Assembly: GCA_963703315.1 (NCBI GenBank)
Contig: OY969811.1
Location: 1,056,001 to 1,120,000 of the forward strand
Direction: 5' to 3'
DNA: 64,000 bases
DNA from: an uncultured cyanobacterium
GTDB taxonomy: Bacteria; Cyanobacteriota; Cyanobacteriia; Pseudanabaenales; Pseudanabaenaceae
The position numbers and the translations under genes were made by a program. Under the pieces are notes generated by a model. That model worked only from the letters and a program-made list of their open reading frames with translations. It did not search any database and had not been told where the DNA came from. Positions 1-64,000 of the stretch are shown one piece after another; positions within the stretch are counted from its first letter, which is position 1; every line of letters begins with the position of its first letter.

Positions 1-1660
1 CCTTAGCAACCTTATTAGTTTGATTCTTGGCATCACTAGATTCTTTTTCAGCCTCGTCTTTCTTATATTCCAAATAGACAGAATAATTTCCGGGATATAA
101 GCGGACTTCACCTTCTGGCTCAAAGGAAAAGACCATATCAACGGTGCGATCTAGAAAATAGCGATCGTGGGAAACTACAATTACACAGCCGTTAAATTCT
201 TCGAGATATTCTTCTAAAACAGCAAGAGTCTGCACATCAAGATCATTAGTCGGTTCATCGAGGATCAAGACATTTGGAGCCGCCATCAAAACTTTGAGCA
301 GGAATAAGCGCCGCTTTTCACCACCAGATAGTTTATTGATCGGTGCATACTGCGTATTACCGGGGAAGAGAAATCGCTCTAACATTTGCGAAGCGGTAAT
401 GATGCTGCCATCAGAAGTTTTGACCAGTTCAGCAACATCCTTGAGATAGTCAATTACCCGTTGATTGCCATGCTCAGCAAGATCATCAGAATGTTGATCG
501 AAGTAGCCAAAATGAATCGTCGTGCCAATTTCGACAGTGCCTTCGTCGGGCTGTAAACGTCCCGTAACAATATTCATCAGCGTGGACTTACCCGCACCGT
601 TGCTGCCGATAATGCCGATGCGATCTTCAGGCGTGAAGTTATAGGAGAAATCTTTGATCAGGGTGCGATCGCCGTAGGATTTACCAATGCGATCGAGTTC
701 CACCACTTTTTTGCCAATGCGTCGCCCTGCGGTGGTGATATCGACTTTGGCATTGGCTTGCTTAAATTCAGTGGCTTGCAAAGCGTGGGCGCGATCAATA
801 CGAGCTTTTTGCTTAGTACTCCGCGCCTTTGGTCCTTTTTTGAGCCATTCCAATTCGCGCCGCAATAGTCCTGCGTGTTTGCGCTGGGTACTGAGGGATG
901 ACTCTTCCGCCTCAGCTTTTTTCTCTAGATAGTAGGAATAATTGCCTGAATAGGAATACAAATCACCACGATCAATTTCGATAATGCGATTGGTGACGCG
1001 ATCTAGAAAATAGCGATCGTGGGTAATTAGCAATAATGCGCCACGATAGCGATTGAGATAGCTTTGCAACCATTCCACTGAGAGGGCATCAAGATGGTTA
1101 GTCGGCTCATCCATTAACAAAACATCGGGTGATGATAACAAGGCTGAGGCGATCGCAATCCGCTTACGGTAGCCACCTGATAGACTGCCAACTTTGGCTT
1201 CGAGGTCATCAATTCCTAACTTAGTTAAGACAATTTTGGCATTGGTTTCCAAATCCCAAGCCCCCGTCTGATCCATGCGCTCAGATACTCGCGATAACTG
1301 CTCTAGCAATCGATCCATATCGCCATGCCCATGAGTTAACTTATCGGAAATTTCTTCATATTCCTTGACTAGAGACATTTGTTCGCCACTATCGGCAAAT
1401 ACCTGCTCTAAGACCGTATTTTCTTCATTCAGGTCAGGCTGCTGTGGCAAATAGATGATTTTGGCACTGGAATTTACCCACAGTTCACCGCCATCGCTAT
1501 GTTCCAATCCTGCGATCATTTTCAATAAAGTGGATTTTCCCGATCCATTTGTACCGATCAGTCCCACTTTGTCGCCTTCATCAAGGCTAAAACTGGCATC
1601 CTTGAGGATTTCTTTAATGCCAAAATCTTTGCGGAGCGATCGCAATGTAAAAAGTGCCAT
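1..1660 (-). CDS. ABC-F family ATP-binding protein (Uup-like), 3' end outside window
   Basis: Manual translation from ATG at 1660: MALFTLRSLRKDFGIKEIL...GTNGSGKST (Walker A), LSGGYRKR, LLMDEPTNHLD; second cassette GSNGAGKST, LSGGEKRR, LILDEPTNDLD. Confidence 0.9.
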   Translation of the reverse strand, partial: MALFTLRSLRKDFGIKEILKDASFSLDEGDKVGLIGTNGSGKSTLLKMIAGLEHSDGGELWVNSSAKIIYLPQQPDLNEENTVLEQVFADSGEQMSLVKEYEEISDKLTHGHGDMDRLLEQLSRVSERMDQTGAWDLETNAKIVLTKLGIDDLEAKVGSLSGGYRKRIAIASALLSSPDVLLMDEPTNHLDALSVEWLQSYLNRYRGALLLITHDRYFLDRVTNRIIEIDRGDLYSYSGNYSYYLEKKAEAEESSLSTQRKHAGLLRRELEWLKKGPKARSTKQKARIDRAHALQATEFKQANAKVDITTAGRRIGKKVVELDRIGKSYGDRTLIKDFSYNFTPEDRIGIIGSNGAGKSTLMNIVTGRLQPDEGTVEIGTTIHFGYFDQHSDDLAEHGNQRVIDYLKDVAELVKTSDGSIITASQMLERFLFPGNTQYAPINKLSGGEKRRLFLLKVLMAAPNVLILDEPTNDLDVQTLAVLEEYLEEFNGCVIVVSHDRYFLDRTVDMVFSFEPEGEVRLYPGNYSVYLEYKKDEAEKESSDAKNQTNKVAK

Positions 1661-1878
1661 GCAGTGCCACTGAACCTATGTAAATCTATATCATTTCTAT
1701 GATTTCTAGTTTAATCGCGATCGAACTAATTATGAGGGTTTTTCCTCAGGCAATGGTTTTTCAAATTTTGTCCTACCTTGCCATAGCTCTCACCATTTCA
1801 TCCTTAAATCGGCGAAAATACCAGAGTATATCAATTTACTGAAGATTGGTATGAGTGTAACTCAGGTAGCTTGGCGAT

Positions 1879-2316
1879 TTAGTCCATTTTCTTTTTAGCT
1901 GCTGTTGATGGATATCGGTTATTTTCGATGAGTATTTGGCGCTCTAAAATACGATCTGCATCATTAAAATCAAGAATTCTTGCGGTAACTTCGCCGATGT
2001 CTGTAGTTGGTTGAATTATCGCTCCATCTAGTTGAAAATGTTCTCTCCATGAGTCTCGGCGAGGGTTGAAGAATCTGACTAGTTCTCCGTTTCGCCAATT
2101 AATTGAGCCTAGATCTGTGCCTTTTTGCAGGTTACAGAATAGGCAAGCATAGCAAAGATTTTCGGCTGTCGAGTCACCGCCATGTTTTACACTAATGATG
2201 TGGTCAACTTGGCAAGATGGCGTATTTTCTTCTGCAATCAGGCAATACTCACATGAATAATCTGCACGTTGTGCAACTAAGCGCCGCAACTCAGCCCTAA
2301 TGTAAGATCGAGGCAT
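1879..2316 (-). CDS. HNH endonuclease
   Basis: CEYC...VDHII...HGG...NLCYACLFCN zinc-binding HNH signature. Confidence 0.85.
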   Translation of the reverse strand: MPRSYIRAELRRLVAQRADYSCEYCLIAEENTPSCQVDHIISVKHGGDSTAENLCYACLFCNLQKGTDLGSINWRNGELVRFFNPRRDSWREHFQLDGAIIQPTTDIGEVTARILDFNDADRILERQILIENNRYPSTAAKKKMD

Positions 2317-2578
2317 TTTCTTTAATTCCAGTGTCGATATATTTGTAGGCTTTAGCTTTAGCGAGTCTGAGGATATGTTCTAATACTAAATATTTCTCTA
2401 ATTCTCTTTTATCTTCTTTTGTAAGTTCATTGTTTTTAGCACCGTGAACTAAATCCTCTAGGCGCTCTTGTGCGGCTTCAGAAAGATGGAAGTCGATTAC
2501 GCTCTGGGGAGTTGTGCCAGATGCAATGAAGTCAACAATTTCATCGTAAACTTTGATGGTTTTAGTGGCTGTGTTCAT
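2297..2578 (-). CDS. Small helical protein, putative antitoxin partner of the HNH gene
   Basis: 93-aa ORF overlapping the HNH start; RLEDL...ELTKEDKRELEKY pattern typical of HNH-linked partners. Confidence 0.55.
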   Translation of the reverse strand: MNTATKTIKVYDEIVDFIASGTTPQSVIDFHLSEAAQERLEDLVHGAKNNELTKEDKRELEKYLVLEHILRLAKAKAYKYIDTGIKENASILH

Positions 2579-2652
2579 AGCTAGGTTCTGATTATGATCC
2601 TTGTGGCGATCTGATTATATCATCAGAGCTTTTGGTAATCATTTGCTGTAAT

Positions 2653-2868
2653 TCATGCGTACATCAACCGTCCTTTGGGTGTGGGGATGATTCTTCCTAA
2701 CATTTTTGCTGTTTCTATCCATTCTTGAATAATGATCTCGGCGTTGGCTACGGCTTCAGCATAGCTTTGTCCATCTGCCATGCAACCTGCAAGTTCAGGA
2801 ATTTCAACGATGAACGCATCATCTGATTCACTCCAATAAACAATTAGTTCGTATTTAATTGGTGTCAT
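2653..2868 (-). CDS. HicB family antitoxin
   Basis: YWSESDDAFIVEIPELAGCMADGQSYAEAVANAE...GRIIPTP HicB motif. Confidence 0.85.
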   Translation of the reverse strand: MTPIKYELIVYWSESDDAFIVEIPELAGCMADGQSYAEAVANAEIIIQEWIETAKMLGRIIPTPKGRLMYA

Positions 2869-3268
2869 TTTCTTTCTGTGGTTCTTGGCTTATTATTTGT
2901 TGAATTTCTTGGCAAATTTTTTCTAGCAAAGGAGCATCTGAAGCAACTACATTATCTTCAATGCGATCGTGTTTGTGATGGGGAAATGTTGATAGATTTA
3001 GCTTTTGATGGTGAGGAGCATTGTCATAGCGAAAAATTAGATCTCCTTCTTTACTCATGTATTGATAGGTATACTTGCCTCTATCAATGGATATTTCTAC
3101 ATCAACAAATTCTCGGATATGCAGTAATGAGCCATCATTAAAATAGATATTGCCTCTAATGAAGCCGAGTGTATCTGTACGGGTTTCTGTCTCAAGTTCA
3201 AATCTTTGAGTAATTGCAAGATTGGAAAGTACATTTCTGATTTCTGCAAAATAATTATCAATCAACAA
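2855..3268 (-). CDS. DUF6516/TumE-like toxin family protein
   Basis: YTYQY...LIFRYDNAPHH...TFPHHKH motif. Confidence 0.75.
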   Translation of the reverse strand: MLIDNYFAEIRNVLSNLAITQRFELETETRTDTLGFIRGNIYFNDGSLLHIREFVDVEISIDRGKYTYQYMSKEGDLIFRYDNAPHHQKLNLSTFPHHKHDRIEDNVVASDAPLLEKICQEIQQIISQEPQKENDTN

Positions 3269-3548
3269 ATTCGATCTCCTTGATGATTGCTTGTTTTTGC
3301 TGTAATTTCTCTAACATCCAAGCTTCGCCTAGCCATTCATCAAAATCTAGGCTATGTTGTAATTGATCGTTGGTGAAAAGGTTAATAAAATTTTCGGTTG
3401 ACCAATGATATTGGGTTTCAAACTGGGTTAGTTTTTGGTGTGTGGTTTGTATTGCTGCTTCAATGCTTTGCAACCTTTTAGCAAGGTCACTTTCGATCAT
3501 TTCTTTGATAGATTCTGGATGACTAGATCTTAATTTCAGTACATTCAT
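3258..3548 (-). CDS. Putative antitoxin partner of the TumE-like gene
   Basis: LTQFETQYHWSTENF...LDFDEW motif; overlaps the downstream toxin; likely start ATG 3548 (MNVLKL) rather than 3593. Confidence 0.65.
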   Translation of the reverse strand: MNVLKLRSSHPESIKEMIESDLAKRLQSIEAAIQTTHQKLTQFETQYHWSTENFINLFTNDQLQHSLDFDEWLGEAWMLEKLQQKQAIIKEIEFVD

Positions 3549-3646
3549 ATTTTTTAGCCTAATCCTATGTCCTAAAATAGCATCAACCAACAAAACTCAA
3601 AAAATTTACATTTTCCTTTTACCCTTTTCCTTTTTCCTTGATCGCC

Positions 3647-3868
3647 CTAGGCAGCAACTAATTGTCTTTCTTGGATAGGGTGATGGTATAAAACCATTAA
3701 CTGTCTTTCTGTTAGGGTTTCGATCGCATAGGCTCTTCCATTGAGGTCGCTAAATTCGACTTCAAAGACTTTAGGTTCGTAAACTTCTACAATTGTGCCA
3801 ACTTGTCCTCGATATAAATGGCAATTGGGGACATCTTCTAAGAGTGCGACTACATCCAATAATTTCAT
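3647..3868 (-). CDS. DUF4926 domain protein
   Basis: MKLLDVVALLEDVP...GQVGTIVEVY...FEVEFSD...GRAYA; likely start ATG 3868. Confidence 0.8.
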   Translation of the reverse strand: MKLLDVVALLEDVPNCHLYRGQVGTIVEVYEPKVFEVEFSDLNGRAYAIETLTERQLMVLYHHPIQERQLVAA

Positions 3869-3887
3869 AATAGAATCTTTTTTTCTG

Positions 3888-4142
3888 TTAGTAGGCATCT
3901 TTACGATGACTGACACTTAGCAATAATACAATTAGCTCTCTGTCTTTAATTTCGTAGATAATGCGATAGTCTCCAACTCTGACACGATAGGTATTGTCGT
4001 AGCCTTTAAGCTTTTTAACTCCGTTCGGACGCGGATCGTCGGCTAGAGAGCGCAATGTCACAATCAAGCGATCGCGTTCAATTTTTGAGATGTTATCTAG
4101 CTGCTTTTGGGCTGGTTTAGGGATAACGATCTGATAGCTCAT
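3888..4142 (-). CDS. RelE/ParE family toxin
   Basis: DPRPNGVKKLKG...YRVRVGDYRIIYEI...VSHRKDAY. Confidence 0.9.
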   Translation of the reverse strand: MSYQIVIPKPAQKQLDNISKIERDRLIVTLRSLADDPRPNGVKKLKGYDNTYRVRVGDYRIIYEIKDRELIVLLLSVSHRKDAY

Positions 4143-4348
4143 GCTTGATTTGCCTCGTATTGATCGAGGGTTAGATAATCACCTGAGAGATAGGCTGTTT
4201 GGGAAGAGAGAATATTTTCTTTTTCTTCTGAGGTTATTTCCTCTTCTACATAGCGAGATTTGAGAAACAATACAAAGTCAAGGGTTTCTGCTAATAGGGA
4301 TTCAGAAATATTTTCGACTTCTTGAATTAACTTTTCTTTGATAGTCAT
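4139..4348 (-). CDS. DUF2281-like antitoxin
   Basis: KEKLIQEVENISESLLAETLDFVLFLK; 4-nt overlap with the RelE gene. Confidence 0.7.
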   Translation of the reverse strand: MTIKEKLIQEVENISESLLAETLDFVLFLKSRYVEEEITSEEKENILSSQTAYLSGDYLTLDQYEANQA

Positions 4349-4378
4349 TGTTTTTTGCGATCGGTTTGTCTTTTTATT

Positions 4379-7300
4379 TTACATTGCCTCACGGATCGGC
4401 TGAAGCCAACTGATCGCATTTTGAGTTGTCGGATGCTCTGTGCCAAGTTTTTGTTCGTAAATTTGGATGGCGCGTTGGATGGATTGTAGGGCTTGGGGAT
4501 GACGTTGGGTATTGTGATAGAGGACGGCTAAGTTGAGTAGACTGGTGGCGACAGAGGGATGGTCTGCTCCTAGTTGTCGTTCATTGATTTCGAGCGATCG
4601 CAGATAGAGAGGTTCGGCTTCGCTGTACTTCCCTTGCGATTCGTAAAGTGATGCGAGATTGTTGAGACTGGTGGCGACAGAGGGATGGTCTGCTCCTAGT
4701 TGGCGTTCCCTGATCGAGAGCGATCGCAGATAGAGAGGTTCGGCTTCGCTGTACTTTCCTTGCGATTCGTAAAGATTTGCGAGATTGTTGAGACTGGAAG
4801 CGAGATCGGGATGGTCTGCTCCTAGTTTTTGTTCTCCGATTTCGAGTGATCGCACATAGAGTGGTTCACTTTCGCTGTACTTCCCTTGTACTTGGTAAAG
4901 TAATGCTAGATTGTTGAGACCAGCGGCAACAGAGGGATGGTCTGCTCCTAGTTGGCATTCCCATATCGAGAGCGATCGCACATACAGTGGTTCAGCTTCG
5001 CTGTACTTCCCTTGTACTCGGTAAAGTGATGCCAGATTGTTGAGAGTTTGGGCGACATCGGGATGGTCTGCTCCTAATTTTCGTTCCCCGATTTCGAGTG
5101 ATTGCAGATAGAGGGGTTTGGCTTCGCTGTATTTCCCTTGCGATTCGTAAAGATTTGCGAGATTGTTGAGACTGATGGCAACATCGGGATGGTCTGCTCC
5201 TAGTTGCCGTTCCCTAATCGAGAGCGATCGCACATAGAGTGGTTCGGCTTCGCTGTATTTCCCTTGCGATTCGTAAAATAATGCAAGATTGTTGAGACTG
5301 CTGGCAACAGAGGGATGTTCCGATCCTAGTTGGCGATCGTTGATCGAGAGCGATCGCACTAAAAGTGGCTCGGCTTCACTGTACCTCCCTTGCGCTCGAT
5401 AAAGTTGTGCAAGATTGTTTAGACTGTTGGCGAAATCGGGATTGTCTTCTCCTAGTTGGCGCTCGTTGATCGAGAGTGATCGCAGATAGAGAGGTTCGGC
5501 TTCGCTGTACTTCCCTTGCGCTTGATAAAGTTCTGCAAGATTGTTTAGACTGTTGGCGACATCGGGATTGTCTTCTCCCAGTTGGCGTTCCCTGATTTCG
5601 AGCGATCGCAGATAGAGAGGTTCAGCTTCGCTGTAATTCCCTTGCGCTCGATAAAGTTGTGCAAGACCGTTGATACTGTTGGCGACATCGGGATTGTCTT
5701 CTCCTAGTTGGCGTTCCCTGATTTCGAGCGATCGCAGATGGAGAGGTTCGGCTTCGCTGTATTTCCCTTGCGATTGGTAGACCACAGCTAAACTATTCAC
5801 GCTATTTGCGACATCAATATGGTTTTTACCAAGTCGCTCCTCTTTAATGGCGATCGCTCGAAGAAATATTTGTTCTGCTTCAACATACATTCCTTGTAGT
5901 CGATATAGTCTTGCTAATGAATGTAAATAATCTGACAGGGTGAGAGAACTACCTTTAGTCGTAGCAATCTTAACGGCTTCTTTGGCAGTGATAATTCCAT
6001 CTTGATATTTATTCAATTTATCAAAAACTTGAGAGATTGTATGGAGATAACCCGCCAAAATCATACTGTTCTCAGGCAAAGCCACCCGCGCTTGCTCGAT
6101 CGCCCTCTGATAACCCTTAATCGCCTCACCAAAATAATTTTGAGCAGCCCCAGATTCACCCTTAGCCAAAGCCGCCTTAGCCCGATCATGGGTACTTTGC
6201 GCTTGACGATAGGTTGCCTCAAAAATTGGTGCTTGGTTTAACCGAAAACTACCACCAATGAGATTATTTTTTTGCAGTTTATAGGCACTGACTAAAGCAG
6301 GATTTGTAACGGATTTGAGCCGATCTTCCACAAATTTTTGAGCCGATGCAAAATGTGGGCGGAAGGGTTGCCATGCTGTCACCAGATCCCAAGCCGCAAA
6401 CGCAGGAATCTCATTAGCGCGATCGCTCAGTCCCCGTAACCATGCATCTTGCCAACCCTCGCGATCAAATCCATCCCATTGCATAGCAAAAAACTCATGA
6501 ATTAACCGATGCAAGCGATAGGTTTTACCCTCATCCACACTTTGAATCAGAGTCCTTGTCCGCAAATCAATTTCGGCTTTAGTCAGATTCCGAATTGGCA
6601 CAAAAGCTGGTTGATTCGGCTCCGCAGGTTTCCCTAAAAATGGTAATAGCCCCCTCACCAACTGCCCCAACGAATCCCAAAACCTTTGCCACCAACTTTT
6701 GCGAACAATCGGCGCTGCTGACGGTTGCGGATAGGAACGCACCACCGCCTCCACCAACTCCCAAGGCAAATTGATCGGTTCAAACAAACTCAAAACCCGC
6801 CCTAATTGCTGTGCATCAGGTGACAACTGTTGCCAACTCACCGTAATTACCGCCTTCAAACCCTGCTTAATGTTTTTACTAGCATCAATATTTTCAGGAG
6901 CTTCGGCAATTGGTTCCAATACTTCACTTGCCAGCCCTTCTTGTTCCAATTTAGCGATCGCCTTCGGCAAAGTATCTTGGGTAATCTTCAACCAATTCCC
7001 CACCAAAGTCAGCGCTAAGGGCAAACATCCCAAGCGATCGCAAAGACTTCTGGCAAGCTCAGGATGATCAAGCACCGTTTGCTGATTTGGTTCCGCCCAT
7101 TTTGTCAATACCTGCACCGCCGCTTCAGTCTCCAATTCCTGAATTTCATGCACTGCCAAATTACCGCGCAACTGCGATCGCGAAGTCAGCACAAACCGAA
7201 ACGGACAGCGATCGCCTGAAATCTTTGGTAAATAGGGCGCAACTTGCTCATGATAATTCGTCACATCATCAATAACGATCAGCGCCAATCGCTCCGCACC

Positions 7301-7882
7301 ACAAAATTTTTGCCATGCTTGCCAACCTTCTTCTACCTGTGCTTCTAAAGTTCTCAAATACCGTAAATCGCGATCTTCAGAAAACCGCGACTGCATAAAA
7401 TCCCTGAGATCTTCTCCAAAATGCGCTACATCAAAAATCCCAACCCCACCCACATAATCATTCAGATGCAATTTGCCATACTGCCGCACCAGTTCACTTT
7501 TACCTACACCTGCCATGCCCACAATTAGCACAGTCGGTAAATGTCCCACTTGCTCAGATTGCGCTTGCAACAACCCATGTAGTTTATCTAAGTCAGCCTC
7601 ACGCCCCACAAAATTGCCATTGCGATCAATCTCGCGATCCCCTAGATTGTTATAAAAGCTTTGGTCATGGGTGAACTTTTCCGATTGAAGATCATTTGTG
7701 CGATCGCCGACAATCAAAGTGCCAATATTTACAGTACTTCCAGATTGAGGAACCACCCCAATTTTGTCAGCAATTTTATTCGGCTCATGATGAATCTCTT
7801 GGGAGATATTCGCATTGACATCACCACCAGCCGTGACATTTTCAAGCGCTGTTTGCTTGTTTTGCGGATCTTGTTCAGCCAT
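4379..7882 (-). CDS. NLR-like STAND NTPase (NB-ARC) with C-terminal 42-aa TPR array and short N-terminal motifs
   Basis: FVGRE, Walker A GMAGVGKS, Walker B LIVIDDV, TSR sensor, LGCLPLAL; about 11 kinesin-light-chain-type TPRs (HPDVAxSLNNLAxLYxxQGKYSEAEPLY). Confidence 0.92.
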   Translation of the reverse strand: MAEQDPQNKQTALENVTAGGDVNANISQEIHHEPNKIADKIGVVPQSGSTVNIGTLIVGDRTNDLQSEKFTHDQSFYNNLGDREIDRNGNFVGREADLDKLHGLLQAQSEQVGHLPTVLIVGMAGVGKSELVRQYGKLHLNDYVGGVGIFDVAHFGEDLRDFMQSRFSEDRDLRYLRTLEAQVEEGWQAWQKFCGAERLALIVIDDVTNYHEQVAPYLPKISGDRCPFRFVLTSRSQLRGNLAVHEIQELETEAAVQVLTKWAEPNQQTVLDHPELARSLCDRLGCLPLALTLVGNWLKITQDTLPKAIAKLEQEGLASEVLEPIAEAPENIDASKNIKQGLKAVITVSWQQLSPDAQQLGRVLSLFEPINLPWELVEAVVRSYPQPSAAPIVRKSWWQRFWDSLGQLVRGLLPFLGKPAEPNQPAFVPIRNLTKAEIDLRTRTLIQSVDEGKTYRLHRLIHEFFAMQWDGFDREGWQDAWLRGLSDRANEIPAFAAWDLVTAWQPFRPHFASAQKFVEDRLKSVTNPALVSAYKLQKNNLIGGSFRLNQAPIFEATYRQAQSTHDRAKAALAKGESGAAQNYFGEAIKGYQRAIEQARVALPENSMILAGYLHTISQVFDKLNKYQDGIITAKEAVKIATTKGSSLTLSDYLHSLARLYRLQGMYVEAEQIFLRAIAIKEERLGKNHIDVANSVNSLAVVYQSQGKYSEAEPLHLRSLEIRERQLGEDNPDVANSINGLAQLYRAQGNYSEAEPLYLRSLEIRERQLGEDNPDVANSLNNLAELYQAQGKYSEAEPLYLRSLSINERQLGEDNPDFANSLNNLAQLYRAQGRYSEAEPLLVRSLSINDRQLGSEHPSVASSLNNLALFYESQGKYSEAEPLYVRSLSIRERQLGADHPDVAISLNNLANLYESQGKYSEAKPLYLQSLEIGERKLGADHPDVAQTLNNLASLYRVQGKYSEAEPLYVRSLSIWECQLGADHPSVAAGLNNLALLYQVQGKYSESEPLYVRSLEIGEQKLGADHPDLASSLNNLANLYESQGKYSEAEPLYLRSLSIRERQLGADHPSVATSLNNLASLYESQGKYSEAEPLYLRSLEINERQLGADHPSVATSLLNLAVLYHNTQRHPQALQSIQRAIQIYEQKLGTEHPTTQNAISWLQPIREAM
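4520..5800. repeat. Intragenic tandem array of about 10 near-identical 126-bp units (TPR-coding)
   Basis: gag(c/t)gat(c/t)gca recurs at 126-bp spacing from about 4594 to 5727. Confidence 0.9.
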
Positions 7883-7897
7883 GCTAAATTCCCTTTA

Positions 7898-8853
7898 TAG
7901 CTATAGCCAGCTAGGTTAGGACATAAAATAGAAAGAAACTGAGACATCTGAGCAACAACAATGCCAAAACCATATAGTTACGATTTGCGTCAAAAGGTAA
8001 TGCAAGCAATCGAAATGGATGGACTGAAGAAAAATGAAGCCAGTCAATTGTTCGGGATTAGTCGAAACACAATCAACTTGTGGTTTGAGAGACGGGAAGA
8101 AACAGGAGATATAACCGTAAAGGCAAGAGCATCGTCTAGTCAGAAGCCCAAAATTAGCGACTGGGAAAAGTTTCGAGAATTTGTCAAAGAGCATGAGGAT
8201 AAGACCCAAGCAGAGATGGCAGAATTATGGGGAAATATCAGTCAAAGGTCTATATCACGAGCGTTAAAACAGATAGGATTTACCCGTAAAAAAAAACTTA
8301 TGGTTATCGGGAACGAGATGAAGAAAAACGTAATGAGTTTCGCACAGCCTTAGGCGATCCAAAAGCATCCCACTTAGTTTACGTTGATGAATCAGGGATG
8401 GATGAACGTGATAATTATGGATATGGATGGTCTGCAAAAGGTGAGCGAATTCATGGACTCAAAGCAGGTCGTCGTCAGGGACGTATTAATATGATTGCGG
8501 GATATCGAGATGGACAACTAATTGCCCCCTTTACAATTAAAGGCTGTTGCAACCGCAACGTATTTGAAATCTGGTTAGAATCTTGCTTGATTCCAACTCT
8601 CAAGGCTGGGCAATGGGTAATTATCGATAATGCTACTTTCCATCATGGTGGACGCATTCAGGATTTGATAGCAGCAGCAGGATGTAAGGTCGTCTATTTA
8701 CCTCCATATTCTCCAGACCTTAATCGCATTGAGAAATGTTGGGCTTGGCTCAAATCTCGTATTCGTAAACTCCTACGCAATTCAGCTAATCTTCATGATG
8801 CTATTGACTCCGTTCTTGCCCTTGCTGCGTCCTAACTTGACTGGCTATAGCTA
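7898..8853 (+). mobile_element. IS630-family insertion sequence
   Basis: Terminal IRs TAGCTATAGCCAGCTAGGTTAGGAC and (reverse complement) TAGCTATAGCCAGTCAAGTTAGGAC; TA duplication at 7896-97 and 8854-55. Confidence 0.93.
7961..8835 (+). CDS. IS630 transposase, OrfA+OrfB joined by -1 frameshift
   Basis: OrfA HTH (YSYDLRQKV); A9 run at 8288-8296 joins to TYGYRERDEE...VYVDESG; DDE residues in VDESG, IIDNA and LPPYSPDLNRIE. Confidence 0.9.
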
Positions 8854-8868
8854 TATCTTGATTGGATA

Positions 8869-9180
8869 TCAACTAGCAGAATATTTTGCGCGGCTTTGCT
8901 CATATAAACTCGCCACAGAAATATGCGTTAAATAAAACTCTTCACCTTCCGAATCGCGCAAAGCATCCACATAAGCATCAATCCCACGCGGTTTTGGTAA
9001 CTCATCGACATCGGCAAGATGTAAAACCAACGCCGATCGCATCAGCTTTGTCGTTTCTTCCAAAGTCTCACCCGTAGCAATACAACCCGCCACATCAGGT
9101 GAATATGCTGAAAACCCAGTGTCACTTTTTTCTAAGACGATGAGATATTGGTCAATCATTTCGCGTACTTTTGTGGTCAT
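8869..9180 (-). CDS. HicB family antitoxin
   Basis: YLIVLEKSDTGFSAYSPDVAGCIATGETLEE. Confidence 0.8.
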   Translation of the reverse strand: MTTKVREMIDQYLIVLEKSDTGFSAYSPDVAGCIATGETLEETTKLMRSALVLHLADVDELPKPRGIDAYVDALRDSEGEEFYLTHISVASLYEQSRAKYSAS

Positions 9181-9401
9181 GATTCCCTTAAAAGTTCTTC
9201 TACCGTCAAACCAATATCGCGAGCAATCTGACGTAACAAAGTCGGTGAAATATCCCGTCCCTTATGACATGGAACCGTAGTACCTCGTCCATCCGCATGA
9301 CGAAACTGCTTATGCGATCCTCTTTGTCTCACTTCCACAAAACCAAGATTTTCTAGCAATCGAATAACTTGCTGCGGTTTAAGGACAGGAATATTACCCA
9401 T
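9177..9401 (-). CDS. HicA family toxin
   Basis: LENLGFVEVRQRGSHKQFRH...TTVPCH...LLRQIARDIGL. Confidence 0.9.
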   Translation of the reverse strand: MGNIPVLKPQQVIRLLENLGFVEVRQRGSHKQFRHADGRGTTVPCHKGRDISPTLLRQIARDIGLTVEELLRES

Positions 9402-9421
9402 AATTTTATTTGCCTATTGAT

Positions 9422-9631
9422 TTAGGCGATCGCAATTAACTGAGTGCCGACAAACTCTGACTGCGGTGGAATCACGTCTTCTTCTAAAAGCATCGCAATT
9501 ACTTCTTGCAAATTCTCACGCAACTCATCTAGAGTCTCTCCTTGAGAATGTGCGCCCACAAATGAAGGGACATAACCCACATATAGGTTAGTGTCTACAT
9601 CTTTTTCAATAACAGCAGTAAATACCTTCAT
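9422..9631 (-). CDS. HicB family antitoxin
   Basis: FTAVIEKD...YVGYVP...GAHSQGETLDELRENLQEVI. Confidence 0.88.
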   Translation of the reverse strand: MKVFTAVIEKDVDTNLYVGYVPSFVGAHSQGETLDELRENLQEVIAMLLEEDVIPPQSEFVGTQLIAIA

Positions 9632-9654
9632 AAAATCCTCTGTAAAAAACTGAA

Positions 9655-10074
9655 TTACATATTGAACGTTGCAATATCCGCCTTGCCACCACTTTGCACC
9701 ACAATACCAATTTTTTCGGCTAACTTGTTGGGATTCTGAGATTTTGGCTGGCTCAGTTGTAATTGCAAAGCCTCAACCTTAGCCGCTAGCTCTTTATTGC
9801 TAGATAAAAGCGATCGCACCTCATCCAACAACTTCACCACATCAGGATCATCAGCGATCACCTCTACATCAATCACCGCCTGTCCAGCATCAAAAGCTTC
9901 ACCCGCACTAATCGCTTTTACAGTCTGCGTATTTGGAGCCTTACGACTGAGAACAGACCAAAGCGATCTCGCCAGCTTCACCGTCTCATCGGTAATATTT
10001 TCGCCAACCTTAGTGAGAGAACCAGTGCCAACAATTACCAACAAACCCACAATTAAAGAAGAAACTGGCTCCAT
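9655..10074 (-). CDS. Small helical Bell-like putative effector with C-terminal putative amyloid motif
   Basis: Hydrophobic N-terminal helix MEPVSSLIVGLLVIVG, helical body, and tail PNKLAEKIGIVVQSGGKADIATFNM matching NLR residues 34-58. Confidence 0.7.
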   Translation of the reverse strand: MEPVSSLIVGLLVIVGTGSLTKVGENITDETVKLARSLWSVLSRKAPNTQTVKAISAGEAFDAGQAVIDVEVIADDPDVVKLLDEVRSLLSSNKELAAKVEALQLQLSQPKSQNPNKLAEKIGIVVQSGGKADIATFNM

Positions 10075-10111
10075 ATTTACACCAATAATTTAGGAATACT
10101 TTGATTTTAAC

Positions 10112-10546
10112 TCACACATTACTACTAGAAACTAAAGCGATCGCCTCTTGAATAATGCGATCGCGATCGACCATTTCCCCTAACTCCACCGATTCATAAT
10201 GTCCACCGAACGCCTCACCCGCAGCAGCATCTAACGCAATGTCATAGGCATCTTCCAAAGCCTCGCGTAGTTCTGAAGGTTCGCAATAATTTCCTTTAGC
10301 CTTACGCCGTTGGTTAGTACGCTGAATTTCTCGTACCGAATTTTTAATTGAAAGATCCCCCGATCTTGTAGTGCGATTTTCGGCACGTTGTTTGATCAGA
10401 TGGAGTAGCAAGATTTTGGCAAAGCTATATATCTTATTCAGCTTGTCATCCTTGCTCATCTCTGTCATCTCTTCCACTATCAGCAAGGCATCGGAGATAT
10501 TGCCACTGAGCAAAAATGCCTTTAGTTCTAACAACTCTTCCATCAC
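10112..10546 (-). CDS. DUF29 family protein
   Basis: MEELLELK...EEMTEMSKDDK...ILLLHLIK...TTRS.DLSI. Confidence 0.75.
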   Translation of the reverse strand: MMEELLELKAFLLSGNISDALLIVEEMTEMSKDDKLNKIYSFAKILLLHLIKQRAENRTTRSGDLSIKNSVREIQRTNQRRKAKGNYCEPSELREALEDAYDIALDAAAGEAFGGHYESVELGEMVDRDRIIQEAIALVSSSNV

Positions 10547-10699
10547 CTAAGCCTTCTGTGTTAAATCACCCAAATCCATATCACCTGTTACCTTGACATT
10601 CTTCAGCATCGTCTGCTCGACCGAGCCGCTAACCGATAGAGCTGTTTGCTTCATTGATTTTGCTCGAAGGTTTACGCCATCAATATCACTAGCTATCAC
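10547..10699 (-). pseudogene. Unannotated short frame encoding a second putative amyloid-motif tail (effector remnant or stand-alone peptide)
   Basis: GTG at 10699 reads VIASDIDGVNLRAKSMKQTALSVSGSVEQTMLKNVKVTGDMDLGDLTQKA*; resembles NLR residues 9-29. Confidence 0.55.
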
Positions 10700-10726
10700 T
10701 GGTACAATTTTAGGCGCAATTGTAGA

Positions 10727-11323
10727 TTAAACCCGTCGCCGTAGCCAGAAAAGCGAAATTAAGATCAGTCCTGTGAGCAACCCGTAGATTGCACCAATTA
10801 CAAATGTCAAAAAATATCCCAGATGCTTATCAAGCAGAAAAATACCTACTTGCAAAGTGAGATACCAACTAATTGTCGTGCCAACCATCCACCAGTCCGC
10901 TAGTTGAGAATAGGGCTTGAGAATGATCGATTGGGCTATGCCTGTGGTCAAACCACGTAAACAGCTATAGATCGTTAGAAATTCAACCGCATCACCATAG
11001 GTAAGTACTAGCTGCCAACTTGCCCAAGAACTCAGCGTACCGCCCAAAGTGCCGCCGATCCATGTTGCCCATAGCCATCCCATACCGAAGATGTAGTTTC
11101 GGATGACTAACCATTGAGCAAGGGCGATCGCCATACTCATCACAGCAAAAGTTAGCAAAATATTCAGATTGCCTTGCACATAGTCAACCACAAAAAAGCT
11201 GATGATGCCGCCTATAGAATAACTAATGGCATTTGCCACAATCCACAGGGGCAGAAAATTCCAGTGTGGTTTTCCTATGGCTAGCTCTTTTGTCTTAAAC
11301 TTTACTCTAAGTCGTTCCAACAA
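10727..11323 (-). CDS. Multi-pass membrane protein of unknown function
   Basis: Repeated hydrophobic helices with AQWLV/AQSII and WxWAT motifs; probable TTG start at 11323 with GAGG upstream, avoiding overlap with the divergent gene. Confidence 0.65.
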   Translation of the reverse strand: MLERLRVKFKTKELAIGKPHWNFLPLWIVANAISYSIGGIISFFVVDYVQGNLNILLTFAVMSMAIALAQWLVIRNYIFGMGWLWATWIGGTLGGTLSSWASWQLVLTYGDAVEFLTIYSCLRGLTTGIAQSIILKPYSQLADWWMVGTTISWYLTLQVGIFLLDKHLGYFLTFVIGAIYGLLTGLILISLFWLRRRV

Positions 11324-11339
11324 AATTTGAGCCTCATTA

Positions 11340-12356
11340 ATGAGAAGACTATACTTTTTACTACCAGGAACCACAAATAAATTTGCCTGTGGGGGCTTAT
11401 GGGCAGAGCTAAAAACCCTAAAACTAGTGCAGCAAGTTTGCCCTGCGGAGGTAGTCACCTATCGCCAACGCGAACCAGAGCATTTATGGCTAGATGATCT
11501 TCTAGACTCCAATAATAGCCGTCATCATTTAGATGATGCGATTTTTGTAATGAGTTGGGGCTTTGATGTTCCTAAGTTGGCGGCGAAGTTAAAGTCTTTC
11601 AATACTATTTATCACGCGCATAGCGCCGAGTATGGATTTCATCTCCCTGCCACTGTGCCAATTATTACAGTCAGTCGTAATACTCTTGGTTATTGGGGAC
11701 AGCGATCGCCACACTCCTTACTGTACTATTTGCCCAATGAGATTTCTGATAAGTTCCAAAACTGGCAACGCGATCGCAATATCGATGTCTTAGTACAGGC
11801 AAGAAAATCCTCTAGCTATTTAATCAATCAATTGATTCCAGCTTTGCAAAAAAAATGTCGCGTGGAAGTAATCGATTACTATGTTGAGGATTTAGAATCA
11901 CTATTCAATCGTGCTAAAGTCTATCTCTACGACTCAGCCGAATATTGGGCAGTGCAGGGAGTTACGGAAGGATTTGGACTACAACCGATGGAAGCGCTTG
12001 CCTGTGGCTGTCAAGTTTTTTCTAGTGTCAATCATGGCTTATCGGACTACTTAGACCCTGCGTTTAACTGCTATAAAATCGCAGGTTATTCTCAAGAATT
12101 TGATTTGCAACGGATTCTTAAAGCAATCCAGAGCGATCGCCCGTTGTCTCTATCAACATCCGTCTTATCAGAATATCGTGCGGAAAATATTATTCAGCGC
12201 TTGCAGATAATTTTAGAAGAGGTAAATGAATTTTTTGATCATAAGCAATGCTATCGCGGTAATATTCCTGACCTAGATTATTGGCAAATCACCAAACTGC
12301 GATCGCAAAGATTATTGGCTAAACTCAAACAGCGATTACAACGCAAACCTGTGTAA
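11340..12356 (+). CDS. Glycosyltransferase (GT-B, group 1-like)
   Basis: EGFGLQPMEALACGC motif. Confidence 0.8.
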   Translation: MRRLYFLLPGTTNKFACGGLWAELKTLKLVQQVCPAEVVTYRQREPEHLWLDDLLDSNNSRHHLDDAIFVMSWGFDVPKLAAKLKSFNTIYHAHSAEYGFHLPATVPIITVSRNTLGYWGQRSPHSLLYYLPNEISDKFQNWQRDRNIDVLVQARKSSSYLINQLIPALQKKCRVEVIDYYVEDLESLFNRAKVYLYDSAEYWAVQGVTEGFGLQPMEALACGCQVFSSVNHGLSDYLDPAFNCYKIAGYSQEFDLQRILKAIQSDRPLSLSTSVLSEYRAENIIQRLQIILEEVNEFFDHKQCYRGNIPDLDYWQITKLRSQRLLAKLKQRLQRKPV

Positions 12357-12399
12357 TACAAAAAAATGGCGTAGCCATTTTTTTGTATTACACAGGTTT
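12345..12399. terminator. Perfect 26-bp stem, GTA loop; includes the gene's stop codon
   Basis: aaacctgtgtaatacaaaaaaatggc-gta-gccatttttttgtattacacaggttt. Confidence 0.65.
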
Positions 12400-12479
12400 A
12401 AGATTGCGATTTATTTCAATCTGTAACTAATGCAAGCTATTTAAGTCAACTAGAGTAGCCATGATTCCCCACAAAAGCC

Positions 12480-13244
12480 ATGCTGCCAGAATCTAACGCC
12501 CCAATTCCTAAACCTACTCCTCAATTTCCGCAACTATTTAGTGGAATGCTTGCCCTCTCGATCGCTCTTGTCGGTAGTGCCTATCTTGCAGGAAATGCCC
12601 TGCGATCGCTCAGGTCAAATGACAACCTGACTGTAATTGGTTCCTCAACTCGTCCAATTCGTTCAGACTTTGTAATTTGGCGAAGTTCTGTTTCTAGCCA
12701 ACAAGCTACATTACCCCTTGCCTATCAAGAACTCAAACGCCATTCCGACAAGGTACAAACCTACTTTAAGAGCAAAAATATTCCTGAGGATGCCATCTCT
12801 CTAAGTGCGATCGATACGCAACCCATTCCCGAAACTAATAGTAATGGCGTGCAAACAGGTCGCACCATCGCCTATCGTCTAGTCCAGCGTTTTGAAATCC
12901 GTTCCAAAGATGTCGATAAAATCACCGAAATCGCGAGATCGAGTACCGACTTGATTAATGATGGTCTGCCCTTTATCTCCGAACCTGCGGAATATCTCTA
13001 TACCGAACTTGGCAAATTGCGAGTCGATATGATTTCTGAAGCAACAAAGGATGCTAAGGCAAGAGGTGAAGCGATCGTCAATGTCTCAGGTAGTCGCCTC
13101 GGCACAATCCGCAAAGCCGAAACCGATGTCTTTCAAATTACCGCCAGATATTCCACCGAAGTCAGCAACAGTGGCGCATACAGCACCACCACCATCGACA
13201 AAGATATCCGCGCAGTAGTCGCGATTACCTTTGCAGTGGAGTAA
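12480..13244 (+). CDS. SIMPL (DUF541) domain protein
   Basis: N-terminal TM helix; LTVIGSS...RSD; EATKDAKARGEAI...LGTIRKA...FQIT. Confidence 0.8.
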   Translation: MLPESNAPIPKPTPQFPQLFSGMLALSIALVGSAYLAGNALRSLRSNDNLTVIGSSTRPIRSDFVIWRSSVSSQQATLPLAYQELKRHSDKVQTYFKSKNIPEDAISLSAIDTQPIPETNSNGVQTGRTIAYRLVQRFEIRSKDVDKITEIARSSTDLINDGLPFISEPAEYLYTELGKLRVDMISEATKDAKARGEAIVNVSGSRLGTIRKAETDVFQITARYSTEVSNSGAYSTTTIDKDIRAVVAITFAVE

Positions 13245-13277
13245 TAAAAAAGGCGGCGCATCGCGCCGCCTTTTTTA
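13245..13277. terminator. Bidirectional hairpin between convergent genes
   Basis: taaaaaaggcggcgc-atc-gcgccgcctttttta. Confidence 0.7.
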
Positions 13278-14570
13278 AATTCCCAATCTTTGATAAATCT
13301 GATCGAGATTCTTAAGATGTTTATTCGGATCGAAGCAAGCAGCTAACTCTTCTTCAGAAAAAGTTTTCTGCACAGTTTCATCTTCGCTGATCAACTTACG
13401 GAAATCACCGTCAGTTTTATTCCATGCAAGGTGAGCAGCTTTCTGAACGATCGCATAGCTATCTTCACGGCTCAAGCCCTTAGTAACCAATCCCAGTAAC
13501 ACCTGCTGACTGAAGACCACACCACCATAACAGTAGAGATTGCGCTCCATGTTGTGGGTATGCACCAAGAGATTCTTGGTCAAGTCCGTGATTTCTCGGA
13601 GCATGAAGTGGGTGAGGATGCAGCTATCAGGGAGCAATACCCGTTCCGCCGCACTATGGGAAATATCGCGTTCATGCCATAGCGCCACATTTTCCAGAGC
13701 AGTGGTCGCATAGCCACGCAACAAACGCGCCATACCCGTTAAACGCTCGGAACGGATCGGATTGCGCTTGTGAGGCATTGCGGAGGAGCCTTTTTGTCCC
13801 TTGGTGAAATGTTCTTCCACTTCGAGGACATCAGTGCGCTGCAAGTTACGGATTTCGACCGCAAAGCGTTCGATCGATGCGCCGATCAGGGCTAGTACTT
13901 GCGAAAACTCGGCATGGCGATCGCGAGAAATTACCTGCGTCGATGCACAGTCGGGCTGTAGTCCCAATTTTTGACAGGCGATCGCTTCAATGCGTGGGTC
14001 AACATTGGCATAAGTACCAACAGCACCCGAAATTTTACCAACAGCGATCGTTTTATTTAAGTTCAAAAGGCGATCGCGATGACGCAACATTTCCGCTAAC
14101 CAGCCAGCCAGCTTAAATCCAAAGGTAATTGGCTCTGCATGAATACCATGCGTCCGACCCGACATAATCGTGTAGCGATGTTGTTGGGCTTGGTAGCGAA
14201 TCGCTTGGATGGCTTCTTCTAACTGGGCTTGGATGATTTCTAAACTATCGACTAATTGCACTGCTAGAGCCGTATCTAGCACATCGGAACTAGTCAAACC
14301 GAGGTGGATGTAGCGCCCTGCATCACCTACATATTCATTTACGTTGGTCAAAAACGCGATCATGTCGTGCTTGACCGTTAACTCAATTTCATTGACGCGA
14401 TCGGCATCAAAGTTAGCCTTCGCCTTAATTTCTTCGACAGCATCGGCAGGAATATATCCTAATTCTGCCTGTGCCTCACAAACGGCGATCTCAACTTGCA
14501 ACCAAGTTTGGTATTTATGGCGATCCGTCCATAACCGACCCATTTCGGGTAATGTATAGCGTTCTATCAA
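13275..14570 (-). CDS. purB: Adenylosuccinate lyase
   Basis: MIERYT, GRTHG, signature GSSAMPHKRNP. Confidence 0.96.
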   Translation of the reverse strand: MIERYTLPEMGRLWTDRHKYQTWLQVEIAVCEAQAELGYIPADAVEEIKAKANFDADRVNEIELTVKHDMIAFLTNVNEYVGDAGRYIHLGLTSSDVLDTALAVQLVDSLEIIQAQLEEAIQAIRYQAQQHRYTIMSGRTHGIHAEPITFGFKLAGWLAEMLRHRDRLLNLNKTIAVGKISGAVGTYANVDPRIEAIACQKLGLQPDCASTQVISRDRHAEFSQVLALIGASIERFAVEIRNLQRTDVLEVEEHFTKGQKGSSAMPHKRNPIRSERLTGMARLLRGYATTALENVALWHERDISHSAAERVLLPDSCILTHFMLREITDLTKNLLVHTHNMERNLYCYGGVVFSQQVLLGLVTKGLSREDSYAIVQKAAHLAWNKTDGDFRKLISEDETVQKTFSEEELAACFDPNKHLKNLDQIYQRLGI

Positions 14571-14657
14571 GATCTAATCTCTTGGAATAATCACAATTTT
14601 TAATTATAGCAACTTTTCCCAGATAAATGTTTAACACCAAAGGTGTTAAACATTTAT

Positions 14658-14954
14658 TTATTGCATCATCGTCAAAATACCTTGCTGACCAAGTAACATT
14701 TCCCGCAAAAGGCTGAAAATGCCCACACCGATCACAGGAGAAATATCTATACCGCCGATGGGTGGAATTAATTTCCGCAGTACAAACAGTAAAGGCTCAG
14801 TCGGAAATGTAATCAGGCTATAGGGAAATTGCTTGAGGGGAATCTGGGGATACCATGTCATCACGATCCGAAATATATACAGGAGGATGAAGAGTCCCAA
14901 CACAATATTGAGCGCTAAAGAGCTAATGGCGATCGCGTCCACGTCAGTAACCAA
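14658..14954 (-). CDS. YggT family membrane protein
   Basis: RIVMTWYP...PTEPLL...RKLIPPIGGIDISP. Confidence 0.88.
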   Translation of the reverse strand: MVTDVDAIAISSLALNIVLGLFILLYIFRIVMTWYPQIPLKQFPYSLITFPTEPLLFVLRKLIPPIGGIDISPVIGVGIFSLLREMLLGQQGILTMMQ

Positions 14955-15043
14955 TTATAAAAATATAGAACCAGATTTTTGATGGTGTGGCGAAGCCATA
15001 TCATCAAAAATCTGGTTCCTATTTTACCGCGAAGCCTTTATGT

Positions 15044-17914
15044 TTATTTCTCAGCTTTCGGAACTACTGAGACAATCAAGAGATTGTCAGGTTGTAATAG
15101 CTCCTTTGCCGCGCCATTTACCTGTTCTAGAGTGACCGCCTGAATCCGCTGTGGGAACTTATAAAAATCACCCACTGGCAAGCCATAGCTCTCATCACTC
15201 AGCAGCGAACCAGCAATATTATCAGGATCAGCAAACTCCGTTGCGAAGTTATTAATCAAGCTCTTTTTCGCCACATCAAATTCTGCTTGAGTAATGCCCT
15301 TGTCGCGCACATCCTTTAGTAAACCGATAGTAGCAGCGATCGCCTTTTGGGTATCCTTACCACTGGTTTGCATTTGGATGATAAATGCGCCTTGAGGTGG
15401 CTTACCTGCTTGGAAATAGCTATAAATGCCGTAGGTCAAACCAAGGCGATCGCGAATTTCTGTACCCAAACGACTAGCTAAGGTATCACCACCGAGGACT
15501 TGATTAAGCAAAATCGCAGGATAATACCGCGCATCAGCACGGGAAATACTAGGATGTCCTAATAGAGTGATGGCTTGAGTCTTACCCGCCAGAGCGACTT
15601 GTTTCTCATTAGTGGCAGCAAAATTGGCGATTTTGGGGAATTGGAACTTGGGCGCTTGACCAGTGGCTTTCCAATTACCGAGATTCTCTTCTAGTAGACT
15701 TCGCACCTTTGCAGGATCGAAATCACCTGTGATTGTCAAAATCGTACTGTCAGGACGGTAATAGGTTTTATAGAACTTGTCTAAATCTTCACGCTTTAAG
15801 GATTTGAGCGATTCTTCAGTTCTCAACGCATTAAAGGGATGTCCTTGAGGATAAAGCGTGGATTGGAAGATCCGACGGGCTAGAGAGCTAGGGCTATCCA
15901 ATTCCGATTTTAAGGACAATAAATTGCGCTGAAGGTTTAGGTCAAACTCCTTAGCTGGAAATGTCGCATTTTGGAGAAGATCAGCTAATTGATCGATGAC
16001 GACTGGTAAATCCTTTGCCATCGCAATTCCCGATACTCCAACACTTTCTCGTCCTGCGGAGAACCCTAATCTCGCACCTAGATTTTCTAATCGAGATGCA
16101 AGGGTGAGCGCATCTTTAGTGGTTGTGCCATTGGTGATATTTTGGGCAGTAATCCCTGCTAAACCAGCCTTTTCAACAGAATCAAAACCTGCACCTGCGT
16201 TGATTTCACCAACGAGAGTGATAGTGGGTGTACTGCGATCGCGTAATAGCAGCACCTTTAAACCATTGGATAGGGTGAATTTGTCGGGTTTTACCGCAGC
16301 AGGAGTTTCTGACTTCGCCATCAAGGCACTCTCTGGCAAATACTTGGCAACTTCCGAAGGATCAACAGGCGAACTAGGCTGAAAAGCTTCCGAAGAATGG
16401 GCATTACTAGGTGTTGTTCCTGCTCCTGCCGTAATTACTGATGGTTCAAAATATCCGACCACGCGGCGATCGCTTTGTAGATATTGCTTAGCGACACGCT
16501 GCACATCGGCGATCGTCACTTTTTCCACAGCACTTAAGTAGCGATCGCTATAGCGATAATCCTTAGCGATCGCTTGGTTATAGCCAATTTGACTTGCCTG
16601 TGAACTAATATCCCGATTACCGAGAATATAACTCGCTCGCATACTGGTTTTGGCGCGTTCTAATTCCTCAGAAGTAATTGGCTGAGTTTGCAACTTCTCA
16701 ATTTCCGCAAGAATTAGGCGATCGAGTTCCTCTAGGGGTTTACCTGCGGTTGGTGTGGCGCTTACAAAATACCAACCCGTCCCAATTTGGTTGGATGATC
16801 CACCACTAACACTGCTGGCTAAGCCTGTCTGTACTAAAGCTTGATAAAAGCGTGAACTACGTCCCGATGTAAGGACACTATCTAATACATCGATCGCGGC
16901 GACATCTGCACCATCGATGTTAGGGAGATTTGGATAAACCGCTTGTAAAAATGGCACACTGCCAGGTTCTTTGAGGCGAATTGGTTCCTTTGTTGATTGT
17001 GGTTCTGGTGGTTTAGGTTTTTTCTGCTGTGCTTCAGGGGTAATTAAATCTTTGGGCTTAGGAGGAGCCTTAATTGCGCCGAAGATCTCTTTTACTTTCT
17101 TGAGTGTCGCTTGCGTCTCAAAGTTACCCACAATTACCAGCGTGGCATTGTCAGGACGATAAAAAGTACGGTAATAGTTTTGGATATCCTCAACCGTATA
17201 GTTCTCCACATCTGGACGATAGCCAATCACAGGCCAACCGTAGGAGCTATCGGGATAGGCGGCTAACATAAGCTGACGATAAAGCCTTGTCCCCGGACTA
17301 TTATTACCACCATCAAGCTCTGATAAAACTACAGTGCGCTCACTCTTGAGTTCCTTTTCACCTGCGACCGTATTCACCATGCGATCGGCTTCTAGTGTGA
17401 GCAATGCATCTAGCTTGTCACTAGCTGCTGTGGCAAAGTAGGCGGTCATGTCATAGCTAGTAAAAGCATTGGAGTTACTGCCCAAGGCACTAAGTAGTCG
17501 CCCAAACTGGATCGGGCGATCCGTTGTTCCTTTAAACATTAAATGTTCGAGTTGGTGGGAAATCCCTGTAATCCCACGCTTTTCATTTTGTGATCCAACG
17601 CGATACCAAATTTGGACGCTGACTACAGGAGCCGTATTTACTTCCTTTGTTAATACCGTTAGACCATTATCCAAAACTGTTTTAACAACATCGCCTGTCA
17701 GTGAATCATTGGCTGAAGCAGGCGATCGCGTAGAAGTTTTGGCAATTAGTTCAGGTTGAGCAGCTAGGGCTTGGGCGCTCGACTGTAAAAATGATTGCGG
17801 TAAAAATGATTGCGACAAGAGTGGCAAATTACCGAGCATCACTACCGCGATCGCTGTAGCTAAGCCACGACTCAAAAAAGAGAGCATAAAATTACGCTTC
17901 ACCGAGATCTCCAC
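15044..17914 (-). CDS. M16 (pitrilysin-like) zinc peptidase, exported
   Basis: HQLEH inverted zinc motif, NAFTSYD, two M16 halves, signal-like N-terminus. Confidence 0.92.
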   Translation of the reverse strand: MEISVKRNFMLSFLSRGLATAIAVVMLGNLPLLSQSFLPQSFLQSSAQALAAQPELIAKTSTRSPASANDSLTGDVVKTVLDNGLTVLTKEVNTAPVVSVQIWYRVGSQNEKRGITGISHQLEHLMFKGTTDRPIQFGRLLSALGSNSNAFTSYDMTAYFATAASDKLDALLTLEADRMVNTVAGEKELKSERTVVLSELDGGNNSPGTRLYRQLMLAAYPDSSYGWPVIGYRPDVENYTVEDIQNYYRTFYRPDNATLVIVGNFETQATLKKVKEIFGAIKAPPKPKDLITPEAQQKKPKPPEPQSTKEPIRLKEPGSVPFLQAVYPNLPNIDGADVAAIDVLDSVLTSGRSSRFYQALVQTGLASSVSGGSSNQIGTGWYFVSATPTAGKPLEELDRLILAEIEKLQTQPITSEELERAKTSMRASYILGNRDISSQASQIGYNQAIAKDYRYSDRYLSAVEKVTIADVQRVAKQYLQSDRRVVGYFEPSVITAGAGTTPSNAHSSEAFQPSSPVDPSEVAKYLPESALMAKSETPAAVKPDKFTLSNGLKVLLLRDRSTPTITLVGEINAGAGFDSVEKAGLAGITAQNITNGTTTKDALTLASRLENLGARLGFSAGRESVGVSGIAMAKDLPVVIDQLADLLQNATFPAKEFDLNLQRNLLSLKSELDSPSSLARRIFQSTLYPQGHPFNALRTEESLKSLKREDLDKFYKTYYRPDSTILTITGDFDPAKVRSLLEENLGNWKATGQAPKFQFPKIANFAATNEKQVALAGKTQAITLLGHPSISRADARYYPAILLNQVLGGDTLASRLGTEIRDRLGLTYGIYSYFQAGKPPQGAFIIQMQTSGKDTQKAIAATIGLLKDVRDKGITQAEFDVAKKSLINNFATEFADPDNIAGSLLSDESYGLPVGDFYKFPQRIQAVTLEQVNGAAKELLQPDNLLIVSVVPKAEK

Positions 17915-17967
17915 GAAATACAGCTTTTATTATAATCATGCAGTCAGAGCTAGATGGTTTTGATCTC

Positions 17968-18070
17968 TAAGTAGCTAGGCATAAGTAAACTTAAAACCTA
18001 GAAGCTTGTGCCGCCTGCTACGCAGGCGGTGCAAGCTCTGGTTTTGGGTTTGCTTATGCCTAGCTACTTA
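17968..18070. mobile_element. MITE-like palindromic element (family B)
   Basis: Ends TAAGTAGCTAGGCATAAG ... CTTATGCCTAGCTACTTA with central GC hairpin; related copy at 25325. Confidence 0.7.
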
Positions 18071-18145
18071 TTACTTAGATTGATCGCTGGTTGCGAAGCT
18101 AAGCATAATGGGATTAGCTGATAATTTCACTCGACATAAAGTTTC

Positions 18146-21100
18146 ATGATCGTCAATAAGTTAGATTTGATTGATCTTTCCAAGATTCTTTCGCCAGAGC
18201 ATTTACTCAAGTTGCCTTTAGCGAATGATAGCAATAGTTTAAATAAGCCTTTTTATAATGAGTTGTTGTATATCATTGGGCTTGCGGAAACTAAGGAGGG
18301 TGGCAAGAAGCTAATTGGGAGGGTAAAAGAAGGCGATCGCCATGATGGTTCTTTGATTGAGAATGCGATCACTCGTTTAGATAGTTTGGATAAGATTTCG
18401 CAATTAAAGAAGCCTGAAGAGTTTGGGGATAGTTACGAGGAGCAGCTTTTCAATGTGGCGCTAAGGTTGTCGATTAATTGGATTAATCGCATCTTGTTTC
18501 TAAAGCTATTGGAGGCGCAGTTAATTAAGTATCATCAAGGCGATCGCGATTTTTCTTTTCTGAATTTAGGAAAAGTTCAAAATTATGATGATCTTGATAG
18601 TTTATTTTTTGATGTGTTGACAAGGGAGCAGGACAAGCGCAAGGCAAAGATTAAAGCCACTTTTGCGAATGTGCCTTATTTGAATAGTTCGCTATTTGAG
18701 CCAACGGAGACGGAGCAGGAGACGATTGTAATTAGTAATCTCAAGGATCGGAGTCTGCCAATTTTTTGGGCGACGGTGCTCAAAGATAGTAATGGCAAAA
18801 GGCGATCGGGTGAGTTGAATGCGTTGGCTTATTTGTTTGAGTTTTTGGAAGCCTATGATTTTAGTAGTGATGAGTTGGAGAGTGGGCAGGAAGATCGCGA
18901 GAAGTTAATTAATGCTTCGGTGTTGGGGTTGATCTTTGAGAAGATTAATGGCTATAAGGATGGGTCTTTTTATACGCCGAGTTTCATTACGATGTATATG
19001 TGTCGGGAGACGATACGGTGTGCAGTAGTGCAGAAGTTTAATGAGGAGAAGGGTTGGAGTTGTGAGAATATTCAGGATCTCTGTGAGGATTTGGGTCGTT
19101 ATATTAAGGAGTCAGATAGAGTAGTTCGCAGAAATGAGGCTAATGGAATTATGAATAGTCTCAAGATTTGCGATCCTGCGGTGGGTTCGGGGCATTTTTT
19201 GGTGTCGGCTTTGAATGAGATGATCGCGATTAAGCATTATCTGGGGATTTTGGGCGATCGGCATGGTGAGGTGTTGAGTCAGTATGAGATTGAGGTGGTG
19301 AATGATAAGTTGAAGGTGACTTTGGATGGTAAGTTGTTTGCCTATAATCCTAAAAACAAGGAAAGTCAAAGAGTTCAGGAAACGCTGTTTCATGAGAAGC
19401 AGTCGATTATTGAGGGTTGTTTGTTTGGGGTGGATATTAATCCCAATTCGGTGACGATTTGCCGTTTGCGGTTGTGGATTGAGCTTTTGAAGAATGCTTA
19501 TTATCGGGTTGATGGCAATCTCGAAACTTTGCCAAATATCGACATTAATATCAAGTGTGGGAATTCTTTGATTAGTCGGTTTGGGTTGGATGTGGATGTG
19601 AAGCAGGTTTTGCAGAAGCAGAAGTTTAGTATTGAGCAGTATCGGAATGCGGTGCAGTCTTATCGCAGTGCGGAGAGTAAGGCGCAAAAGCGCGAGATGG
19701 AGGGTTTGATTGCGAAGATTAAGGCTGGTTTTAGTTCGAGTTTGTTGGCTGGTGATCCTAAGAAGGTGAAGTTACGGCAGTTGCAGGCAGAGCTTTATGG
19801 TGTGGAAAATCAGATGTTGTTATTGGAGGAGACTAGGTTGGAGGTTAAGGCGAGGGAGAAGAGGGTTAATAAGTTAAATAATGAGATTGATAAGTTAAGT
19901 GCGGAGATTGAGGATATTGAAAGCGGTCGGCTATATGAGAATGCTCTGGAATGGCGGTTTGAGTTTCCTGAAGTTTTGAATGATGATGGTGATTTTGTTG
20001 GGTTTGATGTTGTGATTGGAAATCCGCCATATATTCGACAAGAAGAAATTAAGGAACAGAAACCACATTTACAGGCTAATTTTACAACTTATTCGGGAAC
20101 GGCTGATTTGTATGTATTTTTTGTTGAAAAAGGCTTTCAAGTCTTAAAGGATAAAGGTCAATTTTGCTACATCATGCCTAACAAGTGGATGCAAGCAGGT
20201 TATGGAAAAGCGTTAAGAAATTACTTCTTAGAAACTCAATTACAATCAATTATTGATTTTGGTGATTTGCAAGTATTTGAAGAAGCAACTACTTATCCTT
20301 GTATTATCAATGCTTCAAAACAAAAGAGCAGTAATAATTTTATTTCTGCTGTAGTGAAAACACTTAATTACAGTGATGGATTTGTAGAATATCTAGAAAG
20401 TATCTCTAATAAAATCACAGCCGAATCGTTAAGTGATGAAACTTGGATGATTTCTTCTAGTAACGATCAAGATTTACTTTCAAGAATAAAAAGCAAATTT
20501 TTTGCATTGACTGAATATATTGGTGGTGAAGCTCATTATGGAATAAAGACAGGGTTAACAGAAGCATTTGTAATTAGTGATGAAACTCAAAACGGACTAA
20601 TTAGTAGAGACAACAAAAGTTCAGAAATAATTCGTCCATTTGTTTTAGGGCGTAATATAAAACCTTATGCAATACCTGAAGCAGAAAAATATTTAATAAA
20701 ATTTGAGAAGGGATTTACTAATTCACACAGAAAAAATCAAGAGGCTTGGGCATGGTTATTTAGTGAATATCCAGTCATTTGTGATTATTTAATTCCATTC
20801 AAGGACAAAGCAGAAAAAAGAACAGATAAAGGTGATTATTGGTGGGAACTAAGAGCGTGTGATTATTATCAAGAATTTGAAAAACCTAAAATAATGTATC
20901 AAAAGTTTCAAGTAAAGCCATGTTTTATCTATGACGATCAAGGTCTTTACTGTAATGATTCTATGTGGATTATTTCAAAGGATGACAAAGTTCTTCTAGC
21001 TATTCTTAACTCAAATATGGGTTGGTGGCTAATTTCAAAATATTGCACCGCTATTCAAAACGGTTATCAATTAATCTGGAAATACTTTGGACAAATCCCC

Positions 21101-21283
21101 ATTCCAAAAGCAAATTCAAAACAAGCAAAACTAATCACCTCAATTGTTGATAAAATCCTCACTGCTAAAAAGGGCGATCGCCATGCTGATACGAGTAAAT
21201 TAGAAAAGGAGATCGATGCTTTAGTTTATCAACTTTATGAGTTGACAGAAGAAGAAATTAAAATAGTAGAAGGAGAGAGGTGA
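18146..21283 (+). CDS. Type IIG (Eco57I/TaqI-like) N6-adenine methyltransferase-specificity protein, apparently lacking the N-terminal nuclease
   Basis: Motif I ICDPAVGSGHFL, motif IV GNPPY, GSFYTP, TaqI_C-like WWELRACDYYQEFEKPKI, C-terminal EIDALVYQLYELTEEEI. Confidence 0.85.
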   Translation: MIVNKLDLIDLSKILSPEHLLKLPLANDSNSLNKPFYNELLYIIGLAETKEGGKKLIGRVKEGDRHDGSLIENAITRLDSLDKISQLKKPEEFGDSYEEQLFNVALRLSINWINRILFLKLLEAQLIKYHQGDRDFSFLNLGKVQNYDDLDSLFFDVLTREQDKRKAKIKATFANVPYLNSSLFEPTETEQETIVISNLKDRSLPIFWATVLKDSNGKRRSGELNALAYLFEFLEAYDFSSDELESGQEDREKLINASVLGLIFEKINGYKDGSFYTPSFITMYMCRETIRCAVVQKFNEEKGWSCENIQDLCEDLGRYIKESDRVVRRNEANGIMNSLKICDPAVGSGHFLVSALNEMIAIKHYLGILGDRHGEVLSQYEIEVVNDKLKVTLDGKLFAYNPKNKESQRVQETLFHEKQSIIEGCLFGVDINPNSVTICRLRLWIELLKNAYYRVDGNLETLPNIDINIKCGNSLISRFGLDVDVKQVLQKQKFSIEQYRNAVQSYRSAESKAQKREMEGLIAKIKAGFSSSLLAGDPKKVKLRQLQAELYGVENQMLLLEETRLEVKAREKRVNKLNNEIDKLSAEIEDIESGRLYENALEWRFEFPEVLNDDGDFVGFDVVIGNPPYIRQEEIKEQKPHLQANFTTYSGTADLYVFFVEKGFQVLKDKGQFCYIMPNKWMQAGYGKALRNYFLETQLQSIIDFGDLQVFEEATTYPCIINASKQKSSNNFISAVVKTLNYSDGFVEYLESISNKITAESLSDETWMISSSNDQDLLSRIKSKFFALTEYIGGEAHYGIKTGLTEAFVISDETQNGLISRDNKSSEIIRPFVLGRNIKPYAIPEAEKYLIKFEKGFTNSHRKNQEAWAWLFSEYPVICDYLIPFKDKAEKRTDKGDYWWELRACDYYQEFEKPKIMYQKFQVKPCFIYDDQGLYCNDSMWIISKDDKVLLAILNSNMGWWLISKYCTAIQNGYQLIWKYFGQIPIPKANSKQAKLITSIVDKILTAKKGDRHADTSKLEKEIDALVYQLYELTEEEIKIVEGER
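21174..21211 (+). repeat. 38-bp direct repeat, copy 1 (inside R-M gene 3' end)
   Basis: gcgatcgccatgctgatacgagtaaattagaaaaggag, identical to 21989-22026. Confidence 0.95.
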
Positions 21284-21373
21284 CAAGGGAAATATGTGAG
21301 TAATGTGAATTAGAACAAAATTATTGAGATTTGGCTATAATGCAAGACGATCAGACTTATTAGGAGATCTAAA

Positions 21374-21598
21374 ATGGTTACATTAGAAGAAGCAATTTCG
21401 ACAGTTAATCAACTTTCAATTGAACAAAGAGAAATGCTTTTAGAAATTGTTAAAAATCAAATGATCGAAGCCCGTCGCGAGGAAATCGCTCAAGATGCCA
21501 AAGAAGCGATCGCTGCCTTTCATCGTGGAGAGCTAAAACCTCAACCCATAGAGGAAATCATTTCTGAATTACAAGCAACTTTGGTAGAAGACTCATGA
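21374..21598 (+). CDS. Putative antitoxin
   Basis: TLEEAISTVNQLSIEQREML...RREEIAQDAKEAIAAF; ATGA overlap with the toxin at 21595. Confidence 0.75.
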   Translation: MVTLEEAISTVNQLSIEQREMLLEIVKNQMIEARREEIAQDAKEAIAAFHRGELKPQPIEEIISELQATLVEDS

Positions 21599-21989
21599 GA
21601 GAGCTAGTTTTAACGCCAAAATTCAAACGATCATTTCGGAAATTTATCAAACGCAATTCTCAGCTTGAACCAAAATTGATTCAAATATAGCGGTAGCCAG
21701 TTATGTTAGGACAAACCCAAAACCCAAAAGAGAGTTGCGGCGCTACGCGCCGCAACTCTCTTTTGGGTTTTATGTCTTAACTAAAATGGCTATAGCTATA
21801 TTACAATTGATGAAAGAAGACGTTTTTGCAACTCAGTTGAGTACTCATTCACTACAAGGAAAACTCTCAGGATTAAAAGCCTGTTCCTGTGGCTATGACT
21901 GTAGAATTCTATTTACAATAGAAATTTCTCAAGAGCAGACAGAAGTAATAGTTTTACTTGATATTGCTACTCACAATGAAGTCTACTAG
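21595..21989 (+). pseudogene. RelE/YafQ-type mRNA interferase toxin disrupted by a MITE
   Basis: Removing 21688-21800 restores a 93-aa frame: MRELVLTPKFKRSFRKFIKRNSQLEPKLIQI|LQLMKEDVF...THSLQGKLSG...CGYDCRILF...DIATHNEVY. Confidence 0.88.
21688..21798. mobile_element. 111-bp IS630-derived MITE (family A)
   Basis: Ends TAGCGGTAGCCAGTTATGTTAGGACA ... TGTCTTAACTAAAATGGCTATAGCTA resemble the IS630 IRs; TA duplication; central long hairpin. Confidence 0.9.
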
Positions 21990-22026
21990 CGATCGCCATG
22001 CTGATACGAGTAAATTAGAAAAGGAG
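21989..22026 (+). repeat. 38-bp direct repeat, copy 2
   Basis: Identical to 21174-21211; starts at HIP1 and overlaps the toxin stop codon. Confidence 0.95.
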
Positions 22027-22294
22027 TTGAGAAACAAACTTATATACCTCGCTTGCTTGAAAAGCACTATATACATTACTCACGAGCTTTTATGAGCTTT
22101 TTTATCTGGTTTCTGAATTTTATGGAGATTACTAATGTACTTAAGAAGGCATATAATCTTAAAATAGTTTGCTAGTTGTACCGAGCTAAACCAAAAGTAA
22201 ATAGTTAAGACTTATACTACTTAACTAACTAGCTTGAGCAACTATCTAGCTTTAGCAATAAATCCTCCGAAATTCTGAACTTTGACGAAGATTC

Positions 22295-22924
22295 ATGCCA
22301 TCTCCTACTTCTTCTCTCCGAAATACCTTTGCTAGAACTGAGATCCGCCGTCTGCAAGATCTACTGCCTCCAGAATTGCAAGCATGGGTCAAGGTTCTTA
22401 ATGCCGATGGTGTCCGTCCGCCACTGATCGCCTGTGAAGAGGCGGGTGGCGACGAGGTAGTGATTTTAGTCGATATGGTGCGCTGGGAAAGGCTTGCCGA
22501 AGATCAGCGCAATCTCCTCTATTGGCATGAGGTCGCCCGCATCCAAAACGATGCTGTCCCCAAGGATGGGTGGGAAGTCGCAGCTTTGGCGATCGGTCTT
22601 GGTGGTGCAGTTGGTGAACTGTGGGTACAAAATGGTTTGTTGTTTGTACTAGCGCTCGGTATTTGCGGTGTGGCTGGTTTTCAGCTATGGCGCAAAGGGA
22701 CTAGCAAAAAAGATATTCGTAACTTAATTGAGGCTGACCAAGGAGCGATTCGTTTGGCAGTGCGAAATGGTTATCCTTTGCCTGCGGCTTATAAAAGTTT
22801 GGGCAGTGCATTGAAAATTATGCTTAACGATGCATCAAAGGGGCGATCGCGGACATTAATCGAAAAGCGGCTTGATGCATTACGATCTGAGGCAAATAAA
22901 GCTAGACGGAATTACGAGAATTAA
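22295..22924 (+). CDS. DUF3318 family protein
   Basis: EIRRLQDLLPPELQ...DQRNLLYWHEVARIQ...GWEVAALAIGLGG. Confidence 0.8.
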   Translation: MPSPTSSLRNTFARTEIRRLQDLLPPELQAWVKVLNADGVRPPLIACEEAGGDEVVILVDMVRWERLAEDQRNLLYWHEVARIQNDAVPKDGWEVAALAIGLGGAVGELWVQNGLLFVLALGICGVAGFQLWRKGTSKKDIRNLIEADQGAIRLAVRNGYPLPAAYKSLGSALKIMLNDASKGRSRTLIEKRLDALRSEANKARRNYEN

Positions 22925-22956
22925 AACAAGAGAGGGCGCAAAGCGCCCTCTCTTGT

Positions 22957-24615
22957 TTATTTTAGAATTACTACCTCGCCCCGATCGCTTGCGGCTCTAA
23001 ATTCTTCGCCAAAATCACAATTAACTAGTTCACCAAGTTGGATATTACCCTCGAAGTTTGGTAATAAGGGATTAATTTCGAGCGATCGCAGACATAGTGA
23101 TAAGCGAGTTATTTCGACAGCTTCTTCAGTGACATCACAGCCAAAGAGGTTATGCTGCAAAATATGTGTAATTACTTCCGTTGGTGTTTGAGGGGCGATC
23201 GCTTCCGCACTGGGAGAAAACTTATTAAGTAAATGATGGATGCGTTCATGTTCAGAAATCAAAAACTCTAAAGCCGTTGCCAGAAATACCCCTGCACCAC
23301 ATTTAGAATGCACAATTTTAATTTTGAGTAATCGCTCTTGATAATTTTGGCAATAGGTCAAAGGATCTTGATTGCCTTGCTCATCATTATTTGTAAATGA
23401 TAAATGTTGTTGCAAAGTCCGAATTACTGACTCACTTTGTAAAATCGTCTTGCATGGTAACTTCGGAGTACGGCGCTTGCTGAGACTGGCGAGGTCTTTG
23501 CGATAGTGAGATAATTCTTTAATAGAGTCGTCAAACAAAGCCATGAGGATATGGCGCGTGACATCTTCATTAAAATCAAAACGCGCAATTTCTTTAATTT
23601 GACGGCACAACTCATCACCGACAAATAAGGCACTATCTAAGAGGCGATCGCTGGCAAATAAACTGCATGGATAGGCATTAATGGGACTGTGATAATTGGA
23701 ATTACCTTGTTGTACCCAACGAAATATGGCTTTGTAATTTTCCCAAATATGCTGCTCGATATAGGGATTTACAAATTCGTAGGCATCTTTGATTAAGTGT
23801 TCAGGAAGCAGATGCCGATCTTCGCAATAGGCAACAAACAAGATGCGGTTGAGCAGCTTTTGCGCTTGATAAATTGCTGTGGCGATCGCCTCTTCTAGTT
23901 TAATGTCGAGATGAGTTTGCTCCGCTTGAGTAGGATGTGCTAGCAGTTGGAGCCGATAGCGAAAATCCTTAATTAGCTGACTGCGAATTTTAGAATAGTG
24001 ACTATAGAAGTTTTTGAGAATCTCTGACTCTAGTTGATGGGACTCTTCTAATAACTGCGTGGTACGCGATCGCTCCTCACTATTAGCAATTCCCTGTAGA
24101 AGCGTTCGCCGTGACAATAGAAAATAAAAAGCTTTGAGTTGATCTAGATCTACCAACGATTCCCAAGCAAATCTTTGGCAAAATAAACTAGATACATTGC
24201 GATGATAAAGACAAATTTCGCGATAATCTAGCACGATGAGCCATTCAGTTGTCTCATGCTCTGCCTCTGGCTTAATGATCGCCCCTGCCTCGGCAGTATT
24301 TACCCTAATTTCGACAATTACATTAGTTGCAGTGTCCGTAAAAAAGCCAAGAGCGGGATGGGGATGTAGCTCTAGTTCCCATGCCCCACTATTGACCTCA
24401 AAGGGAGATTGATATCCCAAAATATCAACGAAAATATCATGCAAAAATTGCGCTTCGGCAATGGGATTTGATGGTTCCGCATCGTTAGCAAATCCTAGCC
24501 ACTTATGAATTACTTGAAAGCGATCGCCTAAGTCTCTAGGAAAGCCAAAGGAATTAACCCGCCTTGCGAGTGGTTTAGGATGAAATAGAGAATAGTAAGG
24601 CGATCGCTGATTCAT
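22957..24615 (-). CDS. Degenerate type IIG R-M-like protein (no intact catalytic motifs)
   Basis: FLHDIFVDILGY, AQKLLNRILFVAYCEDRHLLP, motif I decayed to IVHSKCGAGVFL, NLFGCDVTEEAVEITRLSL; ends before any NPPY. Confidence 0.7.
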   Translation of the reverse strand: MNQRSPYYSLFHPKPLARRVNSFGFPRDLGDRFQVIHKWLGFANDAEPSNPIAEAQFLHDIFVDILGYQSPFEVNSGAWELELHPHPALGFFTDTATNVIVEIRVNTAEAGAIIKPEAEHETTEWLIVLDYREICLYHRNVSSLFCQRFAWESLVDLDQLKAFYFLLSRRTLLQGIANSEERSRTTQLLEESHQLESEILKNFYSHYSKIRSQLIKDFRYRLQLLAHPTQAEQTHLDIKLEEAIATAIYQAQKLLNRILFVAYCEDRHLLPEHLIKDAYEFVNPYIEQHIWENYKAIFRWVQQGNSNYHSPINAYPCSLFASDRLLDSALFVGDELCRQIKEIARFDFNEDVTRHILMALFDDSIKELSHYRKDLASLSKRRTPKLPCKTILQSESVIRTLQQHLSFTNNDEQGNQDPLTYCQNYQERLLKIKIVHSKCGAGVFLATALEFLISEHERIHHLLNKFSPSAEAIAPQTPTEVITHILQHNLFGCDVTEEAVEITRLSLCLRSLEINPLLPNFEGNIQLGELVNCDFGEEFRAASDRGEVVILK

Positions 24616-24953
24616 TCATCTTTGACAGCATTTGTCGCAGTATTTTGAGCTAACTTCTTTTCCGCCTCTACTTCTGCAAGTAAACTTTCGCGCTCTTCAG
24701 GCGACATTTCTGCTAACTTTTTGGTCAGAACCGCTTTTTTATAATCATCTAGCTGCTGATTGTAGGTCATGGTTTGGGTAACGGCACGAAATAAATAGGT
24801 GGAAACCCAAGCCAGTAACACACCCACTAAAACCACTTGGCTCCAAACACCCGCATTAGTGGCATCGAGACCAGAGGTACGAAATAGCCAAAAGGCAACT
24901 CCACCAAATACAAAAAAAGCAAACACAATTGCTATGGCATCAATGCGGCGCAT
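24612..24953 (-). CDS. DUF3007 family protein
   Basis: MRRIDAI...AGVWSQ...WVSTYLFRAVTQTMTY; conserved neighbour of ndhL. Confidence 0.85.
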   Translation of the reverse strand: MRRIDAIAIVFAFFVFGGVAFWLFRTSGLDATNAGVWSQVVLVGVLLAWVSTYLFRAVTQTMTYNQQLDDYKKAVLTKKLAEMSPEERESLLAEVEAEKKLAQNTATNAVKDE

Positions 24954-24977
24954 AGTTTTGATCTCTAAATTTGATCT

Positions 24978-25208
24978 CTAAATTTGGCGGGCTTCAGGTC
25001 GAAAGTTAAAGAAAGGTGAGAGTAGCAATAGTCCGGGGAAGAAGAAAAAGGCTAGAAAGCAGAGAAACACTCTTTCCACCGAGCCTGTTTTGTACCAACG
25101 CGCCTTGAAATAAAACAACACGATCAAGGGGATCACCAGCAAGTATGTACCTGCGATCGCCGCATAAACAATAGCAGCAAGTATTGGACTAGAAAGGAGA
25201 AACGACAT
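24978..25208 (-). CDS. ndhL: NDH-1 subunit L
   Basis: YLLVIP...RWYKTGSVERVF...FFFFPGLLLLSPFFNFRP. Confidence 0.92.
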   Translation of the reverse strand: MSFLLSSPILAAIVYAAIAGTYLLVIPLIVLFYFKARWYKTGSVERVFLCFLAFFFFPGLLLLSPFFNFRPEARQI

Positions 25209-25324
25209 ATTTCTAGATTGTTGTAGATGTATCTATCTAGCAATTGTAACAGGATCGTAATCGCAGAACCGATTTTTTGTAGCACGGCTTTGCCACACTA
25301 CAAAAAATCGGTTTTTCATTTAAA

Positions 25325-25427
25325 TAAGTAGTTGGGCATAATTAAAAACGAGACCAAAGCCCTGTAGCGAACGCTGCACTTGCACTACAGGGCTTTGGTT
25401 TTATATTTAATTGCGCTCAGTCACCTA
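25325..25427. mobile_element. MITE-like palindromic element (family B, degenerate)
   Basis: TAAGTAGTTGGGCATAATTAA ... TTAATTGCGCTCAGTCACCTA with inner accaaagccctgtag/ctacagggctttggt stem. Confidence 0.6.
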
Positions 25428-25504
25428 AATTGTTTGATTAATGGTTATTAGGGTGCTAATATAAGAAACGCTGAAAATTTTACCCGAATAAATTCCTAAG
25501 AACT

Positions 25505-25819
25505 GTGGCACCTCAACAACAAAAGATTCGGATTCGTCTAAAAGCTTTCGATCATCGCCTGCTAGATTCATCTTGCGAAAAAATCGTCGAAACTGCTAAT
25601 CGTACAAACGCTGCGGCTGTTGGTCCTATTCCTCTGCCAACCCGTCGTCGTATCTATTGCGTTCTCAGATCGCCCCACGTAGATAAAGACTCTCGCGAAC
25701 ATTTTGAAACCCGCACTCATAGTCGCATCATCGACATCTATCAGCCATCAGCCAAAACTATCGATGCACTCATGAAGCTAGATCTAGCAGCAGGTGTGGA
25801 CATTGAGGTTAAGCTCTAA
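25505..25819 (+). CDS. rpsJ: 30S ribosomal protein S10
   Basis: [16 protein letters not shown]...GPIPLPT...[14 protein letters not shown]. Confidence 0.98.
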
Positions 25820-25986
25820 AGTTCAAGAAATTCAAGATTTTCCAAAAGCCCAGAATTATGAAAGTGGCTAAGTAATGACTCAAGTAATCCTTTCATAACT
25901 CTGGGCTTTTATCAGACAGTACCTAAGGTCTTGCTGCAATAAAATCACTGGGGATGCGAATAAATCGCGACATTAACAGCCGATCG

Positions 25987-27072
25987 CTATAGTTCAAAAT
26001 CTGAATCTAAATCCAGATCCAAATTTTGATGCTCACTGCGACGGGACTCACGGCGATAACGCTTTTTAAGTAATCTTGGCTCTTGTTGCTTGCCATCACT
26101 AGCATCTTTAATTTTGACTGAAACATCGGCGTTGGCTGTACTTTTAAGCTTTTGCTGATAGGCGATCGCTTCTTCAAGATAGGCAAGATAATGCTCGTAA
26201 CGTTCCCAATCGCCACGTACTAAGCAATTTGGCTCGTCACGACGATGTAAACAATTATGAAAATGACAAAGATCACCTGTGGTTAATCTTTGCCTAGCTT
26301 CAGGAAAATAATCGGCTAATTCCTGCGGCATGACGGTTAGGTTTGGCTGCATAAATCCGGGGGTATCCGCAAGATAGCCGCCCGCAGGTAAAGCAAATAG
26401 TTCCACATGACGGGTGGTGTGCTTACCATGTCCTAACCGTTGCGAGACTTCACCGACACGCACTTGTAAATTGGGAATTAAGAGATTAATCAGACTAGAT
26501 TTGCCCACTCCAGACTGACCAGCAACCACAGTTACGCCAGTTTGCAAATGTTGCGCTAATTCATCAATGCCTTCTTGGGTATAGGTACTAATCGCAATTG
26601 GTGGATATCCCCAAGACTTCAGGCGATCGCACCATGCCGTCCATATTTGATCACTAACTAAATCGCGCTTATTCAGACATAGCAAAACCTCAACTTGAGT
26701 GCTTTCTGCTTTAACTAAAAAGCGGCTCAGTTGATGCGGATCGAGGGTTGGCTCAGCTAGGGCAAAAACTAATAAAATACGATCGACATTGGCAACGGTC
26801 GGGCGATCCAGTAGATTATGACGCGGAGCTACTTCAGAAATCGCACCACGTTTGCCATGCCAATCTGGTTCTTCGATAGTGACGCGATCGCCTACACAAA
26901 TTTGTTGACCGATTTTTTTGAGTCTGGCGCGTCTGGTGCAGAGCAGTTCATCAATTACTTGGCTAGTATGCTGCCCCAACTCATCCAGCAATTCTAGACG
27001 AAAAGCCCGATCCAGCCTGACCCGATAAAAGTTGGCTTGTACAGCCAAAACTGTACCTGTTAAAGCCAACAT
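25987..27072 (-). CDS. rsgA: Ribosome small subunit-dependent GTPase
   Basis: NKRD, GQSGVGKSS, GKHTT, DTPG, Cys/His zinc finger. Confidence 0.95.
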   Translation of the reverse strand: MLALTGTVLAVQANFYRVRLDRAFRLELLDELGQHTSQVIDELLCTRRARLKKIGQQICVGDRVTIEEPDWHGKRGAISEVAPRHNLLDRPTVANVDRILLVFALAEPTLDPHQLSRFLVKAESTQVEVLLCLNKRDLVSDQIWTAWCDRLKSWGYPPIAISTYTQEGIDELAQHLQTGVTVVAGQSGVGKSSLINLLIPNLQVRVGEVSQRLGHGKHTTRHVELFALPAGGYLADTPGFMQPNLTVMPQELADYFPEARQRLTTGDLCHFHNCLHRRDEPNCLVRGDWERYEHYLAYLEEAIAYQQKLKSTANADVSVKIKDASDGKQQEPRLLKKRYRRESRRSEHQNLDLDLDSDFEL

Positions 27073-27085
27073 AGGACGATGTACA

Positions 27086-27319
27086 TCATGCTTTTTGGAC
27101 TGTCAGAGCAAAAAAGCGATCGCGTTGCTCAATCCCTTTCACCTTATGCCCATCAGAGGTAAGGCTATTGGGAACCTGCTCAATCGGTTCACCACCATCA
27201 AGTAAAACTTCTAGCAATTGACCAGTTTCTAACTTCTCTAAATGAAGTTTGGCACGTACAAAACTAAGTGGACAGGGAACACCGCGTAAATCGACTGATT
27301 GGATAGCTTGAATGCACAT
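27086..27319 (-). CDS. TusA/SirA family sulfur carrier
   Basis: VDLRGVPCPLSFVRAKL. Confidence 0.88.
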   Translation of the reverse strand: MCIQAIQSVDLRGVPCPLSFVRAKLHLEKLETGQLLEVLLDGGEPIEQVPNSLTSDGHKVKGIEQRDRFFALTVQKA

Positions 27320-27400
27320 ATATCTTGGTAGTATTTTCAGAAAAGAATATTATAAATTTTAAAAAGCCTTGCTTTGCAAGGCTTTTTAAATGATTAAGGC

Positions 27401-28528
27401 TTATTTTTGGTTGCCAAATATGCCGCCTAAAATATCACCGATACCACCTTTAGCAGCATTACCAAATTGCTTTTCCTTCAATTTTTCAAGGACTTCGCGC
27501 TCTTCATTACCAATCTTGGTAGGAATATCAATCTTAACTCTGATTAAATGATCGCCGCGAGCCACAGGATTGCCCAGTTTCGGCACACCCAATGATTCTA
27601 AAGTCAACACCGTATCAGGTTGTGTACCTGCGGGAATCGTGAGAGGCTTTTTACCATCAACGGTATTAATAGCGATCTTGTCACCGAGAATTGCTTGGAG
27701 ATAGCTAATTTTAATCTCCGATAAGATGTTGATGCCTTCGCGCTCAAACTCATTGTCAGCTTGGACAAAGAGATAGACATAGAGATCACCTGATGGACCA
27801 CCACGCTGTCCTGCGTCACCCTCGTTAGAGACACGCAATCTTGTACCGCTATCGACACCTGCGGGAATGGTGATCTTGAGCTTTTTGGTAACTTGATTTA
27901 GCCCTAAACCGTTACAGCTTTCGCACTTGTCCTCAATGGTTTGACCAGTACCGTTACAGGTGGGACAGGTGGAAACTTGAGTAAAACTACCAAAGGGTGT
28001 ACGAGTCGCTCGACGCACCTGACCAGTACCACTGCAAGTACCGCAAGTACGCGGTCTAGTGCCAGCTTTTGCCCCTGAGCCGCTACAAGTGCCACAGGTT
28101 TCTAAATGGGAAATTTTGATCTGCTTTTCGCCGCCAAAAACGGCTTCGCGAAATTCTAGTTTGAGATCGAAACGTAAATCTTCGCCGCGTGTGGGACCAC
28201 TACGACGACGTGCTTGCTGTTGCCCCGTGTTAGAAAAGCCACTAAAGAAGCTTTCAAAGATATCGGCAAATCCGCCCATATCACCCATATCAGGTGCGCC
28301 ACCGCCACCCGATACACCAGCTTCACCAAAGCGATCGTAACGCGCACGAGATTCTGGTTCTGAGAGAACTTCGTAAGCACGGTTAATTTCTTTAAAACGC
28401 TCATCTGCCCCCGCTTCTTTGTTGACATCGGGGTGATATTTTCGAGCTAAACGTCGATATGCTCGTTTGATTTCCTCTTTGTCAGTATTGCGCTCAACTC
28501 CAAGGATTTCGTAATAATCACGCGCCAT
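27401..28528 (-). CDS. dnaJ: Chaperone DnaJ
   Basis: J domain HPD, G/F region, four CxxCxGxG repeats. Confidence 0.97.
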
Positions 28529-28696
28529 AGGGGGTTTCTCTGTCGCCTAAAGGATTCATAGACAATTATTCTAGTTTAACTAACGTAGCACTTAATCGTT
28601 AGTTCGGGTATATAAAAAGGAGTACGTTTTACCGCACATATCTCAATTTAAAGCGCAATTCAAAGCTCGGCTTTGCCGAGCCTTGAACTCAAAAAA

Positions 28697-28993
28697 CTAC
28701 GGCTTCGTCTTTACACTGATATTTCCATTTACCAGAGTTTGACAGGCTAGACGGTAATTATCAGGTTTGTTCTTGAGTTTTTTTAGCTCAAATTCTGTTT
28801 TTGGTGAAAGATTGTCTAAACCTTCGACAATTTCTACGACACAGGTAGCACATTGTCCATAACCATTACAGTTAGTGAGTTTCGCAACAAATTTATAGAT
28901 GTCGATGTTGTTTTCGAGAGCTTTGATGCGGAGGTTAGCGCCATCCATCGCGATCGCTTCCTTACCTTCATTCACAAACATAATGTTTGCCAT
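28697..28993 (-). CDS. 2Fe-2S ferredoxin-like protein
   Basis: [10 protein letters not shown]...RLAC. Confidence 0.9.
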
Positions 28994-29179
28994 AGCTACG
29001 TATTAATTCTTTGTTAATTTTTATTACTCAGTCAGTATCTTATGAAATGGGTTGCGATCGCAATAAACCCAAGAGAGAGGCACGGCGCTTTGCACCGCAC
29101 CCCTATGTTTATTAATTTGGCGATTACTGTATAGCGTTATGGGAGCATGAGATATGCTCATCTATTAAAATAATTATTT

Positions 29180-30250
29180 ATGGCTATAATTCCTTCACCT
29201 TCAGACATTAAATCTCTTGCTGATGATTTGCATAAGCTGGTTGATAATCTTGAATCGACCGAGCATGGAGAGTTTATTTATAGTGCTTTAAAAGCGATCG
29301 CCCAACTTAGTCAGACCAAGGCTGAGCGTCTTGACTGGAAAATTCTATCGGGTTCTTTGCAGGATATGCAAAAAGCGATCGCCATGTTCTATCCCTATCG
29401 CTTTAATCGCAAGGTGAGTATTTTTGGATCAGCCCGTACCCATGCGGATGCGCCCGAATATCGTCAAGCCTTTGAATTTGCAGAGCAAATTACCAAGCGG
29501 GGGTTTATGGTGATTACTGGCGCTGGTGGGGGCATCATGGCGGCAGGCAACGAGGGGGCAGAAAAAAATTCCTTTGGTTTAAATATCAGTTTGCCGTTTG
29601 AACAAGCTAGTAATGGCTTTGTGCCTGAAGATTCACGCTTAGTCAAGTTTCGCTATTTCTTTACGCGCAAATTGTATTTTGTGAAAGAAAGTGATGCGAT
29701 CGCTTTATTTCCAGGGGGATTTGGTACACAGGATGAATTTTTTGAATGTTTAACTCTCTGTCAAACAGGAAGAACAACGCCGCGCCCAATGGTGTTAATG
29801 GATAAAAAGGGTGGTGATTATTGGAAGCAATGGGATACTTTTGTCCAGCAGCAATTGATTGAGAGGGGACTAATTGTCAAAGAGGATCGCAGTCTTTACA
29901 AAATTACTGACGATATTGATGAAGCTTGTCAATATATTTCTTCGTTTTATAGTGTTTACCATTCTTGTCGATGGGTTGGCGACTTGTTTGTAATTCGCTT
30001 AAACTTTGCTATTACCGATGAGCATCTTGATCGCCTCAATGATAACTTCAGTGATATTTTGGTCAAGGGTAAGATTGAGCTTAGTCAGGCTTTACCCAAG
30101 GAATCCAATGAGCCACATATTATTAATTTACCGCGTTTAAGAATGCACTTTAATCAGCATGGTTTTGGGCGTTTGCAAGAGTTGATTTCGGCAATTAATG
30201 ACACTTGTGATAGCGGTAATCCTCTAATTTGTCATCCTGAACAACGCTAA
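29180..30250 (+). CDS. LOG family (Rossmann-fold nucleotide-binding) protein
   Basis: IFGSAR, TGAGGGIM, FRYFFTRK, PGGFGTQDE. Confidence 0.88.
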   Translation: MAIIPSPSDIKSLADDLHKLVDNLESTEHGEFIYSALKAIAQLSQTKAERLDWKILSGSLQDMQKAIAMFYPYRFNRKVSIFGSARTHADAPEYRQAFEFAEQITKRGFMVITGAGGGIMAAGNEGAEKNSFGLNISLPFEQASNGFVPEDSRLVKFRYFFTRKLYFVKESDAIALFPGGFGTQDEFFECLTLCQTGRTTPRPMVLMDKKGGDYWKQWDTFVQQQLIERGLIVKEDRSLYKITDDIDEACQYISSFYSVYHSCRWVGDLFVIRLNFAITDEHLDRLNDNFSDILVKGKIELSQALPKESNEPHIINLPRLRMHFNQHGFGRLQELISAINDTCDSGNPLICHPEQR

Positions 30251-30339
30251 AACCAGAAAGAGAGTTGCGGCGCGGAGCGCCGCAACTCTCTTTCTGGTTT
30301 TATGTTCTAAGCAAACTAAGCAAAACTTTTTTTGCTATA
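30249..30339. repeat. Partial family-A MITE / hairpin
   Basis: aaaaccagaaagagagttgcggcgc-gga-gcgccgcaactctctttctggtttt; same core as 21688 and 62775. Confidence 0.7.
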
Positions 30340-30343
30340 TTTT

Positions 30344-31288
30344 TTATTCCACACGATAACCAAGATCTGATAATTGGAACCTTGACGATCGCCATTTGGG
30401 TTGGACTTTAACAAACATTTCCAAATGGACAGAACCCATAATCATCTTCTGCATTTGTAGTCTTGCCTGAGTGCCAATCTCCTTGAGCATTTGCCCTTTC
30501 TTTCCAATCAAAATCCCCTTTTGGGAATCTCGTTCCACATGAATTGTTGCCATTACCCTTGTGATTTTAGGCTGTTCGTCTACTTGATCAATACTGATTG
30601 CTACAGAATGCGGAATTTCTTCACGGGTAAGTAAGAGAATCTGTTCACGAATTAGCTCGCCCATGATGAATCGCTCAGGTTGATCGGTAACTAGATCGGG
30701 CGGATAGTAATATGGACCAGGGGGTAAGCGATCGCACATCATTGTCTGCAAAGCCTCTAATCCTTCACCTGTGACCGATGAAAACTTGGCAACCTGCCAA
30801 CCATGTTCTTCGGCAAAACTTTCATAACCAGTAAAGGTATCGCCCGAATCATCACTAAGGATATCGATTTTATTAATGCCTAAAATTGTCGGAACTTTGC
30901 TTTGCAAAATTGTTTCGGCAACAAAGCGATCGCCTGTTCCCATGCGATCGCTGCCATCAACCAGCAAAACGGTCAAATCAACCGAAGAAATCGCACCGAT
31001 CGCATTTTTGACAATCGTTTGACCAAGTAAATGATGCGGCTTGTGAATTCCTGGGGTGTCTACAAGAACGATTTGGGCTTCTGGCAATGTCAAGATCCCC
31101 CGTAAACGATTGCGCGTAGTTTGGGCAACGGGCGAAGTAATCGCAATTTTCTGACCAATAAGAGCATTGAGCAATGTTGACTTCCCTACATTGGGTCGTC
31201 CAACTAATGCCACAAAGCCCGATTTAAAACCTTCACCCGATTCTGGAATCATGATTATTTGCGATCGCTGTATTGAGATAGGAAACAA
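30344..31288 (-). CDS. era: GTPase Era
   Basis: [23 protein letters not shown] domain ILIGKKG. Confidence 0.97.
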   Translation of the reverse strand: MFPISIQRSQIIMIPESGEGFKSGFVALVGRPNVGKSTLLNALIGQKIAITSPVAQTTRNRLRGILTLPEAQIVLVDTPGIHKPHHLLGQTIVKNAIGAISSVDLTVLLVDGSDRMGTGDRFVAETILQSKVPTILGINKIDILSDDSGDTFTGYESFAEEHGWQVAKFSSVTGEGLEALQTMMCDRLPPGPYYYPPDLVTDQPERFIMGELIREQILLLTREEIPHSVAISIDQVDEQPKITRVMATIHVERDSQKGILIGKKGQMLKEIGTQARLQMQKMIMGSVHLEMFVKVQPKWRSSRFQLSDLGYRVE

Positions 31289-31328
31289 TTATACCCTGCT
31301 ATAAATGTGGACAATAGCAAAGGATTTT

Positions 31329-31400
31329 GGGCAACTGGCAAGCTCAAGCGTGACGTATGTGGGGCTTGTTTCTCGGCATAGGATGGTCATTGCCACACCC
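31329..31400. ncRNA. Candidate structured RNA between rimM and era
   Basis: GC-rich island with nested complementary segments (TGGCAA/TTGCCA, TGAC/GTCA, TATGT/GCATA); family not recognised. Confidence 0.3.
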
Positions 31401-31408
31401 ATCACTCT

Positions 31409-31966
31409 TTAACTGTCCAATGTCACCTCTAGCCATTTATCGATCAGTCCCTTGGGAGGGGTAACTTCAATTCTTTTTTGCTTGATATCCACAAAAGGAA
31501 CGATCGCTTCGACAAAGGGAATTAACTCGATTTCTTCATTTTGGGAATTGCGAACTTCTAGCAAGTCATTTCCTGCGGCGATGATGCTAATTACTTCACC
31601 CAAGAGATTGCCTGTCGGTTGATGATAGACATTACAACCTACTAAATCAGCAATCATGTACTCATTAGGTTCTAGATAAGGGCGATCGCTGGTTGGGATC
31701 ATCAGTACATAATTACGCAAGGATTCTGCGCGATCGCAATCATTAACACCTTCTAGGCGGACTACAAAGAGATTCTTTTTGCCTGCGACTTCACGTCCAG
31801 ATAACATCATTATTTCCTGCGGTTCCGCTTTTTCTGATGCCGCAATCCAACGCTTACCCGCATTCTCAAATCGCTCAGGGAAATCCGAATAGGATAAAAC
31901 TCTAACTTCACCTTTTAGTCCTTGCGGTGAAACAATTTTGCCAATTACTAACCAATCTTCTGTCAT
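31409..31966 (-). CDS. rimM: 16S rRNA processing protein RimM
   Basis: IGKIVSPQGLKGEVRV...EYMIADLVG...GNDLLEV...LIPFV. Confidence 0.95.
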   Translation of the reverse strand: MTEDWLVIGKIVSPQGLKGEVRVLSYSDFPERFENAGKRWIAASEKAEPQEIMMLSGREVAGKKNLFVVRLEGVNDCDRAESLRNYVLMIPTSDRPYLEPNEYMIADLVGCNVYHQPTGNLLGEVISIIAAGNDLLEVRNSQNEEIELIPFVEAIVPFVDIKQKRIEVTPPKGLIDKWLEVTLDS

Positions 31967-31978
31967 AAATTTTCCTTA

Positions 31979-32138
31979 TAGCTGTCGCCAGTCTTGTTAG
32001 GACACGAAACTCAAGAAGCTAGTGGCTGCGCGAAGCGCCGCCACTAGCTTCTTGGGTTTTGTGTAGCTGGGTAAAACCTGTGGCGCACGCTGTGCGTGCA
32101 CTACAGGTTTTACCCAGCTACTTAGTGGCAATGATAGC
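31979..32138. mobile_element. Composite MITE: family A left end plus a family B-like element
   Basis: TAGCTGTCGCCAGTCTTGTTAGGACA left end, then a hairpin, then gtagctgggtaaaacctgt...acaggttttacccagctactta. Confidence 0.65.
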
Positions 32139-32840
32139 TCATAACATTCTTTCTATTTGTGCTAATGCGTCTAGTGCGGCGGCACGTTCTGCTTCCTTTT
32201 TACTAGAAAAATTTCGCAGACTTTGACCATATAGGCGATCGCCAACATATACTTTAGACGCAAATTCGGGCGTGTGATCAGTTCCTCCCACTTTTTCGGT
32301 GACATATCTTGGCAAAATATGACCAATATAAGACTGCACCCATTCCTGCAAGCGATTTTTAGCATCAAGATCGGCGCGAGTATTCACTAACTCAGGCGGT
32401 ACTGAATCAAATAATGCCTCCACCGCAGGGCGCACTGCCTCCACATCACAATTACGATCTAGATATAAAGCACCAATCATTGCTTCAAATACACAACTCA
32501 ATAGGTTATCGCTTTTATTCCCACCATCACGTAAAGCCCCTTTACCTAACAATATTTGGTGATCTAGTTCTAAGGCGATCGCAAAATTTGCTAACTGTTT
32601 CTCATCAACCAAAGCAGCACGACGACGGGTAAGTTCATCTTCACCAAGATCTGTATGTTGACGATAGAGATAGGAACCACTTAAGAAATTTAAAATGGCA
32701 TCGCCCAAAAATTCCAAACGCTCATTATCTTCTCCTAAGTTAGGATTTTCATGGACGTAGGAGCGATGGGTTAGTGCCATTCGCAACAATTTTTCATTCT
32801 TAAAAATAAACAGATCTTTCATTTCTCCTAATATATACAA
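32139..32840 (-). CDS. rnc: Ribonuclease III
   Basis: ALTHRS, NERLEFLGDA signature, dsRBD DAKNRLQE...SKKEAERAAA; start may be MKDLF at 32822. Confidence 0.9.
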   Translation of the reverse strand: MYILGEMKDLFIFKNEKLLRMALTHRSYVHENPNLGEDNERLEFLGDAILNFLSGSYLYRQHTDLGEDELTRRRAALVDEKQLANFAIALELDHQILLGKGALRDGGNKSDNLLSCVFEAMIGALYLDRNCDVEAVRPAVEALFDSVPPELVNTRADLDAKNRLQEWVQSYIGHILPRYVTEKVGGTDHTPEFASKVYVGDRLYGQSLRNFSSKKEAERAAALDALAQIERML

Positions 32841-32927
32841 CCTATTGAGGCTTTAAGTAGTAAAGATAAATTTTGAAAGTGCCGCGAAGTGGCACTTTCA
32901 AAAGAATGTGAAACGCTATAAAACAAA

Positions 32928-33872
32928 TTAAGCTCGACAATTTCGATTAGAAATATTACCATCAGGCAAAATTGTTTGGCATATTTTGGCTTCATTAATC
33001 CAGCCCACATCCAACAATGCTTTTTTTAAATTAGCACTATCAAAATTTGCTCCCCGTAAATCTGCACCCGTCAAATCTGCACCCGTCAAATCTGCACCCG
33101 TCAAATCAATATTCCATAAATTTGCACCATTAAAGCAAGCTCCACATAGAATCGTACCTCTCAAAATTGCTTTACTTAAATTACTATTAATGAAATTAAC
33201 ATTGCTCAAATTGAGTCCACTTAAATTTGCCAACCGTAGATTAACTTCACTAAAATCCACACGATCTAAGTCAGCCTCCCGTAAATCTACTTCGCTAAGA
33301 TTTGCGCCTTTTAAATTGACTCCATGTAAACTAGACTCACAGAGATCAGCTTCGCTGAGGTCAGCATTTTGTAAGTTTGCTCGACTCAAATTTGCCCGAA
33401 ACAAAAAAGCATGATGTAAATTCGCATTACTTAAATCAGCATTAGAAAGATTTGCTTCGAGCAAATAAGATTTCTGGAGATTGGCATTTTGGAAATCCAT
33501 ACCATGCAAATTTGTACAATTGAGAATGGCAATCCGTAAGTTGGCACTGTTTAAGCTTACGTTAGTAAATTTTGCTCCGCTTAGCCCTGCATAGCTAAAG
33601 TTTGTGCGCGTAATGTTGGCATTGCTGAGATTTGCATCTATTAAACAGGCTCCACATAGATCAGCATCAGATAAATTCGCACCCGATAGATCAGTGTTAC
33701 AGAGATTTGCTTCCCATAGATTGGCAAAAGCTAGATTTGCGTTGCGTAAAATCATATTACTGAGATCAGCTTTACTTAAATCTACTCCCTTCAAATCTAG
33801 CCCCTCAAAGTTTCTTTCTCCTTGGGCATAACGTTCTATCAAATTGCGTGTCTTAGCAAGATGATTCAGCAT
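32928..33872 (-). CDS. Pentapeptide repeat protein
   Basis: RYAQGERNF followed by A(D/N)LxG/x repeats. Confidence 0.92.
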   Translation of the reverse strand: MLNHLAKTRNLIERYAQGERNFEGLDLKGVDLSKADLSNMILRNANLAFANLWEANLCNTDLSGANLSDADLCGACLIDANLSNANITRTNFSYAGLSGAKFTNVSLNSANLRIAILNCTNLHGMDFQNANLQKSYLLEANLSNADLSNANLHHAFLFRANLSRANLQNADLSEADLCESSLHGVNLKGANLSEVDLREADLDRVDFSEVNLRLANLSGLNLSNVNFINSNLSKAILRGTILCGACFNGANLWNIDLTGADLTGADLTGADLRGANFDSANLKKALLDVGWINEAKICQTILPDGNISNRNCRA

Positions 33873-33942
33873 AAAAACAATAGGTTTGTATCGAAAAGAA
33901 CGAATGCGTCTCTTTCTTTCATAGTGAGTTTTTTAGATTGTA

Positions 33943-34042
33943 TAGCTGTAGTCACTTGCATTAAAATCCCAAAAGTGAGTGGCGGCGCGAAGCGCCGCCA
34001 CTCACTCTTAGTTTTGTGTCCTAACAAGACTGACGACAGCCA
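33943..34042. mobile_element. IS630-derived MITE (family A)
   Basis: TA-TAGCTGTAGTCA ... GTCCTAACAAGACTGACGACAGCCA-TA; central gagtggcggcgc-gaa-gcgccgccactc. Confidence 0.8.
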
Positions 34043-34116
34043 TATCATCGAAAACTTGAAAACCACGATCAGATAAAATCTAACATTTTCATCGCTTCTA
34101 CCTAGATGATTGCATA

Positions 34117-35853
34117 TTACTTTGCTTTCACCTTTTGTTGTTGCTTTTCTTGACGTTTTTCAGCTTGTTTTGCTTTTTCTTTTTCTCTTTTTATGGCATC
34201 TTTGGCATCTTTGGCGGCTAATTCAGCTTTGTACTTGGCTTCCCTTGTTTCTTCTTCTCGCTTCTCTTGGTAGTAGGCATAGTCACCAGCATATACACAT
34301 AGATCGCCATCACGGATTTCGACAATTTTGTTGGCAACTTGAGAGATGAAATAGCGATCGTGGGAAATGACAGCTACTGTACCCTCATATTCGCGTAAAG
34401 CTGCCTCTAGCATTTCTTTAGCGGGAATATCGAGGTGGTTAGTCGGCTCATCAAGGATGAGGAAGTTAACAGGCGTAAGCAACATTTTGGCAAGGGCAAG
34501 TCTTGCTTTTTCGCCACCACTGAGATCCCGTACTAGTTTAAATACAGTGTCACCACTAAATAAAAATTTACCGAGAACACCACGTACTTCTTCGTGGGTC
34601 ATCTTCGGGAAATCATCGTGGATCGTATGAAATACGTCTTTGTGTAAATCAAGAGCTTCGGCTTGGTTTTGCTCAAAGTAACCCACTAGCACGTTATGAC
34701 CAAGGGTAATTTCGCCTTCGTTGTAGGGTTCTTTGCCAACCACCATTTTTAATAGTGTGGATTTGCCCGCGCCGTTTGGTCCTAAAAAAGCAACCCGATC
34801 GCCTCTTTCGATTTCTAGCTTTGCGCCTAAAAATAGGATTTGATCCCCATAAGCATGGGTAAGGTCTTTGATCTCGACAGTGACGCGCCCACTGCGAGAA
34901 GCAGGTGGGAAATGAAATTTTAAGGTTCTGACATCACTATCAGGGGCTTCGATGCGATCAATTTTGTCCAGTTGCTTTTCGCGGCTCTTGGCTTGGGTAC
35001 TGCGGGTAGCACTAGCTCGGAAGCGATCGACGAAGACCTGTTGCTTTTCAATATACTTCTGCTGACGTTCAAAGGCGGCTCCCTGTGCAGCTTTGGCTTC
35101 AGCCTTTTGAGCCAGATAGGAGGAATAGTTACCTAAGTAAGTGGTAGATACGCCGCGCTCAGTTTCTACAATCGAGGTACAGAGGCGATCTAGAAATTCG
35201 CGGTCATGGGAAACGATCACCATCGGCGTGCTAAGCGATCGCAGATATTTTTCTAACCATTCGATGGTTTCCAAATCTAAGTGGTTAGTCGGTTCGTCCA
35301 GTAGTAACAGGTCGGGCGATTGCAGTAAAATTTTGCCTAAGCCCATCCGCATCTGCCAACCGCCGCTATATTCGCTGACAAAGCGATCTCCATCATCAGC
35401 CTTAAATCCTAGTTCTGGCAATAGCTTATCGATGCGGCTTTCTAGTTCATAGCCATTGTGGTCTTCAAACTGGCGCTGGAGTCGATCCATTTTTTTGAGA
35501 ATTGGTTCATAGTCCTCGCCATCCTTTAAATTTTCTAGATGATGATGGACGATCGCTAATTCCTTTTGGATTTCACGGACTTCTTGAAATGCTTGCCACA
35601 TTTCTTGTTTGACAGTACGTGTCTCCTCGATGTCAAATTCTTGGCTCAGATAAGCGATTTTGAGACTGGTTGGACGAACCACCTGCCCAGAAGTTGGTTC
35701 GATTTCCCCTGCAATAATTTTTAGCTGTGTTGATTTCCCTGCGCCATTTACGCCGACTAAACCAATGCGATCGCCTGTTTTGACTTCCCAGTTAACGTCT
35801 TTTAGGACTTCGCCAGTAGGATAGATTTTCTGTACGTGTTCAAGACGAAGCAT
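34117..35853 (-). CDS. ABC-F family ATP-binding protein
   Basis: Two cassettes: GVNGAGKST/SGGWQMR/LDEPTNHLD and GPNGAGKST/LSGGEKAR; no TM segments. Confidence 0.93.
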   Translation of the reverse strand: MLRLEHVQKIYPTGEVLKDVNWEVKTGDRIGLVGVNGAGKSTQLKIIAGEIEPTSGQVVRPTSLKIAYLSQEFDIEETRTVKQEMWQAFQEVREIQKELAIVHHHLENLKDGEDYEPILKKMDRLQRQFEDHNGYELESRIDKLLPELGFKADDGDRFVSEYSGGWQMRMGLGKILLQSPDLLLLDEPTNHLDLETIEWLEKYLRSLSTPMVIVSHDREFLDRLCTSIVETERGVSTTYLGNYSSYLAQKAEAKAAQGAAFERQQKYIEKQQVFVDRFRASATRSTQAKSREKQLDKIDRIEAPDSDVRTLKFHFPPASRSGRVTVEIKDLTHAYGDQILFLGAKLEIERGDRVAFLGPNGAGKSTLLKMVVGKEPYNEGEITLGHNVLVGYFEQNQAEALDLHKDVFHTIHDDFPKMTHEEVRGVLGKFLFSGDTVFKLVRDLSGGEKARLALAKMLLTPVNFLILDEPTNHLDIPAKEMLEAALREYEGTVAVISHDRYFISQVANKIVEIRDGDLCVYAGDYAYYQEKREEETREAKYKAELAAKDAKDAIKREKEKAKQAEKRQEKQQQKVKAK

Positions 35854-36141
35854 AGATTTAGGGTAGCAACAAAACTTAACTTTTTATTAAGATTATCATT
35901 TTTTTGTAACAAATGCATCAGCCTACCCAAAACTCAGCAAGAAGAAACTAATCACAATCTGAGCAAGATTTCTAGTAATCTTTTCCATGTACTAATTTCA
36001 CCATACAATTTCTAGCAGCATTAAGTTGTAAGTTCTAGTCGATCTATATCCTTAAGGCGATCGCAATTATTGTGAGACGTGAAGTCTAGACGATCTCTTT
36101 TAATTCGTAGTTTTTGTACGGATATGGAGTCTAGTAGCAAT

Positions 36142-36372
36142 TTAACTCTTGGGTGGAAAGTAGCGATAAATTTCTTTGCGGTGCATTATCTCGACAAAAG
36201 GTAATGGTTCCATCTTGAAAGATCACACCAATTTAGTAATCTCCTACTTATAAGCATTTTCATAGCCCTGTAACTTTTTGAGATTTTTGATGTCTGTAAA
36301 CCCAGAAAATTTGGGAATATCTTCAAATACAAGTGTGTTGATGGGTTTGACGTAAGGCGTACTTCCAAGATC
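36142..36372 (-). pseudogene. RelE/ParE toxin remnant
   Basis: Across frames: STPYVKPINTLVFEDIPKFSGFTDIKNLKKLQGYENAY / VGDY*IGVIFQDGTITFCR / IMHRKEIYRYFPPKS*. Confidence 0.75.
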
Positions 36373-36426
36373 TTGGCGATCACCATTACTGTGAGTCGTG
36401 AGTTCTAGGCGATCGCATTAACAATT

Positions 36427-36575
36427 GGCTTAATAGGTGTTTCGGGGAGGTGCTTTAGCTTAAATGCTTGATGTGCAATAGTTTTAGCCTCGGAGGGTTC
36501 GATCTCTGAAACACCCGTCATTAAAAGCATTGAGCCGTTTATCTTGTCTGATCTCCCCGAAACAACTATTGAGCC
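36427..36575. mobile_element. 149-bp MITE-like element with 23-bp terminal IRs
   Basis: GGCTTAATAGGTGTTTCGGGGAG ... CTCCCCGAAACAACTATTGAGCC (2 mismatches). Confidence 0.65.
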
Positions 36576-36588
36576 TTAATATTTATCT

Positions 36589-39021
36589 ATGTGGATCAAT
36601 CTCAAAAAAAGAATTTGGAAATGCAAAGATTTCTTTGTCATTATTCCTATAACAACGGGGATTTTGCTAGGAATACGCTTTTTGGGGCTATTGCAACCCC
36701 TAGAACTATCGATATATGACTTATTCTTTCAGTGGCGACCGAGAGAACCCATAGACGAAAGGATCGTGATTGTTGGGATCGATGAAGCTGACATCCAAAA
36801 TTTTGGTTATCCCATTAACGATAGCACCCTCACCAAACTCCTCAACGCCATCAAGCAACAGCAACCTAGAGTGATTGGTCTAGATATCTACCGCGATTTA
36901 CCAGTACCTCAAACCTATGGTTCTGAATATCAAGAATTAGTCAAACTATTTGAATCGACCCCAAACCTCATCGGCATTCGGAAAGTGGTTGTTAATCGAG
37001 AAGGTAGTGGTGTTGCCGCATCCCCAATCCTTGAAAAACTCAATCAAGTCGCTGCTAATGATCTTCTCCCTGATCGCGATGGTAAGATTCGCCGTGTGCT
37101 GCTATCGCTTAAAGACCAGCAAGGTAAAACCGTTGTCAGTTTGAGTGCTGCCCTAGCGCTCCAGTATCTCAAAAAAGAAAATATTAGTGTTGAAGTTATT
37201 GATCCGCAACTTCAGAAATATAAGTTAGGGAAAGCAATCTTCTCGCCGATAGCAGAAAATGATGGCGGCTATGTCCATCAAAGCTTGGGGGGATATCAAA
37301 CATTAGCGAATTTTCGCAATTTTCAGGATAGCTTTCGTTCTGTCTCTATAACTCAAATATTAAAAGGAGAGATTTCACGGGATATCTTTCGCGATCGCAT
37401 CGTTTTAATTGGAATTACTGCTGAAAGTAATACTGATTACTTTATCACTCCCTACAACAGCAATGTCTTGGGAAGTTCTTTGCCAGTTACAAGTGGCGTA
37501 AAACTTCATGCGAATATTGCTAGTCAATTGATTGCCAATGCCATTGATGATCGACCAGTCTTGCAAGTCTGGTCAAAAACTGTGGAGTGCCTATGGATTT
37601 CACTTTGGGCGATTATCAGTGGCTGGTTATGTTGGAATCGTCGCCACATCAGACCAATCACTCAATCCAAGTTTACTTTCCGTATCCCTTGGCTCACTCT
37701 ATCGATCGCAGGTTTAGGCATCGGTCTATTTACCACCAGCTATGGCGTATTCTTGCTGGGTTGGTGGATTCCTGTCGTACCGTCATTGGTTGCTCTGTTT
37801 GGTTCAGCGATCGCGATAACAGGCTATACAGCCCTCAGTGCTAACGAAGCTCGTAGACGCGCCTTGCTTTCGGTTATTCCTGACTTGATGTTCAATGTTA
37901 GTGGTGATGGCATTTATCTAGGTCAGATTAACTATGAGAGTAATATCAAGGTAGCTTTTCCTGACTTGGAGAATATTGGCAAGCATCTTTCCCAAATCCT
38001 ACCGATTGAAATCAGTGATCGCCATCTTTTTCATATTCGCCAAGCTCTAAGCACAGGAAAGCTCCAAATTTATGAACAGAAAATATGGGTTGACAGTAAT
38101 TATCAATATGAAGAAGTTCGTATTGTCGTTAGTGGAGTGAATGAAGTGCTGTTTATGATCCGCAATATTAGCGATCGCAAACAAGCAGAACTAGTTATCC
38201 AAAACAAAAATATGGAATTGGCTCATACCTTAGATGCTCTCATAACTACTCAAAAACAACTTATCGAATCAGAGAAGTATGCCGCCCTCGGTAGTATGGT
38301 TGCGGGTATTGCCCATGAAGTGAATACACCTGTTGGCAATAGTCTCATGGCAGCTTCCATTCTAGAAAATGCTACCGTTAAATTTAACGAAGCTTTCCAT
38401 CGCGGCGAACTCAAAAAATCTAGCTTACAAGCATATTTAGACAAAGCTAAAAGTAGTAGCGAAATTCTCTTAGAGAACTTACAACGTGCCGCCGAACTGA
38501 TCCAAAACTTTAAGCAAGTTGCTGTCGATCAATCTAACCTAGAACAGCGTAGCTTTCAAGTCAAAGATTATATCGAAAGGATTTTGGTGAGTTTAGACCC
38601 ACAAATCAAACATACGCCTCACCAAGTCATTGTCCGAGGTGATCAGGCGATCGCGATGCGGAGTTATGCAGGTGCATTTTCGCAAATTGTCACCAATCTA
38701 GTAATGAATTCCCTAACTCATGCCTATCATGGATTAGATAAGATTGGGAAGCTCCAGTTTGAACTGACTCAGCAAGATGACAAAGTAATCATCATCTATA
38801 CTGATGATGGCAAAGGGATTCCCGAAGAGAGTTTACCTAGAATTTTTGATCCTTTCTTTACAACAGCCAGAGATAGAGGTGGTAGTGGTTTAGGTTTATA
38901 TATTATCTATAACCTTGTAACTCAGAATCTTAAGGGAAGCATTCTTTGCAAAAGTGAAGTTGGTATAGGGACAAAGTTTATCATCACCTTGCCACTTAAT
39001 TTAGAGTTATCTCAAAGCTAA
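36589..39021 (+). CDS. CHASE2-TM-PAS sensor histidine kinase
   Basis: DERIVIVGIDE, PRVIGLDIYRD, DRIVLIG; three TM helices; H-box AHEVNTP; DDGKG, FDPFFTT, GSGLGL. Confidence 0.93.
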   Translation: MWINLKKRIWKCKDFFVIIPITTGILLGIRFLGLLQPLELSIYDLFFQWRPREPIDERIVIVGIDEADIQNFGYPINDSTLTKLLNAIKQQQPRVIGLDIYRDLPVPQTYGSEYQELVKLFESTPNLIGIRKVVVNREGSGVAASPILEKLNQVAANDLLPDRDGKIRRVLLSLKDQQGKTVVSLSAALALQYLKKENISVEVIDPQLQKYKLGKAIFSPIAENDGGYVHQSLGGYQTLANFRNFQDSFRSVSITQILKGEISRDIFRDRIVLIGITAESNTDYFITPYNSNVLGSSLPVTSGVKLHANIASQLIANAIDDRPVLQVWSKTVECLWISLWAIISGWLCWNRRHIRPITQSKFTFRIPWLTLSIAGLGIGLFTTSYGVFLLGWWIPVVPSLVALFGSAIAITGYTALSANEARRRALLSVIPDLMFNVSGDGIYLGQINYESNIKVAFPDLENIGKHLSQILPIEISDRHLFHIRQALSTGKLQIYEQKIWVDSNYQYEEVRIVVSGVNEVLFMIRNISDRKQAELVIQNKNMELAHTLDALITTQKQLIESEKYAALGSMVAGIAHEVNTPVGNSLMAASILENATVKFNEAFHRGELKKSSLQAYLDKAKSSSEILLENLQRAAELIQNFKQVAVDQSNLEQRSFQVKDYIERILVSLDPQIKHTPHQVIVRGDQAIAMRSYAGAFSQIVTNLVMNSLTHAYHGLDKIGKLQFELTQQDDKVIIIYTDDGKGIPEESLPRIFDPFFTTARDRGGSGLGLYIIYNLVTQNLKGSILCKSEVGIGTKFIITLPLNLELSQS

Positions 39022-39060
39022 AACCTATGGCGCACGCGCAGCGTGCGCCATAGGTTTTAG
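39018..39060. terminator. Perfect palindrome containing both convergent stop codons
   Basis: ctaaaacctatggcgcacgc-gca-gcgtgcgccataggttttag. Confidence 0.7.
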
Positions 39061-39698
39061 GGAATTAAGCTGAGGATGTCGTTAGGAGAATGAGCAAGCA
39101 CATCAGCACCATAACTTCTTAACTCTTCTTCCGAGCCATAGCCATAGGTAACACCGATCGCGAAGATTTGGTTTTGTTTTGCACCAATGACATCATGGTA
39201 GCGATCTCCAATCATCACGGTTTGCGAATTATCAAGATTTTCACTCAGCAAAATATGACGAATGAGTTCCGCTTTAATGCTGCGTGTACCGTCTAATTCA
39301 CTGCCATAAATGCCATCAAAGAAGGACAACAAACCAAAATGTTTGATAATCTGTTTGGCATAAAGATGGGGCTTTGAGGTTGCCACATAGATGAGATCGC
39401 CTTTAACCCTGATTAATTCAAGGACTGCGGGAATTTCAGGGTATAAGAAGTTTTCAAATAAGCCAACTGTCGAAAAGCGATCGCGATAAAAAACAATTGC
39501 TTGATCGATCAGAACTTGATCATCCGTTTCTAAAAGTTTTGCAAAACTATTGGTCAAAGGAGGACCAATGCACCATAGCAAGTCATCGTTACTGGGTGGT
39601 TGTTTGCCAAGTTGAACAAGTGCGTGTTGGATACAAGTGGTAATTCCAATCTTAGGATCGGTTAGAGTTCCATCAAGATCAAATAAGACGGCAACCAT
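39057..39698 (-). CDS. HAD family hydrolase (phosphoglycolate phosphatase/5'-nucleotidase-like)
   Basis: FDLDGTLTD, ATSK, MIGDRYHD. Confidence 0.9.
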   Translation of the reverse strand: MVAVLFDLDGTLTDPKIGITTCIQHALVQLGKQPPSNDDLLWCIGPPLTNSFAKLLETDDQVLIDQAIVFYRDRFSTVGLFENFLYPEIPAVLELIRVKGDLIYVATSKPHLYAKQIIKHFGLLSFFDGIYGSELDGTRSIKAELIRHILLSENLDNSQTVMIGDRYHDVIGAKQNQIFAIGVTYGYGSEEELRSYGADVLAHSPNDILSLIP

Positions 39699-39762
39699 GA
39701 TGTTTACTTCTCTTCTTTAGATTTTACATAAAGAGAACTGTGGCGCAAAGCGCCACAGTTCT

Positions 39763-41355
39763 CTAGGGATTTTGATCAGAACTAAGCTGCGATCGCCTGA
39801 TATCTTGACCTTCGATAATGGTGTGTAGTTGCCAACTAGGATCAATGTCAGGAAAATCTGCACGATAATGAGCGCCCCGACTTTCAGTACGAAATAGAGC
39901 CGATCGCACTAATAAATAGGCATAGTCAGCTAGATTCCGAGTTTCGATCCATAGACGTGAAGGTTCGGCAAGTTGAGTTAGCTCCGCTTGCCATGTACTA
40001 ATTTGTGACAAGGCAATTTCTAAATCAGCCTGAACTCGACAAATCCCCACCGCTTGCCAACTGAGATTTTGAATTCCAGATTTAATATTTTGGATAGTTG
40101 CTGAATTACCATGATTTTGGATCTTAGGTGCGATCGCTTTTGGAGTCTTAAAAATCTGAGTCTGTTGAGAACAAACCTGTTCTGCTAATCTTTCTCCAAA
40201 CACAAAGCATTCTAAAAGAGAGTTACTAGCCAGACGATTAGCACCATGTACACCCGTACTAGCAGTCTCACCGACTGCATATAGTCCCTCAATGGAAGTA
40301 GCCCCATGAGAATCAACGACAATTCCTCCCATGCAATAGTGGGCGGCGGGAGTTACGGGGATCGGCGTAAAGAAAATATCAATTTGCCACTGTTGACAGA
40401 TTTTAATGATATTCGGAAATCGATGGGCGATCCTCTCTCTGGAAATCGGCTGTAAATCTAGAAATACGGTGGGTTCTTTGGTTTTTTTGAGATGGTTAAA
40501 TATGGCACGGCTGACGACATCGCGAGGTGCTAGCTCACCTTTGGGATGGTAATTAAAGGCAAAGCGATCGCCTTGATGATCGATTAAATGTGCGCCTTCT
40601 CCACGTACTGCCTCGCTGATCAGAAATCTGGGAGCATTGGGTAAAGCGAGAGCCGTCGGATGGAACTGCACAAATTCCATATCACGGATGATTGCTCCTG
40701 AGCGCCATGCGATCGCGACACCATCACCTGTACTTGAGGGTGGATTGGTATTTTGTGAAAATACCTGAGCGCCACCGCCTGTCGCCAAGACAACGACTGG
40801 CGAAATCAAGCAGCCAATTTCCTGATTTTCTTCTAGATAAAAAACTCCGTTACAACGCCCCTGAGCTATGAACAGATCTAAAATTAGGGTTTGACTCAAA
40901 ACTTGAATACTCGGATTTTGGAGTACCGCCGCCGCAAGCTTAGATACCAGCGCTCGCCCTGTTGTGTCCGCCGAATGTAATACCCTTCTCTTGGAGTGAG
41001 CAGCTTCTAAAGTTAGTGCTAAGCTCCCGTCTTCAGCGCGATCGAAGTCCACACCCAAAGCAATCAGGTTTTGAATTTGTCGAGGTGCAGCATTAACAAG
41101 TACATCGACTGCTTCGATATCGCACAAGCCCACACCCGCGATCAATGTATCTTTACCATGAAACTGAGGTGCATCATCTTTATCAACAACCGCCGCAATC
41201 CCACCCTGCGCCCAGTCACTAGCTGAAGTTGACAAGTTATCTTTAGTCACTAAACCAATTCGCCAGTTTGGTGCTAAGTCTGTGAGTCGAAGTGCAGTAT
41301 ACAGTCCAGCAGCACCGCTGCCGATAATCAAAGCATCAAACCTTGTCTGGTTCAT
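39763..41355 (-). CDS. nadB: L-aspartate oxidase
   Basis: IGSGAAGL, SDWAQGGIA, EAAHSKRRVLH, QFHPT, HGANRLASNSLLE. Confidence 0.95.
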   Translation of the reverse strand: MNQTRFDALIIGSGAAGLYTALRLTDLAPNWRIGLVTKDNLSTSASDWAQGGIAAVVDKDDAPQFHGKDTLIAGVGLCDIEAVDVLVNAAPRQIQNLIALGVDFDRAEDGSLALTLEAAHSKRRVLHSADTTGRALVSKLAAAVLQNPSIQVLSQTLILDLFIAQGRCNGVFYLEENQEIGCLISPVVVLATGGGAQVFSQNTNPPSSTGDGVAIAWRSGAIIRDMEFVQFHPTALALPNAPRFLISEAVRGEGAHLIDHQGDRFAFNYHPKGELAPRDVVSRAIFNHLKKTKEPTVFLDLQPISRERIAHRFPNIIKICQQWQIDIFFTPIPVTPAAHYCMGGIVVDSHGATSIEGLYAVGETASTGVHGANRLASNSLLECFVFGERLAEQVCSQQTQIFKTPKAIAPKIQNHGNSATIQNIKSGIQNLSWQAVGICRVQADLEIALSQISTWQAELTQLAEPSRLWIETRNLADYAYLLVRSALFRTESRGAHYRADFPDIDPSWQLHTIIEGQDIRRSQLSSDQNP

Positions 41356-41662
41356 TAAGTAAAGCCAAGTTGTCAGTAGTCGATATTATCTCACTAGATC
41401 AATATCATTGTCTTGAGGCAATCTGCGATCAATATATACCACCAAAAAATCAGAAGTTTCACTAAACACTAAGTTTAGTGAAACTTCTGATTTTATCCTT
41501 TAGCTCACAAAAGCTCTCTTAGACTAACAGCTACAATGATTAAAATCTAAAGTCTGTTCTAAAACAAACAGTGAAATCAAATAATTTCGGTTAATATATA
41601 TTTAAGATAGTCAAAAAGTCTTTTCTCCAATACGTCTGACTAATAAACCAAAGTAAAATATT

Positions 41663-42775
41663 ATGGTTAGTACATTTTCAAGAGATAGAATCGCTACAGC
41701 AGAAGAACAAATCGAAGATAGAAGGCAAGAAATTGCTTACGATACTAGAGAATTTACAATAGAATACATAGTCAATAAATACTTAGAGAAAAATGATGAT
41801 GATCTAAGCGATATTTATGTGCCTGAATACCAGAGGGAATTCGTATGGGATATTAAGCGTCAATCTAGATTAATTGAATCTATTGTGCTTGGTCTACCCA
41901 TCCCCCTGCTTTTCGTAGCTGAAATTAAAGAAACTGGTAGGCTAGAAATCGTTGATGGTTCCCAAAGAGTTAGAACTCTTGCCGCTTTTATCACTAACCA
42001 GTTGCAATTAGCTAATTTGAGGACATTAAATTCTCTGAATGGCTTCAAATTTGAAGATTTTGCTCCATCTCGTCAAAGAAAGTTTAAAAATATTCCCATC
42101 AGAATGGTTGTTCTTTCAGATAGGGCTAATGAAAGTGTACGAAACGATATGTTTGATCGTATTAACACTAGCAGTCTTGACTTAGCTCCTATGGAGACTA
42201 GGAAGGGAGTATATAGAGGTGATTTTATTGACTTTATTTTTGAATGTTCAAACAACCAAACATTTATTAAGCTTTGTCCAATTTATAAATATTTCCAAAA
42301 TAGATATGAAGAAGCGGAGCTTATTCTAAGATTTTTTGCCTTTTCCGAAACCTATCCAAAGTTTTGCCTTCCTGACGACATAACAGATCTTGATAGAACA
42401 GGTGTGGCAAGATTTCTTGACGAGTATGTTTTAAGTAAGAAAGGTACTTTTACAGAGACAGAGAGAAATCAAAAGCTATTTGATTTTGGAGAAATGTTAG
42501 AATTTGTAGGTAAGAATTTTCCAAGCGGATTTAGAAAGCGGCACGATTCGGAAGCGACTAGTCGCAACTATTTTGAGGCTATATCAGTTGGTTCACATCT
42601 AGCTCTTAAGAGTAAGCAAAACTTAGAAATTAAAGACTTATGGAAACCTCTAGAAAAGAATAATCAGACAATTTCTTTTAATATTCCTATTGATCGGTAT
42701 CAGACACACAAGCCCGAAAATATGTTAAGAAGAATTGATTATGTTAAGGCGAAGCTTCTTAATTATAGTTTATGA
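41663..42775 (+). CDS. DUF262 (ParB-like/GmrS-type) domain protein
   Basis: VPEYQREFVW, SRLIESIVLGLPIP, IVDGSQR, FDRINT. Confidence 0.9.
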   Translation: MVSTFSRDRIATAEEQIEDRRQEIAYDTREFTIEYIVNKYLEKNDDDLSDIYVPEYQREFVWDIKRQSRLIESIVLGLPIPLLFVAEIKETGRLEIVDGSQRVRTLAAFITNQLQLANLRTLNSLNGFKFEDFAPSRQRKFKNIPIRMVVLSDRANESVRNDMFDRINTSSLDLAPMETRKGVYRGDFIDFIFECSNNQTFIKLCPIYKYFQNRYEEAELILRFFAFSETYPKFCLPDDITDLDRTGVARFLDEYVLSKKGTFTETERNQKLFDFGEMLEFVGKNFPSGFRKRHDSEATSRNYFEAISVGSHLALKSKQNLEIKDLWKPLEKNNQTISFNIPIDRYQTHKPENMLRRIDYVKAKLLNYSL

Positions 42776-43518
42776 GAGAATTTATAAGAGATTTCGATAG
42801 GCGAGTAGTTGAAGTTGATAAGTATTTTGACTTGGTTGATAGAATTGAGCAACTTGGGGCTTTTTCTACAAACTCGATAACCTTTCCTTCAGGTGAGTAT
42901 ATAGTTGATAGCGATCTTCAAAAAATCCTGAGATCTCATTGTTATTTACTCTTGTATAATCTGATTGAATCTTCTATTAGAAATGGGATAATTGCTATCC
43001 ATGATGAAATTATTCTTGACAATCTAACTTACAAAGATTTGAGTCCAAAAATCAAAAAGTTATGGCTGTCAAATGATCGTAGTAAAAGTTTCATAAGTCC
43101 AAATATTAAGAAGGATACTATTGCAACAAATCTTCAGACAATAATTGAATCTATTCTTGATGATGAAACAGTCTCACTAGATGAAAGCAATATTCCAATA
43201 TCTGGAAATCTTGATGCTAAAACTATCAATGAATTGATAAATATGTATGGTTTTATTGGAAATTTAGGTGTTTCAGCTAGAGAAATGGATTGGATTCTTG
43301 ATTTTGTGGTTAAGATTCGATGTGATTTAGCTCACGGGAATGTATCATTTAGTGACGCATCGAATGAAATTATTTGGAATAGATCAATTAGTGATATTGA
43401 TAGCAGTGACAGAGTTTACAGATACTTAGTTGATGATAAACAGAAGATAGTTAGATATCTAACACATCTTCTGCAAAATATTGATGATTATATTGAGAGC
43501 AAAAAGTACAAAGCATAG
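42772..43518 (+). CDS. MAE_28990/MAE_18760-like HEPN nuclease
   Basis: LLLYNLIESSI, SGNLDA, Rx4H motif RCDLAH. Confidence 0.85.
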   Translation: MREFIRDFDRRVVEVDKYFDLVDRIEQLGAFSTNSITFPSGEYIVDSDLQKILRSHCYLLLYNLIESSIRNGIIAIHDEIILDNLTYKDLSPKIKKLWLSNDRSKSFISPNIKKDTIATNLQTIIESILDDETVSLDESNIPISGNLDAKTINELINMYGFIGNLGVSAREMDWILDFVVKIRCDLAHGNVSFSDASNEIIWNRSISDIDSSDRVYRYLVDDKQKIVRYLTHLLQNIDDYIESKKYKA

Positions 43519-43586
43519 TCAAATTATTAATAATTTGAGGATTTCCAGATTGTTAATGAAAAAGCGGCGCATTGCGCCGCAATCAT

Positions 43587-44291
43587 CTATGGGGTAACTG
43601 TGAGTTTTTTTAAGACTTCTTTAGTTCGGAGTCCCTGTTTCACCCAAGTCTCTACTTGTTGCACTTTACTGGTTACTCCCACAACAAAGCGCGTGTAATT
43701 CTCTGGACTAGAACTATCTACAGGAGCAACGGCATCAAGCTCAGGCTGAGATGACCAATCCGTAGCACAGGCACGAATCTCCTTGCCAGCCCAACGCGAA
43801 AACCATGCAGCAATAAAACCCGCTTGCAACTGATGCCAAGGCAAATTACCTGATTGCAAGCCAATTTCGCTACCTGTGGTCAAAACCGAATTTTGGGTAG
43901 TCACGACAATTAGCCCATGTTGGCGATGACTAAAATCAAGGGTCAAAACTCCCATGCCATGCACAGTCCAGAGTTGGCGCATCGTTGCCAAAAATTCCAC
44001 TGCATTAGTTGCCATAATTGTTTTGCCTTGATAAGACTCAATCTCGCCACGAATATGATCGTAGAAAGAACCACCCCAACCAAAGCCAAAGGTATAGAGC
44101 GCTAGAGTTCCCGCCTGTCCTGCCTCAGACTGAAGCGATCGATGGATACTTCGCAATAAAAAATCTGGTACAGCAACTAGGCGATCGCCTTGTCGAGTAG
44201 AAAGCAAACCCGTTGCAGGATCGGACTTAACGTAAAAACGGGGGGAAAAGTAATTTCCAGCAATTGAATTAGGAATCATTGGCTTAACCAT
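43587..44291 (-). CDS. V4R-like domain protein
   Basis: GLLSTRQGDRLVAVP...LYTFGFGWGGSFY...WTVHGMG...AGFIAAWFS. Confidence 0.75.
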   Translation of the reverse strand: MVKPMIPNSIAGNYFSPRFYVKSDPATGLLSTRQGDRLVAVPDFLLRSIHRSLQSEAGQAGTLALYTFGFGWGGSFYDHIRGEIESYQGKTIMATNAVEFLATMRQLWTVHGMGVLTLDFSHRQHGLIVVTTQNSVLTTGSEIGLQSGNLPWHQLQAGFIAAWFSRWAGKEIRACATDWSSQPELDAVAPVDSSSPENYTRFVVGVTSKVQQVETWVKQGLRTKEVLKKLTVTP

Positions 44292-44746
44292 TGGTGGGCG
44301 ATCGCAACATAAGGCAGTAACAAATCTGCATTCTCCTTAGGAAGATTGGCTTGCACAGATTTTTGTAAAGAGCGATAGACAAAATCATTAACCCGTTGAT
44401 TTTTCAAAGCCAACATAATGTTTTGCATCCAATACAGCAACCGATCTTTGAGCAGTTCTTCATCTTGCAATAGCATGGCGGTAGCGCAGTAACGCAATAC
44501 TAGAGCCATATCCCGATTGCATTTGTTGCCACCATCGTGAGTTACCTTGGCTGCCACATCAGGAGCCGTAGTTTTAATCTGTTGCATTACCTGAGCAAGG
44601 ATGGCATTTTCCTTAGCTTGGACTAAATCATAGGTTTGGCGACGCTGTTGCCAAGAATTGATTGTCCGATCCAAAGTTTGTAAATCTTCTGGTGTGATAT
44701 ACGAGCCATCGGCGCGATCTAACACAGTTTCTAAGAGAGTAAGCAT
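44276..44746 (-). CDS. Phycobiliprotein-like (globin-fold) protein
   Basis: ADGSY N-terminus; KCNRDMALVLRY resembles the bilin-attachment motif CxRD...LRY; LLYW. Confidence 0.75.
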   Translation of the reverse strand: MLTLLETVLDRADGSYITPEDLQTLDRTINSWQQRRQTYDLVQAKENAILAQVMQQIKTTAPDVAAKVTHDGGNKCNRDMALVLRYCATAMLLQDEELLKDRLLYWMQNIMLALKNQRVNDFVYRSLQKSVQANLPKENADLLLPYVAIAHQWLSQ

Positions 44747-44832
44747 AATTTTAAAGATTTAAAAAAATTTAATTAGTTTAGTGAAATTATTATATTGACT
44801 CTTCCACTTTTGTCAGAAAAATTCAAGAGTTT

Positions 44833-45204
44833 CTACGAATCAGGAAAATTAACTAGTAAATCCTCAAGCAAATTGAGATCCTCCTCCTTCGCAGTTACAA
44901 TTTCCTGACTCTCAACATTCCATTCAATTTGCTCAATTAACTCTTGTGTGGTTAAAGATTCTAAGTTAGGAATATCATCTAAACCCAACAAAAAAGGTGA
45001 TGGACGAGGAATTGAATTTGGTAGCGCACCATTCAGATTTGATTGCTCCTCAATGGGCGATCGCGGCGATCGCGAAGGTTTATCTTTCTCTAAATCCTCA
45101 ATAAAAAATACTCTCAAGGCTTTGACAAGCGATCGCCATAGCCTTTTTAGCCATTGCAGCCAATTGGGCAAACGATACTTACGCGGTTTGTTGCGTCTTC
45201 TCAC
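44833..45204 (-). CDS. Hypothetical protein (basic amphipathic N-terminus, acidic C-terminus)
   Basis: ORF tightly packed within the cluster. Confidence 0.55.
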   Translation of the reverse strand: MRRRNKPRKYRLPNWLQWLKRLWRSLVKALRVFFIEDLEKDKPSRSPRSPIEEQSNLNGALPNSIPRPSPFLLGLDDIPNLESLTTQELIEQIEWNVESQEIVTAKEEDLNLLEDLLVNFPDS

Positions 45205-45205
45205 C

Positions 45206-45937
45206 TCAAATCCCTCCTAAATCGATTGAACTAGCTGACTCAGAGCCATTGGCAATGTCTTGATCTAACAACCTTTTTTCAATCTCTTGAGCAGTAGCCC
45301 CAGAGTTTAACCAAAACTCAGCCGCTTTGATGCGCGTCTCCGAACCAATCAAAAATCGACAAAAGTTATTACCCATTGAATAGCATTGAATTTCCGTACT
45401 ACTCAAACCACGATTGAGCATTACTGAAAAGAACCCTGCTAGTAGCCCTGCGTACAGAAAACACACTGGCTTACCAATATTACCCATCGACTTCGCCACT
45501 GCCGAGTCAAAAAGATCGATGAAAATAAAACCTTCGCGAATAGAACTAAGATCGACATTCCATTTACCCCAACCCTGTGCTGTTAAAGGCCACCACCAAG
45601 TTTCTAGTGCAAACTTCAGACTAGATTTGTTGATGCTTAAACGATAGTCTCTCTCAAACCATACTTTAAAATCTTTGGCATCCTCAATCCCCCAATCCTT
45701 ACCAATCAAATACATCAACCAACCAGAAGCCTCCCCCACTTCATGTTCTAGCCCCTTCAGTAACGACACAATAAAATCGTCACTAGCTAACACATATTGA
45801 TGTTGATTCCAGTCTTTAATTTGCCCTTTAGACTGATCAAATTGAAAAAAAGTATGGCGGCTATAATGGCATACTTGCGATAAAGAAGTTAATGGAAGAA
45901 TTGCTTCTTCATTAGGATAAAAGGGTGTTTTTGTCAT
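45206..45937 (-). CDS. V4R domain protein
   Basis: GLEHEVG, WWWPLTAQGWG, SAVAKSMGNIGKPVC, EIQCYSMGNNFCRF. Confidence 0.88.
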   Translation of the reverse strand: MTKTPFYPNEEAILPLTSLSQVCHYSRHTFFQFDQSKGQIKDWNQHQYVLASDDFIVSLLKGLEHEVGEASGWLMYLIGKDWGIEDAKDFKVWFERDYRLSINKSSLKFALETWWWPLTAQGWGKWNVDLSSIREGFIFIDLFDSAVAKSMGNIGKPVCFLYAGLLAGFFSVMLNRGLSSTEIQCYSMGNNFCRFLIGSETRIKAAEFWLNSGATAQEIEKRLLDQDIANGSESASSIDLGGI

Positions 45938-46021
45938 TTGAGTTCCTTCAATGTGAATAAATGGGAATTTCCATAAATCTCAGAAAAACAGTCAATTAGA
46001 TTACCGATCTCAAACCCTAGA

Positions 46022-46507
46022 TTATTCTGGGGATAATAACATTTGACTTAAGTCAGTAGTAAAGGTGGAATCAATTTCAGCCATTTTTTCTAAAGCCGAT
46101 CGCAAAATTAGTTTACCTTCTTCAACTAAAACATCACCAGTCAATGGATGGATGAGATTTTGTTGAGCGCGTTTGCCGATTAAGACTTTTAACTCTCCTA
46201 GCGAACCTATATACATACCTTGAGGAACTTCAATTACAACGCCATCTCGAATAACTCGCGCTTGACAAGCCAAACGTGAATTCTCTTTAGATGTAGTGAT
46301 AAAACTTAAAGTTAATATCTCTTGGTCATTTTTAGGACTTAGAGCATCTTTCCCCTCTTGGACATATATATGGCAAGTTGCACACCTGCCCTGACCGCCA
46401 CAGGCTTGGAGTACATTCATCTCCTGTTCCAGCAAAACACTGAGTAAAGTGCTATCAGTTAAGACCTCCACCTCTTGATTTAATGGTTGTAGTTTTATTT
46501 GTTTCAC
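46022..46507 (-). CDS. 2Fe-2S ferredoxin with C-terminal extension
   Basis: CGGQGRCATC...SRLAC; tail HPLTGDVLVEEGKLI. Confidence 0.88.
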   Translation of the reverse strand: MKQIKLQPLNQEVEVLTDSTLLSVLLEQEMNVLQACGGQGRCATCHIYVQEGKDALSPKNDQEILTLSFITTSKENSRLACQARVIRDGVVIEVPQGMYIGSLGELKVLIGKRAQQNLIHPLTGDVLVEEGKLILRSALEKMAEIDSTFTTDLSQMLLSPE

Positions 46508-46517
46508 TTATATCTCA

Positions 46518-47366
46518 TTAAACAGTGGAAATTAGCTTGGCAACATCAGCAGATAGAGGCTTAGCTTTTAATATCTGTGAGAAGTCAATAATAACCCGCT
46601 CACATTCCTTTAAGAAAGCTCTGACCCAAGTTTGCACATCCTGCAATTGTTCAGGAGTTAATGGTGCAATCTGCTCAGTGAGAAAAGGACAACTAATTTG
46701 ACCTTGATAGTCAATTTTCCAATATTCCAAAGATGGATGCAGGGTTACTAGACTTGAGTGGGTTTTTTTCCAATAGTTAGCGATCGCCAAAGGTCCCAAA
46801 TAGCCAGAACTATATTTAGTCAACCGATTTAGGGCAACAAGAGTCGCCTCCCATGTCAAGGTATCAATGTCGGTAACCGCGTCAGAGATGAGAGATTGAT
46901 TCTGAATAGAATTTTGAATACTACTTTTCAGGGCATTACGAATTAATGCTTTCCGAAATAAATGCACATTATGAGGATGAATACTCACCACATCATGCAC
47001 GCCTCTGTCAATTGCCCATTCTCGAAAAAAATCACTAACCTCAATTTGATCGACCAACAGAATAATTGGTAAATTCTGCCATTGTTTGAGACAACGACGA
47101 CAAACCTCTAACCAATTTAAATCTTCTAATTTGCCTAATAAAATCAGATCAGGAGATTGCCTAGTGACAGCCTGAACTAACTGTTGATAATTGGAGCAGA
47201 GATCAGGAACCCAACGATTATCTTTCTTAATTTCTTCAAGAATGACTTGCGATATATTTGGTTTTGACTCAGCTAGAGCTAAATGTATAAGCCGCTTTGC
47301 TGGATGCTGGTGATCCATTAATTCTTCAAAAAAAGAATCCGAATTATTCATTGTTAATGTTTGCAT
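46518..47366 (-). CDS. Protein with degenerate receiver-like domain
   Basis: QSPDLILLG...LEVCRR...NLPIILL; C-terminal YLGPLAIANYWKKT domain. Confidence 0.55.
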   Translation of the reverse strand: MQTLTMNNSDSFFEELMDHQHPAKRLIHLALAESKPNISQVILEEIKKDNRWVPDLCSNYQQLVQAVTRQSPDLILLGKLEDLNWLEVCRRCLKQWQNLPIILLVDQIEVSDFFREWAIDRGVHDVVSIHPHNVHLFRKALIRNALKSSIQNSIQNQSLISDAVTDIDTLTWEATLVALNRLTKYSSGYLGPLAIANYWKKTHSSLVTLHPSLEYWKIDYQGQISCPFLTEQIAPLTPEQLQDVQTWVRAFLKECERVIIDFSQILKAKPLSADVAKLISTV

Positions 47367-47745
47367 CGCGCGATTTATTATGTTGTTTTTATTAAAATTT
47401 TTATGCTATTTCAAGCTTAAATTCAGATTGATATTAATAAAATGATTTAAAAAATGATTTAAAAAAATTAGAATAGCCTACTTAGAAATCCCCCTAATCT
47501 GAAACATATATATTTTCAAGTCTGTGATTAACAGAATTGCTTCGTTCTGCAAAGGCAGGACAAAACTTGGTTAATTTATATAAGCCATGAAAATGCTACA
47601 GGTAGAGGTAATAAGAATTTTGTTAATCAGTTTATAACCTCTCAAAAGATAACTACCTAAAAATTAAAAAAAATATGTAATTTTTAACACTAGCCCCAAT
47701 CATTAGCCAATAAAAAAAGCAATCTATAACATTTTTACTTTTTGC

Positions 47746-48186
47746 TCAGGAATCGCTAAGTAACCTTTCTAAAATCTCTTGAGTAATCAAGTTCCCCTCT
47801 TGAACTAGTAACTCTCCTGTTAAAGGATGGTAGATATTGCGTGGGGCAAGTCGATTTTTTAGTCTGGAAAAAATTTGAACTAGTTTTTTGTCGGTTTTAT
47901 TATCTAAATAAAATACAACTCCATCGGCTACCACTGAAGCTTGACAGGTCAGACGATAAAGAGATAAATCGCGGCGCGTATTCTTGAGGGTTACTTGTTC
48001 TAAGGACTGCATAGGACTAAGGCTATTTGCACCATCAAAAACCCTTAAAGCGCAAGTCCCGCAAGTTCCTTGTCCCCCACAGGTTGCCGCTAATTCTACT
48101 TTGGCGTGTTTAAGCGATCGCCACAATGCATTTTTGGCAGAGACGTTGATCGTGATTCCTAGAGGTTCAAGTTTAATACGAGGCAT
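47746..48186 (-). CDS. 2Fe-2S ferredoxin paralogue with C-terminal extension
   Basis: CGGQGTCGTC...RLTC; tail HPLTGELLVQEGNLI. Confidence 0.85.
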   Translation of the reverse strand: MPRIKLEPLGITINVSAKNALWRSLKHAKVELAATCGGQGTCGTCALRVFDGANSLSPMQSLEQVTLKNTRRDLSLYRLTCQASVVADGVVFYLDNKTDKKLVQIFSRLKNRLAPRNIYHPLTGELLVQEGNLITQEILERLLSDS

Positions 48187-48260
48187 AGAGATGATAATTC
48201 TGCCAAAAAAGCTTAATGATTATACCAAAGCACAAAATGACTATGCCATTTTGTGCTTTA

Positions 48261-48507
48261 TAGCTGTAGTCATTTATGTTAGGACAAAACCAAAACCCAA
48301 AAGAGAGTGGCGGTGCGAAGCGCCGCCACTCTCTTTTGGGTTTGAAGAAAAAAGCTGTACTCTCATGAGTGCAGCTTTGCTTTTGTAGAGTTTATATAGC
48401 TGTTGCCATTTACATCAGGACAAATCAAAAAACTAGAAGCGAGTGGCGGCGCTTTGGGTCGCCACTCGCTTCTAGTTTTTGTGTCCCAAAAAGACTGATG
48501 ACAGCTA
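48261..48507. mobile_element. Two adjacent family-A MITE copies (48261-~48343 partial; 48397-48507 complete)
   Basis: TAGCTGTAGTCATTTATGTTAGGACA left end; second copy TAGCTGTTGCCA ... GACTGATGACAGCTA with TA flanks. Confidence 0.78.
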
Positions 48508-48536
48508 TAGATTGCCTCTAGTGGAGATTCGCAAAT

Positions 48537-50540
48537 CTAACCGAGAACCTTGCGAGAGGTTGCCACAACGTTGTCAACGGTGAAGCCAAACTTCTCATAA
48601 ACTACAGGACCTGGAGCCGAAGCACCGAAGGTATCCATACCGATCACTGCGCCTTCAGAACCGACATACTTGTGCCAGCCAAAGGTGCTGCCAGCTTCAA
48701 CACTGACGCGCTTCTTAACGGATGTAGGAAGTACAGATTCTTTATACTCATCAGATTGCTCATTGAAGAGTTCTTGACAAGGCATAGAGACTACACGCAC
48801 AGCCTTACCTTCGCCCGCGAGAATTGCCGCAGCCTTAACAGCTAGATCAAGTTCGGAACCTGTAGCAATAATAATTAACTCAGGATTAGGAGCATCAACA
48901 ACGGTATAAGCACCCTTCTTAGCGCCTTCGATGGAAGTACCAGCAAGGTTCTTCACATTCTGACGAGTGAATGCGAGGAAGCTAGGACGCTTACGGTTGG
49001 CGATCGCCACTTGGTAAGCCGCTACAGTTTCGTTAGCATCGGCAGGACGGATGGTCAAGGAGTTAGGAATTACACGCAAAGATGCAATGGTTTCTACGGG
49101 TTGGTGCGTAGGTCCATCTTCACCGAGCATTACGGAGTCGTGGGTGAGGATGTACAATGCACCGATTTCTGCTAATGCCGAGAGACGCATTGCGCCACGC
49201 ATATAGTCAGCGAATACGAGGAAGGTTGCACCATAGGGAATTGTGCCGCCGTGAAGCGCCATACCATTCATGATTGCGCCCATACCATGCTCACGTACAC
49301 CAAAGCGGAAGTTACGACCTTCGTAAGAACCGTATTGGAAATCAGCTAGCCCTTTAACGTAGGTCATGTTGGAGTGAGCCAAGTCAGCAGAACCACCCAA
49401 GAATTCGGGAAGTACTGGAGACAATGCATTCAAGCAAGCTTCAGAAAGAAGACGGGTTGATGTTTCCTTTTGAGCAACGGGTTCAAGAGCCTTTTCCCAA
49501 CCTTCAGGAAGTTCACCAGCCATGATCCGCTTGAATTCAGCAGCTTCCGCAGGATATGCCTTTTCGTAAGCAGCAAAGCGCTCATTCCATTCTGCTTCAG
49601 CCTTAGCGCCCTTATCGATCGCTTGACGGAAACGGGTAAGCGCATCGGCAGGTACATCAAAAGGCTCATAAGTCCAACCGAGGTTAGCGCGGGTTGCAGC
49701 AACTTCATCGCCACCGAGAGCCGCACCGTGAACGCCAGCAGTACCAGCTTTCTTAGGAGAGCCATAACCGATGGTGGTGGTGACAACTAGCAAGCTGGGC
49801 TTGTCGGTGACAGATTTAGCTTCGGCAAGCGCCTTAGCGATCGCATCAAGGTCTTCATTACCGTCAGCAACCTTAACAACGTGCCAACCGTAAGCTTCGT
49901 AGCGCTTGCCGACATCTTCAGTAAATGCGAGGTCGGTGCTGCCATCGATGGAGATGCTGTTGCTGTCGTAGAGCATGATCAGCTTGCCAAGCTTGAGGTG
50001 ACCACCTAAGGAAGCCGCTTCGGAAGCAATGCCTTCCATGTTGCAACCATCACCAAGGATGACGTAGGTATAGTGATCAACGATGTTGTGACCAGGTTTG
50101 TTGAAGCGAGCTGCTAAGTGTGCCTCAGCGATCGCCAAACCAACAGCATTACCAACACCTTGACCGAGAGGACCTGTGGTGACTTCGACACCTGCGGTTT
50201 CAAAGTTTTCAGGGTGTCCGGGGGTGGGGCTACCCAACTGACGGAAATTTTTGATGTCTTCGATGCTGACGCTGTCATAGCCAGTCAAGTGCAGCAAGGA
50301 GTATTGCAACATACAGCCATGTCCTGCGGAGAGGACAAAGCGATCGCGATCGACCCACTTAGGATTTTTAGGATTAAACTTTAAAAACTGATCGAACAGC
50401 ACAAAAGCCATTGGTGCTGCGCCCATCGGCAGACCGGGGTGACCAGATTTTGCTTTTTCGACCGCATCGATCGATAAAAAGCGGATGGAGTTAATGCAGA
50501 GTGTCTCAAGGGTTTGAGGTTTCGAGGGTGCAGCGACCAT
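48537..50540 (-). CDS. tkt: Transketolase
   Basis: [33 protein letters not shown]. Confidence 0.97.
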
Positions 50541-50908
50541 AGTTACAATTGCTTAGAAAAATTTTGTACTCAATCAGGTACATTTTCCCTCAAAACTGTC
50601 CCATAACAATAACAAATTTTAATATTTGGTAGCGTCCTACTCAATTTAGGTTGACATCTATAGGGTAGACGCGGCATGAACGGTCTTGTCATATAGGAAA
50701 TATCAAACCATAAAACCTGTGGCGCACGCGCAGAGTGCGTTACAGGTTTTAGATTGTGCCGAGATAATTATGGGGTGTATCGAAATCCAAACAATTGTTA
50801 CGGCATCTTAAAATCAGTGATCCCTAACAATTTAAGTATTACCATATACACAGATAGGAAAAAGATCCTAAACAAAGTTCTCTAGATATTCCTCTAAAGG
50901 TGATAGTT

Positions 50909-51055
50909 ATGAACGGCTTAACACAAAAATTCATTAATATGGTGGAATATTTAAGCGATGCGATCGCCAAAATTTTCACACCGAGTAAAGACGATTTTCC
51001 TGCTACGGGCGCACAGCCCTACAACGGCGATCCCGCATCGGAACATTCCAAATAG
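50909..51055 (+). CDS. atpT: 48-aa small protein, probable ATP synthase inhibitor AtpTheta (Norf1)
   Basis: MNGLTQKFINMVEYLSDAIAKIFTPSKDDFPATGAQPYNGDPASEHSK; RBS AAAGGTGA; hairpin follows; amphipathic helix plus DDxPxTGxQP motif. Confidence 0.7.
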   Translation: MNGLTQKFINMVEYLSDAIAKIFTPSKDDFPATGAQPYNGDPASEHSK

Positions 51056-51089
51056 AAAAAAGAGAGGTGCGTTGCACCTCTCTTTTTTT
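51056..51089 (+). terminator. Intrinsic terminator after the small ORF
   Basis: aaaaaagagaggtgc-gtt-gcacctctctttttt. Confidence 0.7.
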
Positions 51090-51180
51090 ATCCCAAGAAG
51101 TGAGTGGCGGCGCGATGCGCCGCCACTCACTTCTTGGGGTATAGCTATAATATCGTTAACTTTTTTAGAGATGCTTCTCG

Positions 51181-52362
51181 ATGACGCAAAACTTATTCCC
51201 AATGCCGCCATTAGCATCGCTAAACCCTTATCAATGGGCAAGAAAAAACTTATTTAGCAGTTGGTTTAATAGTCTCCTCACCGTTTTTTGTGTATGGTTC
51301 ATCTATCAAGTTGCTGGAGGACTATGGATTTGGGCAACAACCAAAGCCCAATGGACAGTTGTAAGTAGCAATTTACGGTTGCTTTTGGTGGGGCTGTACC
51401 CTGTAACTGAGTTTTGGCGGTTGTGGATTGTTTTAGCGATCGCAGGTTTACTTTCAGGCATCTCATGGGGACTATGGGGCAGATTTAGCCGTAACGTAGC
51501 GATCGCGATTGGTTCTTTATCCATAGCCCTTGCGATTTTGCTACCCGTTGATTTGGCATTCAAAATTTTGACTTTAGCCATTAGTGGCGCGATCGCCATC
51601 GGTTTTCTGATTGGTCAGCAATCCAAGCGGTTTAATCAAAGTTCTCTAATTTTGGCGATCGCTTGGTTATTATCTTTACCGACTTCTCTATGGTTGGTGG
51701 GCGGCAATTGGGGACTAGTTCCTGTCGATGTGAATGTTTGGAATGGATTGGTTTTAACTTTAATTATTGCAATCTCAGGCATTACTTTTTCTTTTCCATT
51801 GGGCGTATTACTAGCTTTAGGAAGACAAAGCACATTACCCCTGATCAGGTTATTCTGCATCTTTTATATTGAACTCGTGCGCGGATTACCCCTCATCGGC
51901 ATTCTGTTTATGGCACAGGTGATGTTGCCCTTATTTTTACCCTCAGGCTTAGAAATTGATCGAGTATTAAGAGCGATCGCCGCTTTTGTTCTATTTAGTG
52001 CGGCTTACCTTGCCGAAAATGTGCGTGGTGGTTTGCAATCAATTCCTAAAGGACAAGCGGAAGCTGCGAGAGCATTAGGGTTAAATATCCCCTTGACAAT
52101 TACTTTAATCGTCTTACCCCAAGCTCTCAAAGCCTCAATTCCTGCAATCGTCGGTCAATTTATTGGTTTGTTTAAAGATACTTCGCTAGTAGCGATCGTG
52201 GGTTTAATAGATTTAATGGGTGTGGCGAGAACGGTACTATCCCAGCCAGAATTTATCGGTCGATATGCCGAAGTCTATCTCTTTGTCGCTTTAATTTATT
52301 GGACATTCTGTTTTTCGATGTCGCAACTTAGTCAGAAGTTAGAAAGGAAGTTGCAAAATTGA
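51181..52362 (+). CDS. Amino acid ABC transporter permease (AapM/NatH-like)
   Basis: W..KNLFSSWFN, YIELVRGLPLI, AENVRGGLQSIPKGQAEAARALG, FKDTSL. Confidence 0.9.
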   Translation: MTQNLFPMPPLASLNPYQWARKNLFSSWFNSLLTVFCVWFIYQVAGGLWIWATTKAQWTVVSSNLRLLLVGLYPVTEFWRLWIVLAIAGLLSGISWGLWGRFSRNVAIAIGSLSIALAILLPVDLAFKILTLAISGAIAIGFLIGQQSKRFNQSSLILAIAWLLSLPTSLWLVGGNWGLVPVDVNVWNGLVLTLIIAISGITFSFPLGVLLALGRQSTLPLIRLFCIFYIELVRGLPLIGILFMAQVMLPLFLPSGLEIDRVLRAIAAFVLFSAAYLAENVRGGLQSIPKGQAEAARALGLNIPLTITLIVLPQALKASIPAIVGQFIGLFKDTSLVAIVGLIDLMGVARTVLSQPEFIGRYAEVYLFVALIYWTFCFSMSQLSQKLERKLQN

Positions 52363-52390
52363 TAACTCACCTTACGCAGAGCAAAGATCT

Positions 52391-52499
52391 GCCCTCATCC
52401 CCCAGCCCCTTCTCCCAGAGCGGGAGAAGGGGAGAAAAATAAATTTATAAAAGTTTTCTTGTCCCCCTCTCCTGCGGGAGAGGGGCTAGGGGTGAGGGT
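52391..52499. repeat. GC-rich dispersed palindromic repeat (CCCTCAxCCCCAGCCCC...GGGGCTxGGGGTGAGGG)
   Basis: Terminal inverted arms plus two internal hairpins; second copy inside mnmE. Confidence 0.8.
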
Positions 52500-52506
52500 C
52501 TTACAC

Positions 52507-53934
52507 CTATTTGCCAATACAAAATCTACTAAAAATCTGATCTAAAACTGATTCTGTAACTTCTTCGCCAGTAATCTCGCCGATCGCACTGATTGCTGAC
52601 CGCAAATCAATCGTCCAGAAATCAAGGGGCAAATGATCGGCGATCGCTATTTGGACATTATCTAAGGATTGGACAACTCTCAACAAACAAGCTTTTTGGC
52701 GTTGATTAATCGCAACTTCCAGATTAGCAGCAGCGATCGCCTCTTGTTGGATACATTTTAGAATTGCCGCTTCCAAATCTTCAATTCCCTGTTGTTGAGC
52801 CGCCGCCGTTTTGACAATGGGAATGCCCTCACCCCCCAGCCCCCTCTCCCATGAAGGGAGAGGGGGAGTAAGAGTGTATTCTCCTCTCACTATGGCAGAG
52901 GGGCTGGGGGTGAGGGCAAGATCAATCTTATTCATCACCAAAATCACAGGGCGATCGCGAATAATTTCGTAGATTTCAGTATCTTTTTCAATCCAGCCAA
53001 CACTGGCATCAATGACCATTAAGACTAAATCAGCGGACTGGGCGGCTAGGCGCGATCGCTCAACCCCGATTTTTTCTACTACATCTTCTGTTTCCCTAAT
53101 CCCCGCTGTATCGAGAACTTGAATAGGAATGCCACCGACTACCAATTGCGAATCAACCACATCGCGAGTTGTCCCTGGTAAGTCAGTCACGATCGCCCGA
53201 TCGCTGCGACTCCATGCATTCAAAAGACTGGATTTACCGACATTAGGACGACCGACAATTGCTACTTTAAGACCTGTTCGTAATAGTTCACCGCGATCAG
53301 CAGTTGCTAAAATCTGTTGCGATTCTTGAGAGACAGTCATGATCTCTGCCTTGACCCATTCGACATCAAGAGGAGGCAAATCATCTTCAAAATCAATTCT
53401 TGCTTCAATTTCCGTTAAGACATTGAGGCATTTACCACGCAAATATTTTAAGGAATGGGCAAGTTTGCCTCGGAGAGAAGCGATCGCCGATTGGGCTGCC
53501 TGAGCAGACTTTGCCCCCACGAGATCGTTAATACTTTCTGCTTGGGTGAGGTCGATTCTGCCATTGAGAAAAGCCCGTAAACTAAATTCTCCTGCTTCCG
53601 CAAGTCTTGCGCCATGCTCTAAACAAAGGTTTAGCACCTGTTGCACTGCCATAATTCCACCATGACAGTGAAATTCCACCACATCTTCACGAGTGAAGGA
53701 ACGTGGTGCTTTCATTAATAGAAGTAAACTTTCATCGATAATTGTATTAGTTAATGGATTGCGAATATAGCCGTAGAGAATACGATGACTTTCCCAAGTT
53801 TGTTTCCCTCCCGCGCTGAAAATTTGCTGGGCGATCGCCACAGCGCGATCGCCTGATAATCTCACAATACCCACACTTCCTTGTTGAGGAGAAATAGCAG
53901 TAGCGATAGCCGCGATCGTGTCAGATAAACTCAT
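52507..53934 (-). CDS. mnmE: tRNA modification GTPase MnmE (TrmE)
   Basis: [50 protein letters not shown]. Confidence 0.97.
52825..52917. repeat. 93-bp in-frame copy of the palindromic repeat inside mnmE
   Basis: gccctcaccccccagcccc...ggggctgggggtgagggc; encodes [31 protein letters not shown]. Confidence 0.88.
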
Positions 53935-54000
53935 GCGATTTTTTTATAATTAAGAGAAATATAAACTATTTAAAAACAATCCACCAATGGAATGAATTGA

Positions 54001-54089
54001 GGACTTACGCAAAAATGACTGCAAACCCGCATCTCATCGTTGAAGCAATTCATGAGTTGCCTCGACATTTTATTATTTTGCCTAAGTCC
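54001..54089. mobile_element. MITE-like element (GGACTTACGCA ends)
   Basis: GGACTTACGCAAAA ... TTTTGCCTAAGTCC, internal gcaattcatgagttgc; related copy at 62636. Confidence 0.65.
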
Positions 54090-54419
54090 CCAAAATAATA
54101 TTCAAGCAAGTTTTCGTAATGTTTTACTAAGCTTTGTTGTCTAAGATATAGAATAGAATTAGGACATAAAGAAACAAAGTTTATATTAAAATAAAAGACT
54201 AACTTTGCATTATGTAGGGGAATAAGACACTTTTTAGTTCAAGGCAGTTCAAGGCAATAGATGATCAATATAGGTGCAATCTCTGAATTGCATCTAACTA
54301 GCATACCTCATCAATTTGCACAGTCCTAGTTAGGAGCCATCAGTGGCTTTCAATCCATTGAGGTATGTCAATTTATTATCTATTGTTGAATTAACTTCGC
54401 ACTTGGGTGTTCTGAAATT

Positions 54420-57400
54420 ATGCTTATGTTTACTAATAGTGATTTACCAACTTACCCAGACAAGCGTAAAAACCCTACAAATAAAGTGACAAAGAAAAAA
54501 TCGAATAATGGTATTAAAGAGTCTTTACGACTGCATCAAGCAATTTTAGACAGTGCTAATTATTCTATTATTGCCACCACAATTGATGGGGTGATTTGTG
54601 CATTTAATGCAACGGCTGAACGATGGCTAGGGTACTCAGCATCAGAAATGATCGGGAAATGTACTCCTGAACGGTTTCATGATCCTCTAGAAGTTCAACA
54701 ACGGGCGATCGCTTTAACCGAGGAGTTAAATCAACCTATCCCTGTCGGTTTTGAGGTATTTATCGCCAAAGCAAAATTAGGTCAAATAGAAGAAACTCAA
54801 TGGACATATATCCGCAAAGATGGTTCGCGATTTTCTGTAAATTTGTCCATATCTGCATTACACGATGAAAATCATAACATCTCTGGATTTTTGGGAGTTG
54901 CTAATGATATTTCAGAACGAAAACAAGCTGAAGAAAAACTATATAAAACCTTACGAGAGTTAGCATTTCAGAAATTTGCTCTTGATCAAGCGGCAATCGT
55001 GGCAGTCACAGACTTAGATGGGGCAGTTACCTACGCAAATAGTAAGTTTTGCGAGATTTCTGGCTATAGTGAAGAAGAATTATTAGGAAAAAACCATCGC
55101 TTTATTAATTCAGGCTATCATTCTAATGAATTTTTTGCCGATTTGTGGGACACAGTTGCTACTGGTAAAGTCTGGCGGGGCGAAATTCGGAATAGGGCTA
55201 AAGATGGTTCCTTTTATTGGACTGACAGCACGATTATTCCTTTGTTAGATGAAAGAAATAAACCCACACAATATTTAGCGATTCGTTTTGATATTAGCGA
55301 TCGCAAAAAATTTGAAGCAACTCTCCGCCTACAAGAACGGGCGATCGCCGCCAGCCACAACGGCATTGTTATTACTGACAATCGCCTGATGAACAACCCA
55401 ATTGTCTATGCAAATTCTGCCTTTGAAAAAATTACAGGTTATTCATCTAGTGAAGTACTAGGTAAGAATTGTCGTTTTTTGCAAGGAGGTGATGTTTTTC
55501 AAGCTGAAAAAGAAATCATCCGAACCGCAATTATTAAGTGTGAGCCTTGTACTGTTGTTATTAGAAACTATCGCAAAGATGGTTCTTTATTTTGGAATGA
55601 ATTAAATATTTCGCCAATATTAGATGAGCGGGGTAACGTAACCCATTTTATCGGTATTCAAACAGACATCACTGCCCGCAAAGAAGCAGAAAAAGATTTA
55701 AAAAGGCAAATGCGGCTTACAGTTTTACTGAATCGCATTACTGACGAAATTCGTCAAAGTCTTGATGTTGAAAGCATTTTTCAAACTGCTGCCCATCAAA
55801 TTCAAATCGCTTTCCATGCAAGTCGTTGTCTTATCTATAAATTAGAATATTCACAGGAAGACTTAAATTTACAGCCTAAAGCGTCTCTAATGTCAGAGCA
55901 ATTAGCTGAAAGAATTTTTTCGGTTAAAGACATTGAATTACCTTTATTAAACAGTGCATTTGGTCACAAAATTTCTAGTCAAGATAGTGTGGTTGCGATT
56001 ACCAATGTTTATACTGAACCTGATTTAGATGATTTTGGTGATTTATTTTATCGAATGCAACTGCGATCGCTACTTGCAATTCGCACTTCATCGCATGGTG
56101 TGACTAACGGCATTATTTTGTTACATCATTGTAATAGCTTTCATGAATGGACACTTGAAGAAAAAGAGTTAATTGAATCAGTTGCTAATCAAGTCAGTAT
56201 TGCCTTATCACAAGCCCATTTACTCATTCAAGAAACTCGTCAACGTGAGCAGCTTACTAAACAAAATGCTGAATTAGAAGAAGCCCGTAATATTGCTGAA
56301 GCTGCCAATCGTTCTAAAAGTGACTTCTTAGCAACGATGAGTCATGAAATTCGTACCCCCATGAATGCCGTAATTGGGATGACTGGAGTTTTACTAGATA
56401 CTAATTTAACGAAAGAGCAGCGTGAATTTGTCGAGATTGCTAGAAATGCTGGTACGACATTACTAACAATTATTAATGATATTTTAGACTTTTCTAAAAT
56501 TGAATCAGGGCATCTGGAGTTAGAAGAACAAACTTTTGATCTGCGAACTTGCTTAGAAGGTACAATCGAGTTACTATCGGCAAAGGCGATCGAAAAAGAA
56601 ATTGAACTGGGTTATTTTATTCATCCCGATGTGGAATTAATCATCATTGGTGATATGACCCGCTTGCGTCAGGTCTTAGCTAATTTAATTGGTAATGCAA
56701 TTAAATTTACTAGTCGTGGTTCTGTGAACATTTCCATTACACAGCAGCTAGTATCACATTATGCTCGTTGTGATCTGCGCGATCATCACGAAGAAACCAA
56801 TTTATTAAGAACTTTACAATTTGAGGTTAAAGATACGGGCATTGGTATCCCTAGCGATCGCTTACATCGATTATTTCAACCATTTAGTCAAGTCGATGCC
56901 TCTACGACAAGGCAATATGGTGGTACTGGGTTAGGACTTGCCATTAGTAAACGTCTATGTGAACTTATGGGTGGCACAATGTGGGTTGAAAGTGATGTCC
57001 ATCAAGGTTCCACTTTTTATTTCACAATTACTGTCCCTGTAACTAATTGGGAGCAGCCTCCAGTTATTCGTATTGCTGATCTACAGACGATTTCATCAAA
57101 AAGCCCCCAAACGATTCCTCAATCTCTAGATTATGTAGGTGATCCCGTCAGAGATGCTCGAACGCAGGTAACCCAAATTCCCAGAAAGCTAAATCAGCCA
57201 AGTTTTCACTTTGACCCACTCATGGCAAGAAATCACCCATTGAGGATTTTGTTAGCCGAAGATAATGTGGTCAATCAAAAAGTGGCGATCCATATTCTCG
57301 AACGGATGGGCTATCGTGCTGATGTTGTGGCTAATGGATTAGAGGTGTTAGCAGCACTTTCGCATCAGACCTATGACCTGATTTTTATGGATATGCAAAT

Positions 57401-57986
57401 GCCTGAAATGGATGGTCTAGAAGCAACTAAGCAGATCAGTCTCAATCAGCAAAATGGTACGCTTAAGATCAAGCCGAGGATTGTGGCGATGACGGCGAAT
57501 GCAATGCAAGGCGATCGCGAAATTTGTCTTGCAGCAGGTATGGATGACTATCTCAGCAAGCCGATTCGTAATTCTGAGCTTGTACGTGTATTGGCAGAAT
57601 GCCCGTCACTGACACTAAATAAATCTTCAAGTTTAGTCTCTTCAGTGAATATGGAAATTCTCCATGAAGTGGCTAATGATATTGGTGGTAAAGATCCAGA
57701 GTTTTTGGTTGAGCTAATTGATAGTTATTTAGATAATACGCAATCACTCCTCCAAGAGCTATATACTAGCTTTGTAGAACAAGATTTTGAAGTTATGCTG
57801 CGGACAGCCCATACTTTGAAATCTAGCAGTAGTGTCATTGGGGCGGAAGATCTATCAGCCTTATGCCGTGAACTAGAGACAAATCTACGCAACCAAAAAT
57901 ATGAGGATTTAGATAACAAAATTAGTAAAATTACCGATGAATATACCCATGTTCAATCTGCATTAGAGCAAGAGAAATATCACTAA
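54420..57986 (+). CDS. Hybrid histidine kinase: PAS-PAS-LOV-GAF-HisKA-HATPase-REC-HPt
   Basis: [12 protein letters not shown]-box [37 protein letters not shown]; HPt AHTLKSSS. Confidence 0.93.
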
Positions 57987-58051
57987 ACTCTTTGGGGTAA
58001 ACTAATTACTGTTACTGCCCCAGCATTAACCAGTACTGTCCTAACTATGTA

Positions 58052-59080
58052 ATGACAATCGACGATATTAGCGATCACAATAAGTATCTGCATCACGAAA
58101 TAAATACTTTAGACGCATCATCATCTGAACCTGCTCTGATTTTAATTGTCGATGATGATTTATTTATGCGAAAGATTTTGGTGCGTTATTTGGAGCGCGA
58201 AAATTATCGTGTGGTTGAGGCGGCTAATGGGATGGAGGCACTCAAGCTATATCAAGAATATCAGCCAGATATGATTTTGCTGGATGCGATGATGCCAATT
58301 CTGGATGGATTTGAATGTTGCGATAGACTTCAGAAGCTGCCGAATGGTGATCACACCCCCGTTTTAATCATTACTGCCCTTGAAGATCGCGAGTCTGTTG
58401 ATCGTGCCTATGAAGTCGGTGCTTCTGATTATGTAACTAAGCCAATCCATTGGGCAGTCTTGAGACAGCGTGTACGCCGCTTACTAGACCAAGCAAATTT
58501 ACGTCACCAAATCGAAGCTGCTAACCAAAGATTAGCAGTCGTTGTCAAGGAGTTGCAGCGCTTAGTGGCGATCGATGGCTTGACTCAAGTAGCCAATCGT
58601 CGCTGTCTAGATGAACATCTCGAACAAGAGTGGAGACGAGCTATTCGAGAGCAAATTCCCATCTCCTTAGTTTTGTGTGATATCGACTTTTTTAAAAACT
58701 ATAACGATAATTATGGTCATCAAGAAGGTGATCATTGTTTACAAGAAGTTGCTCAAGCAATCAGTAAAACTACAAATCGTCCTGCGGATTTAGTTGCTCG
58801 CTATGGTGGGGAAGAATTTGCGATCGTTTTGCCGCACACCGATGCTCAAGGAGGGATAAATGTGGCGCTTCGCGCTACCGAAATTGTGCGATCGCTAAAA
58901 CTGCCCCATGAATATTCTAAAGTTTCTAATTATGTAACGATTAGCTGTGGGGTTGCTACCCTTTTTCCCACTCAAGATTCTCAAGTTATCAATCTCATGA
59001 AATCTGCCGATCGCGCCCTATACCAAGCTAAAGCTGAGGGACGCAACTGCGTAAGACAGAGTATTTTAGTGCCAGATTAG
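58052..59080 (+). CDS. Response regulator diguanylate cyclase (REC-GGDEF)
   Basis: [28 protein letters not shown]-site, RYGGEEF. Confidence 0.93.
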
Positions 59081-59150
59081 CGCTATAACAAGACTGGCGA
59101 CAGCTATAATATGGTACGGTCAAGCTGATTGCTACATGAGAACTTAGAGT

Positions 59151-59765
59151 ATGGAATGGCATATTACAGATGCACAAAGCTTAGCAATAATCGATCAAGA
59201 AATTGGTGAACATTCGTTTTCACCATCTGAATATGAAATTGTGCGCCAAGTAATTTATGCAACTGCCGATTTTGAATATAAAAATCTTGTAAGGTTTTCG
59301 GAGCAGTCTTTGCAAGCAGGAGCCGCCGCCCTTGCCACTCGCGCCACGATTATTGTTGATGTACCTACCGTGCAAGCGGCGATCTTTCCTAAAATCTGTG
59401 ATACTTTTGCCAATCCAATTTATTGTGGTGTTGAAGCAATCACCCGTCCGCAAAAGGGTAAAACTCAAGCCGCATGGGGAATTGAGACTTTGGCAAAACG
59501 CTATCCTGAAGCAATATTTGTAATTGGTGAGTCTCAGACTGCTTTAGCAACTTTGGTTGATTTGATTGAGACCGAGGATGTGAAACCTGCGCTAGTGATT
59601 GGTACGCCTGCTGGTTTCATTGATACTGATGTGATCAAGTCACGGTTAAATGATTCGCTAATTCCCAATATCCGTGTGGATGGACGTAAGGGCAATGCGA
59701 TCGCGGCAGCCACAATATTTAACTCACTAGTCAGACTGGCATGGCAAGCCTACGGCAATAAGTAA
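59151..59765 (+). CDS. Precorrin-8X methylmutase (CobH/CbiC)-like protein
   Basis: VRQVIYATADFE, IIVDV, PALVIGTPAGF, GRKGN..AA. Confidence 0.8.
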   Translation: MEWHITDAQSLAIIDQEIGEHSFSPSEYEIVRQVIYATADFEYKNLVRFSEQSLQAGAAALATRATIIVDVPTVQAAIFPKICDTFANPIYCGVEAITRPQKGKTQAAWGIETLAKRYPEAIFVIGESQTALATLVDLIETEDVKPALVIGTPAGFIDTDVIKSRLNDSLIPNIRVDGRKGNAIAAATIFNSLVRLAWQAYGNK

Positions 59766-59804
59766 GTAAAGTTATGGGTGCGGAAGCACCCATAACTTTA
59801 CTTA
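59763..59804. terminator. Perfect palindrome whose tips are the two convergent stop codons
   Basis: taagtaaagttatgggtgc-ggaa-gcacccataactttactta. Confidence 0.72.
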
Positions 59805-60533
59805 AGACCAGATAATACCTGTTAAATTTGCTTCTTGCGTCATCATTCCATCGGTGACAGCATCTGCAAGTTTTGATTTGCTTAAGTTCGCTTTATAAAA
59901 ATTGACTCGTGTTAGATCTGAGCCTTGGAGATTAGCACTAGTCAAATCGGCTTCACTCAGATCGGCATCACAGAGACTAGCACCATACAAACTCGCAAAA
60001 GTTAGATCTACTTCCGATAGCATTGCTCTATTCAGACTTGCACCATTGAGACTAGTACGGCTGAGGTCGGCTCTTTGCAAAATTCCTTCATTTAGACTTG
60101 CTCCAAATAGTCCCGCATCTCTTAGCACTGCTTCACTAAGGTCAGCACGATTTAATTTAGTTTTCCCCATATTTGCACCATTGAGTTTAGCTCTAGGTAG
60201 TTTTGCCTTATTTAAAATAGCTTTATACAAATTTGCGCCATAAAGCTTGGCATCACTGAGATTTGCTTCACTCAGATCCGCGTCTCCTAAATCTGCCCCA
60301 CTAAAATTTGTACCGATGAGAGTAGCACGATAGAGCTTAGCGCAGTTCAGATCTGCACCGTTAAGCTTGGCATAGCTCAAATTAGCACCATAGAGGCTAG
60401 ATTCACTGAGGTTCGCTCCACTCAGATCAGCATGACTTAAATCAATTCCATTCATATCAGCTTTGCTAAGATTCATTCCTGTAAAATTACGGCGACCTGC
60501 ATAGTAACTATTAATTAATTCACTGACTTCCAT
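59802..60533 (-). CDS. Pentapeptide repeat protein
   Basis: YYAGRRNF followed by A(D/N)LxG/x repeats. Confidence 0.92.
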   Translation of the reverse strand: MEVSELINSYYAGRRNFTGMNLSKADMNGIDLSHADLSGANLSESSLYGANLSYAKLNGADLNCAKLYRATLIGTNFSGADLGDADLSEANLSDAKLYGANLYKAILNKAKLPRAKLNGANMGKTKLNRADLSEAVLRDAGLFGASLNEGILQRADLSRTSLNGASLNRAMLSEVDLTFASLYGASLCDADLSEADLTSANLQGSDLTRVNFYKANLSKSKLADAVTDGMMTQEANLTGIIWS

Positions 60534-60585
60534 TAGTTTTCAAGTAGATAAATTTAGTAAAGCAATAAAAAATGTAAGGCATTCT

Positions 60586-60813
60586 CTACTGCTCTTGCTC
60601 ATCCATTTCAACTTCCATTGCTTCTAAAATCTCTTGTTCTTGGACGACAAAATCTTCTTCACTAATATCACCTAAATCGAAGCGTAGTTGTAAAGTTGTC
60701 AGCCGTTTTTGGAGATTTTCCGTTTTTTCTAATTCTGTAGTTGCCCGTTCTTCGATTTGTTCTGCAATCCAGAGCAAACCGTCAAGAGGTGCTGTCAGTA
60801 GTTGCCATACCAT
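60586..60813 (-). CDS. gvpG: Gas vesicle protein GvpG
   Basis: LLTAPLDGLLWIAEQIEERA...ENLQKRL..LQLRFDLGDISEEDF. Confidence 0.85.
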   Translation of the reverse strand: MVWQLLTAPLDGLLWIAEQIEERATTELEKTENLQKRLTTLQLRFDLGDISEEDFVVQEQEILEAMEVEMDEQEQ

Positions 60814-60856
60814 AGGAAAATATACTCTCGATTGCGAAACTTAATTGTGAACTCTA

Positions 60857-60957
60857 TAGCGGTTTTCAAATGAGTACATACTCATTTGAAAACAAAAAAT
60901 CAATTCCAGTAACAGTTTTGAGTTTTCATTTTGCCGTAGGCAAAATGAAAACCGCTA
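60857..60957. mobile_element. TA-flanked MITE (TAGCGGTTTTCA ends)
   Basis: TA-TAGCGGTTTTCA ... TGAAAACCGCTA-TA with two internal hairpins. Confidence 0.8.
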
Positions 60958-61005
60958 TAGTATGCCGTACTTTTTAGGACATACTTGCTACGAAACCTAT
61001 AATCT

Positions 61006-62118
61006 ATGCTAAACCTTGCCTATCAATATGGGGTGCGTCCCCTACTATTTTCCCTCGATCCTGAAGCAGCGCATCATTTAGCGATCGCCTCTTGTCGTCA
61101 AGTTAGTAACTCATCCATACTCCAAGCGATCGCTAAGTCCACCTTCTACTATAGCGATTCGCGGCTATCACAAACCCTATGGAATCTAAAGTTTGAGAAT
61201 CCTGTGGGCTTAGCGGCAGGTTTTGATAAAAATGCCGAGGCGATCGGCGCATGGGAAAACTTTGGCTTTGGCTTTGCGGAAGTGGGGACAATTACCGCAA
61301 AGGGACAGTCAGGCAACCCACAACCAAGACTATTTCGCTTACCAAGCGATCGCGCCGTCTTAAATCGCATGGGCTTTAACAATCGAGGAGCCGCCGCCAC
61401 TGCCATTGATCTGCAAAATTATTTAGCCAATCATAAGCTCAGGATTCCTCTCGGTATTAATCTCGGTAAGTCTAAAGTTACGGAACTTGCTGATGCTAAA
61501 TTTGACTATGCCGAAAGTTTGCGATCGCTCTACGAGTTTGGCGATTATTTTGTAGTAAATGTCAGTTCACCGAATACGCCAAACTTACGCGATTTGCAAG
61601 CGACTGAGCAACTATGTGGGATTTTGGCAGAGCTACAACCGATTAATACCAGCAATAAACCAATTCTGGTAAAAATTGCTCCTGATCTCAATGATGCTGA
61701 CATTATCGAAGTCGTCAAGGCAAGTCAGGCTTATGGTGTTGCAGGAATCATCGCCACAAATACGACGATCTCTCGCCAAAATCTCATAACTACGCATCTA
61801 TCAATCACAGGTAAACCCGTTGCTGAGGAGGCTGGCGGCATCAGTGGTCAACCTGTGCGCGATCGCTCGTTGGCAGTGATTAACCTGATTTGGCGAACTA
61901 CGCAGGGCAGCTTACCGATTATTGGTGTGGGCGGTATTTTTACAGCAGAGGATGCTTGGCAAAAGATTTCGGCTGGTGCAGCGATCGTCCAAGTTTACAC
62001 GGGCTTAATTTATGAAGGACCGATGATGATCAAGCAAATCTTGCAAGGTTTAGTGGCTAAGCTTGATGCTCATGGTTTGGATAATATCCAACAAGCGATC
62101 GGTTTAGCGCATTGCTAA
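61006..62118 (+). CDS. pyrD: Quinone-dependent dihydroorotate dehydrogenase
   Basis: GLAAGFDKN, NRMGFNN, VNVSSPNTP, KIAPDL, GGISG. Confidence 0.96.
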   Translation: MLNLAYQYGVRPLLFSLDPEAAHHLAIASCRQVSNSSILQAIAKSTFYYSDSRLSQTLWNLKFENPVGLAAGFDKNAEAIGAWENFGFGFAEVGTITAKGQSGNPQPRLFRLPSDRAVLNRMGFNNRGAAATAIDLQNYLANHKLRIPLGINLGKSKVTELADAKFDYAESLRSLYEFGDYFVVNVSSPNTPNLRDLQATEQLCGILAELQPINTSNKPILVKIAPDLNDADIIEVVKASQAYGVAGIIATNTTISRQNLITTHLSITGKPVAEEAGGISGQPVRDRSLAVINLIWRTTQGSLPIIGVGGIFTAEDAWQKISAGAAIVQVYTGLIYEGPMMIKQILQGLVAKLDAHGLDNIQQAIGLAHC

Positions 62119-62153
62119 GCAAAAAGAGACGCTTTGCGTCTCTTTTTGCTTAG
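62115..62153. terminator. Perfect palindrome containing both convergent stop codons
   Basis: ctaagcaaaaagagacgc-ttt-gcgtctctttttgcttag. Confidence 0.72.
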
Positions 62154-62566
62154 TTTGAGCGTAATTGTTCTAGTTCAGAACGTAGACTTGCCAACTGCTG
62201 CGTGAGTTCTTCAATCTCATCGCGCATACTAGCTTTGACCTTTTGATCAGATTTTTCTGAAACATTATCGTCAACGGTTTTAGCAGTAGTCGTTACTGTA
62301 GTTAAACCTGCTGATTTTTCATCATCAGTAGACTTGCCGCTTACCTGTTGCGCGATAAAGCTATCTACATAGCTCCGAGCCTCTGCTTCTGTCGTCACGC
62401 CTTTTTCCGCAAGCGTTTGGGTAATTTCATCAAAACTCCGTCCTAACATTCTTAGGTTCTCTTCGCGTTTGATGGGGTCTTGGATTACCTCAATTAACGA
62501 TGATGTTGCACCTAATGTGACGTAGTAGCCTCTTTGCACAAGCTTTTCTAAGTCGATGGTATCCAT
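62150..62566 (-). CDS. Conserved cyanobacterial coiled-coil protein (phasin-like)
   Basis: VQRGYYVTLGATSSLIEVIQDP...AEKGVTTEAEARSYVD...ELTQQLASLRSELEQLR. Confidence 0.65.
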   Translation of the reverse strand: MDTIDLEKLVQRGYYVTLGATSSLIEVIQDPIKREENLRMLGRSFDEITQTLAEKGVTTEAEARSYVDSFIAQQVSGKSTDDEKSAGLTTVTTTAKTVDDNVSEKSDQKVKASMRDEIEELTQQLASLRSELEQLRSN

Positions 62567-62635
62567 GAAACTCCTGCAAATGTGTAGTTTTGTAATACAT
62601 TCTAACCGATCTCCTTAGAAGAGGATTATGCCAAA

Positions 62636-62746
62636 TAGGACTTATAGCAAAATGCCTTAAAATCTTCCTTTTATCGTAAATGCAATTCATGAATTGCGCG
62701 TATAGCTGGCGACAGCTATACGATGATTTCTTTTGCTTAAGTCCTA
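62636..62746. mobile_element. MITE-like element (TAGGACTTA ends) with an internal 20-bp family-A scar
   Basis: TAGGACTTA ... TAAGTCCTA; internal gcaattcatgaattgc and tatagctggcgacagctata. Confidence 0.6.
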
Positions 62747-62774
62747 AATATTTTTTAAGAGAAAGAGTCTTCTA

Positions 62775-62885
62775 TAGCTGTAGTCAGTTATGTTAGGACA
62801 AAACCAAAACCCAAAAGAGAGTTGCGGCGCTTCGCGCCGCAACTCTCTTTTGGGTTTTATGTCTTAACTTGCTTGGCTATGGCTA
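62775..62885. mobile_element. 111-bp IS630-derived MITE (family A)
   Basis: Same length as and highly similar to 21688-21798; TA flanks. Confidence 0.88.
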
Positions 62886-63112
62886 TATACAGTGATTTGG
62901 GCTGACTGGAAACCCAGAGAAATTTTTGAAAGTTGACTAAACCACACTTTCAAAAATTTCTCTGTACTACTTTAAGCTTCCACAGGCTGTATTCCCTACA
63001 AAGGAAACCAAATAAAATTTTTTAAGTCTTTGCTTAGCAAAGACTTAAAAATCTGAAACTTGCGTAGATATGTAAAAATAGTGTCGTGTGGGCATCAATG
63101 GAGTGAAAAATT

Positions 63113-64000
63113 GTGGGACAGGCTCAATTACCGCCGCAGAGACCGAATAACTCTACATTGGCGAAAAATCTAGGGCGTATCGGTGTGGGACTAGCGATCG
63201 CACTGACAGCAACGAGCTTAGGCGCTTTTTGGTATGGGCGTTATTTTCTCAATGAGCAGTTGTCGCCGCTATTGCAAACCGAGTTAAGTAAATCCCTTAA
63301 GCGCCCCTTGCAGTTAGGTAAAGTCGAGCGCGTTGGCTTTTCGAGTATTAGGTTTAGTAAGTCGATCATACCGCCAACCGATAAGGAGGCAAATTTCTTA
63401 GCAGTAGAGGCAATCGAAGTTAAGGTCGATCCTTGGAGCTATCTCACCCGTCGCCAAATTGGTTTAGATGCGATCGTTGAGCAGCCGCAAATATTTCTAA
63501 AGCAGGACGTTACAGGTTTACTGCAATTACCCAAAATTACTCCGCCCGAACCGCAAACCAAAGATGGCTTTGTCGATCTGCGGACAATTACTTTTACTGA
63601 CGCACAGATCACGATCCAGACGATCGCTAAAGGTGAGTTAGTTTCCCTTAGTCAAGTACAGATCGATAGCAATTGGCAAATCGCCGATCTCAATAATCAA
63701 AGCCTAAAAATGAATGGCAAAGGTCGCGTGACTCTGCCCAATCTAGCGGCGATCGCTGTGCCTCCCAATCCTGAACAATTAAAAAAGGCGATTGAGACTG
63801 CCATTGCCGATAAGGATGGTAACAAAGGGAATATGTCCTTTGTGATCGATTGGGATTTGACGAGAGGACAGGGCAAAATTGATGTCCAGTCTCAAGATTT
63901 GCAAATTGCCGCAGTCCAAGGCTTTGCCCTTAATTCGCCTTTGGAAATTCAACAGGGTAAACTTGATGCCGAGGCAAGCATTACTGTAAGCGCAGACAAA
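63113..64000 (+). CDS. TamB/AsmA-like (translocation and assembly module) protein, 3' end outside window
   Basis: GTG 63113 with GGAG upstream; N-terminal TM helix, then LSPLLQTELSKSLKRPLQLGKVERVGFSSIRF...IPPT; frame appears open to the window end. Confidence 0.7.
   Translation, partial: MGQAQLPPQRPNNSTLAKNLGRIGVGLAIALTATSLGAFWYGRYFLNEQLSPLLQTELSKSLKRPLQLGKVERVGFSSIRFSKSIIPPTDKEANFLAVEAIEVKVDPWSYLTRRQIGLDAIVEQPQIFLKQDVTGLLQLPKITPPEPQTKDGFVDLRTITFTDAQITIQTIAKGELVSLSQVQIDSNWQIADLNNQSLKMNGKGRVTLPNLAAIAVPPNPEQLKKAIETAIADKDGNKGNMSFVIDWDLTRGQGKIDVQSQDLQIAAVQGFALNSPLEIQQGKLDAEASITVSADK

Follow-up and report, generated by a model that had tools for sequence, protein, structure and literature searches.

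A probable BASS5 Bell/NLR amyloid-signalling pair in a Pseudanabaena-like cyanobacterium, with a BASS4-like motif ahead of the BASS5 motif of the NLR

The closest described systems are the BASS5 Bell/NLR pairs (Dyrka et al., bioRxiv 10.1101/2020.01.06.895854; data in PMC8086366, supplement 1, class C07), in which the effector carries its motif at the C-terminus, the NLR carries a motif at the N-terminus, and the genes are collinear and less than 5 kb apart. Of the published collinear pairs, 57% lie at most 10 bp apart. A related system, Bab/Agp (BASS11), is antiphage: Bab, a small Bell-related effector with a MEPIS-type helix 1 and an amyloid motif at its C-terminus, is activated by a TPR-containing partner (bioRxiv 10.1101/2024.11.07.622273), and it provides the experimental model for the mechanism that we propose below. 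In the fungal systems NWD2/HET-S and PNT1/HELLP, an N-terminal NLR motif likewise templates the C-terminal motif of an effector, and PNT1 is an NB-ARC/TPR protein like the NLR studied here; the fungal motifs differ from ours, and no sequence homology between Bell and HeLo is detectable, according to review (PMC7889193, PMC3321046). Fibril assays found in the accessible BASS literature concern BASS1, BASS3 and BASS11, which formed fibrils, and none was found for BASS5 or BASS4.

We consider a locus within a window of 64,000 nucleotides, that is, the whole stretch of DNA that was analysed. On its minus strand the locus encodes a 139-aa Bell-type effector (9655..10074) and a 1167-aa NB-ARC/TPR NLR (4379..7882). 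Like the published BASS5 pairs, it joins an NB-ARC/TPR sensor to a helical effector of about 140 aa in a cyanobacterial host, and the partner is of the kind described for such effectors: an NB-ARC or NACHT protein with TPR or WD repeats, within 5 kb on the same strand, here at 1,772 nt. Judged by sequence, the motif shared by effector and NLR is that of the catalogued class BASS5, and hence is not new; the label comes from a by-eye comparison with supplement entries, the README of which maps C07 to BASS5. Among the entries compared, the effector tail is identical at 31 of 36 positions to C07_s040, a published BASS5 effector-side entry (22 of 25 within the motif, counted by eye), and the last 36 residues of the effector homologue P0020 (78% identical over its full length) are those of the published Bell-side entry. 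The N-terminal layout of the NLR is the same as in OYQ63523.1, a published BASS5 NLR entry (C07). The sequence-only reading had proposed a module of the BASS Bell/NLR type and called for comparison with the published classes; among the entries available, that comparison gives BASS5 (C07), and matches on both the effector side and the NLR side support the proposal. The core pair adds one more member to a class already in the catalogue and is to that extent unsurprising. Its value lies in the fact that the accessible parts of the BASS literature contained neither a bench test of BASS5 or BASS4 nor a demonstrated function for Bell/NLR pairs.

The effector begins with MEPVS, which matches the ‘MEPIS’ region of Bell and Bab, has a hydrophobic first helix (hydropathy about 2 across residues 1-21), is predicted to be helical to about residue 108, and ends in the BASS5 motif (residues 115-139; 9658..9732, minus strand). 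Its AlphaFold model consists entirely of helices (pLDDT 62, pTM 0.46, tail below 50). As modelled, the protein fits the description of a Bell domain: about 120-140 aa, helical, with a hydrophobic helix 1 and an acidic amino acid as second or third residue, here E2. Searches with this model (pLDDT 62) gave a best E of 1.6 in Foldseek and a best Z of 5.4 in VIA-align, which is below the noise level for helical proteins, and when PDB sequences were searched with a profile the matches were generic helical ones; these outcomes would be compatible with a Bell/HeLo/MLKL-like fold, in which the other helices cup helix 1. Pfam and PADLOC assigned the effector to no family. As to Bab/Agp, the Babybell domain is shorter and was not among the structural matches listed for the effector model, and Agp, unlike the NLR here, is a TPR-GreA/B-PIN protein without NB-ARC, with a different motif class. 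In 120 homologues of the effector, one conserved helical domain bears swappable tails, which our own patterns type as BASS5 (55), BASS4 (43), BASS3 (19) or other (3). The family supplies natural motif swaps on a near-constant effector.

The observation from which this analysis began was an ungapped match of the effector tail to NLR residues 34-58 (7709..7783, minus strand), with 13 identities in 22 positions. Both open reading frames are present, effector residues 115-139 align as described, and the count of 13 in 22 is correct (13 of 25 over the full motif; 44 of 75 bases at the DNA level). A BLASTP search with the whole effector returns a single stretch on the NLR, the motif and the 8 residues preceding it, so the statement that the two proteins share no other similarity also holds. 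The effector 25-mer scores 68 on the NLR. When the first 100 residues were scored for all 3,009 ORFs of the genome that reach 150 aa counted from the first Met, the next-best score was 33 (mean 5.2, sd 5.6). An HMM built from effectors alone matches this second NLR motif at E 8e-5. The proline of the NLR copy (VVPQ) is not a unique lesion, since it occurs in 2 of 8 other NLR homologues and the published BASS5 NLR-side entries compared frequently have one two residues further on.

The same neighbourhood pairing is found in relatives: the next NLR carries the motif at 10 of the 11 loci that have a BASS5-tailed effector. Across 31 genus loci, moreover, the effector's tail type predicts the N-terminus of the next NLR. 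The mean cognate score is 44.5, a value reached by none of 10,000 re-pairing permutations, although this test overstates the result because the 31 loci are kin. In this scoring, motifs were compared pairwise against shuffles with ORF starts untrimmed, and 4 of the 31 pairs (L042, L059, L064, L069) score below 20. Excluded from the set were L051, L054, L066 and L067 (no NLR found downstream), L068 (an effector fragment missed by the HMM), and L075 and L076 (no effector).

As the sequence-only reading had it, the NLR lacks an enzymatic N-terminal domain: Pfam is blank at residues 1-60 (modelled at pLDDT 53), and the NB-ARC/AAA_16 match begins near residue 90. The NB-ARC domain (residues 90-317; 6932..7615, minus strand; Pfam NB-ARC E 1.7e-8, AAA_16 E 6.1e-9) has intact Walker A (122-129) and Walker B (201-206) motifs. 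Eleven 42-residue TPR repeats (4433..5818, minus strand; mean pairwise identity 67%, range 31-88%) are the probable variable sensor; PADLOC gave only a generic TPR match at the locus. What had gone unreported is another motif ahead of the BASS5 motif, at residues 8-30 (7793..7861, minus strand). An HMM built from the N-termini of 11 single-motif NLRs that neighbour BASS4-type effectors matches these residues at iE 9.4e-7 among 15,639 ORFs, and their mean score is 33.6 against BASS4-type tails of the same effector family, compared with 7.2 for shuffles and 4.7 against BASS5 tails. The BASS4 label itself reflects a by-eye resemblance to the NLR-side entries of class C06 (BASS4) that we compared; when an HMM was built from effector-side BASS4 tails alone, the first motif was not among the top matches listed. 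The two NLR motifs score 6.8 against each other, on which ground we dismissed the possibility of pseudo-repeats. Relative to the catalogue, this BASS4-like motif ahead of BASS5 appears to be the new element: the same arrangement is visible in OYQ63523.1, which carries the label C07 only, and no earlier description of such NLR ends was found in the accessible BASS literature.

Of 48 genomes of the genus, 11 contain two-motif ends, at 16 places in all, on several NB-ARC lineages and one NACHT; of 300 cyanobacteria outside the genus, none does. These ends stand beside BASS5 effectors at 7 places and BASS4 effectors at 2. Unlike the BASS4 pairs, our locus has no BASS4-tailed effector gene that we could find within 5 kb of the NLR, and no intact one was found elsewhere in the genome, where a BASS4 effector paralog (G000:C1:2969784-2970414) is broken by tandem duplication; the relatives L057 and L060 do have one within 5 kb.

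The locus also departs from the published pairs in its spacing. The 1,772 nt between effector and NLR, which the earlier reading did not mention, hold three minus-strand hic genes, a hicB-like antitoxin gene (9422..9631; Pfam HicB_lk_antitox E 1.1e-6), a hicA toxin gene (9177..9401; HicA_toxin E 2.3e-20) and a second hicB-like gene (8869..9180; E 2.3e-8), followed by an IS630 element on the plus strand (7896..8856; Pfam HTH_Tnp_IS630, DDE_3). The surroundings of the locus are rich in toxin-antitoxin genes, and at other loci close relatives of the second hicB-like gene lie directly upstream of NLRs. The IS630 element has TA ends, terminal inverted repeats and a transposase in two ORFs (7961-8353, 8398-8835), and ends 13 nt upstream of the NLR ATG. 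The genome holds 4 full copies, one other being 100% identical, and one contig of sequencing run X2 joins 7895 directly to 8854; runs with small word shares were left out of this allele check. The insertion is recent, and the IS-free allele can serve as a control.

Taken as a whole, this pair is probably one in which the NLR templates an amyloid that activates the Bell effector, with cell death as the outcome. The TPR repeats would recognise a danger ligand, most probably one made by a phage. The NB-ARC domain would then oligomerise, as is established for STAND proteins, and the N-terminal motifs would cluster into a cross-beta seed. By analogy with BASS1, BASS3, BASS11 and HET-S, the seed would template the BASS5 tail of the effector; as in Bab, this may free the hydrophobic MEPVS helix, so that the membrane is damaged and the cell dies. 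With a BASS4-like and then a BASS5 motif in its cassette, the same sensor might pair with either kind of effector. In this strain the recent IS630 separates the NLR from its upstream genes and may lower its expression. We infer amyloid formation and effector toxicity, and, from Bab/Agp and HET-S, cell death and phage defence by the pair.

The shared motif is short and rich in G, V, I and K, so one could imagine a chance likeness of two low-complexity segments; the gap between scores of 68 and 33, the co-variation of loci, the HMM matches and the presence of the motif in a published class refute this, and we regard its likelihood as negligible. Quite improbable, too, is that the motif serves as an ordinary docking peptide without amyloid character, or that the output is something other than phage defence, such as pruning a filament of its damaged cells. 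In the AlphaFold models the motifs contain a short helix of low confidence and no strands, and the 2024 preprint holds that Bell/NLR function is yet to be demonstrated (bioRxiv 10.1101/2024.11.07.622273); but the motif segments have pLDDT 38-59, monomer models are incapable of showing amyloids, the assayed BASS classes gave fibrils, and Bab/Agp is antiphage. The amyloid pair might still be silent or decoupled here, with IS630 stopping read-through from the effector and hic genes into the NLR, which we consider unlikely but worth taking seriously. The element lies on the opposite strand, 13 nt from the NLR ATG, and has an identical copy elsewhere; in the IS-free allele the NLR lies about 28 nt behind hicB, and the only minus-strand promoter-like site in our promoter/terminator scan (8252-8224, in a scan performing at or below chance level) falls within IS630 and not near the NLR ATG. 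Against this, both frames are intact, Walker motifs included, a purine-rich ribosome-binding-like site is kept between IS630 and the ATG, and IS elements are able to provide outward promoters.

There is close to an even chance that the BASS4-like motif is left over from the shuffling of cassettes and not in use, or is just a second rung aiding NLR self-nucleation, with the BASS5 effector as the sole target of NLR signalling. N-terminal cassettes shift freely among NB-ARC lineages, with label clustering no greater than shuffled; the arrangement turned up in a single genus; and of the 11 genomes that have a two-motif NLR, most showed one effector type and just 2 showed both with our query. However, both motifs are retained at all 16 places, even where the NB-ARC bodies are about 30% identical; they are mutually unrelated, unlike the pseudo-repeats of BASS effectors; and the first motif is found, too, at the end of caspase-domain proteins from three other genomes and within a CHAT protein of this one. 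More tentatively, as something short of an even bet, the NLR may be bispecific, seeding two orthogonal amyloid channels, one to the adjoining Bell and one to a BASS4-tailed Bell, caspase or CHAT protein elsewhere; together with a protein at L042, it could then belong to a genus-wide combinatorial amyloid code of splitters and converters, beyond one-to-one pairs. If so, amyloid signalling would include branching and conversion, testable with short peptides, and the second tag of the NLR may allow other killer proteins to be switched on. The L042 protein is small, carries BASS5 and BASS3, and has a BASS5 effector on one side and a BASS3 NLR on the other.

Both open reading frames claimed in the sequence-only reading are present on the minus strand: a Bell-type effector of 139 aa (9655-10074) and an NB-ARC/TPR protein, the NLR, of 1167 aa (4379-7882). 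The shared motif is likewise borne out, in that the last 25 residues of the effector (nt 9658-9732) align without gaps with NLR residues 34-58 (nt 7709-7783), and the count of 13 identities among 22 residues is correct (13/25 over the full motif). When the effector 25-mer is scored against the N-terminal 100 residues of 3,009 ORFs of the genome, the window NLR scores 68, the next best ORF 33, and the mean is 5.2; a chance likeness is extremely improbable. Only 44 of the 75 underlying bases are identical, and thus the likeness lies at the protein level and does not reflect a recent DNA copy. Walker A and Walker B are intact in the NLR, whose TPR part comprises eleven 42-residue repeats (mean identity 67%), and residues 1-60 have no Pfam match, in keeping with the earlier claim that no enzymatic N-terminal domain is present.

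Whether the motif is a catalogued class of bacterial amyloid signalling motif (BASS) had been left as a question; by sequence comparison, it is assigned to BASS5. In supplement 1 of PMC8086366, whose README equates C07 with BASS5 and C06 with BASS4, entry C07_s040 and the effector tail agree, by eye, in 31 of 36 residues; on the NLR side, C07 entry OYQ63523.1 shares its N-terminal layout with the window NLR. P0020, a homologue 78% identical to the effector over its full length, ends exactly in the C07_s040 fragment; the closest named homologues are from Pseudanabaena. Pro45 of the NLR recurs in two of eight homologues, and many BASS5 NLR entries in PMC8086366 carry one two residues later. The effector also fits the published description of Bell (139 aa, an acid at position 2, a hydrophobic first helix; 10.1101/2020.01.06.895854), its MEPVS start agrees with the MEPIS region of Bab and Bell (10.1101/2024.11.07.622273), and its predicted structure is all-helical as far as residue 108, the tail being of low confidence. 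Fold searches with this model brought up no clear match (best Foldseek E 1.6; best VIA-align Z 5.4, below noise for helical proteins), and a profile search of PDB sequences listed generic helical proteins; these results neither favour nor oppose a Bell fold. A profile search with the effector returned 247 representatives at E ≤ 0.001, and a BASS5-like terminal pattern occurs in 50 of the 148 newly listed. A BASS5 effector/NLR pair is itself of a kind already catalogued.

Effector matches occur in 27 of 48 genus genomes. We took 34 stretches from relatives, which cover every listed place but two at contig ends and one match that was an NLR motif, and three from this genome. Across 120 effector homologues one constant helical domain carries tails of varying type: by our own patterns, 55 tails are BASS5-type, 43 BASS4-type, 19 BASS3-type and 3 other. 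At the 31 loci with an effector and a downstream NLR, the mean cognate motif score is 44.5, versus 21.1 for pairs of different class, and four pairs score below 20; none of 10,000 re-pairings reached the cognate mean, a test that overstates the case because the genomes are kin. The neighbourhood pairing expected from the sequence-only reading is found, since the next NLR carries BASS5 at 10 of 11 BASS5-effector loci. The sole exception (L042, G047:C2:524900-531700, in a relative) has a BASS3 NLR, and its order, met once, is BASS5 effector, 150-aa ORF, hicB, NLR. This ORF has no Pfam match and ends C-terminally in BASS5 followed by BASS3; it is a candidate motif converter. At two other loci (L059, L069), the effectors have BASS9-like and BASS7-like tails (by eye), and the downstream NTPase has no motif matching the tail.

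Fibril formation is established for BASS1 and BASS3, as is the conversion of effector-side motifs by their NLR-side counterparts (10.1101/2020.01.06.895854); fibrils and conversion are also reported for BASS11, in antiphage abortive infection (10.1101/2024.11.07.622273). At the window pair we see the architecture, motif match, class and co-variation, along with a further NLR motif and an IS insertion. By analogy, we consider it probable that the TPRs would bind a ligand, that the NLR would oligomerise and template the BASS5 tail, and that effector helix 1 would then be released and damage the membrane. We are less sure of phage as the trigger; a non-amyloid or non-phage role for the pair seems quite improbable.

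NLR residues 8-30, ahead of the BASS5 motif, hold a further motif (the first motif below), which is BASS4-like, a label based on by-eye comparison with C06 entries (PMC8086366). They match an HMM of 11 single-motif NLR ends adjoining BASS4-type effectors (iE 9.4e-7 among 15,639 ORFs). Ten segments of this type average 33.6 when scored on BASS4-type tails, where shuffled sequences give 7.2; the mean is 4.7 on BASS5 tails and 6.8 on the second, BASS5 motif of the NLR. Against the assignment, residues 8-30 are not among the top matches of an HMM built from effector-side BASS4 tails alone. We met the complete two-motif end at 16 places, spread over 11 of the 48 genus genomes (ten are in the query alignment); a search of 300 other cyanobacterial genomes gave no instance, and eight of these have single-motif matches. 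Upstream lies a BASS5 effector at seven places (one a fragment) and a BASS4 effector at two; no effector match lies near two others, and at two more the cassette sits inside the protein, preceded by an additional domain. On a tree of 24 NB-ARC bodies, motif type clusters no better than randomly shuffled labels do, and bodies with 82-83% identity to that of the window NLR bear only the BASS4-like motif, which argues that the N-terminal cassette has been exchanged. The NLRs of L125 (4717-7941) and L127 have an extra helical N-terminal domain and a BASS9-like segment (by eye) before the cassette; in L125 a small upstream ORF has a similar tail.

The two motifs may make the NLR bispecific, seeding both BASS4-type and BASS5 effectors, with the L042 ORF as converter. 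We rate this reading somewhat less likely than not; if true, it would be of clearly greater interest than the catalogued pair. Both effector types were found by the effector query in only two of the 11 two-motif genomes, which weighs against two partners being strictly required, and that the first motif is unused has close to an even chance. In the accessible portions of the BASS literature, PMC9815663, PMC7889193 and PMC3321046, we met no account of two different BASS classes on one bacterial NLR, though the journal version or tables of Dyrka et al. may note a tandem; PMC12261475 yielded nothing matching. A combined two-motif configuration is mentioned for five fungal Tuber sequences (PMC9815663), and published work already covers BASS motifs linked to CHAT and TIR, as well as effectors with repeats of one class (10.1101/2020.01.06.895854).

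The motifs also occur elsewhere in this genome (G000, contig C1). A second effector/NLR pair with BASS4-type motifs (G000:C1:2969784-2972933, L074) includes the BASS4 paralog of the window effector, its gene broken by a tandem duplication of ~110 nt. A CHAT-EAD9 protein (G000:C1:3745930-3748240, L076) begins with a BASS5-like segment and contains, further in, a copy of the first motif (14/20 identical by eye); the next gene after this CHAT protease encodes a TPR protein whose start is EAD-like. CHAT proteins with BASS5-like starts turn up at 11 loci in further genomes of the genus (the three checked are CHAT-TPR), and in several of those genomes the effector had no match. In four of the ten stretches taken for this, from three genomes (L131, L132, L134, L136), a caspase-type protein of 354-365 aa ends in the first motif; one has Pfam Peptidase_C14 and weak EAD10.

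The 1,772 nt between effector and NLR hold hicB, hicA and hicB together with an opposite-strand IS630 (7896-8856), which terminates 13 nt ahead of the NLR ATG. The genome has four full IS630 copies, one other being identical to this one. A contig of sequencing run X2 (depth 3.7, 88% likeness) joins 7895 to 8854 and so lacks the element; other X2 pieces show 0-1 differences from the region. Thus the insertion is recent, and the original order was effector-hicB-hicA-hicB-NLR. That IS630 silences the pair is rather unlikely, and would be compatible with BASS5 amyloid signalling. In relatives, too, toxin-antitoxin or DUF29-like genes often separate the effector from the NLR. A dense minus-strand array of toxin-antitoxin type (HNH, HicB, TumE, DUF4926, ParE, DUF2281, DUF29) flanks the pair at 1879-4348 and 10112-10546.

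Three of the 16 two-motif ends come after a 164-167-aa ORF in another frame. At G000:C1:38381-41232 (L075:588-3433), a 164-aa ORF closes with A_AAA_AAG and a stop codon; an AGGAG site precedes this end by ~14 nt, a weak hairpin follows it, and the -1 frame runs on without an ATG into a two-motif NB-ARC/TPR protein. The signal resembles that of dnaX (PMC3711429), and the locus is a candidate for programmed -1 frameshifting that would yield short and long NLR forms; literature titles on such an NLR frameshift were not found. Beyond this genome the places are L128:4489-7349, L129 and L140: the same signal occurs in two relatives, G012 and G033, and in a third, G030, the upstream ORF is related and, at the ORF level, ends alike.

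Follow-up and report, generated by a model that had tools for sequence, protein, structure and literature searches.

This locus raises the question of whether a short, hidden frame close to an NLR gene encodes a motif-only peptide that cooperates with the receptor, or is what has been left of a larger effector gene. The window, i.e. the whole stretch of 64,000 nucleotides that was analysed, contains on the minus strand a stop-to-stop frame (10726..10547) of 59 open codons. Its re-translation, STIAPKIVPVIASDIDGVNLRAKSMKQTALSVSGSVEQTMLKNVKVTGDMDLGDLTQKA followed by a stop, agrees exactly with the peptide given in a preliminary description of this DNA, and a GTG at 10699 would open an ORF of 50 aa within it. 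Going from high to low coordinates, the minus strand carries the genes of the membrane protein, the peptide frame, DUF29, Bell2, the HicB-like protein, HicA and HicB and, beyond an IS630 element on the plus strand, the NLR. The features of the region are the following:

10727..11323, minus strand: conserved membrane-protein gene (198 aa), unrelated to the remnant, whose TAA stop abuts the remnant
10547..10726, minus strand: Bell1 3' remnant, about 57 codons and the stop retained, about 100 codons of the Bell head absent
about 10640-10708 (repeat 1) and 10550-10621 (repeat 2), minus strand: BASS4-type double tail of the Bell1 remnant, as judged from the published BASS4 set
10112..10546, minus strand: DUF29 gene (Pfam PF01724, E 1.7e-05), with its start directly 3' of the remnant stop
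9655..10074, minus strand: Bell2, an intact Bell-type effector of 139 aa with a BASS5-type C-terminal tail, NKLAEKIGIVVQSGGKADIATFNM
8869..9631, minus strand: block of HicB-like (9422-9631), HicA (9177-9401) and HicB (8869-9180) genes, assigned by Pfam, between Bell2 and the NLR
7961..8835, plus strand: IS630-family transposase in two ORFs (Pfam HTH_Tnp_IS630 and DDE_3), between the Hic genes and the NLR
4379..7882, minus strand: NLR of 1167 aa, NB-ARC + TPR, assigned by Pfam
7799-7861 (residues 8-28) and 7709-7783 (residues 34-58), minus strand: N-terminal motifs of the NLR, BASS4-like and BASS5-like respectively, as judged from the sequence
2..1660, minus strand: ABC-F ATPase gene, on the far side of the island
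1661..10726, no strand: island of about 9 kb between the membrane-protein gene and the ABC-F ATPase gene, with the Bell1 remnant as its right-hand edge

The NLR starts with MAEQDPQNKQTALENVTAGGDVNANISQEIHHEPNKIADKIGVVPQSGSTVNIGTLIV, residues 10-28 being QTALENVTAGGDVNANISQ, and the Pfam domains NB-ARC (E 1.7e-08, residues 95-317) and then TPR_12 (E 1.5e-185) identify it as a STAND NTPase of the NB-ARC + TPR type. The IS630-family transposase (7961-8835) is split into an HTH ORF and a DDE ORF, by either a frameshift or a programmed shift, and parts the Hic genes from the NLR start in the window; loci L016 and L063 are devoid of IS630. Pfam and NCBIfam returned no family above cut-off for Bell2, an intact Bell1 orthologue, the remnant or the membrane protein. 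The profile HMM of the Bell authors is absent from both collections. Rfam gave no match over positions 9000-12000.

As the preliminary description had proposed a tBLASTn-type search for a full helical domain upstream of the tail, the peptide was searched in six frames against 60 relatives. Fifteen strong matches (E <= 5e-10) were found in 14 genomes of the same genus, with 60-86% identity across nearly the whole peptide. Twelve of the 15 are the ends of open frames of 163-186 aa, and the window peptide shows 82-86% amino acid identity to such C-termini. Intact Bell1 orthologues, as ORFs of 155-174 aa, are thus present at 12 of the 15 matching places in the 14 congeneric genomes. A wider census of genome contigs showed Bell1 to be intact at 18 of 26 species loci, a sample that overlaps the 15 places in 14 genomes and is not independent of it. 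The Bell1 orthologues start with MEP or MDP, with the acidic residue at position 2; a hydrophobic helix at the N-terminus is followed by a helical central part and a tail of the type ...VQVMASDIEGVNLRAKSMKQTAPSVSGSVEQTMLKNVKVTGDIDLGDLTQEA. In the alignment, their heads are nearly identical to, or close paralogues of, the head of Bell2 in the window.

Bell effectors were defined by a length of about 120-140 aa, a hydrophobic helix at the N-terminus and an acidic residue in position 2 or 3. Both the helix and the acidic residue occur in the Bell1 orthologues (155-174 aa) and in Bell2 (139 aa, N-terminus MEPVSSLIVGLLVIVG). The window frame has nothing of the head, its alignment being confined to the last ~57 residues. 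An AF2 model of an intact Bell1 orthologue, of low confidence (mean pLDDT 58), showed helices at residues 3-116 and an unstructured tail at 117-160, and a PDB sequence search with the Bell alignment returned nothing below E 0.1. Since the tail is preceded at the orthologous loci by a complete, presumably helical Bell head, the peptide is a headless remnant, one of the two alternatives that the preliminary description had put forward. The frame is very probably a pseudogene fragment, namely the 3' end of the gene for a Bell-domain cell-death effector, Bell1, with a double BASS4 repeat as its tail.

The position of the remnant directly behind the membrane-protein gene was then considered. The two frames are in phase with a single TAA in between, an arrangement in which the peptide could represent a C-terminal extension of the membrane protein produced by read-through. 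However, the membrane protein has 48 homologues of 135-213 aa and not one of these matches exceeds 213 aa; the 14 that were aligned all share the same C-terminus, stop where the membrane protein stops and have no tail. A related strain carries one additional nucleotide at 10725, which breaks the phase between the membrane-protein gene and the remnant, and the sequence past the TAA is orthologous to another gene, Bell1. Read-through or fusion with the upstream membrane protein was ruled out by the homologue ends and by the insertion at 10725, and its likelihood is negligible; the common frame of the two genes is a coincidence.

The Bell1 remnant was also delimited by blastn against 10 relatives. 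The homology to Bell1-DUF29 sets in between window positions 10696 and 10728, and for six of these relatives at 10725-10728, i.e. at the stop codon of the membrane-protein gene. The junction is not an assembly artefact, as contigs of three runs span it, the number of differences being 0 for X1, 4 for X2 and 23, plus one inserted base, for X3; one junction-bridging contig is about 2.7% divergent.

All five relatives examined have the ABC-F gene directly next to the membrane-protein gene, and in the window 9 kb separate them; therefore, about 9 kb has been placed between the two genes. This island contains an HNH gene, several genes of toxin-antitoxin type, the NLR, IS630, the Hic genes, Bell2, DUF29 and the Bell1 tail. 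The HNH-type gene lies at 1879-2316 and the toxin-antitoxin-like small genes at 2297-4348, and a similar HNH gene is found downstream of the NLR in L011, L015 and L020. Among the relatives, Bell1-DUF29-NLR clusters occur in differing genomic contexts, so these clusters move or get reshuffled.

The other alternative of the preliminary description was a stand-alone peptide that acts as amplifier or decoy. The 57 codons of the remnant contain no stop and no frameshift, and possible starts are offered by the GTG at 10699 and by internal ATGs. All these candidate starts were codons in the interior of the ancestral Bell1, the promoter and terminator counts over 9500-11600 are at the level of shuffled sequences, and other headless copies hold stops or are devoid of any start codon, which speaks against such a peptide. 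The remnant does not have the features of an independent small gene, namely a start and a ribosome-binding site of its own and a conserved ORF. Moreover, the window copy alone departs from 13 orthologous tails at five otherwise invariant positions, the P->L of KQTAL among them, and it has three private synonymous changes. The dN/dS ratio was 0.19 for the window against the orthologues and 0.095 among the intact orthologues, and the DUF29 control gave 0.125 and 0.067 respectively. As the ratio doubles in the same way in the adjacent intact DUF29, these values do not establish relaxed selection on the remnant.

In the census, Bell1 was broken or headless at eight of the 26 species loci (Pseudanabaena, Phormidium, Microcystaceae, Dolichospermum, Cuspidothrix, Pleurocapsa), with remnants of 20-96 codons, scattered breakpoints and DUF29 as the next gene in eight of eight. 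Broken copies are seen likewise in L018, with a frameshift, L024, with a deletion of the head and an in-frame TGA, and L025, with an internal deletion and a stop. The loss or breakage of the killer head at eight of 26 species loci suggests that such effectors carry a cost or do not last long. Tail-only ORFs of 35-51 aa have been called in other assemblies, one of them on 50 contigs and one on 24; the one on 50 contigs matches the piece past the in-frame stop of an L024-type remnant. In a Dolichospermum locus (L100, about 3001-3090), an ORF of 32 aa joins the first four head residues, MEPV, directly to BASS4 repeat 2, an internal deletion by which the original start was kept. The Shine-Dalgarno sequence of DUF29 (GAAGG here) falls within the last codons of the Bell1 tail, and a simpler account of the survival of the tail is that it persists because it houses this site.

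These data also bear on whether the remnant is still translated, from the GTG at 10699, from an internal ATG or by re-initiation past the upstream stop, yielding a motif-only peptide that would cap, buffer or seed BASS4 templating. The 59 open codons with their possible starts would allow it, and no terminator-like site is present between the upstream gene and DUF29, which makes co-transcription plausible. The tail-only ORFs called elsewhere and the recurrence of tail remnants beside DUF29 at the eight loci, with repeat 2 well kept, would point the same way. On the other hand, the remnants vary in length (20-59 aa) and in breakpoint, four of them have no start codon and two have in-frame stops. 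The starts in the window are ordinary internal codons of the ancestral Bell1, the private substitutions fall on sites that are invariant in the 13 orthologues, and the linkage to the DUF29 start explains the retention more simply. Continued translation is therefore highly improbable, and the headless remnant of Bell1 is most likely silent at the protein level. More generally, orthologues should be checked before a short open frame beside an immune gene is named a micropeptide.

The kinship between the remnant tail and the NLR was then evaluated. The preliminary description had counted seven identities in a 12-residue core and KQTAL in both the peptide and the NLR, and direct reading of the two sequences gave the same counts. 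The Smith-Waterman score of the peptide against the NLR N-terminus was 36. Among the 131,077 stop-to-stop frames of the genome, the peptide ranked 40th with NLR residues 1-32 as query and 11th with the core (residues 9-29). The comparison with shuffled peptides, which the preliminary description had suggested, returned p values of 0.002 for NLR 1-32, 0.0008 for the core and 0.026 for NLR 1-90. The pairwise similarity of peptide and NLR exceeds chance only marginally, and such statistics by themselves do not decide the matter. Two other proteins of this genome come much closer to NLR 1-32, namely a second NLR with a score of 84 and a CHAT protein with 83, compared with 36 for the peptide. In all 13 orthologous tails the corresponding residues read KQ[TK]AP, and the L of the KQTAL in the window comes from its private P->L substitution, which indicates that the KQTAL common to peptide and NLR is a coincidence.

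A profile was built from the N-termini of 22 NLRs, taken from other genomes only, and searched against all 131,077 frames. The peptide came fourth, behind two NLRs and the CHAT protein, with a full-sequence E of 0.019 and a best domain of 13.1 bits over profile positions 5-25. With family information, the kinship of peptide and NLR appears better supported than as a pair. The reverse profile, made from 13 Bell1 tails, placed no NLR among its top matches in this genome, and only two of 26 NLR N-termini scored above 5,200 shuffles; this profile is narrow, its 13 tails being near-identical.

The assignment to motif families was made by comparing the sequences by eye with the published classes. 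According to the README of the PMC8086366 supplement, class C06 is BASS4 and class C07 is BASS5, and the main text of the same paper reports BASS4 to be frequently present in repeats on the side of the Bell protein. In the supplement, a C06 Bell-side sequence ending in VEQTMLKNVKVTGDIDLGDLSQEG is identical to remnant repeat 2 at 20 of 24 positions, another C06 sequence matches repeat 1, and C06 sequences such as ...LQNVQVGGNLTTGNITQTII resemble the first motif of the NLR. By this comparison the remnant tail has the likeness of the BASS4 family. In the same data, class C07 holds ...KLADKIGAVALPGG... and, on the NLR side, ...NISQEIHHEPNKLADKVGIV..., sequences of BASS5 that the Bell2 tail and NLR residues 34-58 resemble, and a C07 entry from the NLR side spans the same BASS4/BASS5 junction (NISQEIHHEPNKLADK...). 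The Bell2 tail, which shows 48% identity to NLR residues 23-49, and NLR 34-58 thus combine the likeness of BASS5 with the pairing of a Bell C-terminus and an NLR N-terminus.

Judged from these likenesses, the "other motif" of the preliminary description is BASS4, its "first motif" BASS5 and the Bell1 tail a double BASS4. Its main assignments are supported by the data. The NLR carries two different motifs in tandem, BASS4-like at residues ~8-28 and BASS5-like at ~34-58. The peptide tail goes with the first of them, by the NLR-side profile (E 0.019) and the published BASS4 set, and the second is borne by Bell2 (10074..9655), as judged from the match of its tail to NLR 23-49 and from the published BASS5 set. 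The suggestion that such an arrangement may be undescribed was overstated, both motif families having been published and an NLR fragment across the same junction being present in the published BASS5 data. No statement on a BASS4+BASS5 tandem on one NLR was found in the literature consulted; Table S2 of Dyrka et al. 2020 may list such pairs.

The gene order in the relatives provides a further line of evidence. The order Bell1-DUF29-NLR was found at nine loci (L011, L014, L015, L016, L018, where Bell1 is frameshifted, L019, L020, L021 and L023). The N-termini of their NLRs are of the type MTTDPKNQQSALQGNDVGRDLTIGNITQ or MSEQPQVNQTGFQDVSVGGNLTANLDQ, with the pattern Q[ST]x[LF]...GG[ND]...I[TS]Q. 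A truncated NLR with the same N-terminal type is present in L013, and in L061 a Bell protein with the tail NKQTGFDNVKIKGKATIKLNQ adjoins an NLR starting with MTNKQTGLEHVNVGGDADINVSQ. In the relatives, BASS4 therefore occurs both on a Bell C-terminus and on the N-terminus of the neighbouring NLR, at the nine loci with Bell1 intact or frameshifted and in L061. Exceptions are L017, which has no nearby NLR, L022, which ends at a contig end, and L012, whose NLR bears a third motif. By gene order, the tail can be regarded as cognate to the NLR motif at the level of the family.

Locus L012 (7634-11319) comprises an intact Bell1 with BASS4, DUF29, a second Bell with the tail ...SGTNNTQNNTFNL, HicA/HicB and an NLR starting with ...GSGNTQNNTFNF. 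There the NLR pairs with the second Bell by the third motif, and Bell1 is left with no matching NLR motif. In most loci (L011-L020, L078-L103), DUF29 lies directly 3' of the Bell1 stop and ahead of the NLR, and in L014, L016 and L017 it flanks Bell1 on both sides. The term "DUF29" is absent from the main text of bioRxiv 10.1101/2020.01.06.895854.

The similarity of tail and NLR N-terminus might nonetheless be due to chance or composition, the frame then being a dead gene with a motif that had at no time been cognate to the receptor. Such a reading would account for the pairwise rank of only 40 in 131,077, the p of 0.026 against NLR 1-90 and the failure of the reverse profile search, and the island was perhaps assembled from parts, DUF29-Bell units being repeated and shuffled. 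It is difficult to reconcile with the fourth place that the independent NLR-side profile gives to the peptide genome-wide, and with its location 3 kb from the NLR on the same strand. Likewise, L016 shows an intact Bell1 upstream of an orthologous tandem-motif NLR, and the published BASS4 class includes both types of sequence. We consider a chance similarity improbable.

A search with NLR residues 1-50 was carried out to find other receptors of the same type. It returned 15 further NLR-sized frames covering both motifs, distributed over 10 other genomes of 47 plus one more in this genome. Comparison of 12 non-redundant N-termini showed a constant distance between the two motifs, free of indels, and a conserved junction, QEIHHEPNK. 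The neighbours of these NLRs were tallied for 14 of the 16 loci, the window included; the NLRs of the other two are N-terminally extended. A BASS5-tailed Bell is the neighbour at six loci including the window (two of them known from the hit table only), a BASS4-tailed Bell at two (L016 and L061), a headless BASS5 tail of 44 codons at L063 and an unrelated protein of 164 aa at two; at three loci there was no Bell neighbour within the fetched flank. None of the tandem-motif NLR loci searched has both Bell partners intact, and traces of the two are found together only in the window. The proposal of the preliminary description that the operon holds a partner for each motif is thus acceptable in a historical sense, and does not hold for intact partners at any tandem-motif NLR locus looked at.

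In this genome, the BASS5 half of the NLR has an intact local partner in Bell2, and the BASS4 half has no intact Bell partner. The other intact carriers of BASS4-like sequence in the genome are only a second NLR and a distant protein with CHAT and EAD9 domains. The second NLR (L010, 9588-12433, near base 38,800 of the same genome) is of the NB-ARC/TPR type with the same BASS4+BASS5 tandem. The gene preceding it overlaps it and codes for a protein of 164 aa to which Pfam assigns no family; L062 has this pair as well. The CHAT + EAD9 protein of 345 aa (L001, 9231-10268, about 2.69 Mb from the window in the same genome) starts with the BASS5-like LAEKIGINVQGGTVNVQNLNIG and carries the BASS4-like KQSALENVTAGGNINVTIHQ after the CHAT domain, and the gene following it codes for a TPR protein with no NTPase domain. 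A HicB-like/HicA pair is found upstream of tandem-motif NLRs also in L016 and L063. L063 represents a mirror case, in which a headless BASS5 tail (...SQNPNKLAKKIGIVVQSGGKADIATFNM, a 44-codon frame at about 8150-8290) lies upstream of a HicB-like gene, HicA and a tandem-motif NLR.

The constancy of the tandem raises the possibility that the BASS4-like and BASS5-like stretches form one composite module of about 50 residues, e.g. two rungs of a single beta-solenoid seed, instead of two channels. The resemblance of the Bell1 tail would then say nothing about separate wiring. This would agree with the fixed spacing, the lack of indels and the common QEIHHEPNK junction of the 12 non-redundant N-termini, and with most tandem NLRs adjoining only a BASS5-tailed Bell or none at all. 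However, NLRs with the BASS4-like stretch alone exist, beside Bell1, the Bell partners bear one family or the other and never both, and BASS4 and BASS5 have been published as separate families. We regard a composite module as rather unlikely.

Taking the two stretches as two motifs, the fixed BASS4+BASS5 tandem with interchangeable partners can be considered a new variant in a modest sense. A bolder proposal is that the tandem BASS4-then-BASS5 NLR of Pseudanabaena is a two-output switch, served by a BASS4-tailed Bell, a BASS5-tailed Bell or neither. In such a switch, the CHAT+EAD9 protease might be recruited in trans and the tail-only frames beside DUF29 might be kept as caps or buffers of templating. 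This proposal is speculative and we judge it rather unlikely. The loci themselves constitute a natural series of Bell/NLR arrangements in one genus, in which the receptor keeps two published motif families and the effector partners come and go. This series makes it testable whether bacterial amyloid motifs are orthogonal codes, each half of the NLR seeding its own tail.

On the whole, the following mechanism can be proposed for the intact system, which has the gene order Bell1-DUF29-NLR and a single BASS4-like repeat at the NLR N-terminus. With HET-s/NWD2 and Bab/Agp as models, the NLR, once activated, would oligomerise and present its N-terminal motif as an amyloid seed. This seed would template the tail of the Bell effector into the amyloid fold, and the membrane-targeting head would thereby be set free to attack the membrane. 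Here, the Bell1 head (about 100 codons) has been lost at the right-hand edge of the island, which separates two genes of housekeeping type that otherwise adjoin each other. The tail has been left, and with it the ribosome-binding region of DUF29 that it contains, and only the BASS5 route has an intact local effector, Bell2.

In the HET-s/NWD2 system of Podospora anserina, two pseudo-repeats are present on the effector tail and one on the NLR, and templating of the tail activates a membrane-targeting head. That system is fungal and uses another motif family, and HET-s is intact and functional, whereas the copy in the window is decapitated. Fungal NLRs with combined amyloid motifs (PMC9815663) offer a precedent for two motifs on one NLR N-terminus; they are represented by few near-identical sequences, and the passages on them assign no partners. 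In bacteria, the Bab/Agp antiphage system of E. coli (bioRxiv 10.1101/2024.11.07.622273) is described as a Bell-like killer and a sensor that are encoded by adjacent genes, have an amyloid motif in common and act by abortive infection. Its motif is BASS11 and its sensor is different, and its action was shown by experiment, whereas that of the present genes is predicted.

The Bell/NLR pairs described by Dyrka et al. 2020 (bioRxiv 10.1101/2020.01.06.895854) are alike in several respects. Their host is a filamentous cyanobacterium, and the genes of effector and receptor are collinear. The effector is small and helical, begins with a hydrophobic helix and has an acidic second residue, and a motif of about 25 residues at its C-terminus recurs at the N-terminus of an NB-ARC/TPR protein encoded nearby. 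Compared with those pairs, the BASS4 effector is headless here, DUF29 stands between effector and NLR, toxin-antitoxin genes and an IS element part the intact effector from the NLR, and the NLR itself bears two motif families in tandem.
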